A stretch of 64,000 bases of DNA from Octopus vulgaris (taxonomy: Eukaryota): positions 83,328,001-83,392,000 of the forward strand of contig OX597818.1 of assembly GCA_951406725.2 (NCBI GenBank), read 5' to 3'. The notes under the pieces are model-generated. The model did not search any database. It was not told where the DNA came from and worked only from the letters and a program-made list of their open reading frames with translations. The translations under genes and the position numbers were made by a program. The first letter of the stretch is position 1, and the number at the start of each line of letters is the position of its first letter. This document shows, piece by piece, positions 1 to 64,000 of the stretch.

Positions 1-22
1 GATAGTCAGCTAGCTAGCTAGC

Positions 23-80
<58 letters not shown>
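1..80. repeat. (GATA)n microsatellite
   Basis: Direct tandem GATA run, preceded by (GCTA)n. Confidence 0.95.
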
Positions 81-81
<1 letters not shown>

Positions 82-129
82 GGAGAAACATACAAGAATT
101 TAGGTAGTGTCCTGTTACCGTATTATACC

Positions 130-566
130 GTTTACAGATCGAAAGTTTTAAACAAAAATTTTAGCAAAAGTTGGTAGGTCCAAGTGAAACAGCAGAATTT
201 GGAAAGATGGTGCCAAGGACTCCAAATTTGCCATCAAGATGTAGGACAAGATACTGTGATAGCCTGGGCTTCCGAGGCCCACAGCTCTTCAATATCCTCC
301 CGATGAATCTAAGAGACCCGCATGGGGTGGATGCAGATGTCTTTAAAATGAAACTGGATCTCTTCTTGTCAGGTATCCCAGATGAACCAACTTCACGGCA
401 GGAGGTGCAGATGAGGGCAGCTGCATCGAACTCTCTCATGCACCAAATGGCAGTTGCTAAAGAGCATTCTTGAAGTAAAACCATGTAGCAACACCAAATG
501 GCGGTGCCCCAGCATGGCCACAGCTCGTGAGCTGAAACTAGAATCAATCAATCAATCAATCAATCA
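130..566 (+). mobile_element. 3' end of a CR1-like LINE (ORF2 C-terminus, 3' UTR, (TCAA)n tail)
   Basis: ORF 171-473 contains GPQLFNILPMNLR...VFKMKLDLFLSGIPDEP, matching the FNxLP...FKxxLD ending of CR1-group ORF2. It is followed by a short 3' UTR with a hairpin (521-534) and a (TCAA)n tail. Confidence 0.75.
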
Positions 567-1001
567 TGGTGAGAATTTTAGAAGGTTAACATTACATGTC
601 TATGCTAAGTACGATATAGACTTGTACGCCAGAAAATGCATTATTAGCGTTAGATTGACACTGACAGATCAGACGTCTACTAAGAAGCGCTCCAAACGTA
701 ACCATCACATTTTAAAATGTATTTAGTAATATAGCAATATGTTTAACGGGTCCTTACTTTTTAAAGAGAAAGGATGTGATTGGGATGCCCAGGCTAATAG
801 GTCTTGAACAGTAAATTAAAACAGCTTTGTAATGCATGAACAGTGAGGGATAACGTGTGAAAAAAACAAGAGAAAGAGACACATACACACACACTCACAC
901 ACTCACACACATACGCACACTCACACTCACACAAACACACACGTATGTGAACAGTCAATATGTGACATTCCTGTTCTACAACATATACTTACACACATAC
1001 G

Positions 1002-1081
<80 letters not shown>

Positions 1082-1089
1082 CCTATCTA

Positions 1090-1518
1090 TCTATGTCCAA
1101 CAATTTCTGACCGGTGGGCTTGTGTCGAACAACTGCTGCCACGTGTGGGACGAGTCGGTTTATCAGCTGAGTCTATTGTCAATTTTGTCACGCCTCCTTC
1201 CTTCAAACGGGAAGGAAGAGCTTTTTTCATCATCCTTGTGGCTATGGCGAAAGACCGTGGTCTTTTTCGTAGGCTTTTCTTCCCACGGATAAACCTTACT
1301 TGCTTTCCCCTTTACACCATATATCATAACACTGTGATACACGATCCCTATTGATCGTTATGTTTTTCTCTTCCCCGTTTTTCCCCCTTTTTTCTTCTTT
1401 CTTCATTTCTCTTTTCTTTTGTTCCTTTTCCCCTTTTTTTTTATCCCCCAAAAGAAAAGCTCTACCTTGTAACTTGTCCCTTCTGTGTGCAGCCCTGTGT
1501 GGCCAATAAAGAAACTTA
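1090..1518 (+). mobile_element. Tx1/L1-like LINE 3' fragment (internally deleted) inserted in (TCTA)n
   Basis: Residual coding CPTISDRWACVEQLL...FFIILVAMAK, a T-rich 3' UTR, and AATAAAG before the TCTA repeats. Homologous to 3030-3518 on the minus strand. Confidence 0.6.
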
Positions 1519-1559
1519 TCTATCTATCTATCTATCTATCTATATGAATGAATGTTTTT

Positions 1560-1730
1560 ATATATAATGAACGTGAAACACAGGAAGGGACGAACACGGA
1601 ACACAGACAAATCATTCGAAGCCTTCAATCTTCAGTCAGACACCGAACCAAGACAGGAATGTGAACGCACAAGACGGATGTAAACACAAGAGACGAAAAC
1701 GAAATTAGGGTTTAAAATTGGACAAACAAA
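1560..1730 (-). repeat. Unclassified dispersed repeat, possibly Penelope pLTR-related
   Basis: Shares TCATTCGAAGCCTTyAATCTTCAGTCA with 29680-29707. Both copies start next to (TA)n. Confidence 0.4.
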
Positions 1731-1864
1731 CGGGGGGGGGGGGGGGGGTGCACGTAACGCCGCAATAATATAAGAATGAATGTTTTTATATATCTATCTA
1801 TCTACCTATCTGTCAGCCTTTCTGTCTGTCTGTCTATCTGTCTGTCTATCTATCGATCTATCTG

Positions 1865-1928
<64 letters not shown>

Positions 1929-2157
1929 CCTATCTATCTACCTATCTATATATCTCTTTCGCTCTCTCTCGATATATATATAGACAAAGAAATATCGAAA
2001 TATATAAAAATACACACATACATATATATTATATTCTATATGTGTCATTTTATGTGTGCCGCGTGCGCGCGTATGATTAAAATCGGTGGACCGACACTAA
2101 ACTGGTTGAAACCACAAAAACTTCAATCGGCCATTTTTGCTGAAGGGCATACTAAGA

Positions 2158-2221
2158 AAAGTGTCTAACTGAGGGTTCGGACCTATTTATGTCTGAAGAA
2201 ACTTATATTCTCAGCCACTTT
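2158..2221 (+). ncRNA. Degenerate type I hammerhead ribozyme relic
   Basis: Stem I AAAGTGTCTAA/TCAGCCACTTT (2 mismatches), core CTGAGGG (canonical CTGANGA), stem II TTCGGAC/GTCTGAA, then GAAA and an eroded stem III. Confidence 0.5.
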
Positions 2222-2306
2222 GTTTCCAGCTGATTACATTCAAATATTTCTACTCTACGGCCATATAGAGTACTAAATGTACTAGATAGCAATAATGTAC
2301 GTACCA

Positions 2307-2376
<70 letters not shown>

Positions 2377-2871
2377 ATGTGTATATATATATATATATAA
2401 TCTATGTACGTGCATACACACATATATATATATATATTTATATATATATACCTGTGTATATATATTGTGTTAGAAAAGTGGTACCATCTGATTCCCAGTC
2501 ATCTGTATATGCTAGTTAATGATTTTTCCCTATGTTTATCTGTGTTAAAATTGAACAACAATTCTCTTAGAGAAACTATGGATATGCTTTAATGAAATAC
2601 CTGATTTCTGAGGCAATGTAGGGCACTTCTACGTGTTTTAATTTTGACTAACACTTAGAAGAGGCTTTCAGCGTAAAATCACTTTGTATTACTTGCTTTT
2701 TTGTCTGCATAGAGGAGCAGAAAAAAACTGCAATTATAAAGCAGTTAAATGACTAATATTAGATTTCTTGGAAAAAAGAATCATTTTTAGTAAGATTTGT
2801 TTTATAAGCAAAGAATAGTACAGAGCATTACCAACAAGATTTGCCACTTGCAAACAATAGCGGTTGTATAT

Positions 2872-2986
<115 letters not shown>

Positions 2987-3029
2987 ATAGGTAATTATAT
3001 AGAGAGATAGATAGACAGATAATTAGGTA

Positions 3030-3518
3030 GATATGTTTCTTTATTAGCCACACAAGACTGAACATAGAGGGGTCAAATTACAAAGTAGAGCTTTTCATTT
3101 GGGGGGGGGAAAAAATGGGGGGTAGGTTTTCGATCAAAAGGGATCGTAAAAAAACGACCAATAGGGATCGTGTATCACAGAAATGTCATGATGTAAAGTG
3201 TAATGGGTGAATCAGATAAGGTTTATCCGTGGAAAGAAAAGCCTACACAAAAGACCATGGTAATCTCGGTCAATAATGTCACATGTTAGCACATTTATTT
3301 GCAAGTAAGTAACTCTCTGTTTTAAATTTTTCCGGGTTCATAGGATTATGCTCATGGTGGCTTCGTCATTCATACGTGTCGTCCTTGCTACAATCACCCA
3401 TCTTTTTTTTAAACTTGCCTCTCTACTCTCACTTTCCTTTTTAAGTGATACTTGAAGAAGTTGATGAGAAATTGACCAGAAAAGAAAGTGTTTGTCTCCA
3501 ATCCTTTCAGACGCATCT
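3030..3518 (-). mobile_element. Tx1/L1-like LINE 3' fragment inserted in (GATA)n
   Basis: Minus strand encodes RLKGLETNTFFSGQFLINFFKYHLKRKVRVERQV...RWVIVAR, then the same 3' UTR as 1250-1518. Flanked by TCTA repeats on its sense strand. Confidence 0.6.
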
Positions 3519-6500
3519 AGCTATCTAGATAAATTGATAGGTAGATAGGTTGGTAGATGGATAGATGGATGGATGGATGCATGGATGCATGGATGCATGG
3601 ACAGACTGTGAGGCAGATGGACAGCTAGCTAGCTAGATAGATAGGTAGATAGATAATTGGATAGTTAAATAACTAATTGCATAGATAAATGGTTCAACAC
3701 TCTGTTTGTGTGAATATTTTGAATGTACAATGTAGACGAAATAGTATTCAATATATAAATCATCGAGGTCTTGTTTTTTTTTTTCATATGTAGAATATGA
3801 TAGATTCGAGTGTTATTCTTGTACTAGAGCACATCTGACCATTATTTGTGTAATGAGTCAATAAACTTTGTGACGACATTTGTTTATGAATTATATTAAT
3901 TGATTCCACAAATTATGATAATGACATTAGAAAATTTTCAAAGGATGTCTCCTGCATGAAGAAAATATAATTAAGAGCGAGTTAAAATTTTTAATGTTGT
4001 GAGTCAAAAGAAAATTTTAATTAATTGTAATTACACTCGTAACAAGAGGAAAACATAATGTCATCGATGTTAATGAAACACCTTGTCAAAGAAAACAAGG
4101 GAGTGAACTCCAGAATTTAAGTTGATTCAATATTAAATTTTATGAGATACGTTATCCACTCTAGGTGCCTTATATGTGTAATTTCAATTTAATTATTCCT
4201 ATAGACCACAATTCCCTCTATATATATAAATGGAGGAAACACTATTCAGTAATTCACTATTATCATTATTTTAAGATATATAATTGATTGATAACTTTCA
4301 GAAAAGCACCATTTGTTTCTACTGAAAATCATTCTATGTTTCGGTAATTCTCTGGTAGACTGTACTTTGCTAAGGTGTTCAATGGCATCAAATCGTATTC
4401 GGAATTATACCTCTACTAGCCCAAAATGAAATCCTCGTAAATGCGTCATGTCTTGATTTACTTTTCAAACGTTTTATATTTTAGAATTCTATCCCTTGAA
4501 TTGTTTTAAAATGTCAAGTACTGACGCTAATGAATTTTTCTTATAACAATTGTACCTCCTGCTATGAAGCAGATTTTACATTTAGTATAAGCTGATTACA
4601 CTAAATTCGGAATTTAACAGCGCAGAAATAGTTATATTGGAATGACTGCAAACATGTTGAAAATAAGTAAAATAATAGTATGCATTCTTTCCTACTTATT
4701 GATAAAGACAATACGAATAATCTCTGAAATTTTAACCGGATGCATTTTTGATCTCAGAGTAGTCAGTTGAAAGTGACAAAGGTCAGGACAGTAATACTGT
4801 TATACTGATGTCCTAGTGAACACTTTGAATACTATAATCTTTGGAACATATCTATAAAGGCAACCACTTGACTCTGTACATTGACTTTGTACATCTGGAG
4901 TTTTAAATATGGGTATGTAAAAATTACTTTAGTATAAATTGATCAATTTTGTAACAGATTGAATAGGATGTATCTTGTGATTAGCAGAAAAAATAACACC
5001 TGAACTCAGAAATACATAATATTAAAGAGAAAATCGGAGCTATCACTACCAAAACTAATATCTCTTAAAATAATTGAGAACGTTTATTTTCAAAATGCAG
5101 ATATTATAATCCGTTTTCGTTTGCAGTGTGGCCTGCAGTGTTATACATATTCATGTTCATGTTTATACAAACATTCACATCTATATGTATCTTTACATTT
5201 TCATTTATCACTATATTTACGCTTAAATGTATAGAGACATCCATCTCTGATGATGTATAACTACACAATATTTTTTCAGAGTTACAACAGATTTAACGTT
5301 TTATCGTCATAATACGTGATCTCTACTCAACGCTGTTTGATAGATTCGAATGTACTAGAGCACTTACCAATCAAATTTTGTCCTTAGAAATCTCGATTCT
5401 AGACACATTTAGCAAACAATTTTAGAGCTGATTCAGAGTTACATCGACTAAATTTTCCCTTTTCTCTAAAATGGTTTGAAGTGATAAAATCATTGCTCTG
5501 TAGTAGCGGTGATCGTTGCTGTGGTTGTGACTCTGGTGGTGATGGTGGTGGTGTTGATAGAGTTAGTGATAAGGATTGACAATATTTCTATTGTGTAATG
5601 TCGTTAGTAAACAGCATGAAGATGTTTGTATTTCTAACATTGTTAATACCTCAGTAACGTCTGTTGATAGGTGCTGTATATTGATGTTCGTGTGTTATCA
5701 TATAGTATTACTGAGGTTTGTGCTAATGGTGGTATGTTGCACGATGGCAGTCATACTACTGTTATTTTGTTGTTGTTGCTCTCGTTCTTACTGTTGTTGC
5801 TTCATAGCACCAAATTCCGATTGAACAAACCTATAGGTAGATTCACCGTCGAAAATTATTGTTGTTCAAGATTTGGTTACTGTTGTTTTCATCGCAGTCA
5901 AGTTTGAATACATTCATGATCAAACCCATCCAACAACGACCATACCGTACATTTTGGTGTCTGCAGGACTACACTGCTAACAGTCTATAATGTTTTATTT
6001 TTCTGTGAATAATTTGGCTGTTCTTTGTAGCAAATGGAGCGAATGCTAGATCGTTTCGTTGAAGTGAAAACTATTATCAAATGCATTCAACCTTTGACCG
6101 TGATGCCATTTTTGTATATAAGGATCTACATTATCCTTTGTATACATTTTTGACAAGATGGTATGAGTATGCAGTGAAAGAGATTTAACTGCTATCTCTA
6201 GCAGATCAAGAAATTGCATAGAGAATCAATTGTGTGCACGTCTGTTTAGATTTCTTATTGAACAGTGCTGTAGAATATAAAATAGGTTATTATGTCTAAT
6301 CGCAGTATTTCTAATAGTGGTGAATTTACATAGAAGAGTTGATATGAGATATAATGGGTTTTATGGGTTAAATTGTAGTGATTGCTTGTTCTAGGATGTT
6401 GTTGAAGTTACTTAATAAGGTTGATGTTTTATATACTGGTAGTCTTATGCTATATAATGGGTTTTTTTCTAAGCTTTTGATGAAGTTACATCATAAATTT

Positions 6501-6859
6501 GATCTGTTTTATCCTCATCTTGTGTTAAATTGTAGGTTTGGTGTGCTCTAGGCTATTGTTTAATGGTAGTAAACCTCTATTATATTACACTTTCATGTGT
6601 TATTCAATAGATTTAATGTCTCTTAGTAGCGTCTACATATTATGTGCTGCGTGGTAAGAAAATTTGTTGTGAAATGACTTTTGTGTGATGATATATCAGA
6701 TTGAGACGAAAGATTTTTCGGATATTCACTTATGAAATTTAGCAACTTGTATCTACATATCATATCATTAATTTGATACAACTTGTCCAATCGTTGTTGA
6801 ATTGATTATTCTGTATATTTTCATATACAGCATATAAATATTATTTGGTTATTCTGTAT

Positions 6860-7560
6860 TTTACGTCTTTGATGATGAATGGTGAATAAATTGCAATTAG
6901 CGCTACGTTACGCTACCAGGAGAAAAAGGACTGTGTACAAGGGCAGAAGCAAAAGAAATTAATGATTTGGAAGTGCCAAGAACTGTGAACGAACATGTAA
7001 CACAAATCTTCTTCAGACGTTTCAAGGAATGTGACACTAGCTTCGAATACAAACCAAGGTCAGGGCAGCCTTCTGTGTCGAAGGTGGAGTCTTGTCTGAA
7101 ATGTTTGAACAGCAACCAAGCACAGGCATTAGTACATTGTAGGCAGCACTTGGTCCTTCACAAAGCATCATCAACCGACACCTCGAGAACCTCAGCCTTG
7201 TGAATAGACTGTGTTGACAAGTACCGTATGAAATGACATATGACCAAGCTCAAAGACGTGTGGACATTTACAAATAACTGTTAGCAAATCCTCGTGGCGT
7301 CCCAATTTGGTGTCCAATTGCAACAGGAGTTGAAAAATAGAGTTATTTTTCAGCCTGGCTTCAGAAGCTGCTGTTAAACAAGGGCATTTTGATCAAAAGA
7401 TAATGTATGTTTGCTAGAATTTCGAGGGGATGTTCAACGGTAACGTTTATGCCCAAAACCAGCGGCATATGATGCTTAAAAAGTCCCTTACCCAACATTG
7501 GTCGATCGACAACGCGCATTCCCACAGCTTGTTAATCCTGTAGGATAAAAGCCTTCATAG
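6860..7560 (+). mobile_element. Degenerate mariner transposase remnant
   Basis: AKEINDLEVPRTVNEHVTQIFFRRFKECDTSFEYKPRSGQP matches the mariner HTH region (..WFxRF..GD..LED.PRSGRP). Downstream VPYEMT and IATGVEK match WVPHEL and TGDEKW. Many stops and frameshifts. Confidence 0.8.
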
Positions 7561-7579
7561 CCATGAAATATGACTATAG

Positions 7580-7955
7580 AGATGCAGGCATGGCTGTGTG
7601 GTTAAAACGCTCACTTTGCAGCTTACGCGAGTTACCGCTATTGCACGTCACCTTGGACTAATGTCTTGTACAATAATTAGGTACCAGTCAATGCTTTTTG
7701 AGTGAATTTGGTTAATGGAATTTTTATGCGTATGTATGTGTATTTGTGTTTGTTTCCCGCACCGCTTCACGACTGATGTTGCTTTGTTCACTTTCACGTA
7801 GCTTAGCGATATAAACAGATGTATAGCAATATAAACCGATGTAATAAATACCACACTATAAAAAAGCATAAGTACTGATATCAATTTCTCTCAACTAACA
7901 AACTTCAATGGATTGCTCCAGCTTGGCCGCAATGAAAGAAGAAAAACAAAAAACT
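7580..7955 (+). mobile_element. tRNA-derived SINE, family A (degenerate)
   Basis: GCAGGCATGGCTGTGTGGTTAA head, internal (TG)n, and tail homologous to 18334-18700. Confidence 0.65.
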
Positions 7956-8379
7956 ACGTCGGTGTACCACTAATAATAGAACATTCCTGATTAAATGTTT
8001 TGCTTTGAAATATATCGCATGACTTTTAAGATTGTTAGAACCCCGGGCAAGATGCTCCGCGGCATTTCATCAGTTTTTACTTTATGGTTTAAAACTTCAC
8101 CGAGGTCGACCTTGCTTTTCATCCTTTCGGGGTCAATAAGATAAGTATCGCTGGGATCAGCGTAATTGAATTACCATTCCCCCTAAATTGCTGGTGTTGT
8201 GCCAAAATAATGAAACAAATATATCATATGACCTTTAGTCCTTTCTTGAAGAACACAGTCTGAAATATTTGAGTATACGCACAAGCTGCTCCTTTTGATA
8301 TATACCAACATTACACAAATATAAATGACACTTATGCCTTGCAGAAGGTCAGCAAATATTCAAAGTTAAAGGAGTTCCT

Positions 8380-8880
8380 TGTCCTAAACAGAAAGCCAAA
8401 CCTTTGAGATATAATTTTGGCTATGATACTGACAAGTGGTTACAACGAAAGGTCATGAGAGACTGTGAGACCTAGCTTTTGTAAAGTTTGTGAAGATTTT
8501 TCAAAAGTCTTGTATACATGTCGGGCGTTGTTATATTGTGTGTTAGAGCTGGCTAGTTATGGCATGGTGGTTTGTAAATTCTCTGATAATTAGTGATGAA
8601 GTAGAATGTCCGTATCATAGTAAAGATCTATCTTAATCGATCAGCTTTCCTAATAACTGTACGTGATTGGACTGGCAAACTACCGATCATTTTCACATTG
8701 TAGATGAGCATTCATGTGTAGCGAGTTCAAGTGAAGAGCAAGGCGGTCTAATTTTGAAAAGATCGTTTTTGTATGTTTATCAATGCATTTCAAGAAGATT
8801 GCATTAACAAACAAACTTTCAGGATCAGCCAATTTTACATCCATTTCAGGCAGTTGAAATGCTTTCACAGACGTTATTCA
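8380..8880 (+). pseudogene. Possible very old hAT-like transposase N-terminal remnant
   Basis: Fragmented peptides DKWLQR...SFCKVCEDF...DH...H.C resemble a TTF-type zinc finger. Multiple frameshifts make this a weak call. Confidence 0.25.
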
Positions 8881-8919
8881 ATGAAAGGAAATTTAATTCG
8901 GTTCCTACTTATTGGAATA

Positions 8920-9720
8920 AAATACGGGAAGAAAGAAGGAGATGGAAAATGAATAGAGAGGAGACAGAGAGACAAAGAAAAGGAGAGAAAGAGATGGGGT
9001 AGAGGCATAAAGTGAAAGAGCGTGAACTAGATAAAAGCGAACTACAAGGTATGAAGAAAGAAAAAAAGGAAGAAAGAAAGACAGAAATAGAGAAAGTAAT
9101 TATGAATGAAATTCACTAAAGAATTGTAATGACTGATAGAGAGGAAAGAAGAAAGAGGAAGAGAGAGAAAGATTAGTGAAGAATAGAGAGCAGAGAGAGG
9201 GGAAAAGCAAAGAGGGGGAGAAGGAAAGCAATGAAAAGGAGAGGAAGAGCAATAAAGGGAAGAGAGATCGATGACGGATGGAGTGCAATGAAAGGGAGTG
9301 TGAGCAATGGGTGGCAGAGGTGGATCAAGGAAACGTAGATGGAGAGGGCAAGAAATGGTAAAGACTACGAGAGAGAAGTAATGAGCGAATGTACCTAAGT
9401 GAATATGTGAATGATAGAAACAGAGATATCGGAAGAGACACGGAAAGCAGGAAAGAAGGTAGATAGGAACTCTGGGTGTAGGAAAAGGAAGGAAAGATGA
9501 CAGAGAATAGCAATAACGGAGAGAGAAAGAAAGAGAGATAAGGGGATATACATATATATGTATGAGGGGGATTGAGTGAGAGACTAAGAGACAGAGAGTG
9601 AGAGAGGGATGGGAAAAGGCGGATAAAGAGAAAGCAAGCAACAAAGAGGGGAAACAAGAACAGAGATTAAATAGCTGGGATGATAGTGAGAACAAGTAAG
9701 GGGAGGAAGATAATTCCGCT
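8920..9720. repeat. Purine-rich (GA) low-complexity tract, followed by mixed (TA)n/(TACA)n to ~11470
   Basis: Composition visible directly. Confidence 0.85.
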
Positions 9721-9748
9721 TCTTCCTCCAAGTATGCATTGGCTATAC

Positions 9749-9809
<61 letters not shown>

Positions 9810-9832
9810 AGGCTCTATATATGTACATATAT

Positions 9833-9890
<58 letters not shown>

Positions 9891-10109
9891 TACATACATA
9901 TATTTATATGATTATATATATACATGTGTATATATATATATGCATATCTCTATATGTACATACACATATAAATGTGCATATATATGTATTTATATATACA
10001 TATATATATCATATTTATATATATATATATGCATACATACCTACATATATATATATATATATATATATGTACATGCATATATATATATATATATACATGC
10101 ATATGTATA

Positions 10110-10141
<32 letters not shown>

Positions 10142-10532
10142 CATACATATATATACATGTGGGTGTTCGTATGTACGTATGTCGGTAGATAGGTCGATAT
10201 CTATGGATGTACGTAACTATACATTTATATAGAGACATATTTACATACACACACATATATTCCTATGTATATGCTTATGCATTTTCAGATTTATGGTTAA
10301 GCATAAACAGCAAAATATTAGGTTGCGTAATGATATTGAATTTGAGAAGAATCGATAAAGTAGTACTTTAATAAAATAAAAATATACAAAACATGAAGAT
10401 GATTACAGAGCAAAAGGAAAACTCTAAGAGATATGGAGAACGAATACACATACATTACACACGTTCACACACAAACGTATAAATATAGAGGGACCTGCCT
10501 GAGTGTCCGTGAAAGTGTGTGTGCGTATGTGT

Positions 10533-10575
<43 letters not shown>

Positions 10576-10763
10576 TGTGGGTGATATAGTTTATTCAATA
10601 GGTTTAATGTATAAGTAAAGAAACTTTGCTTTCGCTAATTCATCGATTGCCTCCTTCAGAGGAGCTATCTAGAAATTTGTGTAAGCGGAGTTTCTTTGCT
10701 AAAGCATTAAATCGGTAAAATAAAACTATTTCTCTCTTTCTGTATGTGAGAGTATAAATATGC

Positions 10764-10850
<87 letters not shown>

Positions 10851-11741
10851 TGTACTTATGTATATACATACGTACAAACATACATATTTATATATATATA
10901 TATATGTATGTATGTACTTATGTATATACATACGTACAAACATATATACATACGTATGTGTATATATATATATGTATATTTATATGTATGTATGTATATA
11001 CATATACATACACACAAATATGCGAAGAAAGGGAGAAGAACTGTGGGAAGGAGGGAGAGAGGGGAGCTACGTAGATGTTTATACATAAAGAAGCCGAGAT
11101 TTATTGAATAGAATGAAATTTTAATGAGAATGCTTTATGAATATATGCAGATGCATATGTTAGTATATGTGTATATAAATGTGTTTGTTTGCCTATTTAC
11201 AGATAAACACTCAATCGCACACACACACATACATATATACACTCATATATACATACATACGCACATGCATACATACATACATACATACATTTATGCCTCT
11301 ATATGTGTATGAGTGTGTGTTAGTGTGTGTATTCATTCCATGGATGGTACTTACAAGATTCTTATTCTTTCCATTTCCAATTTCACCATTGTTTAAATGG
11401 AATTATTAAATATAAGACATATATATATGTGTGCGCGTGTGTATGTATGTATATATGCATGTATGTATGTATGTATATACAACAGCACTGGTGTCAAGAT
11501 AGTTTACCATTAGACTGTTTCTTAATAGTTGATAAATTACTGTTGACTACTTAAGTGCAGGGAGGAAGTGAATATAAGAATATATTTAGGAAGATGCTCA
11601 AGTCATTGAGCGTAAGATAAAAATACTAAATGAAATGCAAGGAAAAAGCAAAGGAACAAATATCTATTGTCTCCTGACCTGTCAATAGTCAGTGTAATGC
11701 GGCATTGGAGTAGTTAGTTACAAACAAAGAGTCTCTTATCA

Positions 11742-12651
11742 AAAGCGACGATCTGGCAGAAACGTTAGCACGCCGGGCGAAATGCTTAAAGTTATTTAGT
11801 CTGTCTCTACGTTCTCAGTTCAAATCCCACCGAGGTCGACTTTGCCCTTCATCCTTTCGGGGTCGATTAAATAAGTACCAGTTACGCACTGGGGTCGATA
11901 TAGTCGACTTAATCCGTTTGACTGTCCTTGTTTGTCGTCCCTGTGTTTAACCACTTGTGGGTAGTAAAAAATAGGTATTTCGTCCGTCTTTAAAGGCGAC
12001 GAGCTGGCAGAATCGTTCGGGTGAAATGCTTAGCGGTATTTCGTCCGCCGTTAAGTTCTGAGTTCAAATTTCGCAGAGATCGACTTTGCCTTTCATCCAT
12101 TTCGGGTCAATTTGTTTGTCGTTCCTGTCTTTAGCCACTTGTGGGTAGTAAAAAATAGGTATTTCGTCTGTCTTTGCGTTCTCAGTTCAAATTCCGTCGA
12201 GGTCGACTTTGCCTTTCATCCTTTCGGGGTCAATTAAATAAGTACCAGTTACGCACTGGGGTCGACATAATCGACTTAATCCGTTTGTCTGTCCTTGTTT
12301 GTCCTCTCTGTGTTTAGCCCCTTGTGGGTAGTAAAGTAATAGGTATTTCGTCGGCCGTTACGTTTTGAGTTCAAATTCCGCTGAGGTCGACATTGCCTTT
12401 CATCCTCTCCGAGTCTATATGCTTAGCCCCTTGTGGGCATTAAAGAAATAATAAACGTTAGCACGCCGGGCGAAAAGTTTGACAGTATTTTGTCGGTCTT
12501 TACGTTCTGAGTTCAAACGTCACCGAGAGCGAATTTACCTTTCATCCTTTCGCGGTCGATAAATTAAGTACCAGTTGCGTACTAGGGATCGATCTAATCG
12601 ACTGGGTACTCTCCCAAAATTTCGAACCTTGTACCTAGAGTAGAAAAGAAT
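11742..12651 (+). mobile_element. Tandem array of SINE family B (Meta/MESC-like central domain)
   Basis: About five partly truncated units with head GGCGAGCTGGCAGAAACGTTAGCACGCC, B-box-like GAGTTCAAATTCC, and central GCCTTTCATCCTTTCGGGGTCGATAAATTAAGTACCAG. Confidence 0.85.
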
Positions 12652-13226
12652 CTTTTACTTGTTTACGTTATTAGACTTCGGTTATGCTGGGGCACCGCTT
12701 TAAGAAGTTTTGTTTCAAGTCTCGTGCTCATTCCATCCGTCTGTTTTGCCGAACCGCTATTTACTGGGACTTAAGCATATCAATAGTAGTTGTCAAGCAG
12801 TGGTCGTGGGACAAACACAGACACAAAACCATTCCCATACATACATACATACATACATACATACATACATACATACATACATACATACATGCATACATAC
12901 ATACATACATACATACATACATACATACATACATACATACATACATACATCTCTTAAATAGTATTATTTTCTACTGTAGGCAAATGCCCGCAACTTTTGG
13001 GGAGTGGGGGCCAGTCGATTAGATCGACACATGTACGCAACTGGTACTTAATTTATCGATCCCGAAATGATGAAATGCAAAGTCGACCTCGGCGGGATTT
13101 GAACTCAGAACGTAAAGACAGACAGAATACTAATAAGCATTTCGCCCAGCGTGCTAACGTTTCTGCCAGCTCGCAGCCTCTGCGTACATACATATAGTCA
13201 TACATACATACATACATATATATGGG

Positions 13227-13299
<73 letters not shown>

Positions 13300-13410
13300 A
13301 TTCAGTTTCTGTCTATGAAATCCACACCTAAAGTTTTGGTCAGCGCTGGGCTGAAATAGAAGATACTTGCCCAAGGTGCTATGCAATGGAATTATGTGGT
13401 TATAGAGCAA
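12652..13410 (-). mobile_element. Family A SINE interrupted by a family B SINE (12965-13178, minus) within its internal microsatellite
   Basis: Family A tail at 12652-12830 and head region at 13300-13410. The family B copy lies between (CATA)n tracts. Confidence 0.7.
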
Positions 13411-13821
13411 ATTTGTTTAAGCAATTCTTTGTGGAATGATTAGGAGAATGTTAGGAGAAAGTGAATTATAGAAGGGATGTTGGGAAGGAATCTGGAATGG
13501 TGTTAGAATAGTTGACGTGTCGACTGAGATAAAGATTTTCTTTGTAGTTCGTTTCGCAATTGGGCCATTGGAATCGACTAATTTTGTTGAGAAAGTAAGT
13601 ATTGTGTGGGTAATTAATTTAAACCAGCGCCATGGAAGAAACACCGCGGCCGACTATAGATGTCACTTGCCCTGGAGACAGTAGGTTTATTGATAAAGAA
13701 GAAAATATAACTGAAGATATTTGAAGCTCTGAGAAGTGAAACAACAACAACAACAACAACAACAAAAATGCGGTCAATTGGTCACTGAAAAAGTGTATTA
13801 TGTCAATAATTGTTCGCGCCT

Positions 13822-14030
13822 TAAGGCAGCGAGCTGGTAAAAAAAAGGTTAGTACGCCGGGCAATATGCTTATCAGCATTTCGTCTGTTTTTTACGTTTT
13901 GAGTTCAAATCCCGCCGAGGTCGACTTTGCCTTTCATCCTTTCGGAGTCGTTGCATACTAGGGTTGATCTAATCGAATGGCCCCTTCCCTAAATATTTCG
14001 GGCCTTGTGCCTAGAGTAGAAAAGAATAAT
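13822..14030 (+). mobile_element. SINE family B monomer
   Basis: Head, central domain, and tail CCCTAAATATTTCGGGCCTTGTGCCTAGAGTAGAAAAGAAT. Confidence 0.85.
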
Positions 14031-14102
14031 TGTTTGCGTCATAAATATATTAAGCAAATATTGCAATTTACCCGGAGGACTAAAGATTCTGCTATCCATA
14101 TA

Positions 14103-14275
14103 GGCACAAACGTTGCGGTGTGGTAACATGTTTGCTTCCCAGCCCCATAGTTCCGGGTTCAATACCACTGGGTGGACACCTTAGGCACATGACTTCTGCT
14201 ATAGCCTCGGGTCGACCAAAAGCTTGTGAGTGGATTTGGTAGACGGAAACTGAAAGAAGACTGCGTATATATATG
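14103..14275 (+). mobile_element. SINE family A, 5' half
   Basis: tRNA-like head with GGTTCAATACC, then GCCTCGGGTCGACCAAAAGCTTGTGAGTGGATTTGGTAGACGGAAACTGAAAGAAG. Confidence 0.8.
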
Positions 14276-14277
14276 TA

Positions 14278-15100
14278 TAGACTCGGCGTCGGCGCCCCCG
14301 TCTCGCGCTATTTCCACTCTACCGGTCATATTTTACAACACCTATCTGTGTTCGGATTCTCCTTGCACAGGTGCCATCCGGACTCCCGTCTTCATCGTGC
14401 GCAGGAATTAATCTTCTCTCTTCGCTCCTTTGCACTGCATGGGCTCAACTCTTCTCCGTTCTTCATCTAACCTTCCTCCTCTCTCCTCGCTTCCTCTCAC
14501 ACCTACTTCCTGCCACCCACCACTCCTCTCTTGCACTGGCACCTATTTCCTCTCTTCACTCCTACACACCGTCTCCCTTCCACACTCTCGCTTTATCGTC
14601 ACCCCTCCCTCGTTACCCAACCTTACACATTCTAACACCACCATCCCTATACCTACCTTCAACCCTACACCATCCCTTAGACACCACCCTTACTTCCCTC
14701 ACTCTCGCCTTCCTCCACACCCCAAAACCACCACACCACATACTAAACCACATCACACCACCCTGCCCACACTAGCACTGACCCCTTCCCATGACCCACA
14801 GCAGCGCACACACTAGCACTGGCCACTTCCCAATATCTACGCATGCACACACGCACACGTCAAGGTCACCAGCCCCTTCTCCACGCACATACACACATAC
14901 ACACACACGTGCACCTTCACACGTACACAGGCACGTGCACCTTGGTTTTGGGATCACCACAACTTTATTGTCTCCACTTCTTCCTAGCTTTCCTGTGTGA
15001 TCCCTCTGTCCGGCATTCCCAATGACAGATCGTTAGCCACTAGACCTTTTTCTGTTTTCTATCCCTGTTTATTTCTGTGTTCCTTTTAGTCGAAGAGCCT
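14278..15100 (+). mobile_element. Penelope-like element 3' fragment (GIY-YIG C-terminus plus 3' UTR/pLTR)
   Basis: ORF 14273-14470 PVSRYFHSTGH..HLSVFG...QELIFSLRSFALHGLN matches the PVxxHF..GH...LIFxL.T..PxGLN end of PLE endonuclease domains. A C-rich UTR follows and is cut by a SINE at TCGAAGAGC. Confidence 0.75.
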
Positions 15101-15420
15101 ACTTATTTCATCGACCCCCGAAAGGATGAAAGGCAAAATCAACCTCGATGTTATTTGATCTCTGAATGTAGCGACGATCTAAATATATATTTCTTTATTA
15201 CCCACAAGGGGTAATAAATACAGAGGGGACAAACAAGGACAGACAAACGGATTATGTCGATTACTCCACCCCAGTGCGTAACTAGTATTTATTTAATCGA
15301 CCCCGAAAGGATGAAAGGCAAAGTCGACCTCGGCAGAATTTGAACTCAGAACGTAAAGTCAGACGAAATACGGCTACGCATTTCGCCTGGCGTGCTAACG
15401 TTTCTGCCAGCTCGCCGCCT
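15100..15420 (-). mobile_element. SINE family B dimer (a further partial copy at 15550-15690)
   Basis: Reverse complement of the family B head, body and tail, adjoining (AAT)n at 15425-15550. Confidence 0.85.
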
Positions 15421-15451
15421 TTGTTATAATAACAATAATAACAACAACAAC

Positions 15452-15546
<95 letters not shown>

Positions 15547-16071
15547 TAATCTTTTCTACTATAAGATCTAGAACTGAAATTCTGGGGGAGGGGACTAATC
15601 AATTACATCGACCCCAGTGTTTCTTAATTTAACGACACGAAAAGGATGAAAAGGAAAGTCTACCTCGGCAGAATTTCAACTCAGATTAATCATTTGAATA
15701 ATGATAATTTAGAACAAGTAGGTAAATTAAGAAAATAGTTGCTTTCCCTATAAAGGTTACTTCTGTCAACAAGTTGAGAGTGCAGTAATGTTATGTATAG
15801 AAGTTACATGTCTCTGGAGATTTGACAATACATATAATTTACATTAGGTAATTGATGATGTTTCTTGTTTGTGAAATGTACGCATGATGGCGTAAGTTAC
15901 TATCTTATGTACACTTTCTCATGTTTTTTTTGTTTATTTTCTAGAGTACGATATACACAAGAGCGGGGTTCTTGTTAAATGGGGCTACAAGACGAAAGGG
16001 AATATGGATTACTTTCTAAATGCTGGTAATTTTTCCTGCATTCAAAGATTTAATTTAAACTACATGAACTA

Positions 16072-16195
<124 letters not shown>

Positions 16196-16223
16196 GAGAA
16201 AGAAGCAACAAGAATGGATTAGT

Positions 16224-16314
16224 TTTTAGTACAATTGTTTCATACAAAGACAGGCTTTATTACAAGTTGCAAAAATTGCAGCAGATAAAAGTGTCCCGTA
16301 CTCATCAGCTAAAA
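16224..16314 (-). ncRNA. Type I hammerhead ribozyme, near-intact
   Basis: Minus strand reads TTTTAG-CTGATGA-GTACGGGACA...TGTCTTTGTAT-GAAA-CAATTG-TA-CTAAAA. Stem I is TTTTAG/CTAAAA, stem III is the palindrome ACAATTGT, and the cleavage triplet is GUA. Confidence 0.8.
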
Positions 16315-17340
16315 TACATATGAGTTCTCTAGACATCTTAGTGGGTGAGGTTATACTCATGAAATATTGGAGATAATTCCATTAAAGGCAGATATATATA
16401 TCTGTCTACGTAAGTATGTATCTATCTATCAATCTGTCTGTTTTTCTATGTATCTATCTATCTATCTATCTATATTTTTATGACTCCCACAAAAGTGTGT
16501 CAAACTTTTCCAATCAGAAACTCTACGTATTGCCATATTCTTGGCAAAAGGAATGCCGTTTATTTCGTTTAAAATAATCAATTTAACAGTTTAACTTGCG
16601 ACTACAGGCATTCCTGCTTGTTAGGACCTTTATTTCATAGATATATTTGCAGGGGTCTTTGTTATCAAAACAGTCCCCGGCGTAGACAACCTGCGACACA
16701 TACAGAGACACACAAAGTTGCATGCACACATACACACAAACGGACATGCACACACACACACACACAAATACACACACGCACATAATCATTGATACACATA
16801 CTATAGGCGTGTAGTTCAAACGCACTCACCAGTAATTTGAGCAAGAGCCTTCTCTTGTAGCTCAGGGGCAATCAATTTACTCCAGTATGCTGTGAGGGAA
16901 TTTGGTAGACGGAAACTGTAAGGAAGTCCTCCAGATAACTACACACACACGCACACACACACACTCATAAACACATATACACATAAATATGCGTGTCATC
17001 GTGTTTGCTCTTGCTCGCCACCAGCACTTGGCAAACGATGCTGGCTTGTTTACTTCACAGTAACGTGAGGGTTCGGCATAATAAATTTATAGAAATAATT
17101 AATATACAAATTTATGGAATAACTTGTTCGACTACACCCTTAAAAGGTGCGTGCCAGCATGACTCCAGGCTAATTACTAAAATTTGTAAACGAGAAAAGT
17201 TATATATACAACTGTATCTCCCTCATTTTATACATACATACACACACACACACACACAAACACGCGCGCACACACAAACACGCGCACACACATATAGTAT
17301 ATATGTATGTGTGTGTGTATGTGTATTTTTGTGTGGCGTG

Positions 17341-17985
17341 GGAGCAGGCATTACTGTGTTAAGAAGTCTGTTTCCCAACAACATGGTTCCGAGTTCAGTC
17401 CCACTGCGTGTCATCCTGGGCAAGTATCTTCTACTATAGCCTCGAGCCGACCAAAGCCTTGTGAGTGGATTTGGTAGACGGTAAGACCGTCGTATGTATA
17501 TATATATATATGTGTGTGTGTTTGTGTGTATGTATCTTTTTGTTTGGCTCCCCATCAACACTTGTCAACCGATATTATTGTGATTACGTCCCGGTAACTG
17601 AGCATTTCGGCAAAACAGTCCGATAGAATAAGTACTAGGCTGTTGTGTGAACGCCCCCAGACGATGAAGTAGGCTAGCCCAATACATAGATATAGATGGA
17701 GAATTCTAGACGTCGGGAGTTGAGTAGAGGTCTTCAGAACGTGTGATATAACAGTGGCGACGAGGATGAGATACTCACACAGCCACTGTGTAGTATTACG
17801 ATATAACAGCGGCGACGAGTATTTCGTAGCACACACAGCCACTGTGTAGTATTGCGATATAACAGTGGCGACGGGGATTTCGTAGATGGGGATTTCGTAG
17901 TACACACACCCACTGTGATATAACATAAGCTTACAAAGAATAAGTGCTGGGGGCGATTTCTTCGCCTAAAACCCTTTAAATCGGT
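17341..17985 (+). mobile_element. SINE family A interrupted by an LTR-type insert
   Basis: The family A sequence AAGTACTAGGC|TTACAAAGAATAAG is split at 17640/17926. Confidence 0.8.
17641..17925 (+). mobile_element. Miniature LTR-retrotransposon derivative with tandem (LTR end + PBS) units
   Basis: TGTT...AACA termini and a 5-bp TSD TAGGC/TAAGC. GATATAACA occurs at 17745, 17800, 17856 and 17917; the first three are followed by a TGGCGACGAGGAT-like PBS. Confidence 0.75.
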
Positions 17986-18333
17986 TTAACAATATAGCAA
18001 TAATAAAGAAAAGGGAAAATTGCACTTCGGTAATTTGTTATTCACAGCATATTATTATGACCTACAAGTGTTTCGAATGCTGCAACTAAGCACTGTTGTA
18101 GATGCAGTCTTGCAATATTGCCGGCGAATTTATCGGTGCGATTTTAATGCGAACCGTTGTGTTTTTAGCTGGTATCTGGAGCCGCATGGAGAGCAAACAC
18201 GATATCCGCCTGGATATTGTATCCCTGTACACTTACACACACATATATATAGGAATACGAGTCAAAACAACTCTTTGTTATGGGTAATGGCTTATCTATT
18301 TACAAACAAGGTTTTTAAATTGCGAGTACCCAC

Positions 18334-18700
18334 CTTTACTCTTTTACTCTTTTACTTGTTTCAGTAATTTGACTGTGGCCATGCCGGAGCACCGCCTTTA
18401 GTCGAGAAAATCGACCCCAGGAATTATTCTTTGTAAGCCCAGTACTTATTCTATCGGCCTCTTTTGTCGAACCGCTAATTTACGGGGACGTAAACACACT
18501 ACCATCGGTTGTCAAGCGATGTTGGAAGGACAAACGCAAATACATAAATACACACTCATACATATACACAACGGGCTTCTTTCAATTTCCGTCTACCAAA
18601 TCCACTCACTAGGCTTTGGTCGGCCCGAGGCTATAGTAGGAACGAACCCGGAACCATGTGGTTCGTAAGCAAGCTACTTACCACGCAGCCACTCCTGTGC
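18334..18700 (-). mobile_element. SINE family A, well-preserved copy
   Basis: Minus strand: GCACAGGAGTGGCTGCGTGGTAAG head, GGTTCG B-box, body, and tail GGCGGTGCTCCGGCATGGCCACAGTCAAATTACTGAAACAAG followed by (TAAAAGAG)n. Confidence 0.85.
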
Positions 18701-19254
18701 ATTAATTTTTTTTCCCACTTTACCATGTTACCGAATCAGCAACCGATTCCTTTGGTATTTTCTATAAACTGACAAAGCGAGTTCACTTCAATCCTAGGCA
18801 ACGGAGTAAGTGTCCCTGTATGAGGATTAATTCAATCCGAAATCAACAAGGATCTGAAGCTCCTTGCTTGCAGCAGGGAGGTCAGTCTCCTTTGACAGTA
18901 TATAGATAAACGCTTGTCCGTAGCTAAGAGTCGTCGTGATTGTTATCGCTAGCAACGCTTGTGCTGATTTACAGCGTTACTCACTTTGAATTCTCTGCCA
19001 CAGTGATTTTTGTACTCGTGTCGTTTTGTCTTTAAATTTAATTCTTTATTAGCCACCAGGGCCGATATAGACGTACAATGCAGGAAAGACAAGAACAATC
19101 AGGGGTCTACAACAGGGTTGCATGGGTGGATTGAAGAACAAAATGAAATAACAAGATAGAAATTAAACATGGTATAATAACGAGAAAAGATGAAATGTCG
19201 AGCGTGGAAACGAGGAGCCACCTTAATGATTTTGGTGTTAGCATGTGTTTGTGT

Positions 19255-19330
<76 letters not shown>

Positions 19331-19829
19331 GTGCGTGCGTGTGTGCGTGTGCGTATGTGTGAGTGTCTTTCTTCTCGTATTTCTTTCCCTGCATGTCATG
19401 TCTCAGAATATGACATTAACGCTTTGGATGTCATTAGTAGAACCGTTGTAGAGGGATATATTCTCTTAGTCTATCTGTAAAGAAAATGTTGAAGTATGAA
19501 TGGAATGACTCTAAAATAACTGAAAGAGTGAAACACAGAGAGAAAGAGAGAGAGAGGGGTGTGGATAAAGGGAGACAGAGAAGAGCGAGGGTCAAAGAGA
19601 GAAAGACAGGAAGTAGTCTGTTTGTTGGTAAACAGACGCTTAAGTTAAAAGGGAGCAAACATAAGTTTGTGTGTTAGTTTGTGTGTTTCTGTGTATGAGT
19701 ATTTCTGTGTTTGTGTATATGTACGCATATATACATATATGTATGCGTTTTTACGTTTCTACATATAAGCGTGTTTATGTATGCGCATATAAAAGAATAT
19801 ATATATATATGCGTGTGTGTATACATATA

Positions 19830-19914
<85 letters not shown>

Positions 19915-20020
19915 ACATGTATCTATCTATCTCTATATTTATATGTACATATACACACACACAAACAGACATGTATATACATAGGTACGTGCATATACGA
20001 ACATAGATATATGCATATAC

Positions 20021-20061
<41 letters not shown>

Positions 20062-20085
20062 CACACACTCACACACATGTGTATA

Positions 20086-20126
<41 letters not shown>

Positions 20127-20543
20127 ATACACACGCATGCACACAAGCATAGAGGCGGTTGCTGTGATCGTAGGGAATGAAGGGATGAAAAGATGAAAGC
20201 GGGTATAAGTAAATGAAGAAATGAAAGAGAATTTAGACGCTAAATAAACGTAATTGAAGGAGTCGAAACAGAGATTTCGAAAGTGAATGCGGGACAGGCA
20301 TAGAGAAGGTTGTATATAGATACGCGCGACTTTGTATGTGAGTTTGGTGGTGTGTATGTTTATGTTTGTAAATATGAGTGGGGAAAACGAGAAAAAAACA
20401 ATGGTAAGAAACAATTTGTGTAATTACGAACGTAAAAAGGAGGAAAGAAAATAACAGCAAATTGTATATATGTATGCATACACACAGACACAGACACACA
20501 CACATATATATATATATGTATATATATATGTATATATATATAC

Positions 20544-20616
<73 letters not shown>

Positions 20617-20989
20617 TATATGTGTGTGTGTGTGTGTATGTACATACAAACACGCCGATAGGGAGAAAAAATGTGATAGAAGGCACTGATGTGTGTGCGC
20701 GTGCCTACTTATTTTGCGAGTGTGCGTGTATGTAGGCGTGTGTTTTTGTGTGTGTGGTTTCTGTGTGTCCATGTGTCTTTGAATGTTTATGCAATACCGA
20801 AAATGGAGATATAAGAAAGTTACTTCCAGCTCAGTTAATAGTTTCTTAAAAGAACTTCAAATAAACCAATTAGAATTTAGTTGTTCAATAAGAACTTTCT
20901 ACTAGACATCATTTTCGATTACTTCACAAACTTCGCTTCTATTTAGCCGTTTTAATTCCTACTCACTCTATCTCACTGTCCTTGCTTCA

Positions 20990-21028
<39 letters not shown>

Positions 21029-21099
21029 ATATATATATGTATATATGCACATATGTATGTGTGTTTCAGTGTTGATAAGATATTGCTTCGTTCTTTTCA

Positions 21100-21480
21100 G
21101 AGAGTTCTTTTATTTTTAATTTTGTGGTTCGGATTTTAACAGATGAAGGTAGAGAGGGAGCTGCGGCAGTGTTCTAATGCATTCATGGCAAGGTAGACTG
21201 AAGTGGCAAAATTGATGAGTTTGACTGGGGCTATTCTGAGTAACTGGGAAACGAGTCATTGTACACGGTGAAGTGTGTACAGTAATCCAGGCCTTGTTCC
21301 GTTGGTTTCTGTTTTGTTTTGTTTTGTTTTTGTTTTCCTGTACTACATTACTTGGAGGATTTTTTTTTTGAAATCTTTCGGAATTGTATTTTTATAAATT
21401 CTTGTCTTATTAAATCTTTATTGTTGTTGATTTCCATTTTGCCTGTGACTACGTGTAGATGAATGTGTATCTCCTAATAC
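21100..21480 (+). mobile_element. Old Tx1/L1-like 3' fragment
   Basis: MKVERELRQCSNAFMAR*TEVAK resembles the KVRVER...RW..VAR C-terminus at 3030-3518. A T-rich UTR follows. Confidence 0.4.
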
Positions 21481-21575
21481 TAACATTTAATTGTTTGTAT
21501 TAGTTTTATTATGGAAGTTGTTTCTTTTTCTTCACCCACCATCCTTTTGTTTAGCTCCATTTCTAGACATTTGTT

Positions 21576-21637
21576 TTTCCGCACAAACATTGTGCGGAAA
21601 CTGTCTCACAAACTGTCGAATGCAGTTTGTGAGACGG
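21576..21637. other. Two abutting hairpins
   Basis: TTTCCGCACAA-ACA-TTGTGCGGAAA (11-bp perfect stem) and CTGTCTCACAAACTG-TCGAATG-CAGTTTGTGAGACGG (15 bp, one G-T). Confidence 0.85.
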
Positions 21638-21659
21638 TTGCAATATGCTAACAGTTTTG

Positions 21660-21790
21660 AGTATGAACCGGAAAAAAGAATGAAAAAAGCAATGTGCATG
21701 TGCACGCTGAATTCGTAAAACGGAAGAAAAGAATATAAACGCAATGCGCATGTCAAAATGAAACGGAAGAGTAGAAGATGGTCTGCATGC
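21660..21790 (+). promoter_or_regulatory. Promoter-like motif cluster
   Basis: Three ETS-like CGGAA sites, two NRF1-like sites (TGTGCATGTGCA and TGCGCATGTC), and YY1-like AAGATGG. Motif inference only. Confidence 0.3.
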
Positions 21791-22519
21791 CACGTCTTAC
21801 ACCACTCTCACGCAGATTTGCTGCAATTTTCTTGATGAAACTTTTTCTATTTCTATTTAGATACCTGTTTCTGTATTCTGGGATACGCACTCTCTAGTAC
21901 AAGCACCTGAATTTGCTCAAAAGTATAGCGATTATTGAAATTCTATCCTTCTACAGGACATGGTCTGGCAATACACTTCTTGCTGCAGTTCTGCTTTTCG
22001 TGTGGTTCTATGAGGGGACAATTAGAAAAGTTGAAAAACTGCCTGTGGCAGTAATATGAGAACTAGGAGTAAAATTAAAGAATCGATCAAGTTTAACAAC
22101 CAATAGACTGTAAGGATACCGTAAGAACTGTATCCATCACTTATTTTCGCTGTTACCATTAGAGCTTCTTGGCAAACACTTTTCTCTCATAAATTGCGGT
22201 AAGGTAACGTTCGTCACCATCGTCATCACCACTATTATTTCTCGACATTCGATAGTTTCAAGTAACTCTCTATTGCATCACTTGCTGCGGTTGGCAAGAA
22301 TTCTGCCAATTTTCCGACTAAGAATTAGGCTACATCAAGGGGAGTAACGCCTAGCTTTTTGACAAATGGTTTCAGCAAGCCCACCCGATGCACTGTACCA
22401 GTTTTATATGTCTTTTTCATGTCATTTTTCTGACCTCTTTCATAAATTCTTCCACAAAAGAGTGGCACCCGGCTTGAATTACCACACTTACTTACAGTCA
22501 ATGATTTACACTATTTTTA

Positions 22520-22812
22520 TACCAAATATTAATGGCATCGGTCGAAAAGGCTTCAAGAGACCATTGAAGGTCGCAGAATACATAGGGCGGGTAATCCGGT
22601 TTTATGGTGCATAATTGACCGAGGTCACAACATTCCCTTCAGATGGTACGTTAGTCGGTAGCAAGGTTTCTCCTTTACAGCTGAGTGAACTGAAGCGATG
22701 TGACATGAAATGTTTTGCCAGAAGAGCGCATCGCATTGCATCGTCCTGAAATCGAATCTACGATCTATTGACCGCGGGAACAGCACCTTTAATACTTGGT
22801 CAAGCGCCTTTA
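22520..22812 (-). mobile_element. CORE-type SINE, degenerate
   Basis: Minus strand: tRNA-like head followed by GGCAAAACATTTCATGTCACATCGCTTCAGTTCACTCAGCTGTAAA. Confidence 0.6.
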
Positions 22813-23225
22813 CACTTCTGAACAAACAAACAAAAAATTAAAAAATTAAAGATCTGTAGGAACAGCACAGCAAACAAACACAGCCAAATATAACAAGAAT
22901 TTCAAAAACCATAAGAGTAACAACACCTGGAAGAAAAAGCAAAGAAACAAAAAGGGTCACGCATTTAGGTGAACCACCAGGAATATATGAAAGATAGTAA
23001 AGAATTTGTTGAAAGAAGACTTCACAAATTTTTTTATTTTGTATAGAATTTGAGTCATCACAAGAAAGCAACGGAACACGACTGTAGTAACTCTAATGGA
23101 AGATAAAGGAGAAACTCGAATATTCTGCCACATCATTTTCGAACAAGAAATTCAGGCGTTGATTTCAAGCCTGGTTTTGTTGGTCATCGTTGCCAGAAGG
23201 GAGTTAATAAAAAATTGGTCTCAAA

Positions 23226-23445
23226 AGGCGGTGAGCTGGCAGAAACGTTAGCACGCTGGGCGAAATGCCAAACGGTATTTCGTCTGTCTACATGTTCTGA
23301 GTACAAATTCCTCCGAGGTCGACTTTGCCTTTCATCCTTTCAGTGTTGATGAAATAAATACCAGTTGCGTAATGGGGTCGATCTAATCGACTGGACCCCT
23401 CCCCCGAAAATTTCGGGCCTTGTGCCTAGAGTAGGAAAGAATAAA
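23226..23445 (+). mobile_element. SINE family B monomer
   Basis: Complete head, body and tail type 2. Confidence 0.9.
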
Positions 23446-23616
23446 TTAGTTGCTGTGATTTCGACTGCTTTTGTTTTTCCTGTGGTATAAAATACCTAGA
23501 GGTGAACTCTGATCCAGCAAAGCTATGATCAAAAGTGGCTCTTCTGCTAATACGATTAGTGGTATGTAGAATTTGAGTGAAATTCATTTGCTATTTCGCA
23601 TCTCGAGTGTATCATT

Positions 23617-23980
23617 CTCTTTTCTTTTACTTATTTCAGTCATCCGACGGCGTTCATGCTAGAGTTCGGTCTTTAAGTATTTAGTTGGAAAAAAACCGAA
23701 GCACTATTCATTTTAAAGCATGGCAATTATTTTATCGTTCCCCTACATTACGGTGTTGTAAACAAAGCAACACCGGCTGTCAAGTGGTGGAGAGGAGAGT
23801 CACAAATAAAAATACACACACACATATCTGTGACGTATTTCCACAGTTTCCGACTACCAAATTGACAGACATGTCATAAGTTTGCCCGGGGCAGTAGTGA
23901 AAGACACCCGTCCAAGCTGTGCATTGAAAATGAACCCAAAACCGTTCGGTTGCACTTGAACTTCTCAACCACACAACCAG
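23617..23980 (-). mobile_element. SINE family A, degenerate
   Basis: Collinear similarity with 18334-18700. Confidence 0.65.
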
Positions 23981-24949
23981 CACAGCTCTGTCTTTGGTTC
24001 GATGTTTCTGGTCGATATAATATGAATGCAGTCGCTACAGCTTTCACTGCGTAGGAAAATGATCGAGGAGAAGTGATACAATATATTTTAATGCACTGAT
24101 CATATTTCTATATCTGGAAATAATCTTGACCAATTCCAGACAAAAAAAAAAATCTAGGTCAGATGCTGAATTAACGGAGAAAAAAGAAAGAAGAATATTT
24201 AGGACAGATGCTAAGTTAAATGAGAACAAAAAAATTCATTCTAAAAATGCAATGTCACGGAAACCGTAAAGATTTTTCTGCCTTAGGTAAGGTAAAGCAG
24301 GGAAAATGTTTTTGGCAGTATTTACAACGACGTGAACTACAACAATAGATGTGAATCATAAAAATAATGGCATAAAAGCAACACGAAAGGACAAAAATAA
24401 TAAAATACATGGCAACACCTAAAGACATGACAACGCTAAAAGACATGACAATAGCTAAAGAGAGAACATCACCATCAGACAATACATCAACATGACAAAG
24501 ACAACAGTAAAAGTCTCAGCGTTAAGAATAAATATAGCGATAATCAACTGTGTGCCAACGTGGGATACCTTAAGTGGACACTCCATCAGATGGAGATAGT
24601 AGATAAGTACCCCTTAAATCAAATCATATTCTACAGTTTTGAAAAACAGATCGCATCGGATAATGTAGTCCAGAGTTGCTTGTGCAAATACGAAAGACGG
24701 GATTGGCATGTCTGAAATAAACATTTTGAACATTGTTCTGTTTGATCAGAAGCTGATTGTGTACTAAACAGCAAAAACCACAACAACAAGCATAAAAACA
24801 AAAAAAAAAAAGACTGGTCAGGACGAAAAGACAAAAATAAATAAATAAATAAAATAATTAAATAGATAAGAAGTAACAACTAAAGAGACAGTGACAAGGA
24901 CTTGCAGGTGCTCATTGCACAAATATCTGAATTGCACCAATGTAATGCT

Positions 24950-26595
<1,646 letters not shown>

Positions 26596-26644
26596 CTGAT
26601 CCTCATGCTGATGCGGTTGTATCATTATTATTATTATTATTATT

Positions 26645-27199
26645 GAGTGAGAGAGCAGTTCATGCCATCAAAGTGACGCTGGGGTAAAATATACGAAGCC
26701 CAATATACCCATCATGACTACCCGTCTGATAAGGGTACACCAGGCACATGCATCACAACAATATGTGCGCGACATGGTGATCTCATATCAAGATAAACAG
26801 CACATGACCTTGCAGGTGGGGCCTAGTTAGAAATTTCTTCAGGTTGAGTAGCCCATCCTGCTCAAAAGGTCCCTGAATAAGGGTTGTTTAAGGATGTTGA
26901 AAGAACCACTCATGTTTCCAGAGGTGAATTATTCAAACCCCAAAGGATTCCTCTCAACACATGGCTATGATGCTCCCCACTACTTCTGCTCGTGATCAGA
27001 GATGCACATATCGTCAGCCACTAAGGGACATGCTCAACTGGTTAAGGTCAAACAACTGACAAGCAAATCTGTGGTATTGAGCAGAATATTTGCTGTAGCC
27101 CATCTTTTATACCAAGACAAAAATATGTACATGATAACACTTCCAATCAGTTAAGATCAGAAGCCATGAGAGCCAATGCCTGGCACTGCATCAGGGCAT
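26645..27199. mobile_element. ~555-bp (TAA)n-associated element, copy 1 (plus a 66-bp internal duplicate at 27202-27267)
   Basis: GAGTGAGAGAGCAG...TGCATCAGGGCAT, collinear with three other copies. Confidence 0.85.
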
Positions 27200-27266
27200 A
27201 ACTCCCCCACTACTTCTGCTCGTGATAAGAGATGCACATATCGTCAGCCACTAAGAGACATGCTCA

Positions 27267-27352
<86 letters not shown>

Positions 27353-27354
27353 AA

Positions 27355-27570
27355 TGGAAAGCTGGCAGAATCGTTAGCAAGCCGGAGGAAATGCGTAGCG
27401 GTATTTCGTCTTTCTTTATGTTCCAAGTTCAATTTCCGCTGGGATCATCCTTTTGGGATCGATAAATTAAGTACCAGTTGCGTACTAGAGTCGATATAAT
27501 CGACTGGTTCCCTCTCATTAAATTTCAGACCTTGGCCCAACAATAGAAAGGATTATTATTATTATTATTA

Positions 27571-27605
<35 letters not shown>

Positions 27606-27860
27606 GTTGTTGTTGTTGTTGTTGTTGTTATTGTTTTTATTATTAAGGTGGTGAGCTGGCAAAATCGTTACCACGCAGGGAGAAAAGCTCAATGGTGTTT
27701 CGTTCGTCTTCCCGTACTGCGTTCAAATTCCGCCGAGGTCGACTTTGCATTTCCTTTTTCGGGGTCGATAAATTAAGCACTAATAAAACACTGGAGTCGA
27801 TGTAATCGACTTATCCCCTCCCCCAAAATTGCAGCCTCGTGGAAAAATATGATACCATTA
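27355..27860 (+). mobile_element. Two SINE family B monomers (27355-27555 and 27645-27860) with (ATT)n tails
   Basis: Family B head and central domain in both; tails run into (ATT)n. Confidence 0.8.
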
Positions 27861-27869
27861 TTATCATTA

Positions 27870-27949
<80 letters not shown>

Positions 27950-28503
27950 GAGTGAGAGAGCAGTTCATGCCATCAAAGTGACACTGGGGTAAAATATACG
28001 AAGCCCAATATACCCATCATGACTACCCGTCTGATAAAGGTAAACCAGGCACATGCATCACAACCATATGTGCGCGACATGGTGATCTCATATCAAGAGA
28101 AACAGCACATGACCTTGCAGGTGGGGCCCAGTTAGAATTTTCTTCAGGTTGAGTAGCCCATCCTGTTCAAACGGTCCCTGAATAAGGGTTGCTTAAGGAT
28201 GTTGAAAGAACCACCCATGTTTCCAGAGGTGAACTATTCAAACCCCAAAGAATCCCTCTCAACACATGGCTATGATGCTCCCCCACTACTTCTGCTCGTG
28301 ATCAGAGATGCACACATCGTCAGCCACCAAGGGACATGGTCAATTGGTTAAGGTCAAACAACTGACAAGCAAATCTGTGGTATTGAGCAGAATATTTGAT
28401 GTAGCCCATCTTTTATACCAAGACAAATATATGTACATGATAACACTTCCAATCAGTTAAGGTCAGAAACCATGAGAGCCACTGCCTGGGACTGCATCAG
28501 GGC

Positions 28504-28505
<2 letters not shown>
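27950..28505. mobile_element. ~555-bp (TAA)n-associated element, copy 2
   Basis: Same termini as copy 1, with (TAT)n on both sides. Confidence 0.9.
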
Positions 28506-28587
<82 letters not shown>

Positions 28588-28589
28588 CA

Positions 28590-28880
28590 TATAGGACTGA
28601 CTTAACTCCTCCAGAAGATATAGAGAAATAATTAGAAGAGCACCATAGTTAACATGTGAAATTGGTTGAATGATATTTTGGCATCTAGCGTGCCTCAGTC
28701 CTATATAATCTTTAAAAAAAAAGTAAAAAAATAAGTAGACTGACATGTAATTTTTGAAGCTGTGGAAGGCAGGCTCGATGCTGAAATGTCTTTCAACCAA
28801 TTTCACATGTTAACTATGGCACTCTTGTATTTTGTTTCTCTGTAACTTCTGGAGGACTTACATCAGTCCTATATAATCTT
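28590..28880. mobile_element. Foldback of ~105-bp inverted repeats with a hammerhead-like motif (inverted Penelope pLTR-like)
   Basis: 28590-28695 is the reverse complement of 28767-28873. The motif TTGAAG-CTGTGGAA-GGCA..TGCT-GAAA-TGTC-TTTCAA lies at 28754-28796. Confidence 0.6.
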
Positions 28881-28934
28881 AATAATCCTATATAATCTTA
28901 ATCTTAATCTTAATATGTTATTATCATCATCATC

Positions 28935-29033
<99 letters not shown>

Positions 29034-29043
29034 CATCATCATT

Positions 29044-29094
<51 letters not shown>

Positions 29095-29107
29095 GTTATT
29101 ATTATTA

Positions 29108-29322
29108 AAGCGACGAACTGGCAGAATCATTAGCACGCCGGGTGAAATGCTTAGAAGTATTTTATCTGCCGCAACGTTCTGAGATAAAATTCCGCTGATG
29201 TCGACTTTGCCTTTAACCTTTCGGGGTCGATAAAATGAGTACCAGTAAAACATTGGAGTCGACGTATTCGACTAGTCTTCTCCCCCACCAAATTTCAGGC
29301 TTTGTACCTATAGTAGAAAGGA
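29108..29322 (+). mobile_element. SINE family B monomer
   Basis: Head directly after (ATT)n, then body and tail type 2. Confidence 0.85.
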
Positions 29323-29324
29323 CG

Positions 29325-29600
29325 AAATTGAAAGTGGAGAGGGAAGTGCTCCCTCAAGTGAGTTTATTGAAAGGTAGGTAAAAGTTGGGAAAATAGCAAT
29401 AGGGGATGGTACCTCTCTAAGTGTAGACCTGTGAATCGGTGAGAAGGAATTAGAGAGGGCAGTTAATCTTGGTGTTTAGGGAAATCTCCGTGACTGGGGT
29501 TCCTCGATTATTCCTAGTGGTCATCCCGTATCAGGAGGAATACATCTATATTATCCTTCCTCTATTTTCTTTTTTCTCTTTTTTATATATCTTTGTAAAC
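29325..29600 (+). mobile_element. Tx1/L1-like 3' fragment ending at (TA)n
   Basis: KLKVEREVL..SEFIER*VKVGKIA parallels the other Tx1-like C-termini in the window. Confidence 0.45.
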
Positions 29601-29614
29601 TATATATATATATA

Positions 29615-30010
29615 TAAAAAATACAAAATGGGACAAGAACGTAAAACATCTAGATAGACGATACAAAAACACGGACGGGTCATTCGAAGCCTTTAATCTT
29701 CAGTCAAGAACCGGATCATCCTCGCAATTTCGGCTGGTTAATCTTGAGATTGGTCCAATCTTGCCAGCCCCAAGGAAAAACTAAGCTAAGAGCATTAGAT
29801 TCCTTGGAAAAAGGATCGACTGTATATGAAACAAGGACGGAAAAACGGACGATGTTACACGAATATAAATACAAAAATAATACAAAAAAAACAATAATAA
29901 TAATAATAACAGGACATAACAGGCGTCTTTCGACTTGAGACGAATTGGATTCAGCTGACGTGTAGGAAATTAAGCCTTACGGCAGAGGAAAAGATCGATA
30001 TGAACGTGAC
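29615..30010 (-). repeat. Unclassified repeat, possibly Penelope pLTR-related
   Basis: Homologous to 1560-1730. The minus strand has a GGCTGG...CCAGCC-GAAA stem but no full hammerhead core. Confidence 0.4.
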
Positions 30011-30147
30011 CGTGCTCCCTGTCCATTGTTTACAGTATATATTTACCTTCATTTTTTTTTGTTATCATTTCATTATATGTGAACGCTTTATGTTTGTTTT
30101 ATATTGTTTCCCTCATCCTAGTCAAGGTGGCAAATCAATGAAGTCAA

Positions 30148-30223
<76 letters not shown>

Positions 30224-30247
30224 GTTGTTGTTGTTGTTGTTGTTATT

Positions 30248-30278
<31 letters not shown>

Positions 30279-30313
30279 TTATTGTTGTCATCATCATCAT
30301 TATTATTATTATT

Positions 30314-30868
30314 GAGTGAGAGACCAGGGCATGCCATCAAAGTGACACTGGGGTAAAATATACGAAGCCCAGTATACCTATCATGACTACCCGTCTGATA
30401 AGGGTACACTAGGCACATGCATCACAACCATATATGCGCAACATAGTAATCTTTATATCAAGATAAACAGCACATGACCTTGCATGTGGGGCCCAGTTAG
30501 AATTTTCTTCTGCTCGAGTACCCAATCCCGTTCAAAAGGTCCCTGAATAAGGGTTGTTTAATGATGTTGAACGAAATACCCATGTTTCCAGAGTTGAATT
30601 ATTCAAACCCCAAAGTTTCCCTCTCAACACATGTATATGATTCTCCCCCACTACGTCCGCTCGTGTTCAGAGATGCACAAATCGTCAGCCACTGAGGGAT
30701 ATGCTCAACTGGTTATGGTCAAACAACTGACAATCAAATATGTGGTATTGAGCAGAATATTTGCTGTAGCCCATCTTGTATACCAAGAAAAAGAAATGTA
30801 CATGATAACTATTCCAATCATTTGAGATCAGAAGCCACGAGAGCCACTGCCTGGTATTACATCAGGGC

Positions 30869-30870
<2 letters not shown>
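30314..30870. mobile_element. ~555-bp (TAA)n-associated element, copy 3
   Basis: Same termini, with (TAT)n flanks. Confidence 0.9.
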
Positions 30871-30928
<58 letters not shown>

Positions 30929-30999
30929 CATCATTATTATTATTATTATCATTATTATCATCATCATCATAATTATTTCTATTATTCTATAAGGCGTCT

Positions 31000-31230
31000 T
31001 GGCGGTGGTAGTGGCGGTGGCAGTGGTGGTTGTGGTGGTTGTGGTGGTGGTGTTTGTGGTGGTGGTTGTGGTGGTGGTGGTAGTGGTAGTGGTGGTGGTG
31101 GTGGTGGTGGTGGTGTTGGTGCTGGTGGTTTTGGTGGTGGCCGTGGTGGTAATGATTGTCGGACTGGCGGCGCTGGTGGTAATAGACGTAGTAGTGGTGA
31201 CGGTACTGGTGCAGGTGCTGGTAATGTTTC
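31000..31230. repeat. (GTG)n-rich tract
   Basis: Direct repeat; gives the poly-T and poly-V ORFs. Confidence 0.9.
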
Positions 31231-31537
31231 GCCTTCTTATAGTGTTTTGTCTGCTAATGCCATTGATCGTATGGGTGGTAAAAGTGAGAGTGGAGAGGAT
31301 CTTAGCAGAATGAAATGTTGTTAATGGTTGCTGTGCTGATTTAAGTGCTGCTCCGTCTGGGCCCATTGGCGTTTCGCTAAACACGTAATGTCTTGTATTT
31401 CGCTTGTATTTAGTTACAATTTCGGTGTAACATGATTTCAGCGGGGTTTAGCTGTAGATGAGTCTGCGTGGGAAGAAGGTGCTATAAAGGTGTATGTGTA
31501 TATATATATATATACACCAATACATATATATATACAC

Positions 31538-31569
<32 letters not shown>

Positions 31570-31642
31570 TTATATGTGTGTGTTTGTGCATGTATATATA
31601 TATATATAGATATACACACACATATATATATATATATGTATG

Positions 31643-31680
<38 letters not shown>

Positions 31681-32317
31681 GTGTATGTGTGTGCGCGTGT
31701 ATGTGTATGTATATATATAATGGTGTGTGTATGTGTGTACGTATACATATGTGTGTGTATGTGTATATGCATATATATATGTGCGTGTGTGTGTATACTG
31801 ATAAAGAGAGAGAGAAAGAAAGAGAGAAGCAGGAAGAGAAAGAATGAGAGAAATAGACCAGAACATAAAGATATACACACGAACAATTTGATACAAAGGT
31901 GTGAGTGGGTAGGAGACGGGAAAACAGACAATTGTGGAAAAATATATGAAAAATATCAAAACGATAGAAAATTTCGACAACGATGACGACGACGCCGACG
32001 ATAGAAATGCTTGTAGTGGTTATGTTGACAGAGTTGTAAGTGTTCTTGCAGTTTAACCACACGTCAAGCATAATTTAAGAGATATAAGATCAAAATACTA
32101 CACATCCGCCATACGTGAATATTGTAGAAAATAAAAGAAAGAAGCACTCGATTTGCAACATCCACGTAATTTCGAGTTAAATTTCATTACCCGATACGTT
32201 GGGCAAGTGTATTCTACTACAGACTCAGACCGACCAAAGCTGTATAAGTGAACTTGCGACGGAAACTGTGTGAAGGCCCATCGTAACTGTGTTTATATAT
32301 GTGGTTGTATAGATGTG

Positions 32318-32624
32318 TGTTGTTTGTTCCCTCTCGAGCCACGCCTGGCTCAGAAGGGCCGGTTTCCCGGTTTCCTTGGCGTATAGATTCCTCACCTGGA
32401 CGGGACGCCGGTCCGTCGCAGGTGAGCTGCAAGATGCAGGAGGAAAGAGTGAGATAAAGATGTGGCGAAAGAGTCAGCAGAAGTTCGGCATTACCTTCTG
32501 CCGGAGCCGCACGGAGCTTAGGTGTTTCGCTCATAAACATACACATCACCCGGTCTGAGATTCGATCCCGCGATCCTTCGACCGCGAGTCCGCTGCTTTA
32601 ACTACTAGGCCCTGTGCCTCCACA
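32318..32624 (-). mobile_element. tRNA-derived SINE family C (V-domain-like 3' part)
   Basis: Head GGAGGCACAGGGCCTAGTAGTTAAAGC...GATCGAATC, then CTGCGACGGACCGGCGTCCCGTCCAGG. Probable TSD AGATGTGTGT/AGATGTATGT. Inserted in a family A SINE (32140-32310). Confidence 0.85.
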
Positions 32625-32639
32625 GATGTATGTGCATAT

Positions 32640-33590
32640 ATAGATGCACGTCCACAGCAACTAGTGCGTGAATATATAAACATATGGACTGAAATACCTC
32701 TTTACGAAGACTGCAATCCTGCGAGTAAAATTCTAATCTCATATTAATCACATATGCATCCATATATCTATACAAATCCTCTCTATATGTGTACGTTTCT
32801 CTTTCTACTCGGTCTCTCACTTATTCATCAATATTAGTTATGTATACGAAAGAAACATCAACACAGGTCCATGAGCGGTGTTCTGTTCAAAAGTAAATGC
32901 TGTAAAGACAGATCACATAACAAAACCAAAAGAAATAAAGCTATGGACTGATTACCATGAATACCATGATATGTTTGATTTATTAATTATACATACTACT
33001 ATACAACACTCCTCTAAAAACATACAAGAATAAACTCATGTAGTAAATAGAATAGCAAACAGCATGGTCATATGACAGCGTGGTCGTATGGCTGCAGTCA
33101 AATGACTAAAACGAATAAAAGAATATAAAAATAGCTTCTCTCAGATGTGACGTCACGGCAACAAGTGCTTAAAAATGTAAACCCATGGACTGCAAAACCA
33201 CTTTACGAACAGACGTGAGTAAATTTTTTAATCACATATTAATCACGTATGAATCCATTCATAATTAAACACAGCCTCTATTTATATATGCACACTGCTG
33301 GTTCTTCTCGTTTATACATCAATAAAAATTATAAATACGCTTATACATCAATAAAAGTTGTAAATACGAAAGAAACATAAATACATGTCCATGATGTGGC
33401 TCTCTTTCAAAACGTAAACACTGCAAAGACGGATCCCATAACAAAATTAACCCCCACCAAAAATTTTAAAAAAAACAATAAAAGAAAGATGGACAGATAG
33501 CCATGAATACTATGAAATGGTTGATTTATGATTTACACACACACTACTATGCAACACTCCTATAAAACATACAGGAATATACTCAAACAA
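32640..33590. repeat. Old tandem duplication, period ~500-550 bp
   Basis: 32720-33040 aligns with 33215-33586 (TATTAATCAC, ACGAAAGAAACAT, CCATGAATAC, CAACACTCCT). Confidence 0.7.
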
Positions 33591-33929
33591 AGCCCACAGC
33601 ATGTGTCATAAAAATCTGATACCCAACAGAACACAACCCGCACTGCACAAATAACCTACTAAGCAAAAATTACAACAAAAGACTCAAAACAAACACCGTA
33701 ATAAAATATACTGATGCAATACAATATTTCCCACAGAAAAGAAAGTAGCACTCACCTCACCAACACAAAAGGACAGCGAGTGATGCAATAGAAAATTTCT
33801 TGAAACTATCAAATGTCGAAAAATACTAGTGGCGATGATGAAGGTGACTAAAGTTACCTTACCTCAGTTTATGAGAGAAAAGTGTTTGCCAAGAAACTCT
33901 AATGGTAACAGCGAAAATAATGATGGACC

Positions 33930-35255
33930 TTTAAGAGAAGGCCTCTTGCTCGTCCGTGGTTCAGTAAAGATACAGATTTGACCACAGCTGTTATCCTAAG
34001 TCAGCATCAGCAGATAATAGAGGAAGGTGAAGGAAGTGGACCAGTGAAGAAAACAGTGCTACTTAGAAAGTGAACCTAAAAGAAGGGGCTACAGAAAACG
34101 GATGTTAACGCTTCGGGTAGAAAAGGGTATGCTTAAAATGACTGAGCAGAGACTAGTAGATTATGGTAATGCTACTAAGAGAAGACAGTACATGACAGAA
34201 TTGGAGGTGAAAGAGATCACAAGAGAACTGGAAAAGAAAGACCAGGTAGTAGGAAAGACAAACAACAACTCAAGAGATACAGCTCAATTCCAAGAGGAAC
34301 CTAAATGTAGCGCTACCAATAAGTAAGGGACGACTGGCAACAACGATTTAAGTGATTTAAGTGAGGAAGATCAGATTTTAAATGAACTGCAGGAAGTAAT
34401 GAGTAAAGTAAGGAAAAGATTGCTAGCTTTAAAAGGTAGAAACTGCTAGATATGACTAGGGAAGTAGATTCTGCTATCAGTATGATAGATACTAAAAATA
34501 GAGGAGACACTAACTTATTGATCTATGCAGGAGGAGGAGTAGTGACTAGAAGATTAGATATTCCACAAGGAAAAATTAGAAAGGAGAAAATGTGAAAAAG
34601 AGATTTCAAAATAAAGTGAAGTCCTTAAGAAAAGATCCCATTAGAAGCCTGGAAAGTGAACAAGTTAGGACAAAAAACAAAAAAAAGTGTTACTCATATA
34701 GAAATTGAATGTAGCTTGCCTGCACATAGAGCATAGAAGAAAAGACATCACTACCTAGAGAGGGTAATCTTTTGGAAGTTATGTAGGAAGCTGGGATTTG
34801 ACAATAAATGGTATGAACAAGAACATAGTAAAGTACTAGAAAGTAAGAAATATCAGATGTTGTGGGAATTTAACATTCAAACTGACAGAGTAATAGAAGA
34901 TACAAGACCTGATCCTGATTTAACACTAGTAGACAAGGAATAGAAACTGCCAGGTAATTGACTTTACAGTTCCAAATGATAAATAAATCAATGAGAAGTA
35001 TAAAAAAAATAGCAAAGTACCGGGTCCTTGCCACTGAATTACGGAGACTACGGAATGTGCGGGTAGAATATATCCTAGTAAGGTGCATTACGAACTACCC
35101 CAAAAGATTTAAACAGATGGATAGTTTAGTAGATCTTCATAAAACTGCGTTATTAAGTACAGCTAAGATATTTAGGAGGGTTCTTTGCAGGTAAATTTAC
35201 TTGTAGTGGCCCGATTTCATGCATTTTCTTTTCCAACAGATGAATCTGTTCTGTG

Positions 35256-35257
<2 letters not shown>
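33930..35257 (+). mobile_element. Old, internally deleted R4/Dong-type LINE
   Basis: N-terminal remnants (DTNLLIYAGG) joined to RLE-domain remnants (WKLCRK..KWYE..MLWEFNIQTDRVIEDTRPDL..KY..LATE..KTALLSTAKIFRRVL). The RT region is missing. Ends in (TAA)n. Confidence 0.75.
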
Positions 35258-35308
<51 letters not shown>

Positions 35309-35347
35309 TGATGATGATGATGAGGATAATAATAATAATAATAAAAT

Positions 35348-35388
<41 letters not shown>

Positions 35389-35390
<2 letters not shown>

Positions 35391-35943
35391 GCCCTGATGC
35401 AGTACCAGACAGTGGCTTTCATGGCTTCTGATCTTAACTGATTAGAAGTGTTATCATGTACATTGTTTTGTCTTGGTATAAAAGATGGGCTACAGCAAAT
35501 ATTCTGCTCAGTACCACAAATTTGCTTGTCAGTTGTTTGACTTTAACCAGTTGAGCATGTCCCTTAGTGGATGACGATATGTGCATCTCTGATCACGAGC
35601 AGAATTAGTGGGTGAGCAGCATAAACATATATTTAAAGGAATTCTTTGGGGTTTAGATAATTCACCTTTGGAAACATGGGTGTTTTGCTCAAAATCCTTA
35701 AACAACCCTTATTCAGGGACCATTTGAGCGGGATGGGCTACTCGAATACCCCCCCCCAAATCTAACTGGACCTAACCTGCAAGGTCATGCGCTATTTTTC
35801 TTAATATGAAATAACCATATTGCGCACGTTGTGATGCATGTGCCTGGTGTACCTTTATCAGACGAGTAGTCATGATGGGTATACTGGGTTTCGTATATTT
35901 GTACTCCAATATCACTTTGATGGCATGCACTGAGCTCTCACTC
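35389..35943. mobile_element. ~555-bp (TAA)n-associated element, copy 4 (inverted relative to copies 1-3)
   Basis: ATGCCCTGATGCAG...CTCTCACTC, within (AAT)n. Confidence 0.9.
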
Positions 35944-35947
35944 AATC

Positions 35948-35991
<44 letters not shown>

Positions 35992-36623
35992 TAATAATAA
36001 TATGTACAAGGACAGAAATATTTGGGGAGGTAGCTTCTCGATTACATAGGCCCTCAGCGGTAGCGGTCAACTTTTACTCATTTCACGGACCCCGAAAAAA
36101 TGAGTGGTAAAGGTGATTATGGTAGCATTTGAACTCAGAACGTAAAACTGAAACATATGATGCTAAGCATTGTGTCCGACGTGGCTCTTTCAGCTCGCTG
36201 ATGACGATGTCGATTATGACGACGACGACGACGATGACGACGATGATGATGATGATGATGATGATGATGACGACGAAGACGTCGATCATGATAACAACCA
36301 TGATGACGATTATGAAGTTAAGGTCAAGGAGGACATTTTTTAAACATTTGCTTGCAGAGTCAATTCAAATCTTGGAAGAGTGCCATTACAAGCTTTAGGC
36401 GAATAGGGAGACAGATCATACTTTTCCGTTGTTCGTAATCGTTTAGTGATATTATCATGCCGTCGCGGTCGCCTCTGCTGCTACCGCTGTAGTTTCTTGT
36501 GTTGAGGATGATAATGATTTGTGAAAAAGTTTTCTTTTTTCCTCGCTGTAATTTCCAGTTCGTATTTTATAGTTTCCTTACATTTAAAGTCTTCTATCTT
36601 TTATTCACAATTTTGTTAAACTT

Positions 36624-37035
36624 AGGCGAGCTGGCAGAAACGTTAGCGCGCCGGGCGAAATGCGTAGCCGTATTTCGTCTGCCGTTACGCTCTGAGTTCA
36701 AATTTCGCCGGGGTCCACTTCGCCTTTCATCCTTTCGGAGTCGATTAAATAAGTACCAGTTACGCACTGGGGTAGATATAATCGACTTAATCCGTTTGTC
36801 TGTCCTTGTTTGTCCTCTCTGTGTTTAGCCCCTTGTGGATAGTAAAGAAATAGGTATTTCGTCTGCTGTTATGTTCGGAGTTCAAATTCCGCCGAGCTCG
36901 ACTTTGCCTTTCATCCTTTCGGTATCGATTAAATAAGTACCAGTTACGCACTGGTGTCGATATAATCGACTTCATCTGTTTATCTGTCCTTGTTTGTCCT
37001 CTCTGTGTTTAGCCCCTTGTGGGTAGTAAAGAAGA
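36624..37035 (+). mobile_element. SINE family B tandem, two tail type 1 units
   Basis: ~180-bp unit repeated from GGTATTTCGTC. Confidence 0.9.
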
Positions 37036-37784
37036 AACGATCTTCTCGTACTTCTTCCTAAATAATTTTCTAGTCTTTCTGTTGCTGTTTTTTTTATCAG
37101 TTTTCTATTTTTGTCGGCACTTTCCTTCTGGGTGTGTTGCAGGCATTTTCTATTTATATTATTAATAGTTAGTGGCTTCGTTACTGCACTGGACAAAATA
37201 TTTTGCTGCATTTTGGGCGGTTTATTATCTGAGTTCAAATTCAAATGAGGTCATCTTTGCCTTTCCTCCTTTCGATGTCGATGAATTCATTTGTATTTGA
37301 ACACAAGGGATGACATAATAGACTGTCCTCTTCCCCAGAAAATTTCAGACCTGGTGCCTATAACGGAAATGATTACTATTATTTTCTGACTGTATTCCGC
37401 AGCTAAGTGTGTTAAGCATATTTACGTCTATTATTTCTAGTGTTGATTTTAGAATTTAATACAAGTCTAGACCTGCTATAATTCATTTTCTAATTGTCTC
37501 TTTCTTCTTTGTCAGTTGTATCTTACCAATTTCTCTTGCTCTTAAGTATTTGCAAAGGTTGTGTCGTCGTAATTCTTTAATTCCCGTTTCTATCTAATTC
37601 AATATTCTAAAATTCCTGTTAATTTTCTAAATCTAACAATAGCTATTCCACGCCATTCTAATCCCAACAGTCTTTTATATGTCTTGTTTGAAATGATGAA
37701 TAAGTATATGTACGTTTTCCAACTGGGTGTCCTCGTAAATATTTCGCATCATGCATACAATGATGATTTATAGCATAGGGTCGT

Positions 37785-38348
37785 TGAGGCGCGTTGCTTA
37801 GTGGTTAGGGTATTCGACACATGAATCTAAGGTTGTGGGCTCAATTCTCGGTGATGCGTTGTATCTTTGAGCAAGATACTTTATTTCACGTTGCTCCAGT
37901 CACCCCAGCGAGCAAAAATGAGTCGTACTTGTAAATCCAACGGACAGTCTTATCACGCTCTGTCTCACGCAGAGAACTACGTTAAGAGTCCACGTCTCTG
38001 TGCAATGCTCAACAATTTGCATGGCACTATCCGGTACTCCGTCGGCTACGACAATGAGGGTTCCAGTTAATCCGATTAACGGAAAAAACCTGCTCGTGCG
38101 ATTAACGTACAAGTGGCTGAGTACTACACGGACAAGCGTATACTTCACGTAGTTCAGAGTGAGATTCTGCGTGACATGGAATGTGACAAGGCTGTCCGTT
38201 TGAATTACAAGTACTACTCATTCATGCCAGCTGAGTGGCCTGGAGCAACATGTAATGAAGCATCTTGCTCAACGCGCCGACGAGTATCAAGCTCACGACC
38301 TTTCGATCGTGAGCCGAATACGCTATGCATTAAAGCATGCGCCTTCAC
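37785..38348. mobile_element. Two CORE-type SINEs tail-to-tail (37785-38020 plus; 38020-38348 minus)
   Basis: tRNA-like heads at both ends and CORE-like TTGAGCAAGATACTTTATTTCACGTTGCTCCAG on opposite strands. Confidence 0.75.
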
Positions 38349-38509
38349 TCATAAAATATTTTCTATATGAAGGCAGCCATACCACCTGCTTAAAATCGCT
38401 GCACTACACCAACGGCCACGTATGAATATGGGAGAGCTTTTGGACACCACTCTCTATGTAGTCAATAGCTATCCATATTTTCGTGTGACAATATTGCAAT
38501 CGAGTCTAA

Positions 38510-39645
38510 GCGGCGAGCTGGCAGAGTCGTTAGCACGCCGGGCGAAATGCTTAGCGGTATTTCGTCGGTCGCTACGTTCTGAGTTCTTATTCCGCCGAGG
38601 TTGACTTTGCCTTTCATCCTTTCGGTGTCGATTAAATAAGAAACAGTTACGCACTGGGGTTGATGTAATCGACTTAAACCGTTTGTCTGTCCTTCATTGT
38701 TCTCTCTGTGTTTAGCCCCTTGTGGGTAGTAAAAACGTAGGTATTTCGTCTGCCGCTACGTTGTGTTCAAATTCCGCCGAAGTCGACTTTGCCTTTCATC
38801 ATTTTGGGGTCGATTAAATAAGTACCAGTTACGCACTGGGGTCGATATAATTGACTTAATCCGTTTGTCCGTCCTTGTTTGTCCTCTCTGTGTTTAGCCC
38901 CTTGTGCGTAGTAAAGAAATAGGTATTTCGTCCGTCTTTAAAGGCGACGAGCTGGCAGAATCGTTAGCACACCGGGTGAAATGCTTAGCGGTATTTCGTC
39001 TGCCGTTAAGTTCTGAGTGCAAATTTCGCAGAGATCGACTTTGCCTTTCATCATTTCGGGGCCGATAAATTAAGTACCAGTTACGCAATTGGGTCGATAT
39101 AATCGACTTAATCCTACTGTCTGTCCTTGTTTGTCCCCTCTGTTTTTGGCCGTCTGTGGGTAGTAAAGAAATAGGTATTTCTGAGTTCAAATTCCGCCAC
39201 GGTCGAATTTGCCCCTCATCCTTTCGGGATCGATAAATTAAGTACCAGTTGTGTACTGGGGTCGATGTAATCGACTGGCTCCCTTCCCCAAACATTTTGG
39301 GCCTTGTGTGCCTATAATAGAAAGGATAAATTTAGTACCAGTTGCTTACTGGGGTCGATGTAATCGACTATCCCCCTCCCCAAAACTTTCGGGCCTTTTG
39401 CCTAAAGTAGAAAAGAATAGTGTCAGCGGCGAACTGGTTGAAACGTTAGCACGCCTGCCGAAATGCTAAGCGTTATTTCGTCTGTCTTTACGTCGTTAGT
39501 TCAAATTCCACCGAGGTCGACTTTGCCTTTCATTCTTTCGGAGTCGATGAATTAAGTACCAATTGCGTACTGAGGGGAGGGCCTATCTAATCGACTGACC
39601 CCCTCCCCAAAACTTCGGGCTTTGTGCCTAAACTACAAAGGAATA
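38510..39645 (+). mobile_element. Long tandem array of SINE family B
   Basis: Five to six units with mixed tail types, joined at GGTATTTC or at new heads. Confidence 0.9.
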
Positions 39646-40559
39646 TTTCAATAGTGTCCGAGTCAAGAATAATATTAGTAGGTTATACTGTCTCTTTAAA
39701 AAATTCCCTCTCATCTTTATTTAATTATATTTTCTTCAATTTTGGCTTCCTCTTTTGTCATGGCATCATTGCAGTATTTTGTTAGAATTGAAAATATTTT
39801 ATTTATAATGAATGTCTGCAATGACTAAGTGTGCTAGTTTATCTAATGCTTTCATGCGATCAATCTAGGCCATGCTAAACATTTTAATTAGTTCTTCTCA
39901 CCTGTTGTTCTTTAGAACTATACATCTATTTCCAGCGCTTTTCTCCTCCTCTTTAAATCCATTGCCCAGCTTTTGTAGAATATGGATACAAATAGGGCAA
40001 AATACACGTGGAATTTTTTCCGGAAGTTTTGCCTTTCATTATTTCTGCATCGATAATAGAATACTGGACATATCTACCTGAAACCAGGCTTATTTGTATT
40101 AAAGTAGCAAGGATAAATTGCATACATAATCTTCCTTTCAACTTGTCTGTAAATATGAACAGGATTACCAATGCTAGATGTTCGTTGACTTCATATCTGC
40201 TCAATTGAGACTTGATTTAAGGTCAATAACAAAAACGCGAAGAAATTGTGACATATTACATTGATGATAATAGTTATTTCCAATATAGACAAAAAATACC
40301 CGAAATTTGAGAGCGGGTAGAATATTACGTCGATTCCAGTACGAAACTTGACACCAGCGGAGGTTGAATTCAGAAGCTAAGGCCGGAAGAAATATTCCTA
40401 AGCCTTTTCCTCGTGCGCTAACGATTCTACCAGCACGCCCCCTTGTATTATTTTCGTCTCTAGGCACAAGACTGAAAGTTTTTGGTGAGGGGGCCAGTCG
40501 ATTAGCTAGTACTTAATTCATCGACTCCGAATATTTATAATTTGAAGAATGTATACCAT

Positions 40560-41038
40560 AGTTGCTGCTGTGTGGCATGGTGCAGAGACTTATTGCTAAA
40601 TATATAGTCTTCCAACCAGCCACTCTCTTCAGCCAGGGCCGCACTATCTCCTCCAGGTACTTGGTGTAGTCCTCCGTGTTGAGTCTGAGGCCGTTTGGGA
40701 AGATGAATGGAGGCATAACTAGTGAACATTCCAAATACCATGATTCTGGATGTTTGCTTTTTATCACTCTCGGTACGTGTCTTCATATTCCACTGTCCTC
40801 AGTTTGACACCCAAACACTGTGAAATCTTCATACTGGAGTTTCTGCCGCGAATGCCAACCAGTACAGTATGTAGTTTCCAAATTTCTGACCGAGAGAATT
40901 GAGTCATGGTGCTGTTCTTCTCACAAAAAGTGCCCCACTGACGCTAGTATTCTGCCTGGTCGATTAAATCACATACAAACAATGCGCTTGGGCGAAATAA
41001 AAAATATGAAATGGTGACAATTTACCCATCGACCCTAT
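40560..41038 (-). mobile_element. Tc1/mariner (maT/DD37D-like) deleted transposon
   Basis: KHP..IMVFG...MPPFIFPNGLRLNTEDYTKYLEEIVRPWLKRVAG...APCH, the region before the second catalytic D. Terminus TA-TAGGGTCGATGGGTAAATTGTCACCA abuts (TA)n. Confidence 0.75.
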
Positions 41039-41044
41039 ACATAA

Positions 41045-41091
<47 letters not shown>

Positions 41092-41098
41092 TAAATTT

Positions 41099-41137
<39 letters not shown>

Positions 41138-41145
41138 AAATTTAT

Positions 41146-41251
<106 letters not shown>

Positions 41252-41399
41252 ATAGAACACGTTACTGAATGTAGTCGTACATTATATTAAAAAGATTGGA
41301 TGGTCAAAGCTGAATTGTCTTTGAAACATGGTCTGAAATTGTTCAGTTAGTGTTGACATGAGTTTAACAAAAGTAACGACATCAACGACAACAGCAACA

Positions 41400-42320
41400 C
41401 TAACAGAACAAACTCATTAATCTGCATATGTTATATTCACACAATTCATGCAGACAATGTCTGCCGGGGAGGTGAACGAGGTTGAACGGTACGGATACAT
41501 GAAAACGATTAAACCGATTTTCGATGGAGTAAAGATGTCAGTCATCTTAGCAGCGGACACACTTTAAAACAAAGTTTAATAGTTTCTAACTTGATTAAGA
41601 CTCCACCCATTTTCATTTGTAAGAATTAGCAAGAACTTAAAGAAACCACTACAGCTATTTCCACTACCACACGCAACGACAAAGACAAACATCGCCGACA
41701 AAAGCAACGACAATTAAAAAAAAGTGGCTGTAATGAAAAAAATATAACGGAAAACATTCTGAAAAATTACTATAAAAGATATATAAAACAAAATCATTAT
41801 AGAATTTTCAATAAAAAGTTTAAAAAGAGCACCAAAAATAAAAAAAGAAATTTCAACACGAATATAAAGTTTCAATGTAAAACAACAAAACAATGAAAAG
41901 TCATTATAAAACTTTCAATGAAAGAAAGAAAGAAGGAAGGAAAGAAAGAAATAAAGAATTATAAAAGTTTCATTGAAACATTACAAAACAATAAATAAAT
42001 AAATATTTCTAGAAAATTTTCAATAAAATCGCCACAAAAAGAAAAACACTCGAAAATCTTCTTAAAAAAATCTATAAAGAAAAAAAACAATGTAAAACGT
42101 TCAATAAAAAATACGAACTAATAATGAAAAATGTTTAGAACAATGAAAAAAATACAGAAAAATCATAAAAATCTCACAAGGAAACAACGAAAAAATTAAT
42201 GAATATAAAACCAAAAATAATTAAAGAATGAAAAAATATATAAATATATATATGTAATTGACAAAAAAATAACGAGAAAACAAAACCAATATGTAAACAA
42301 ATATATGGAGAAAATAATAT
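41400..42320. repeat. A-rich low-complexity tract with loosely repeated AAAAGTTTCAATGAAA-like units
   Basis: Composition visible directly. Confidence 0.7.
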
Positions 42321-42456
42321 ATATATGTATATATATATATTTAAAAGTATTCTGCGGGGCTGGGGAACGTGGTTTGATTTAACACGTGACCAAGTTTTAT
42401 TGATCACATGGCATTAATTTCAACAATTGAGGGTTTACAAATCCGAATTAAGGAAT

Positions 42457-42518
42457 TTTGGGCTGACGAAAGAAATGTCGAATTGTATTTGGCTGATCTA
42501 GAAACGTACGTTCTCAAA
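42457..42518 (+). ncRNA. Type I hammerhead ribozyme, copy 1
   Basis: TTTGGG-CTGACGA-AAGA...TCTA-GAAA-CGTACG-TT-CTCAAA. Palindromic stem III ACGTACGT and GUU triplet; the first stem II pair is A/A. Confidence 0.7.
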
Positions 42519-43020
42519 TAACCTTTGCATATGTGATTTTTTAATGTTTTTACCCCCATACCTTCGTGGGCTATTTTGAGTAAGCACTATCTGAGAGAAA
42601 TTTCCTTTAAGTATTAGAATTTGGCTAAAAAAATTTTTTAGCTGCTATTTCTAATGAGTTCAGTATGTGGCAAAGTAATTTATTTTACTAAGCCCTTTAT
42701 AAAATGTAATATTTTGAATTCGCCTTAAATGGTCCCTTTACATACTGAATACTTGGTGAAATTGATTAATAATTAATTAATTTTACCCTCAATTGTTGAA
42801 ATTATAATTCATTTCTCTCTGTTTAATGCTTCGGTTTTCACCGATAAAATTATGGTGTTTGCTAACTTAGCCCACGTGGGTGGAAAGGGGAGGGCAGAAA
42901 TTCTTCGCTTGCATATTTTGAATTTGTTGGCACTGGTAGTCTGAACGGATCCTCGAAGGTGAAAAGTCGCCAAAAGGGTATGCTCCTACTTTCAGTGTTT
43001 ACAAATCCGAATTAAGGAAT

Positions 43021-43082
43021 TTTGGGCTGACGAAAGAAATGTCGAATTGTATTTGGCTGATCTAGAAACGTACGATCTCAAA
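43021..43082 (+). ncRNA. Type I hammerhead ribozyme, copy 2 (cleavage-triplet U mutated to A)
   Basis: Identical to copy 1 except CGTACG-AT-CTCAAA. Confidence 0.6.
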
Positions 43083-43449
43083 TAACCTTTGCATATGTGA
43101 TTTTTTAATGTTTTTACCCCCATACCTTCGTGGTCTATTTTGAGTAAGCACTATCTGAGAGAAATTTTCTTTAAGTATTAGAATTTGGCTAAAAAATTTT
43201 TTTAGCTGCTATTTCTAATGAGTTCAGTATGTGGCAAAGTAATTTATTTTACTAAGCCCTTTATAAAATGTAATATTTTGAATTCGCCTTAAACGGTCCC
43301 TTTACATACTGAATACTTGGTGAAATTGATTAATAATTAATTAATTTTACCCTCAATTGTTGATATTATTTATATTATATATATATATATATACATATAT
43401 ACATATATACATATATATATATATACATATATATATGCATATATATATA

Positions 43450-43692
43450 CATACACACACACACAGATATATATATATATATAAAGATTTATGTAAAAGT
43501 GAAATCAAATTGGTAAAATAGTTTGAAATGCCATGTAATTTTATATTTCGATATAAGCTGTCGAATTACAATTTTCCTATATATACATATAGATGTAGGT
43601 ATGTACATATATGTATGTATATATGCAGATTTTTATATATTATTTATATTATATATATACATATATATATGTATATATATATATATATATGC

Positions 43693-43723
<31 letters not shown>

Positions 43724-43843
43724 CACACACACACAGATATATATATATAAATATTTATGTAAAAGTGAAATCAAATTGGTAAATTAGTTTGAAATGCCAT
43801 GTATTTTTATATTTCGATATGAGCTGTCGAATTACAATTTTCA
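43450..43843. repeat. Local tandem duplication (~125-bp island twice, period ~270 bp)
   Basis: ATTTATGTAAAAGTGAAATCAAATTGGTAAA...GCTGTCGAATTACAATTTTC at ~43487 and ~43753. Confidence 0.9.
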
Positions 43844-43907
43844 CATATACATACGTGTGTGTGTGTGCGGGCGCGCGCGTGTGTATACACACACACTATT
43901 CATATAA

Positions 43908-43991
43908 GAGCTACACATAGTTTCCTGAAAACATGAAAATCCGGCAGATTTATAGAACATACGTTGCATTTCCATGCAATCGTCCAGGCTC
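43908..43991 (-). ncRNA. Possible degenerate hammerhead relic
   Basis: Minus strand GAGC-CTGGACGA...GCATGGAAAT/ATTTTCATGT...GAAA-CTATGTG-TA-GCTC. The core has an extra G and stem I is short. Confidence 0.3.
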
Positions 43992-44735
43992 GGTGAAATG
44001 ATATTTATCTCCCACAGGATGGAGTACTTCTTTTGTTGATCCTACATATAACGGTAGAGTAAATTATTCCAACATACGTGCGTGTGTTTGCATATATGCA
44101 TATATGTGCGTGTGTAATCGTGCATATGTGTGCATTTATATATGTATATATATTTATGCAAACATACATGGAGAAAGAAAGAAGGAAGGAATGAAAGAAA
44201 GGATGAAAGAAATAACGAAAGAAGGAAAGAAAGAAAGAGAAAGAGAGGTGGGAAGTAAATAGGCATAATATCAGTTTGGTACCCTACAACCTATATTTCT
44301 AATTATAACTTTCAGAAAATTACGAACGTCTTAATGAAATTTTATAGCGATAGATTTTCCTTGGAGAAGAATCTGGGAATGCTGATAAAAATTTAGAAAT
44401 AATAAGATACAATTATTGTAAAAATTAAAATGGGAAATTTGTTTAATTTTACTTGATGGTAAAAATATTTTCTTCTGAAAATTAGCATTAATACTATTCT
44501 TTTGAATGCGTAGAAAGAAATTTGATAAAAGTTGAATTTTTTATGTATATATATATATTTATATATCAATAGTTATCGCCAAGCTAATATGGCAGTCCAT
44601 CAATATACGACGAAAGCTGCCGTTGATTAGCTCCAAGAGGCCATCACATCTAGCTTGCTATATTACACACGAACCTGTGTACATTATACCCTTCGAACAT
44701 GGTAGGTCAGCTGTTTCCCCTTGCTGGTCAGGCAT

Positions 44736-44776
44736 CTGCAGAGATGTTTCAGGGTATTTGCCCTTTATCAATGCAG
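44736..44776 (-). ncRNA. Degenerate minimal hammerhead ribozyme
   Basis: CTGCA-TTGATAA-AGGG-CAAATA-CCCT-GAAA-CATCTC-TGCAG. Stems I and II are perfect; the core is two transitions from CTGATGA. Confidence 0.6.
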
Positions 44777-44795
44777 AGTAGCCGATCTACATCTG

Positions 44796-44832
<37 letters not shown>

Positions 44833-44840
44833 TATACGTA

Positions 44841-44871
<31 letters not shown>

Positions 44872-44966
44872 GCATATATGTATATATATATATGTGTATA
44901 TATATATATACATACATACATGCATATATATATATATATATATACATACATACATACATACATGCT

Positions 44967-45004
<38 letters not shown>

Positions 45005-46012
45005 AAACAATGCCTTATTTTCTATGATGCTATCTTTATAAATGACAAATTCAAAATGTTCAGAAATTTATACAAATGCATAATAACTGTGTCAAAATTT
45101 AGCACAAGGCCAGTAAGTTCGGAGTTGTGTCTAAGTTAATGAACCAAATCCCAGTTCTCAAATGGTACTTTTTTTATTGACTCTGCAACGATGAAAACCA
45201 ATACCAACATCGGCAGAATTTGAACTCATGAAGTAAAGGCGGATGAAACGCCGCTAAGCATTTTTTTAATGATGTACTGTAGAAAGCACTTAAATATTTA
45301 CGCATTTGTTCCCTTTACTTAAGGAATGAAGATTTAATTTTGTGGCGTTGTATACTCATTGCCTGCCACGTAACCAAGTAAGTGCACTGGATCTACATCT
45401 GTTATATCAACAATCCGTATCTGTTATTTAACTCTTCTGTCACTCTTCAGCACTTTCCTGGTTATATCAAAGGTGACTGGAGCAATGAAACAAGAAGCCA
45501 AGCAAAATTTATATCGATTACTGTTAGATATATGTGTCAGTGAGTCAGTCTGTAAATCTGTGGGCTAGTTAGAGTACGTGTGTGTATGTATGTGTTGTTT
45601 CAGTCCTGGACAATTTCTAATCAATAACAGCTTGATCGAGTTCTGTATGAAAATATCCAAACTAATTATGTCTTTTAATTCTTAAAGCAGTAACATGTGT
45701 TTTGACAAAATTTTGTGTCCACTGTCAGTAAATCTCCAGACTACAGAGCAGCCAGCTTGTTCGATGGCTTGTCGGTTTTTTCTCGTTTCTTCGTGGGCGG
45801 AGGTTTCCTAATTCAAATCGTCTCTATCTATATCTTTCATAATGACAAATTGTATACATACAAATTGTGTACACTTGTGTACAAACCTCGATTTAATAAA
45901 CATTCGCCGCAGTTCAAATCTACAGGCTTGTATGGATAGTAGAAATTCACGTTTTCTTTATGCTGCCGTTTCCTACATCAAATAATAATAATGATAATAA
46001 TAATAATAATAA

Positions 46013-46265
46013 TTTATTAGTTGAATGATATTTCAACAGTACGTCTGTCTTTGTCAAGTTCAAAATATGAAGTGATAAAAATTCAAAATTACAGAAATTT
46101 AAACGTAAAGTATGAACGAGGGCACCTAGCGTCCACAAGTTGAAGGACGCTAGTTGCTCTCGTTCATACTTTACGTTTAAATTTCTGTAATTTTGAATTT
46201 CTATCAATTCTTATTTGAATTTGACAAAGACAAATGTACTGTTGAAATATCGTTCATCTAATAAA
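46013..46265. mobile_element. ~120-bp-arm palindrome (head-to-head pLTR-like foldback) with hammerhead-like variant motifs
   Basis: 46013-46134 is the reverse complement of 46145-46265, with a 10-nt loop. The left arm (minus strand) reads TTGAA-CTTGACAAA-GACAG..CTGTT-GAAA-TATCA-TTCAA then AATAAA; the right arm carries a more mutated copy. Confidence 0.75.
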
Positions 46266-46339
46266 ATATCTTACAATTGAACCGCGCTCTTCGTCTTGAC
46301 TGTTTACCTTTGTGAAGAGTTACCTCAAACCTTTTAAAA

Positions 46340-46395
<56 letters not shown>

Positions 46396-46396
<1 letters not shown>

Positions 46397-49300
46397 CCTA
46401 CGAAAATGACGACCTTCAAAATAATGGACCGGACGTTGTTCCTCATGTCCCGCAAATAAAACCCAAAAGATATAAATGGACCCGTGAAGAATGCATTTCT
46501 ATCCTACACGCTCACTTTACTGCAGTGCTCTACCCAAAGAATGAAAACACAACAACACATACATATAAAATATGGAAGGAAAATAACATAAATATAGACT
46601 TGGATACAGCAATGAACCCTAATAAACTAGCTAACGTACGAAGATACAGTCTCAACGCAAAAAAAATATCAGAAATAGAAATAGAACATCTAAAAGAAAA
46701 AAATACATCAGGAAAATGTAGATAGAAGCCACACAACAATGCCCAATAATATAAACACTGAAACAGTAAAGCACGAAGACAAACGTAACGTTCCCAAGAA
46801 ACACGATGTAAACAAAAAACGACAAATCCAGACCGTAATGATGCATAATAATACACGACAAACAGCAAGCCAAAACAAGACGAACAAACATACAAATAAG
46901 AAAGAAAGTGACACAAATCTAAAACCTGGAAACAATGAAAAAATCAAAATAGACGAAACAACAACACCAATTATAAACAGCATAAACCTAGCCGTCACGG
47001 AAGTAATAGCCACTGAAACAAAAAGCGATATCACTGAGCTAAATGACTTAGTATATGCAGCAGCCATTGTAGCCACAGAAGAAGCTGGATACTCACTCAA
47101 ACCCGTCCAAACAGGAGTACCACCACCCAAACAAACCCTACGGATAAATAACATCCAAAACAAAATACAAAAAATAAGAAAATATCTGTCGATTCTTAAT
47201 GGAATCAGTAGACAATCAACGCTACTGAGCAACAAAAAGAAAACAAAAATACTCCGCAAATACATCACAGAAAAAGATTTACCTGAGATAAAAGAAAAGC
47301 TAAAGCAAGATATCCTTGCCAAAGCACAAAGGCTCCGCCGGTACGAGAAACGCCAGGGCTTCTTTGAAAAAAACAAAAAGTTCAACTCCAATCCCAAAAA
47401 GTTCTACCAAGAACTTGGCAAAAATAAAATAGAAATCACCGCAGCAACAACGGCAGAAGAAGTGGAAGAATTCTGGAGAGAAATATGGTCGGCGAACGAT
47501 CAACCAAAAAAAAGGAGTATTGAAACAACAAACTCAGCATCTGAGCAACTTTGGACCACCATAACAACTGAAGAGGTCACCCAGGCACTACAAAGGCTAA
47601 GCAACTGGAAGGCACCTAGGCATGACAAGATCCCCAACTTATGGTTGAAATATCTAACAGGAATGCACAAAAAGCTGGCCGAAAACTTGAAAAACATACT
47701 GGCAGAGCCAGAGACAATGCCTGAGTGGTTCACAAAGGGGAAAACAATCTTAATTCCCAAAACAAATGAGACAGCAAAACCAGAAAACTACAGACCAATA
47801 ACCTGTCTCCCTACAATACAAGGAATTTACTGCAGTGATATCGCAACGGTTGAACAAGCACCTGGATGAAAACAACATGTTTCCAGAAGAGCAGAAAGGA
47901 TGCCGCAAAGGCTCAAATAGTTGTAAAGATCAACTAATGATTAATAAAGCCAGAACTGAAGACAGCCACAGAAAGAAGAAAGGCCTCAGTATGGCCTGGA
48001 TCGACTACAAAAAGACGTTTGAGAGCATCCCCCACACATGGATCCTCGAAACACTAGCCATTAACAAAGTAGCACCTACAATTATAAAATTCATAGGACA
48101 CTCTATGAAGAAATGGCAAACATTGCAACAGCTGCAAACAAAAGACAGTCTCATAAAAACCAAAGCCATCCCCATTAGAAGAGGAATATTCCAGGGAGAC
48201 ACGCTCTCTCCACTCCTTTTCTGCTTGGCACTGTCACCTCTATCTGATATGCTAAATAGTACTGGATGCGGATATAAATGTTACGGCAAAACGATCAGCC
48301 TCCTTTTATATATGGATGACATAAAACTATACGCTGTAAATGACAAAGAGCTGGAAACATTATTAAAGACAGTTCACGGATTTACCAAAGAAATAGATAT
48401 GAAATTTGGATTAGAAAAATGCGCCAAAGTAACCATGAAAAGAGGAAATCTAGTTAAGAGTAGCAACATCACACTAGATAAAACCAATGAAATAAAAGAA
48501 TTAGACCAAAGCCAAACTTACAAATACTTAGGAATCCATGAACTAGATAAGACACAACACACACAAATGAAAGAGAAAATAAAAAAGAATATTATAGACG
48601 AGTTAGATCAATACTAAAAACAGAGCTCAATGCTAAAAACAAGATAATAGGTATTAACACTTTAGCTGTCTCAGTTATAAGTTACAGCTACAATATCCTT
48701 AACTGAACACTAAATGAACTGACCAAAATAGATAGGAAAACAAGAAAAATAATGACAGGATCTAGGATGCATCACCCAAAATCTGACATAGAAATACTAT
48801 ATATACAACGTATAGAAGGTGGTAGAGGCCTTATACAGCTGGAAAACTACTATAAAATAACCACCATAGGACTGCAAAAATATCTACTTCAGAAGGAAGG
48901 AAAACTGATACAAATAGCGGCAAAACACGAGCAAAACAAAAAACTGTTCTCAGGAAGCTGACAAATACAAACAAGAAATCATATCACCTAACAAAGAAGA
49001 AGAAGAAGAAGAAGAAGAAGAAGAAGAAGAAGAAGAAGAAGAAGAAGAAGAAGAAGAAGAAGAAGAAACAACAAAAGCTATAAAACAAATGAAATCCAAA
49101 CTAAAAATAGAACAGCAAAGATCTATGATAAAACGATGGCAAGAAAAGCCCCTTCATGGTAAATACTGGACTAAACTAAATGCAAAAGAAATAGAAAAAG
49201 AAAAATCCCAGCAATGGTTTGGAAGCTCAGGACTCAAAGGCAGAGACAGAGGGATTTTTAATTGCAGCACAAGACCAAAGCCTCCCCACCAGAAATGACC

Positions 49301-50024
49301 AAAAACATGTAATGAAAAGAAATATAACAAGTAACTGCAGAATATGTGGAGATGGACAAGAAACAATAAATCATATTATCTCTGGCTGCCCAGTCCTGGC
49401 TAAGAAGGAATATATTCACAGACACGACAGAGTTGGAACCTTCATACACTGGAAACTATGCCAACCTTATGGAATAACAACAACAAAAACAGATGGTATA
49501 GGCACACACCAGAAAATGCCACAGAAAACGAGAAAGCAACCATACTCTGGGATATGCCGATACACAAAGACAGAGAAATTAAGGCCAACAGACCAGATAT
49601 AGTTGTCAGAGATCATGAAGAAAATAAATGCTTTCTAATTGATGTATCAATACCGGCAGATGACAAAGTGTCTCTAAAAGAAATGGAGAAACTCTCAAAA
49701 TACAAAGACCTGGAAATAGAGGTAACCATAATGTGAAATCTAAAAACAGAAACAATTCCTATCATAGTAGGTGCATTAGGCATGATAAAAAAATATTCAA
49801 ACTAATACATAACAAAAACACCAGGATTACATACACATATAACATACAGAAAATTGCACTACTAGGCACTGCACACATCCTACGCAGAACACTTTCCATA
49901 CAATAACCATCAGAGCATCACAACAAATCACAGCACATACGCAAGGCACACAGAGCTGCGCTCGGTAGTGAAGTGAAAGCACGCTATAAAAATAAAACTA
50001 CTGAATAATAATAATAATAATAAT
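46396..50024 (+). mobile_element. R4/Dong-type non-LTR retrotransposon (RT plus restriction-like endonuclease), near full length, inserted in (AAT)n
   Basis: One ancestral ORF split over 46312-49905: N-terminal KWTREE, RT motifs YRPITCLPT, EEQKGC, WIDYKKxFxSIPH, RGIFQGDTLSPLLF, YMDD and KYLG, CCHC knuckle CRIC..HIISGC, RHD, and RPDIV..D..K..KY. (AAT)n on both sides. Confidence 0.93.
46405..49905 (+). pseudogene. Disabled RT-RLE polyprotein of the R4/Dong element
   Basis: Frameshifts near 46710, 47820, 48590, 48950, 49215 and 49490; stops near 48704 and 49735; a (GAA)n expansion at ~48995-49066. Confidence 0.9.
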
Positions 50025-50240
50025 TGTTTCAAATCCTGACTCAAGGTCAGCAATTTCATCGATCCCAGTGCAAAATGCTTTCGTCCGTCTTTACGTTCTG
50101 AGTTCAAATTCCGCCTAGGTCTATTTTCTCTTTATTTATTTCGGGGTTGATAAAATAAGTACCAGATGAGCACTGGGGTCGATACAATCGACTAGCCTCT
50201 TCCAATAAAACTTCAGGTTTTCTACCTATAGAAGAAAGCT
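50025..50240. mobile_element. SINE family B fragments (minus-strand tail 50025-50072, plus-strand body 50075-50240)
   Basis: Family B tail and central-domain matches. Confidence 0.7.
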
Positions 50241-51779
50241 TTATTTAAGAAGCTGAGTAAGTTGTAGTTCATGTCATTTTCTTGCGTCAGCTATATCATT
50301 TAAACGGTATGTGGGTAGTTGAATCAAGATGATAAAATCTAAAATGTGGAATGTCTCTACTTCAAGGACGTCAACTTCTAGTTTTGCGAGTGAAATCAAA
50401 AATCTTCCTTGGTGATGTTCAGCCACTGACAACATCTCTGAAGAAACCAGTCACCAGCTTTGGATGAAAAACGTGAGAATGGCGTTCCCCCAAGTAACAT
50501 TGGAATCTCAACCAGTGCGAAATATCTTCGTAGCTCAGGACCATCACAGATTTTGTGAAAAACACTCAGCGGCTTGAGAATGGAAGTACGACGATCAAAA
50601 TTTGCTTTGTTTCGATGGATCTTCAACCAAATGTGAATATGGCAAAACAGACCATGCTAGGGAGCACAGCATTGTGTACCTTCTATAACCCAATACATGC
50701 AGTTCAAAAGACCTTGAGAATACCAATGCAAAGAACTATATAAAGAAATGGGAAACTACATTATTACCATTATGGATCGAAGAATCGAAAGGCGATCAAC
50801 AACATCTCAGGACTCTTTATATTCGTATTAGTAAAGATTATACGTCAGATTTAAACTGAATCTTGTGTTCAGTCCAGCTGCTAGTGACTCAAGCTAAATT
50901 TTTTGATGTTAATCTTGTTCCGTTATTGTTTTTGTTATTAGAGTTATGTTTATAATCTTGTAGCTTCTGTTTGTCTCATTGTTGTTGTTTTTCCCCTTTC
51001 TTTCTTGGGCATTATATTGGTGTTTCTCGTTCCATTCGAAATCTCCCTTACATTCTTGACCTTCTTATCGTTGGTAACATTTTTATATTTTCCACCTCCT
51101 AGCGTCTAAATTTTTCTTTTCGTGTTTTTTTTTTGCTGGTTATACCACTGTTAAACTGTTATGTTCGTTTCTGCAGCAGCTGCTGCTATTCTTGTTGTTT
51201 TCATTGTTGATGTTGTTGCTCACGTTGTTATTTACAAGTTGTTTTGCGCCGCCTTGACAAGCAAAATCTTCAAGACAGACGACAGCTTAAGTATTGCTAC
51301 AACCACTGTTACCATAACTGTTTCGAACTTCCCCCGTCTCTCTACCCTCACACTCTCTCCAAACGTCAAACTTATTGACATTTTTAATAAAAAATATTGT
51401 TTTGCTGGCCATCAACGACGGAGTGGGAGGAAATAATTGTACCTTTTATAATTAGGAGAGACACTAAGAATTTTTAACTCCTCATTTTTTTTCTCTCGTT
51501 AATGTCTTAAGCAATCATAACGATAAAAATTAAAATTTTCATCGGAAACATTTGCGAAAATCGATGTAAACTTATAGAATGTCGTTGTTTATTGATCAGA
51601 GCATCTTGCATTTGATGATCAGGTTGATGATGATGATGATGATTAAAAGGAAGAGGATGATGATGAGAGGGAGGATAATAATAGCGATAATGGTGATAAT
51701 GACGATGGCTATAACGGTAACAGTGACGATGGTTATCATAAAAGCAACATCAACAATCACATTAAAAATAAAAATCATT

Positions 51780-51992
51780 TCTAGTAAAGGCAAACAACCT
51801 GAGATTTTGGGAGATGAGGCTAGTCGAATACATCGAGCCCAGTGCGCGAATGCTCCTTATTGTATCGACCCAGAAAGGATAAAAGGAAAAGTCAACCTCG
51901 GTGGAATTTGAAATCAGGACGTAAGCACGAAACGAACGAAATGCTACTAAGAATTTTGCCATGTCTGCTAACGATTCTGCGAAATCGCCGCC
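51780..51992 (-). mobile_element. SINE family B, degenerate (further copies near 8025, 36005, 37170, 40290, 45090, 52420, 53600 and 53752)
   Basis: Central-domain and head matches. Confidence 0.75.
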
Positions 51993-52022
51993 TTGACATT
52001 AATAATAGTAATAATAATAATA

Positions 52023-52065
<43 letters not shown>

Positions 52066-52583
52066 CTGTTGTTACTCGTGGACCTTTCCACAATTGGAGT
52101 TTAGGTAACTGAACGAATTTTCAGGAAAACAACGAAATACACAATGTCATTTGAAACTATTTTTAAATGACGTAAAGCCTACATAAGTAGCTCTGAAAGT
52201 ATACACTTCAGAGAAAATATCTTTGAAAATATTCTTTGTTGCATAATTTGCTCTATTTTTTCTTCGATCTCTCAACAAAACTAAACGCCGAGTCTACATC
52301 CATATTTTCATAACAGACAGAAGGTCGTATCTCTATCACTGGATTTGAACACACGTTCGAAATGAACGAAGTAACTTAGATGCTGTACACAGCTCTAGAT
52401 TCAAATGAATGTACGTTCTTCTTCTAGTTCTGACTCCAAATTCCACCAAAGTTGATTTGCCTTTCATTCTTTCGGAGTGGATAAAATAAATACCTGTTAG
52501 ATCCTGGCGTTGATGCAATCGATTAAGCTCCTTTCCCGAAATTGTACCTAAAAGATGAAACCAATACCATATATGTGTAAATA

Positions 52584-52622
<39 letters not shown>

Positions 52623-53248
52623 CACGCACACACACACACATGTATGCATGTATGTATCGTATTGTCTACACTATAGTAAAAATGTCTTCACGTAATAAAC
52701 AAATCAAAATACGATGTTTAGAAATTTTGAACAGAATCTAGCTCAATACTCGTTTGTGTAGATTATGTAGAAAAGAAAACAGAATCTGTAATGAACAATA
52801 AAAGCTATATAATTATATTCCGGTTTCTATCTAAAGAAATGTAGAAGTAAATTATAATCTTGTAAAATACACTCAAACATTCATTGTAAGAGGAAAATTA
52901 TGCACGATATATGACTTATTTCTTGTCCTCACCACCCCTATTTTATTTCATACCTCTCTCTATTTTGCTTATAAAACAGGGAATACTTCCTGACGAATGA
53001 GCTTCAAACTCGAATTACGTCACTTCCTTCATATACGTAGGCTTAATCTATTGATGCACATTGTTACTTGGTGTTAAGTAAATTCTATCGAGGACATTGT
53101 GTCCGATATTGGAAATATTGAACAAGATTTTGCCTTTATAAATGCGTCATTTCATATACGGAAACTTCTAGGGATTGTAATTTTTGGTTTTTTAACATGA
53201 ATTGTACGAATTCTCCTAACTTTTAATTCCATAACCTAAATGCTGTTA

Positions 53249-53557
53249 GTGGAGCCACATGGCCTAGTGGTTAGAGTAGCGGACTTGCAGTCGAGAGATC
53301 GCGGGTTCGAATCTCAGACCGAGTGATGTGCGTGTTTACGAGCGTAACACCTAAGCTCCACGCAGCTCCTGCAGAAGGTAATGGTGAACTTCTGCTGACT
53401 CTTTCGCCACAAATTTCTCCCACTCTTTCCTTCTGCATCATGCAGCTCACCTGCGACGGACCCACCTGCGACGTCCAGGTGGGGAACCTATACGCCAAGG
53501 AAACCGGGAAACCGGACCTTATGAGACAGGTGTGGCTCAAGAAGGAACAAAGAACAA
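53249..53557 (+). mobile_element. SINE family C
   Basis: TGGCCTAGTGG A-box and GGTTCGAATC B-box; collinear with 32318-32624. Confidence 0.88.
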
Positions 53558-54002
53558 ATGTTAATTGCATGACGCTTACTGATTTATGTTGCGTAAGGAG
53601 GGCAGAAAAAAATATTAATCCAGAGGGAATACAAGTCTGCACTGGGACAGAATTTGGTTTTCATCCTTCCGGCTCGATAAAATGAGTATTTGTTCAGTAT
53701 GGATGGATTTCATTCTTTAGACACTCCCCCTAAATTGTGCTAGTATTACCTAAGGTGGTAAGCTGGCAGAATTTATACCGCCTCATTACATTGTGAGTTC
53801 GAATCCGATTGAGGTAGAGTTTGCCTTTCATTGCGTCGTGGCCAATAAAATAAAGTACATGTAAAATAGTGGGATTGATGCAAACAATATAACTCTCACC
53901 TAAAAATTTATTCAGGAGTGTGTGTTTTCGGTTACTTATGCGTCAAAGATTCCGAATAACCAGACTTATGAACCCTAAGGCTAAGGAAACAATATACACT
54001 AT

Positions 54003-54179
54003 GCGCAGGTAGGGCTGTGCGGTAAGAAGCTTGCTTCCCAAACATATGGCTCCGAGTTAAGTCCTACTGCGTGGCGTCTTGGGCAAATGTCTTCTTCTAT
54101 ACCCTCGGGCCGATCAAAGACGTATGAGTCGATTTGGTAGACGGAAACTGAAGAAAACCATTGTATATATATAACCATC

Positions 54180-54228
<49 letters not shown>

Positions 54229-54370
54229 TGTATGTGTCTTTGTGTCTGTATTTGTTTCCCACCACCACTAGCTAACCGGTGTTGGTGTGTTTACGTCCCA
54301 GTAAATTATCGGTTTAGCTAAAGAGACCGTTAGAACCAGGCTTTAACAAAATAAGTATTGGTATCTTTTC
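54003..54370 (+). mobile_element. SINE family A
   Basis: Head, body, internal (TA)n and 3' part. Confidence 0.8.
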
Positions 54371-55194
54371 AATCTAGTGAATGAAATACGAAAAAAGATT
54401 AAATATACAGGAGCTCTGATAGAAAAATATTCTAATATTTACATATATATTTGAGTAGTTTCAGCAGTCCTCGACATATATAGGAGAAATTGATTGGAAT
54501 TTGAGATATTGGCTTTAAAATTTTTCTCGACTTACTGACGCGATCGAACTGGGTGGAAGTCATCTTAATATACTTTACCAATGGCATAGCCTGGACTAGT
54601 CCATCAACTTTTCATAGCAACCACATTTTGAAGATAGCTTAAGGATTCTAAAAGATTACCCGTACACTGGGTTAGATTGGTCTTTCTGCCTTCATGTGAT
54701 CGTTTAGATATCTTGAGGAAAAATAATAATGGATACGCTAGAAAATACAAAGGGCATCTTAGAGAGGATGCTTCCTTAAAACATATACTTCACATATATT
54801 GTAATCTCGGTGGGGCATTGGAACTGCAATTTGGATTTCACTGTCAAATGTGTAGCTAAAATGAAATTTGTCTGTGATTTGATTTTTCTGTCTGAAGCTT
54901 TAGAAAATCGATATAGGTAGTGACATAATTATGTATGTTTGTATGCACGTATGTATATGTGTGTATGGATGGATGTACGCAGTGATGTGTGCATTTATGT
55001 ATGGGTATGTATATATTTATATATTTATAGGAACACTATGCAACTATAGTCATATATATTTGAGCGAGTATATATTATTCCAAGCGTGTATTGGTATATA
55101 TAAGGATTAATATACTTAAGTATACATATTGATAGGTCTGTACGCCTACATTGTGGTACGTTTATTTATTACTTGCTTGAATATTATATGTGTG

Positions 55195-55228
<34 letters not shown>

Positions 55229-55289
55229 AATATATATATATATACACCTATATATACATATATATATATATACCTATATATGTATATAT

Positions 55290-55367
<78 letters not shown>

Positions 55368-55385
55368 AAACCGAGAGATAGGTAG

Positions 55386-55448
<63 letters not shown>

Positions 55449-55762
55449 AAGTGTGATAGAGAGATAGGAGATAGAGATAGATAGATACATAAGCAGATAG
55501 ACGTTAGATAGATAGATAAATAGATAGACAGACAGAGAAATGCATGTAAGTATGTGTGTATTCCGAATCTTTCCACATATACAGAAAGTTCTAATATGTT
55601 TAGATTGCAAAATATCGCAATATCATAAATCGTGTAATGAGTTTTAATATTTGCAGGAAAAACTTCTGTTAAGAGTTCTGTTATTACAGTCAATATAATG
55701 CCACACACACACACGCTTAATATCCATGAAAATACTTACATATATAAAAACGCACACACAAA

Positions 55763-55807
<45 letters not shown>

Positions 55808-56026
55808 TCACACGCACACACAAAGGAATAGATAGATATAGAAATAGACTGATAGTTACACAAATACAGGCATATACATATACATACATACACACATATT
55901 TAAATGTATATTATGGTGTGAGAATACGTATACAGGCCATTAATGTATGCAGAGAATATGTATGTGCAAATTCAATGTATATATATAAGTGCATTTATAT
56001 ATATATGTATATATATATATACATGC

Positions 56027-56075
<49 letters not shown>

Positions 56076-56106
56076 TATGTATATATATGTATATATATAT
56101 ATATAT

Positions 56107-56173
<67 letters not shown>

Positions 56174-56261
56174 TATACATATATGCATATATATATATTA
56201 ATATATACATATACATGAGATACATATATCTGGATATAGTTATCAATTATGGTGGTGTTTA

Positions 56262-56297
<36 letters not shown>

Positions 56298-56443
56298 TTA
56301 TATATATATATTGGTATTGATATACTTATGTGTGTATGTATGTATGTATGTATGTATATTTCTATATCTTTATTTATAAGGATATGTATCTATATATGTT
56401 TCTTTATCTCTCTATCTACCTTTCTATCTATCTATCTATCTAC

Positions 56444-56538
<95 letters not shown>

Positions 56539-56710
56539 CCTACCTATCCACCTACCCATCTATCTATCTCTCTCTATATATGCATATACATCTAAATTGA
56601 TACATGGATGGGTGGGCCGATAGATAGATAGATGGACATAGATAGATATACATCCACGACAATATGTAGAGTTACATGTGCATTCATACGTACATGAACG
56701 CGCATGTGTA

Positions 56711-56765
<55 letters not shown>

Positions 56766-57299
56766 TTATGTATAAGTATATATATATATTTATATTTATA
56801 TATATATATATACATATGTATATATACTTTCATGTTCATGCATATAGAAGGATAGCTATAGATATGTATAAATACACACATCATTACTTGAGTCTGTAAG
56901 TATGTAAACAATTACATAGCTACTTTTTTCTTTTTACTTTCTAATACGCTTATGGAAACTTGATTGAATTATTTGTTAGATTACGAACGAAGGCACCATA
57001 TTTTGTAGTGAGTGGAATATGGTAAACGTGGGTATATAATCGGATTGAAGATGTATAAGTTGCCAGAGGTGTATTGGTGACTGCAAGTATCTGAAACAAG
57101 TTTGTAATCAGTGACTATAAATCTAGACTGGCTAATCACGAAATTTGGCTGTCTGAACAGTTTGACGATCTATACAATTGGTTATTTGGTACAGCTGACA
57201 CAGACGCTGTGAGAAACGTATGTGTGTGTGTGCGTGTATGTGTGCATAAGGTAGATATTTGCATATACATATTTATATACGAATATATTTACAAATATG

Positions 57300-57391
<92 letters not shown>

Positions 57392-57799
57392 GCATACCTA
57401 TATGTTTTATTTGTGTGTGTGTGTTTGTCCGTGCGCATTATCTTGAGAACCGTCAACAGAAATTTCTCGTTTACTAAATTAATGTGTTCGCTATGTTATA
57501 TATTAACAGAGCAGCAATCGTAACTTGTTTCCTATCCTTTTCTAAAATTCTTTCTCTATGTGAAACAACCTAGTATTCTCTACGTTGCTATTGTACAGTC
57601 GACTACTCTCAAATCCCTCTTAGTGTCGCATTGCGTAGATTTTACATTGAACATGAAAATGAACATCGTCCGAAGACATGACTTTAATTCCTTTTTCGAC
57701 AGCCAAGTTCCTGATATGATTTAAATCACTAAGGAAGTATCTTTGATTAAACTGAGCTTAGCGTGGATTTTTAAATATATTTAACCTTCCATTTACTGG

Positions 57800-58098
57800 C
57801 ACTTACGACGACAAGTTTTCCAGACGATCCATTTCCCCAAATAGCCTGCTCGTGAAATAAACGTGGAACTTAATGAACTCTCCTTAAACACGTTACATTT
57901 AACGTTGTCCTCAGGGGGATTGAACGTTGCACAGAAAGTGACGAGGCTGGCTCTTTGTATTACAGGTGCAACTCAGTCTTGCTTGTGCGAGTGAACTGGG
58001 GCTATGTGGATAAATTATCTTTCTCAAGGACAACGCACTGCTAGGACTCGAACTCAAATACCGGCTCACCTATCCTAACTACTAAGCCATGTGCCTTC
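57800..58098 (-). mobile_element. CORE-type SINE, degenerate
   Basis: Collinear with 38020-38348. Confidence 0.65.
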
Positions 58099-58154
58099 TA
58101 TTAGCACGTTCCTCTGCGCAAACATTCTCAAATTTGAGTCATTTTTTTAAAAAA

Positions 58155-58465
58155 ACATTCACAAGAAGACAAAGATTAATCAATAATTCAACTGTGTAAC
58201 AGGAATTGTGTCTTTTGGTAGCTACTGTTGTTTCCTAGTTGCTTACCCATAGAAAGTATGAAAAATAGCAAATATTTCTTTCGAACTTTCCTTTTGTTAC
58301 ATTCATTATAACCCCAAAGAATTCCTCTCGACACATGGCTATGATGCTGCCCCACTACTCCTACATATCACAAGGAATGCTCTAAAGACTTGCTTAAGTG
58401 ATTAAGATCAAGCAACTGACAAGCAAATCTGTAGTAATGAGCAGTATATTTGCTATAACAATATT
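58155..58465. mobile_element. Relative of the 555-bp element, with a different left half (second copy at 59445-59760)
   Basis: The right part matches AACCCCAAAGAAT...GCAGAATATTTGCT of the 555-bp element. The left ~140 bp is shared only between these two copies. Confidence 0.7.
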
Positions 58466-58856
58466 TCTGCTTCAGCAACTCAGTACTGAAATGTAATGGA
58501 AAATAGGTCAATTACAAAACATCGATATCTAGGTCACAAAAGCAAAGTGTAAAGGGAATAGTAGTTGTTTCCTTTGATTTCCAGATAGACGCAAGTAGGA
58601 AATAACACTTACTGACTAAAGACTAAAAAAATATAACTATTTTTGTACAGTGTTCTCAAAGGATTATATATATTCAAATATAATAAGGCACCGAAGAATT
58701 TGCAAGCAGGAGTTTTTACGGAAAGGTCATAATGATGACGAATAAAAGAAGAAATGATAGCAGAATTAACATGCATGTGAAAAAAAAAAAATTCACCTGA
58801 TGTATATATGACTGTGCATGTGTACGGGATGTGTGAGTATGTGTGTATATCTATCA

Positions 58857-58892
<36 letters not shown>

Positions 58893-59027
58893 TTATCTAT
58901 CTATCTATGTATGTATCTATCTATCCATGTATATATATATATATACATATCTTTGTATGTATGTATGTGTGTCTGTATGTATATGGATATATACATATGG
59001 ATATATATATATATGTGTGTGTGTGTA

Positions 59028-59277
59028 TGTGGAAGCGCGTGGCTTAGTTGTTAGGGCGTTGAACTCATGATCGTAAGGTTGTGGATTCGATTCCTGGACC
59101 GGTCGATGCGTTGTGTTCTTGAGCAAAACACTTCATTTCACCTTGCTCCAGTCCACTCAGTTGGCAAAAATGAGTAATTCTGCGACGGACCGGCGTCTCG
59201 TCCAGGTGAGGAATTTCTATGCCATTGAAACCGGGAAACCGGCCCTTATGAACCTGGCATGGCTCTAGAAGGAACAT
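59028..59277 (+). mobile_element. Chimeric SINE: CORE-type head and body with family C 3' part
   Basis: The 5' part matches 37785-37925; the 3' part from CTGCGACGGACCGGCGTC matches family C. Confidence 0.8.
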
Positions 59278-59289
59278 TTATTATATATG

Positions 59290-59430
<141 letters not shown>

Positions 59431-60227
59431 GTAATGTTGTGTGATATTCACAAGAAGAAGACAAAGGTCAGATTAATCAATAATAAAACAGTGTAACAGG
59501 ATTGTTAGCCACAGTTGTTTCTTATCTATTTACCTGTAGAAAGTATGAAAAATGGCTAAGATTTCTTTCAAATTTTGCTTTTGTTACGTTTATTCAAACC
59601 CCACAAAATTCCTCTCAACACAAGGCTATGGTACTTTCCCACTACTCCTACTCATGATCAGAGATGCACATATTGTCGGCCACTAAAGGACATGTTTAAA
59701 TGGCTAAGTTCAAACAAATGACAAACAAGTCTCTCGTATCAAGCAGTGCAGAATATTTACACCAAGTCACACGAGAAAAGGCTGAAAATATTCTTTTTCC
59801 AAACAGCGATATCAAGCTTGGTTGTATAAAAAAATAACTTCAAGTATCTGTCGAAATATTAGAGAAAAGATTTTCGCTTACTGTCCCCACATGGATATTA
59901 TCTTCTTCGGTTGGGAAATTTCACGAAAGGCGTATTAGTGTCATTCAAATGTAAGGATGGAGTGGGATGTTTTACATAAAATGCATAATGTTATCTGCAA
60001 TATGCAGGGCACTTCCAAACAGCTGTTAAGATGTCACTAAATAATGCGTAATTATGTAACACTACATATAATTGTATACAAATCTATCAATGTATCTGTC
60101 AGTCTTTCTGTCTGTCATTCGCTCTCATGGAAACATAGACAGAGAAAGAGAAAGAGAGAGAGAGAGAGGAAGAGAGATAAATAGCTAGCTAAATAGAGAT
60201 ATAGACAGGTTAGCTGATGGGAACTCC

Positions 60228-60267
<40 letters not shown>

Positions 60268-60502
60268 CACGCACACGCATCCGCTCTCTCACGCACATTC
60301 ACACACACATACAAAACCAGGCAGACAGACTGGAAAATAGATAGATAGATAGATAGTTAGATAGATAGATAGATAGGCAGGTAGTTAGCTAGATAAAAAG
60401 AATCAGATAGATAGACAGACACACAGGCAAGCAAGCAGATAGATAGATAGAGAAACAGAGAACCAGAGAGATTGATAGACAGACAAAGAGGCAAGCTGAT
60501 AA

Positions 60503-60581
<79 letters not shown>

Positions 60582-61817
60582 TATGTGAGTGTGGTTTGAC
60601 TAAAGTTTCATGTTTCGGAGGAAATGTGCTAATATAACGCTGGGACGAATATACTTGTACATCTATTCTTGCTAAATATGCTGACCTTTGCTATTCTCCA
60701 TGTCGAAAACACGTGGTCTTCGACACTGTTTTATTTATCACAAACACATAATATTGACTGCGTCTGTATAAGTGTACCCGTCTGAGATTTGAAATGACAT
60801 TTGTTATATGAAACGTAAATTGCGCCAAGGACCAGAACATTATTGCAACAACCGTTTTGTTGACACAATTTAGTATATAAATACTATCAGAAAATAATAA
60901 ATTGAATACGATGGTATATTGGTTTTTGTTATCGTTTTACTCTAAATTATATTGATATGAAGTCTCTGAAACAATGTCAGCATAATCACATTACCGTTCC
61001 TGTTAAGGTAACACTATAGAGTATGAAATTTTGAAGCCAAGTGTACTCAGACCTCGTTATCACTGTGTTACGATACAGCGACTGGGGAGATTCAATATAT
61101 AAGCTACGAGAAAATTGAAATATTACTTAAACAACAAAATTATACTTCAATATCTGCAGCACTTTTCTTCTCTTTCATTATTATTATATATTCAACATAA
61201 ATATATATTCTATTATACTATTATTATTTTTTTCCAATATGTGATATTTTGAATTTCTTATTCTCATGGGAACGGAAGTTGTATACGTATGTAAGCCGGT
61301 CTCAATTATATAGGCGTTGTTCTATTTGTATGTAGGTATACGAAATGCATGTACGTAACTTTATAGAGTGCTTCTGTGTGCATGTGTGTATATGCATGTG
61401 TGGGTGTCTGTGTGTGTTTGTAATTAGGAATAAGCTACATTTTATCACACATATTATTTATTTCTTAGCGTGACACATCATATATTCTATTGTCCTGGGA
61501 TTGAATGCTTATGGTGCATGTGTGTGTGTATGCTTGTATTATGTATGTGGGTGAGTATGTTTGTGTACGTGTGTGCGCGCGTGTGTTCGTGCGTGGGTGC
61601 GTGAAATAATGAAATATTTATTTTCAAGATATAAAGAAAATATTTCTGTGCAACCACTTAGCAAAGTGCCCAGTGAAAATGGAAGACTGAAGTTTCAAAG
61701 TGATAACATATAAACATAAGAAAGTAGCTAAAACACTAGATTTATGAGCCATAATACAGACACATTTTCTCATATATAGATGCATTTATTATACATACAT
61801 ATATATATATGTTTATT

Positions 61818-62696
61818 CGTGTTCTGATTAATAAGTATCCGGATTGTTGCTCTAGTAACAACGCTAAAGCGCTCAGAGTAAAGCTGCTTGGCAAAAATTA
61901 ACCATGGGCACTGCTGCGCCTGTGCACTAAGTTTCAACATTCTAGCTCACTTCCGTTGTATACAGCAATGCTTGAAATGAAGGTGTGTAATGTGCGATCG
62001 TCTCATTGACCATGACAGAAGAAGTTTTCCCGGTGATACCTGCTCAGACGCCTACGCAAAGTTGTTGAAAATGTATAGAGAGGAGTGAATGAATGCACAC
62101 AAGTGTACGAGTTGCCCAGACGTTTCCAAGCTGGCCGAAAAAATGTTGATATTGACGAACATTGTGGGAGACCCGCTACCAGCAGAACTGAGAAAAATAT
62201 CGAAAATGCGCGTGCAGTTGTGAAGGAAAATCGTTGAATCACCATCCACGATTTATCAGAGGATGTGCAGATTAGTTACGTTTCAATTCAGTCCATTATC
62301 ACTGAAGATTTGGGTATGATACGCGTGTCTGCGCAGTTTGTCCCAAAACTGCATTCAAATGAGCAAAATCACACTCGGGTTTCTGTTGCACAAGATCTCC
62401 TTGATTGTGTCGAGAACAATGAAAACATTTTGAAAACTTTGCGTAGCCCTTTGACTAGAAATTGCTAAGCTTTTGGCAAAATTTGATGCAGACTATCTGC
62501 TTAGGTTTCTCTGTCATGGTCAATGCGACGATCACACGCTACACGCGTTCTTTCAAAGCTCTACTGTAAACAGCAGAAATGAGCTGGAGCGTTATATCTT
62601 AGTGCGCATGCACTACAGATTTCCAGGTGGCTTCACTCTGCGCGCTTTAGCTTCGTTAATATGACAACAGTCCGGATAATTATTGATCAGACCACG
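61818..62696 (+). mobile_element. Mariner-derived foldback element with ~210-bp inverted ends
   Basis: Termini CGTGTTCTGATTAATAAGTATCCGGA and TCCGGATAATTATTGATCAGACCACG-TA. Internal RFQAGRKNVDIDEHCGRP..ENR*ITIHDLSE..EDLGMIRVSAQFVPKL is mariner HTH sequence. Confidence 0.88.
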
Positions 62697-62718
62697 TACA
62701 CGCGAATATATTCATACT

Positions 62719-62778
<60 letters not shown>

Positions 62779-62869
62779 TTATATATATATAAATATTATT
62801 ATGTATGTAGAAATACACGCACACATACACACACATATATATACACACATATATTTATATACACGTATC

Positions 62870-62900
<31 letters not shown>

Positions 62901-62946
62901 GTATATACAATTATTCATAATATACAATTATTCATAATTGTAGTGT

Positions 62947-63037
62947 CCTACGCTGATGAGAAAAGAAGTTGGGTAAGACATAATTATCTAAATCTTATGC
63001 TTTCCTAAAACTTAATTTCGAAACGTACGTCCGTAGG
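62947..63037 (+). ncRNA. Type I hammerhead ribozyme, canonical core
   Basis: CCTACG-CTGATGA-GAAAAGAAGTT...AACTTAATTTC-GAAA-CGTACG-TC-CGTAGG. Perfect 6-bp stem I, G-C first pair of stem II, palindromic stem III, and GUC triplet with predicted cleavage after 63031. Confidence 0.88.
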
Positions 63038-63126
63038 TGACTTAAAATTATATATATATATATATGTAAATATATATACATATAAATAAATATATGCATA
63101 CATACATACATATATATGTGTGTATA

Positions 63127-63173
<47 letters not shown>

Positions 63174-63782
63174 GTGAGCACCCAAATTCTCACTCACACA
63201 CGCATATGCAAATATGCTATAAAACTAGAAACGTAGCTAGTAAAAGTACAAATACATTACGCTAGTGTATTTTAATTTATTTTTATTATTTTCCCTTTGA
63301 ATTGCTTGTTTGTTTGACTTACTTTTTGGTCAACCTCTTTTTGTTGGTGCTCCACATATTTTATTCAACTGGATACTATACTGCAGAGCTGATATGAATT
63401 TGATCTATATATGCTGTAGATCTTTATGGTCTATTTGAATCTATGGACTTTGATATCCTTCCCTCTTGCCATACCGGTTAAAGAGTAGGTGTGTAAGATT
63501 GTAAGTATGCATGCGTTTATGCATGTCAACATGTGTACATACACATGTATACTATGTTTTGTTGAAAATCCCGTAATGTGGGTAAAAGAAAATAAAGCAG
63601 GATCCATTAATTATGAATTTAATCAACATATTGCCCTCTCAGATTCACACACTTATCGAAACGGTCCTTCACTTTTTCTAAGACCTGTAAATAAACTCGG
63701 AAACTTGGGCCTACAACCTGGTCTTTCGCGATACCCTTTTCATCACCACTTCTATATCACACACACACACTATCACACACAG

Positions 63783-63815
<33 letters not shown>

Positions 63816-64000
63816 CACAAACACACGCACACACACACATATATATGCATAAATATATATATCATCATCGAATCGTTCACTTTTGTGAACCAGAAAATAC
63901 AATGCAAGCTGACGTAAATTGCAGGGTACACACTGCCTTCTATCATGTGGAGTTGTCAATCAATGAATTCCAATTTGCTACTAGCGTATATATTCCCTTC

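Follow-up and report, generated by a model that had tools for sequence, protein, structure and literature searches.

Penelope-like elements (PLEs) insert in a characteristic pattern: a partial tandem with a tail, accompanied by an inverted copy that is 5'-truncated, at (TA)n targets (PMC8557442; PMC3846280). Non-PLE sequence framed by pLTRs has been moved in trans (PMC3846280). In vitro the anole PLE nicks AT-rich DNA and starts reverse transcription (RT) inside the RNA, downstream of the hammerhead; ribozyme mutants still insert, and cleavage is thus not needed (PMC11167929). The locus described below lies in a 64-kb stretch of Octopus vulgaris DNA, which we call the window. Like EN-positive PLEs with pLTR hammerheads, it has partial-tandem direct repeats, an inverted 5' piece, a TA/AT-rich target, a type I hammerhead with a palindromic stem III in the repeat, and an element end downstream of the cut (PMC4209133; PMC3846280; PMC8557442; PMC11167929). 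Unlike those elements it lacks an RT-EN ORF, its unit measures 564 bp and its stem II is longer and interrupted. The geometry also differs from that of the anole PLE, where RT starts 111–118 nt into the ORF and the cut lies 26 nt into the ORF (PMC11167929), whereas the 3' end here is found ~290 nt behind the cut.

Hammerheads of the Hydra clade, of which one family has been described from Octopus bimaculoides, share with this locus an additional nucleotide at each side of stem II, a frequent U at the cut, a short stem III and (TA)n targets (PMC8557442). The mismatch is A·A here in contrast to U·U or U·C there, and no likeness to the published Hydra-1_Obim sequence is seen by eye; clade membership would have to come from a protein. 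Animal non-LTR retrozymes are likewise ORF-less, low-GC tandems with one type I hammerhead per repeat, a self-paired monomer and many copies (PMC7229834; 10.64898/2026.07.22.740005). In contrast to them, the octopus element has kept an inverted PLE end and has non-canonical helix sizes, and it is known from sequence, with cleavage and circles predicted. With one intact hammerhead of two, this locus falls outside the definition of an "active" retrozyme, and cleavage was reported for one of nine retrozyme dimers tested (10.64898/2026.07.22.740005). MRC1 and the other non-autonomous Chlamys elements are also short non-coding PLE derivatives with pLTRs and head-to-tail insertions, but they occur in green algae, belong to a clade that mostly lacks canonical hammerheads and have known partners (PMC8557442).

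The class of element is already known: in its working the locus resembles the pLTR end of a PLE, and in its build an animal non-LTR retrozyme. The first-pass annotation offered a retrozyme-like element and a tandem pLTR element as alternatives. They are not real ones, as a 2026 preprint traces animal retrozymes back to Penelope pLTRs (10.64898/2026.07.22.740005). The open literature on octopus and cephalopod hammerheads or Penelope, and on retrozyme editing, yielded no description of this family; Repbase, Dfam and subscription journals lie outside that scope, and the supplements of 10.64898/2026.07.22.740005, PMC4209133 and PMC7229834 may list it. The squid genome paper gives 235 Rfam hammerheads, without further detail (PMC6962438).

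Anatomy of the locus and its hammerheads

Self-comparison reveals two forward-strand repeats of 367 bp, copy 1 at 42433–42799 and copy 2 at 42997–43363, which align without gaps at an offset of 564 and differ by five substitutions (~1.4%) at 42511, 42570, 42604, 42633 and 42730 in copy 1 numbering. Copy 1 is the pLTR-like 3' part of an upstream unit. The 197-bp spacer (42800–42996, forward strand) is present once, between the repeats, and takes the place of an ORF. A 20-bp inverted end on the reverse strand (42415–42434) is the exact reverse complement of 42785–42804 and overlaps the start of copy 1 by 2 nt. An imperfect (TA)n run follows at 43363–43483 (43364–43483 when counted as flank) and is the likely insertion target; copy 2 can be extended into it as far as 43369 with one mismatch. 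The insertion thus amounts to 1.65 units plus the inverted end, beside a TA run. At the (TA)n side no target-site duplication could be resolved, nor is there a clear 30–40-bp tail at this locus. Read as a circle, the unit has a longest ATG frame of 30 aa in sense and 43 aa in antisense, and an RT plus GIY-YIG ORF is absent from it by frame scan and Pfam. These results bear out the first-pass description of near-identical repeats around a spacer, of hammerheads 564 nt apart, one per repeat, of a trailing (TA)n and of no ORF, and they also confirm the inverted end, which is however 20 nt and not 19 nt long.

Two open frames, of 40 aa over the hammerhead and 54 aa in the spacer, were considered as coding sequence and rejected (four protein candidates, none at E ≤ 1, and no Pfam family). 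Likeness between the left and right flanks reaches 11 of 12 nt at best, which we take as chance. At 42975–42996 a word like a splice donor is followed by a tract of pyrimidines and then by AG, and their order and 18–19-nt spacing are kept in diverged members of the family found in loose ends of the public runs X2, X4 and X5 described below. Splicing at the donor-like word (42976) was discarded, as GT..AG ends occur in none of the eight joints listed. By eye, the 5' end of the published consensus of Hydra-1_Obim shares an 11-nt word with this segment.

No further copy of the unit was found in the window, which is AT-rich and dense in microsatellites. Directly behind the element, at 43371–43853, a 266-bp unit made of a TA/CA run and ~100 bp of complex sequence is duplicated in tandem, the copies being 90% alike. 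Four copies of a ~720-bp repeat, 82–90% alike and with (ATT)n runs at their borders, lie at 26616–30986 and 35258–36002; three are direct and the fourth is inverted. A very frequent SINE-like repeat forms ~184-bp tandem units at 11793–12406, 36670–37033 and 38556–38932, and ARAGORN found no tRNA in it. The forward strand carries a broken non-LTR retrotransposon at 46694–49736 that matches RVT_1 and zf-RVT. An (ATA)n run precedes it and an (AAG)n run breaks into it; it may be of the R4/Dong type.

The hammerhead of copy 1 (42450–42525, forward strand) was recognized by hand and with a hand-made descriptor, and its cleavage is predicted. It has the core CUGACGA (42463–42469) and GAAA (42501–42504), and of the general hammerhead requirements the core CUGANGA plus GAAA, A15.1–U16.1 and H17 are all present. 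Stem I, of 4 + 6 bp (42450–42453/42522–42525 and 42457–42462/42513–42518), closes both ends. Stems II and III can form; the former is long and interrupted (42471–42499, 3 + 7 bp) and the latter is an 8-nt palindrome (42504–42511). The cut is predicted after GUU, between 42512 and 42513. Beside the core, the 10.1–11.1 position, usually a G–C pair, is instead A·A (42470/42500), which leaves the base of stem II mismatched. The minimal PLE hammerhead consensus has G10.1–C11.1 (PMC4209133), whereas mismatched natural examples have been published for this position (PMC3088659; PMC8557442). By our own tally, the Hydra-clade hammerhead table has a mismatched stem II base in 15 of its 26 rows (14 U·U and one U·C) and a U at the cut in 10 of 26, with A·A listed in none (PMC8557442, File S2). 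The layout seen here therefore has precedent. Stems I and II each contain a 3 × 3 internal loop (42454–42456/42519–42521 and 42474–42476/42494–42496), and the majority variant G42495A makes the letters of the two loops identical. An inner hammerhead with CUGA at 42493 was rejected; it lacks G8–A9 and is lost in the same variant.

In copy 2 (43014–43089, forward strand), repeat alignment shows an A at 43075. The first-pass annotation took this as loss of the cleavage-site U, but the lost base is U16.1, which is distinct from the cut-site U. A change at either 15.1 or 16.1 carries a penalty of tenfold or more (PMC3088659). The descriptor matches exactly once in the 64 kb, both strands included (copy 1, core at 42463). 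On dinucleotide-shuffled units it matched in 3 of 20,000, and in 0 of 20,000 once the stems had to be as long as those seen here, rates that are optimistic because it was written by hand after the motif was seen. At gathering score Rfam reports no hammerhead for the window, nor is there one among 13 matches at E ≤ 10 around the locus, and the isolated 76-mer motif folds no better than shuffles (z −0.67).

The repeat family in public contigs and the folded unit

Parts of the stretch are held by 20 of 24 listed public runs, from nine studies and under four organism labels. We compared 42040–42996 with the contigs of four of them (X1, X2, X4 and X5), from which all evidence below is drawn and of which X1 is possibly the assembly's own source. 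The joint from spacer to repeat (42996 to 42433) occurs in all four, at depths of 6128, 5475, 300 and 65, and the longest short sides of the joint measure 22, 26, 60 and 96 letters. The flank has a depth of ~30–40 in X1, 25–50 in X2 and 5 in X4, and the joint is 60–175 times as deep in these three runs; the flank bins of X5 are uncovered, and X5 is left out of this evidence. The junction from repeat to spacer (42799/42800) is bridged by an X4 contig at depth 624. Both internal junctions of the unit are thus verified independently of the exact locus, which none of the listed contigs spans over 42040–42996. The element is a member of a multi-copy family and not a single-copy duplication. Summed depth, which is not a copy number, reaches 20,000–1,800,000 in the element bins of X1 and X2. 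The deepest single contigs, at 8071 (X1) and 25,000 (X2), imply hundreds of copies at least. Overlapping contigs of high depth cover the spacer, and it is therefore the short unit itself that has been amplified.

Summed depth does not change monotonically along the unit (in X1, 823,000 at 42893 against 42,000 at 42830), and for this reason it does not demonstrate polarity of 5' truncation; truncated dispersed copies and tandem arrays look alike. Depth steps near 42770–42830 stand amid noisy depth. Sorted by identity, the X1 contigs comprise 1130 at 99% or more, 1040 at 95–99%, 694 at 90–95% and 270 below 90%. The first-pass label "young" accordingly suits this locus, with 1.4% between its copies; the family has greater diversity, 270 of 3134 X1 contigs being less than 90% alike. 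Exact 23-nt patterns of the element have no match in metagenome or viral contigs. Among other details, X1 holds a link between 42434 and 42799 of unstated orientation, and an X5 contig (depth 45.6) skips 110 nt (42654–42765) across the long hairpin, either as a deletion variant or by a template jump in the library. At 42789, two X5 contigs have a loose end that continues as a run of A (agreement 0.62), perhaps a poly(A) tail close to the 3' end. AATAAA and ATTAAA are absent from the unit.

The unit taken from cut to cut (42513–43076, 564 nt, forward strand, bounded by predicted ribozyme sites) is predicted to fold at −162.4 kcal/mol (z −7.0), and none of 100 shuffles is as stable. With 25 shuffles each, z is −7.5 from cut to cut, −5.8 from boundary to boundary, −3.3 for the repeat alone, 0.1 for the spacer alone and −4.5 for the minus strand. 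The repeat is predicted to pair with the spacer (42545–42601 with 42811–42896), and the two ends of the unit pair with each other as stem I (probability 0.96). Just before the 3' end of the element stands a predicted 15-bp AT-rich hairpin (42755–42787, forward strand; pair probability 0.97). For 42450–43089 the double-hammerhead fold, at −180.6 kcal/mol, is within 0.9 kcal/mol of the free minimum of −181.5 kcal/mol, compared to −173.9 kcal/mol for the monomeric hammerhead. In the whole 931-nt transcript the dimer fold (−241.1 kcal/mol) costs 3.6 kcal/mol relative to the free fold (−244.7 kcal/mol), which disrupts hammerhead 1; the monomeric form has −238.5 kcal/mol. The dimer fold pairs U16.1 of copy 1 and sets A·A opposite site 2, which suggests that cleavage could occur at site 1 and only poorly at site 2.

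Variants from the contigs allow a comparison with the predicted pairing. The 40 variant rows analysed, out of 98, fall at unpaired positions (17), keep a pair (15) or break one (8). Among these 40 there is no two-sided compensatory change, and none hits a conserved core position of the hammerhead. G42492A turns a U–G into a U–A pair in stem II, and in the loose end of one X2 contig a 2-nt insertion leaves stem III palindromic. With four rows almost confined to X5 dropped, pairing survives in 13 of the 21 variants at paired positions (8.4 expected, P 0.0065), and 28 of 36 variants are harmless (22.6 expected, P 0.019), P values that are indicative because the copies are related.

Insertion route and competing readings

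We consider it probable that the locus is a non-autonomous mini Penelope-like element, whose uncut tandem transcript was copied in trans by a PLE enzyme. The PLE traits present are the partial tandem that gives pLTR-like direct repeats, an inverted 5'-truncated copy at the 5' end (20 nt only), a sense-strand hammerhead inside the pLTR, and an AT-rich/(TA)n target, the last being weak as it concerns one locus and TA runs abound in the window. That the element is a non-autonomous hammerhead-bearing tandem of Penelope or retrozyme type, as the first-pass annotation proposed, is supported by the multi-copy family, the structured unit and the accessible dimer fold. The inverted piece starts (42804) within 5 nt of the right end (equivalent to 42799–42805), at one site. 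The insertion ends 80 nt before and ~290 nt after the cut, neither end being at the cut site. These positions fit internal initiation of the Penelope type, with a template that was either uncut or circular, and not the copying of linear monomers. Copy 1 starts 1–3 nt behind a TCAGT/pyrimidine-AG motif (42992–42996 equivalent), a word present twice in the unit. TCAGT is similar to an initiator and, just as much, to a splice acceptor. The region of the motif is also found in the loose ends of X2, X4 and X5. An initiator-like TCACT has been described in a pLTR (PMC3846280).

The proposed route would begin with a head-to-tail source copy transcribed on the forward strand, possibly from the initiator-like motif at 42992–42996. 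A PLE reverse transcriptase-endonuclease supplied in trans would nick AT-rich DNA, and the cDNA would start inside the RNA near the hairpin at 42755–42804, ~290 nt behind the cut, with the hairpin as a candidate landmark. More than one unit would then be copied, back to near the RNA 5' end, and a further, brief initiation where the cDNA began may account for the inverted piece. The hammerheads would act as a pair, joined in the folded unit through their palindromic stem III. Since site 2 is presumably cut only poorly at this locus, little release of monomers is expected; because the template of the insertion was probably uncut (or circular), cleavage would be a side route or a later step. As to an autonomous partner, the ends of the octopus Hydra and Naiad consensus sequences published in PMC8557442 are unlike the unit by eye save for two short non-collinear words, and four short words of the unit are absent from the supplement of that paper. 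Penelope expansions have been noted in octopus (PMC8967140).

The nearest competitor is the classic non-LTR retrozyme cycle, in which tandem transcripts are cut into 564-nt monomers and these close into circles that serve as templates for more-than-unit cDNA. It shares its ancestry and helper enzyme with the PLE reading and differs in having the circle as the working intermediate. We regard it as rather unlikely here, although a circular template would also yield 1.65 units. The folding favours it in that the cut-to-cut rotation folds best (z −7.5 against −5.8 from boundary to boundary), with its ends paired as stem I (0.96) and the dimer fold accessible. Coral, mussel and axolotl have low-GC retrozymes with type I hammerheads in tandem and circles that pair with themselves (PMC7229834), and the unit length is within the published 51–972 bp (10.64898/2026.07.22.740005), but it exceeds the 170–400 nt of invertebrate retrozymes (PMC7229834) and stem II is non-canonical. 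A circle or a cut end is not visible in contigs. The junction test suggested in the first-pass annotation would not be enough by itself, as a circle joined at the cut has the sequence of a tandem transcript that is linear. That copy 1 starts 1–3 nt behind an initiator-like motif is unexpected from a circular template, a point that comes from one locus and was made post hoc. Eight of nine predicted Xenopus retrozyme dimers remained uncleaved in vitro (10.64898/2026.07.22.740005), which we count against the PLE reading.

Amplification at the DNA level by unequal crossover would instead make the family a pLTR-derived satellite with a passenger hammerhead and the locus a displaced fragment of it. 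Head-to-tail joints are abundant, as such a satellite would have them, contigs do not separate arrays from dispersed copies, and a DNA-level route is discussed in 10.64898/2026.07.22.740005. The locus, however, comprises no more than 1.65 units and has its inverted end beside a TA run, the variants favour the keeping of pairs and the core positions are untouched in the 40 rows analysed; we judge a satellite origin very unlikely. Extremely unlikely, and already largely refuted, is the reading as an assembly artefact, a single-copy duplication or a duplicated coding exon with a chance hammerhead-like word. In its favour a 40-codon open frame crosses the hammerhead, Rfam is negative and none of the listed contigs spans the locus. 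Against it, the copies differ at five positions, both junctions occur at high depth in other runs, the descriptor matched 3 of 20,000 shuffles, no protein relative (in a weak search) or Pfam family was found, and the X2 loose end by eye puts a stop codon into the 40-codon frame. The mini Penelope-like element copied from an uncut transcript thus remains our preferred reading.

Possible editing and wider meaning

Run X5 is putatively RNA. On the hammerhead-sense strand it shows A>G at 31 of 63 listed places, compared to 6 of 52 in X1, 8 of 60 in X2 and 12 of 56 in X4 (Fisher P against X5 of 2e-5, 2e-5 and 0.002). Within X5, A>G exceeds T>C by 31 to 9 (P 0.0007), and this ratio differs from that in X1 and X2 (P 0.02 and 0.009), but not clearly from that in X4 (P 0.14). 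Two changes, A42500G (47 of 172 in X5) and A42610G (54 of 82), have zero depth in X1, X2 and X4. Position 42500 is the adenosine next to G12, beside the hammerhead core. In this comparison between public runs, the A>G excess in X5 points to possible A-to-I editing of transcripts in the hammerhead sense. Octopus repeats and a lizard Penelope element are already known to be heavily edited (PMC5625713), and editing as such would therefore not be new. A more far-reaching model would make the family an abundant, transcribed mini-PLE inserted by the Penelope route, in which paired hammerheads give rise to circles of 564 nt and ADAR editing at 42500 tunes the ribozyme. We offer it as a speculation and think it improbable as a whole.

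One kilobase of octopus DNA shows both the Penelope insertion signature and the build of a retrozyme. The locus supports, in an invertebrate, the view of animal retrozymes as non-autonomous Penelope derivatives, which by the account of the preprint itself is untested outside vertebrates (10.64898/2026.07.22.740005). The family is highly repeated and yet missed by Rfam, and such hammerheads are therefore probably undercounted. Without cleavage, circles or a partner the family would represent an ordinary repeat class. Should the A>G excess reflect editing, this family would allow a direct test of ADAR's effect on cleavage by a ribozyme. If the reading with both circles and editing is true, the retrozyme and Penelope cycles would be tied together in one invertebrate family, with control of the ribozyme by editing in addition.

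What the first reader, a model, noticed from the sequence alone, without database searches (positions are those of the whole stretch)
62895..63050. Canonical, probably active hammerhead on a ~150-bp island
Seen: every conserved core nucleotide is present, with a GUC site and a ~60-nt stem II extension. Stem III has the same ACGTACGT palindrome as the otherwise unrelated motif at 42457. The island is bounded by (TA)n and starts with a short duplicated TATACAATTATTCATAAT. Inference: the best single candidate for self-cleavage; it could cut any plus-strand transcript passing through, probably more efficiently as a dimer.
Basis: partly seen in the sequence, partly recalled or inferred. Interest (0 to 1): 0.72.

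Follow-up and report, generated by a model that had tools for sequence, protein, structure and literature searches.

The report
Long-armed hammerhead in truncated retroelement copy
This is a real hammerhead-ribozyme motif, but it is one cut-off copy of a repeat present many times in this animal genome, likely spread by Penelope-like retrotransposons, and it is predicted to cut best when paired with a second copy, so it is a fairly ordinary member of a known class rather than a special switch at this spot.

Summary
Confirmed: a type I hammerhead on the + strand (62947-63037) with a complete core, GUC site (cut 63031/63032), 6-bp stem I, 60-nt stem II and an ACGUACGU stem III. None of 200 window shuffles gives such a motif; Rfam Hammerhead_1 scores it below threshold (E 0.0006). 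It is not a lone island. Public contigs pile on it at thousands of times flank depth, show several subfamilies with compensatory stem II changes, and run at least 69-80 nt further upstream. So it is a 5'-truncated copy between (TA)n runs, with a likely insertion scar at its 5' end. Two more hammerhead families between TA repeats lie in this window. Best reading: a retrozyme or Penelope-like element end; no link to an ORF could be tested. The active fold is about 0.2% of the monomer ensemble, but is the minimum-energy fold of two molecules. No partner copy lies in the window and transcription is unshown. One subfamily carries a U4C core change. Earlier notes of this scan report long-armed hammerheads of other families elsewhere in this genome. 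New member of a known kind; modest interest.

The parts
62722..62897 (.). Left (TA)n/(GA)n/(CA)n microsatellite, the likely target site
62895..62917 (+). 5' junction: perfect 20-bp palindrome (62895-62914) and the first unit of a perfect 17-bp duplication; not covered by family contigs, likely an insertion scar
   Evidence: family contigs in runs X2, X3, X4, X12, X16 begin at 62918 although masking ends at 62909
62918..63037 (+). Part shared with the multi-copy family; 63038-63049 probably belongs too but was masked by the tool
   Evidence: contigs X2:9, X3:16, X4:17 match 62918-63037 with one difference
62925..62940 (+). Imperfect palindrome just upstream of the ribozyme
   Evidence: sequence; folds as a hairpin in the 351-nt context
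62942..62952 (+). Stem I 5' strand: 6 bp next to the core, a 2x2 internal loop, 3 more bp
62953..62959 (+). Core C3-A9, CUGAUGA
62960..63019 (+). 60-nt stem II arm: 4 bp, small internal loop, irregular long hairpin; A62992 is private to this copy
   Evidence: -10.7 kcal/mol, z -2.0, 22 of 500 shuffles as stable; variants
63020..63031 (+). Core GAAA, palindromic stem III ACGUACGU, GUC cleavage triplet (predicted cut after 63031)
   Evidence: (self-duplex -9.8, monomer hairpin +2.4 kcal/mol)
63032..63049 (+). Stem I 3' strand and a 12-nt tail
63049..63170 (.). Right (TA)n microsatellite

Best explanation
This is a type I hammerhead motif in a 5'-truncated copy of a multi-copy repeat lying between (TA)n runs, likely inserted by Penelope-like retrotransposon enzymes, and predicted to self-cleave at GUC, best as a dimer paired through its ACGUACGU palindrome. 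In the parent element (a tandem retrozyme, or the end repeat of a Penelope-like element; the two could not be told apart here) two ribozymes in one transcript would pair and cut out unit-length RNA. An endonuclease/reverse transcriptase that nicks TA repeats would copy that RNA from near its 3' end. Here copying would have stopped about 35 nt upstream of the core and slipped, leaving the inverted and duplicated letters at the 5' junction. This lone copy has no partner in cis, so it likely cuts a passing transcript slowly, unless its loop 1-loop 2 contact stabilises the monomer. Shown: anatomy, repeat status, truncation, subfamily covariation. Predicted: folding. Inferred: mobiliser, cleavage, junction mechanism.
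For: Anatomy matches the canonical metazoan type I hammerhead (helix I 6 bp, helix II 4 bp, helix III 1-2 bp with palindromic loop; PMC4209133). Summed contig depth in DNA run X1 is 15,000-90,000 over the island against 11 for the contig on the unique flank 63294-63400; one 60-nt contig alone has depth 2,167. Contigs X4:17 and X3:16 run 80 and 69 nt upstream of 62918, and X2:11 170 nt upstream of 62925. One X1 contig starts at 62995 right after TA letters. Contig X2:11 has two double changes in stem II (62961/63018 A-U to G-C; 62970/63009 U-A to C-G), a mismatch turned into a pair (62971/63008), a change at the free position N7, and a palindrome change that still pairs through two G-U (tables 3 and 7, read by hand). 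Free co-folding gives the active dimer. Two other hammerhead families in the window also sit between TA-type repeats, one as a 564-bp tandem. Hydra, Naiad and Neptune elements are linked to (TA)n or microsatellite insertion, with 5'-inverted pieces and 30-40 bp tails (PMC8557442).
Against: No link to a reverse-transcriptase ORF and no tandem arrangement of this family was seen: the genome is not held and no joint appears over the island, though a unit longer than the laid stretch would not show. The family's true 3' end was hidden by repeat masking; here only 12 nt follow stem I, against 29 for the 16308 motif and about 30-90 for three Hydra consensus elements. Three short motifs of this family (and one of the 16308 family) were not found in the Craig et al. 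supplement. The covariation rests on one contig of one subfamily. A subfamily with U4C in the core has large depth (7,007 of 14,844 in X1), which fits poorly with strict selection for cleavage. The arm alone is only modestly stable (z -2.0).
Confidence: 0.75

Rival explanations
1. The lone copy is an efficient monomeric ribozyme: the internal loops after 6 bp of stem I and 4 bp of stem II dock like canonical loops 1 and 2, so any plus-strand RNA passing through is cut. Compatible with the retroelement origin.
For: The helix lengths are the canonical ones. Monomers of coral and mussel retrozymes cleave at about 0.8 and 0.1 per min, and axolotl HHR_Amex2 (2-bp helix III plus tetraloop, as here) cleaves 22% in 1 h (PMC7229834). 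Nearest-neighbour folding ignores tertiary contacts.
Against: The active fold is about 0.2% of the monomer ensemble in three contexts, because core letters pair with the palindrome. Metazoan PLE hammerheads tested were weak or silent as monomers (PMC4209133). Nothing here bears on whether this strand is transcribed.
Confidence: 0.3
2. It is specifically the 3' end (pseudo-LTR) of an autonomous Hydra-clade Penelope-like element, as earlier notes propose for other long-armed families in this genome.
For: Hydra elements insert into (TA)n, carry a hammerhead near the 3' end, and include an octopus member. Two low-depth contigs both end 32 nt after stem I, near the roughly 30 nt of Hydra-1_Obim.
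Against: The 26 tabulated Hydra/Repbase rows have stem II of 10-24 nt and stem III of 3-4 bp, usually with extra letters at the base of stem II; this motif has 60 nt, 2 bp plus a palindromic tetraloop, and no extra letter, which is closer to retrozyme-type hammerheads. No ORF link was seen.
Confidence: 0.35
3. The fold is kept as a protein-binding or priming signal and cleavage is dispensable for the family's spread.
For: A U4C subfamily is seen in four runs (X1, X12, X16; X2 loose end). In the anole PLE, ribozyme cleavage was not needed for insertion in vitro and was protein-assisted (PMC11167929).
Against: The main subfamily and the divergent one keep the whole core. U4C lowers activity in vitro but supports viroid infectivity (PMC3088659). 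One search did not list the 62954 change as a row.
Confidence: 0.2
4. Chance arrangement of AT-rich sequence.
For: Rfam score is below the gathering threshold; whole-region fold z is only -2.1.
Against: 0 of 200 shuffles; compensatory changes between subfamilies; the same design in an unrelated sequence at 16308.
Confidence: 0.01

Closest known systems
Animal non-LTR retrozymes with canonical type I hammerheads (Cervera and de la Pena 2020, PMC7229834: passages and sections 13, 14 read; Li et al. bioRxiv 10.64898/2026.07.22.740005: parts 1-2 of 5 read)
   Same: Type I hammerhead, 6-bp helix I, 4-bp base of helix II, 2-bp helix III with palindromic tetraloop; many copies, AT-rich, non-coding as far as seen; solo monomers are common in such families.
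   Different: Stem II is a 60-nt arm with an internal loop in place of a short terminal loop; tandem units and circular RNA not shown for this family; flanked by (TA)n.
Hammerheads at the 3' end of Penelope-like elements, Hydra clade (Craig et al. 2021, PMC8557442: passages, section 11, supplement parts 1, 2, 52 of 59 and term searches)
   Same: Sense-strand hammerhead shortly before a (TA)n target; 5' truncation; inverted letters at the 5' junction; an octopus member exists.
   Different: Tabulated Hydra stem II is 10-24 nt and stem III 3-4 bp. Long arms of about 47-52 nt are tabulated for two spike-moss PLE-X1 elements, so a long arm has a published precedent. No ORF link here.
Dimeric hammerheads of newt/axolotl satellite 2 type (as described in PMC7229834 and PMC4209133: abstract, results and discussion read)
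   Same: Short palindromic helix III that becomes a long helix in the dimer.
   Different: 2 bp rather than 1 bp in the monomer; long stem II; solitary copy.
Rfam RF00163 Hammerhead_1
   Same: Full-length model match, core letters identical.
   Different: 23.6 bits against gathering 34 because the arm is treated as an insertion; missed in standard annotation.

Membership tests
Type I hammerhead ribozyme | Core CUGANGA / GAAA / NUH | tested here: met
Type I hammerhead ribozyme | Three helices, stem I open | tested here: met
   Stems I and II form; stem III is 2 bp in the monomer, 8 bp in the dimer
Type I hammerhead ribozyme | Structure kept by compensatory change | tested here: met
   Two double changes in stem II in contig X2:11, read by hand; one subfamily only
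Type I hammerhead ribozyme | Loop 1-loop 2 tertiary contact | tested here: inconclusive
   Helix lengths fit (6 bp, 4 bp, then internal loops); the contact cannot be modelled by these tools
Type I hammerhead ribozyme | Self-cleavage at NUH | not testable with these tools
   Needs in vitro assay
Non-LTR retrozyme | Multi-copy family with canonical type I hammerhead | tested here: met
Non-LTR retrozyme | Tandem head-to-tail units | tested here: inconclusive
   This copy is solitary; no joint over the island, but a unit longer than the laid stretch would not show
Non-LTR retrozyme | Linear and circular RNA of unit length | not testable with these tools
   Only contigs were available
Penelope-like element (Hydra clade) | RT plus C-terminal GIY-YIG ORF upstream of the hammerhead | not testable with these tools
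   Genome not held; the copy is truncated 35 nt upstream of the core
Penelope-like element (Hydra clade) | Insertion into (TA)n | tested here: met
   This copy and one more contig; not counted family-wide
Penelope-like element (Hydra clade) | Hammerhead like the published Hydra motifs (stem II 10-24 nt, stem III 3-4 bp) | tested here: not met
Penelope-like element (Hydra clade) | Fixed 3' end with optional 30-40 bp tail | tested here: inconclusive
   Letters beyond 63037 masked; two contigs end 32 nt past stem I, this copy reaches TA after 12 nt

The most novel reading that the evidence does not exclude
These are a distinct long-armed class of animal hammerheads in which the 60-nt stem II is a selected module, such as a handle for the Penelope-like reverse transcriptase or a priming signal. 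Two unrelated families in this window have arms of exactly 60 nt, the arm covaries, and a subfamily with a weakened core (U4C) still multiplied. The ribozyme fold would then serve mainly for recognition, and this family would offer a natural U4/U4C pair for testing why Penelope-like elements keep hammerheads.
Probability: 0.2. Interest if true: 0.55.

Novelty: new member of a known kind. Interest (0 to 1): 0.27.

Why it matters
On its own, little: animal genomes hold thousands of type I hammerheads in retrozymes and Penelope-like elements, and this is one truncated copy. It is useful in two ways. Long-armed motifs like this fall below the Rfam threshold, so they are undercounted. And this family is a compact test case for the open question of what the hammerhead does for Penelope-like elements: an intact GUC copy, a clean predicted monomer-to-dimer switch, and a natural U4C subfamily. 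I found no paper on this family in seven searches; the library lacks most subscription papers and Repbase was not searched.

Tried and rejected
Own-genome search: no genome held, so copies, ends and ORF links could not be counted. Rfam at gathering scores: nothing in the window; with TA flanks only microRNA-like noise. Pattern scans of viral and metagenome contigs: 0 matches. Sequencing runs: no RNA holder listed; run X12, only guessed to be RNA, covers the island and the neighbouring transposon end in roughly the proportions of the DNA run, so it was not used as evidence on expression. A second read-laying designed to see the letters beyond both ends failed because 62880-62909 and 63038-63067 were still masked. 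Depth is higher over the 3' half (X4 11.5 against about 800; X2 90 against 300), but in X1 it is not monotonic, so I did not count it as proof of a 5'-truncation gradient. Family motifs were not found in the Craig et al. supplement (line breaks in its FASTA files could hide a match). Earlier findings by sequence, near place, relatives and one word search: nothing. A poly(A)-signal hexamer in the arm, suggested by earlier notes for other families: absent here, present in the 16308 motif. Pairing in cis with the 42457 motifs: rejected as unlikely, since they are 20 kb away, their stem I strands differ and their cores are degenerate. Supplements of PMC7229834, PMC4209133 and the bioRxiv preprint were not seen and may list similar motifs.

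Full report
Observation. The motif is as described. On the + strand, CCTACG (62947-62952) and CGTAGG (63032-63037) form stem I around the core CTGATGA (62953-62959), a 60-nt stem II region (62960-63019) closed by G-C and three A-U pairs, GAAA (63020-63023), the palindrome ACGTACGT (63023-63030) and GUC (63029-63031). A descriptor scan of the window found two motifs at stem I of 5 bp or more: this one and one on the minus strand at 16308. In 200 block-wise dinucleotide shuffles of the window there were 0 hits at strict settings and 1 at the settings. Rfam found nothing at gathering scores and no hammerhead with the TA flanks included; on the island alone Hammerhead_1 matched end to end at 23.6 bits, E 0.00059, below its gathering score of 34. 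The 17-bp duplication and both microsatellites are confirmed.

It is a repeat, and a fragment. No genome is held, so I used public runs. Twenty of 24 listed runs hold part of the stretch, in 10 studies and under five organism labels; none is on record as RNA. I laid 6 of them (X1 and X3 twice). In DNA run X1 summed contig depth over the island is about 15,000-90,000, against 11 for the contig on the unique flank at 63294-63400. The tool warns that this sum is no copy number; a single 60-nt contig at depth 2,167 suggests, as a rough floor, a hundred or more near-identical copies. Contigs X2:9, X3:16 and X4:17 match 62918-63037 with one difference: position 62992, where every laid contig has T and this copy has A, in the distal arm. 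X4:17 and X3:16 go on for 80 and 69 nt upstream of 62918, and a divergent contig (X2:11) for 170 nt upstream of 62925. So the window holds a 5'-truncated piece. The first 17-bp unit is not covered by family contigs, and it overlaps a perfect 20-bp palindrome at 62895-62914. I read these letters as a scar of slippage and fold-back at insertion; this is inference, and one subfamily contig also seems to carry the upstream palindromic motif twice. The 3' end could not be seen, because the tool masked 63038 onward; X3:16 and X4:17 both stop 32 nt past stem I, whereas this copy reaches TA after 12 nt.

Subfamilies. Read by hand from tables 3 and 7, contig X2:11 changes 62961/63018 from A-U to G-C and 62970/63009 from U-A to C-G, turns the 62971/63008 mismatch into a pair, changes the free core position N7, keeps UAA on the 3' side of the internal loop, and alters the palindrome in a way that still pairs in a dimer through two G-U pairs. 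This is one contig of one subfamily, though several of its 5'-side changes recur in 3-10 X1 contigs. A second subfamily remodels the tip of the arm and often carries U4C: 7,007 of 14,844 depth in X1 (4 contigs), 193 of 513 in X12, one contig in X16, and a loose end in X2. One search did not list this position as a row. U4C lowers activity in vitro but allows viroid infectivity (PMC3088659, passage).

Folding. Stem I and the base of stem II form well (pair probabilities 0.90-1.0 and 0.70-0.76 in three contexts), but in the monomer the core letters pair with the palindrome, and the active fold is about 0.2% of the ensemble. The palindrome costs +2.4 kcal/mol as a hairpin and gains -9.8 as a duplex. 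With two molecules and no constraints, the minimum-energy structure is the active dimer: both cores open, an 8-bp shared stem III, exchanged stem I strands, -53.0 against -44.8 kcal/mol for two monomers. The arm alone is modestly stable (z -2.0; 22 of 500 shuffles). These models ignore tertiary contacts. The 6-bp and 4-bp helices followed by internal loops match the canonical spacing (PMC4209133), and monomers with similar short helix III do cleave in coral, mussel and axolotl (PMC7229834), so monomer activity is open. My estimate, as judgement: measurable cleavage in vitro about 0.85 for a tandem dimer and 0.6 for the monomer; meaningful cutting of a host transcript at this locus about 0.1.

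Context. Two more hammerhead families lie between TA-type repeats in the window. The minus-strand motif at 16308 has an unrelated sequence, also a 60-nt stem II, the palindrome ACAATTGT, a GUA site and 29 nt before (TA)n. The motif at 42457 lies in a 564-bp tandem repeat (42427 and 42991, 98% over 300 nt) bounded by (TA)n, with a 20-nt inverted piece at its 5' side and degenerate cores in both copies; it looks like a retrozyme. The island has no other copy in the window.

Mechanism. Shown: anatomy, repeat status, 5' truncation, subfamily changes. Predicted: monomer misfolding and dimer rescue. Inferred from the literature: a Penelope-like RT/endonuclease nicks TA repeats and copies the element RNA from near its 3' end, often incompletely, with inverted 5' pieces (PMC8557442; PMC11167929, passages); in the parent element two ribozymes pair and release unit-length RNA (PMC4209133; PMC7229834). 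Whether the parent is an ORF-less retrozyme or an autonomous element is open. The ribozyme's anatomy is closer to retrozymes than to the 26 tabulated Hydra/Repbase rows (stem II 10-24 nt, stem III 3-4 bp), and a preprint argues that animal retrozymes derive from Penelope-like end repeats, so the two readings are close kin.

Novelty. Type I hammerheads in the thousands are known from animal repeats, including a mollusc. A long stem II has precedent in two spike-moss PLE-X1 rows (about 47-52 nt). Seven paper searches found no description of this family, and three of its motifs were not in the Craig supplement. Earlier notes of this scan describe long-armed hammerheads of other families in this genome, which they call octopus-like; none matched this sequence. 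I did not establish the organism myself. They led me to the Hydra comparison, which I could test only in part. Verdict: new member of a known kind, interest 0.27. The boldest reading not excluded is that the arm is a selected recognition module and cleavage is secondary (probability 0.2, interest 0.55).

Noticed in passing
window 16400-16194, minus strand: Second type I hammerhead (core at 16308) of an unrelated family: 60-nt stem II with AATAAA, palindrome ACAATTGT, GUA site, 29 nt before (TA)n; about 200-bp island between microsatellites; folds poorly into the active form.
   Followed up: partly
window 42341-43370: Retrozyme-like 564-bp tandem repeat (about 1.7 units, 98% identical) between (TA)n runs, with degenerate hammerheads at 42463 (GUU site, A-A at the base of stem II) and 43027 (U16.1 changed), and a 20-nt inverted piece at 42415-42434.
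   Followed up: partly
window 46342-49900: Broken non-LTR retrotransposon between (TAA)n runs at both ends; RVT_1 E 8e-27 and zf-RVT E 7e-06. A restriction-like endonuclease family is my recall from its motifs, not tested.
   Followed up: partly
window 61812-62699: Likely decayed mariner/Tc1-like transposon just left of the island: rough terminal inverted repeats and transposase-like fragments by eye (no Pfam hit). Its right end has summed depth up to 320,000 in X1, and relatives run into TA letters.
   Followed up: partly
window 62954 in related copies: A subfamily carries U4C in the hammerhead core, seen in four runs.
   Followed up: partly
run X1, loose end before 62971: One contig joins the arm to an inverted piece of itself, which may be a head-to-head insertion of the kind seen in Penelope-like elements.
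   Followed up: no
window 11793-12406, 36670-37033, 38556-38932: Tandem arrays of a 182-184-bp SINE-like repeat that also occurs singly beside (TAT)n runs.
   Followed up: no
window 43371-43853: 266-bp duplication, 90-92% identical, right after the 564-bp repeat.
   Followed up: no
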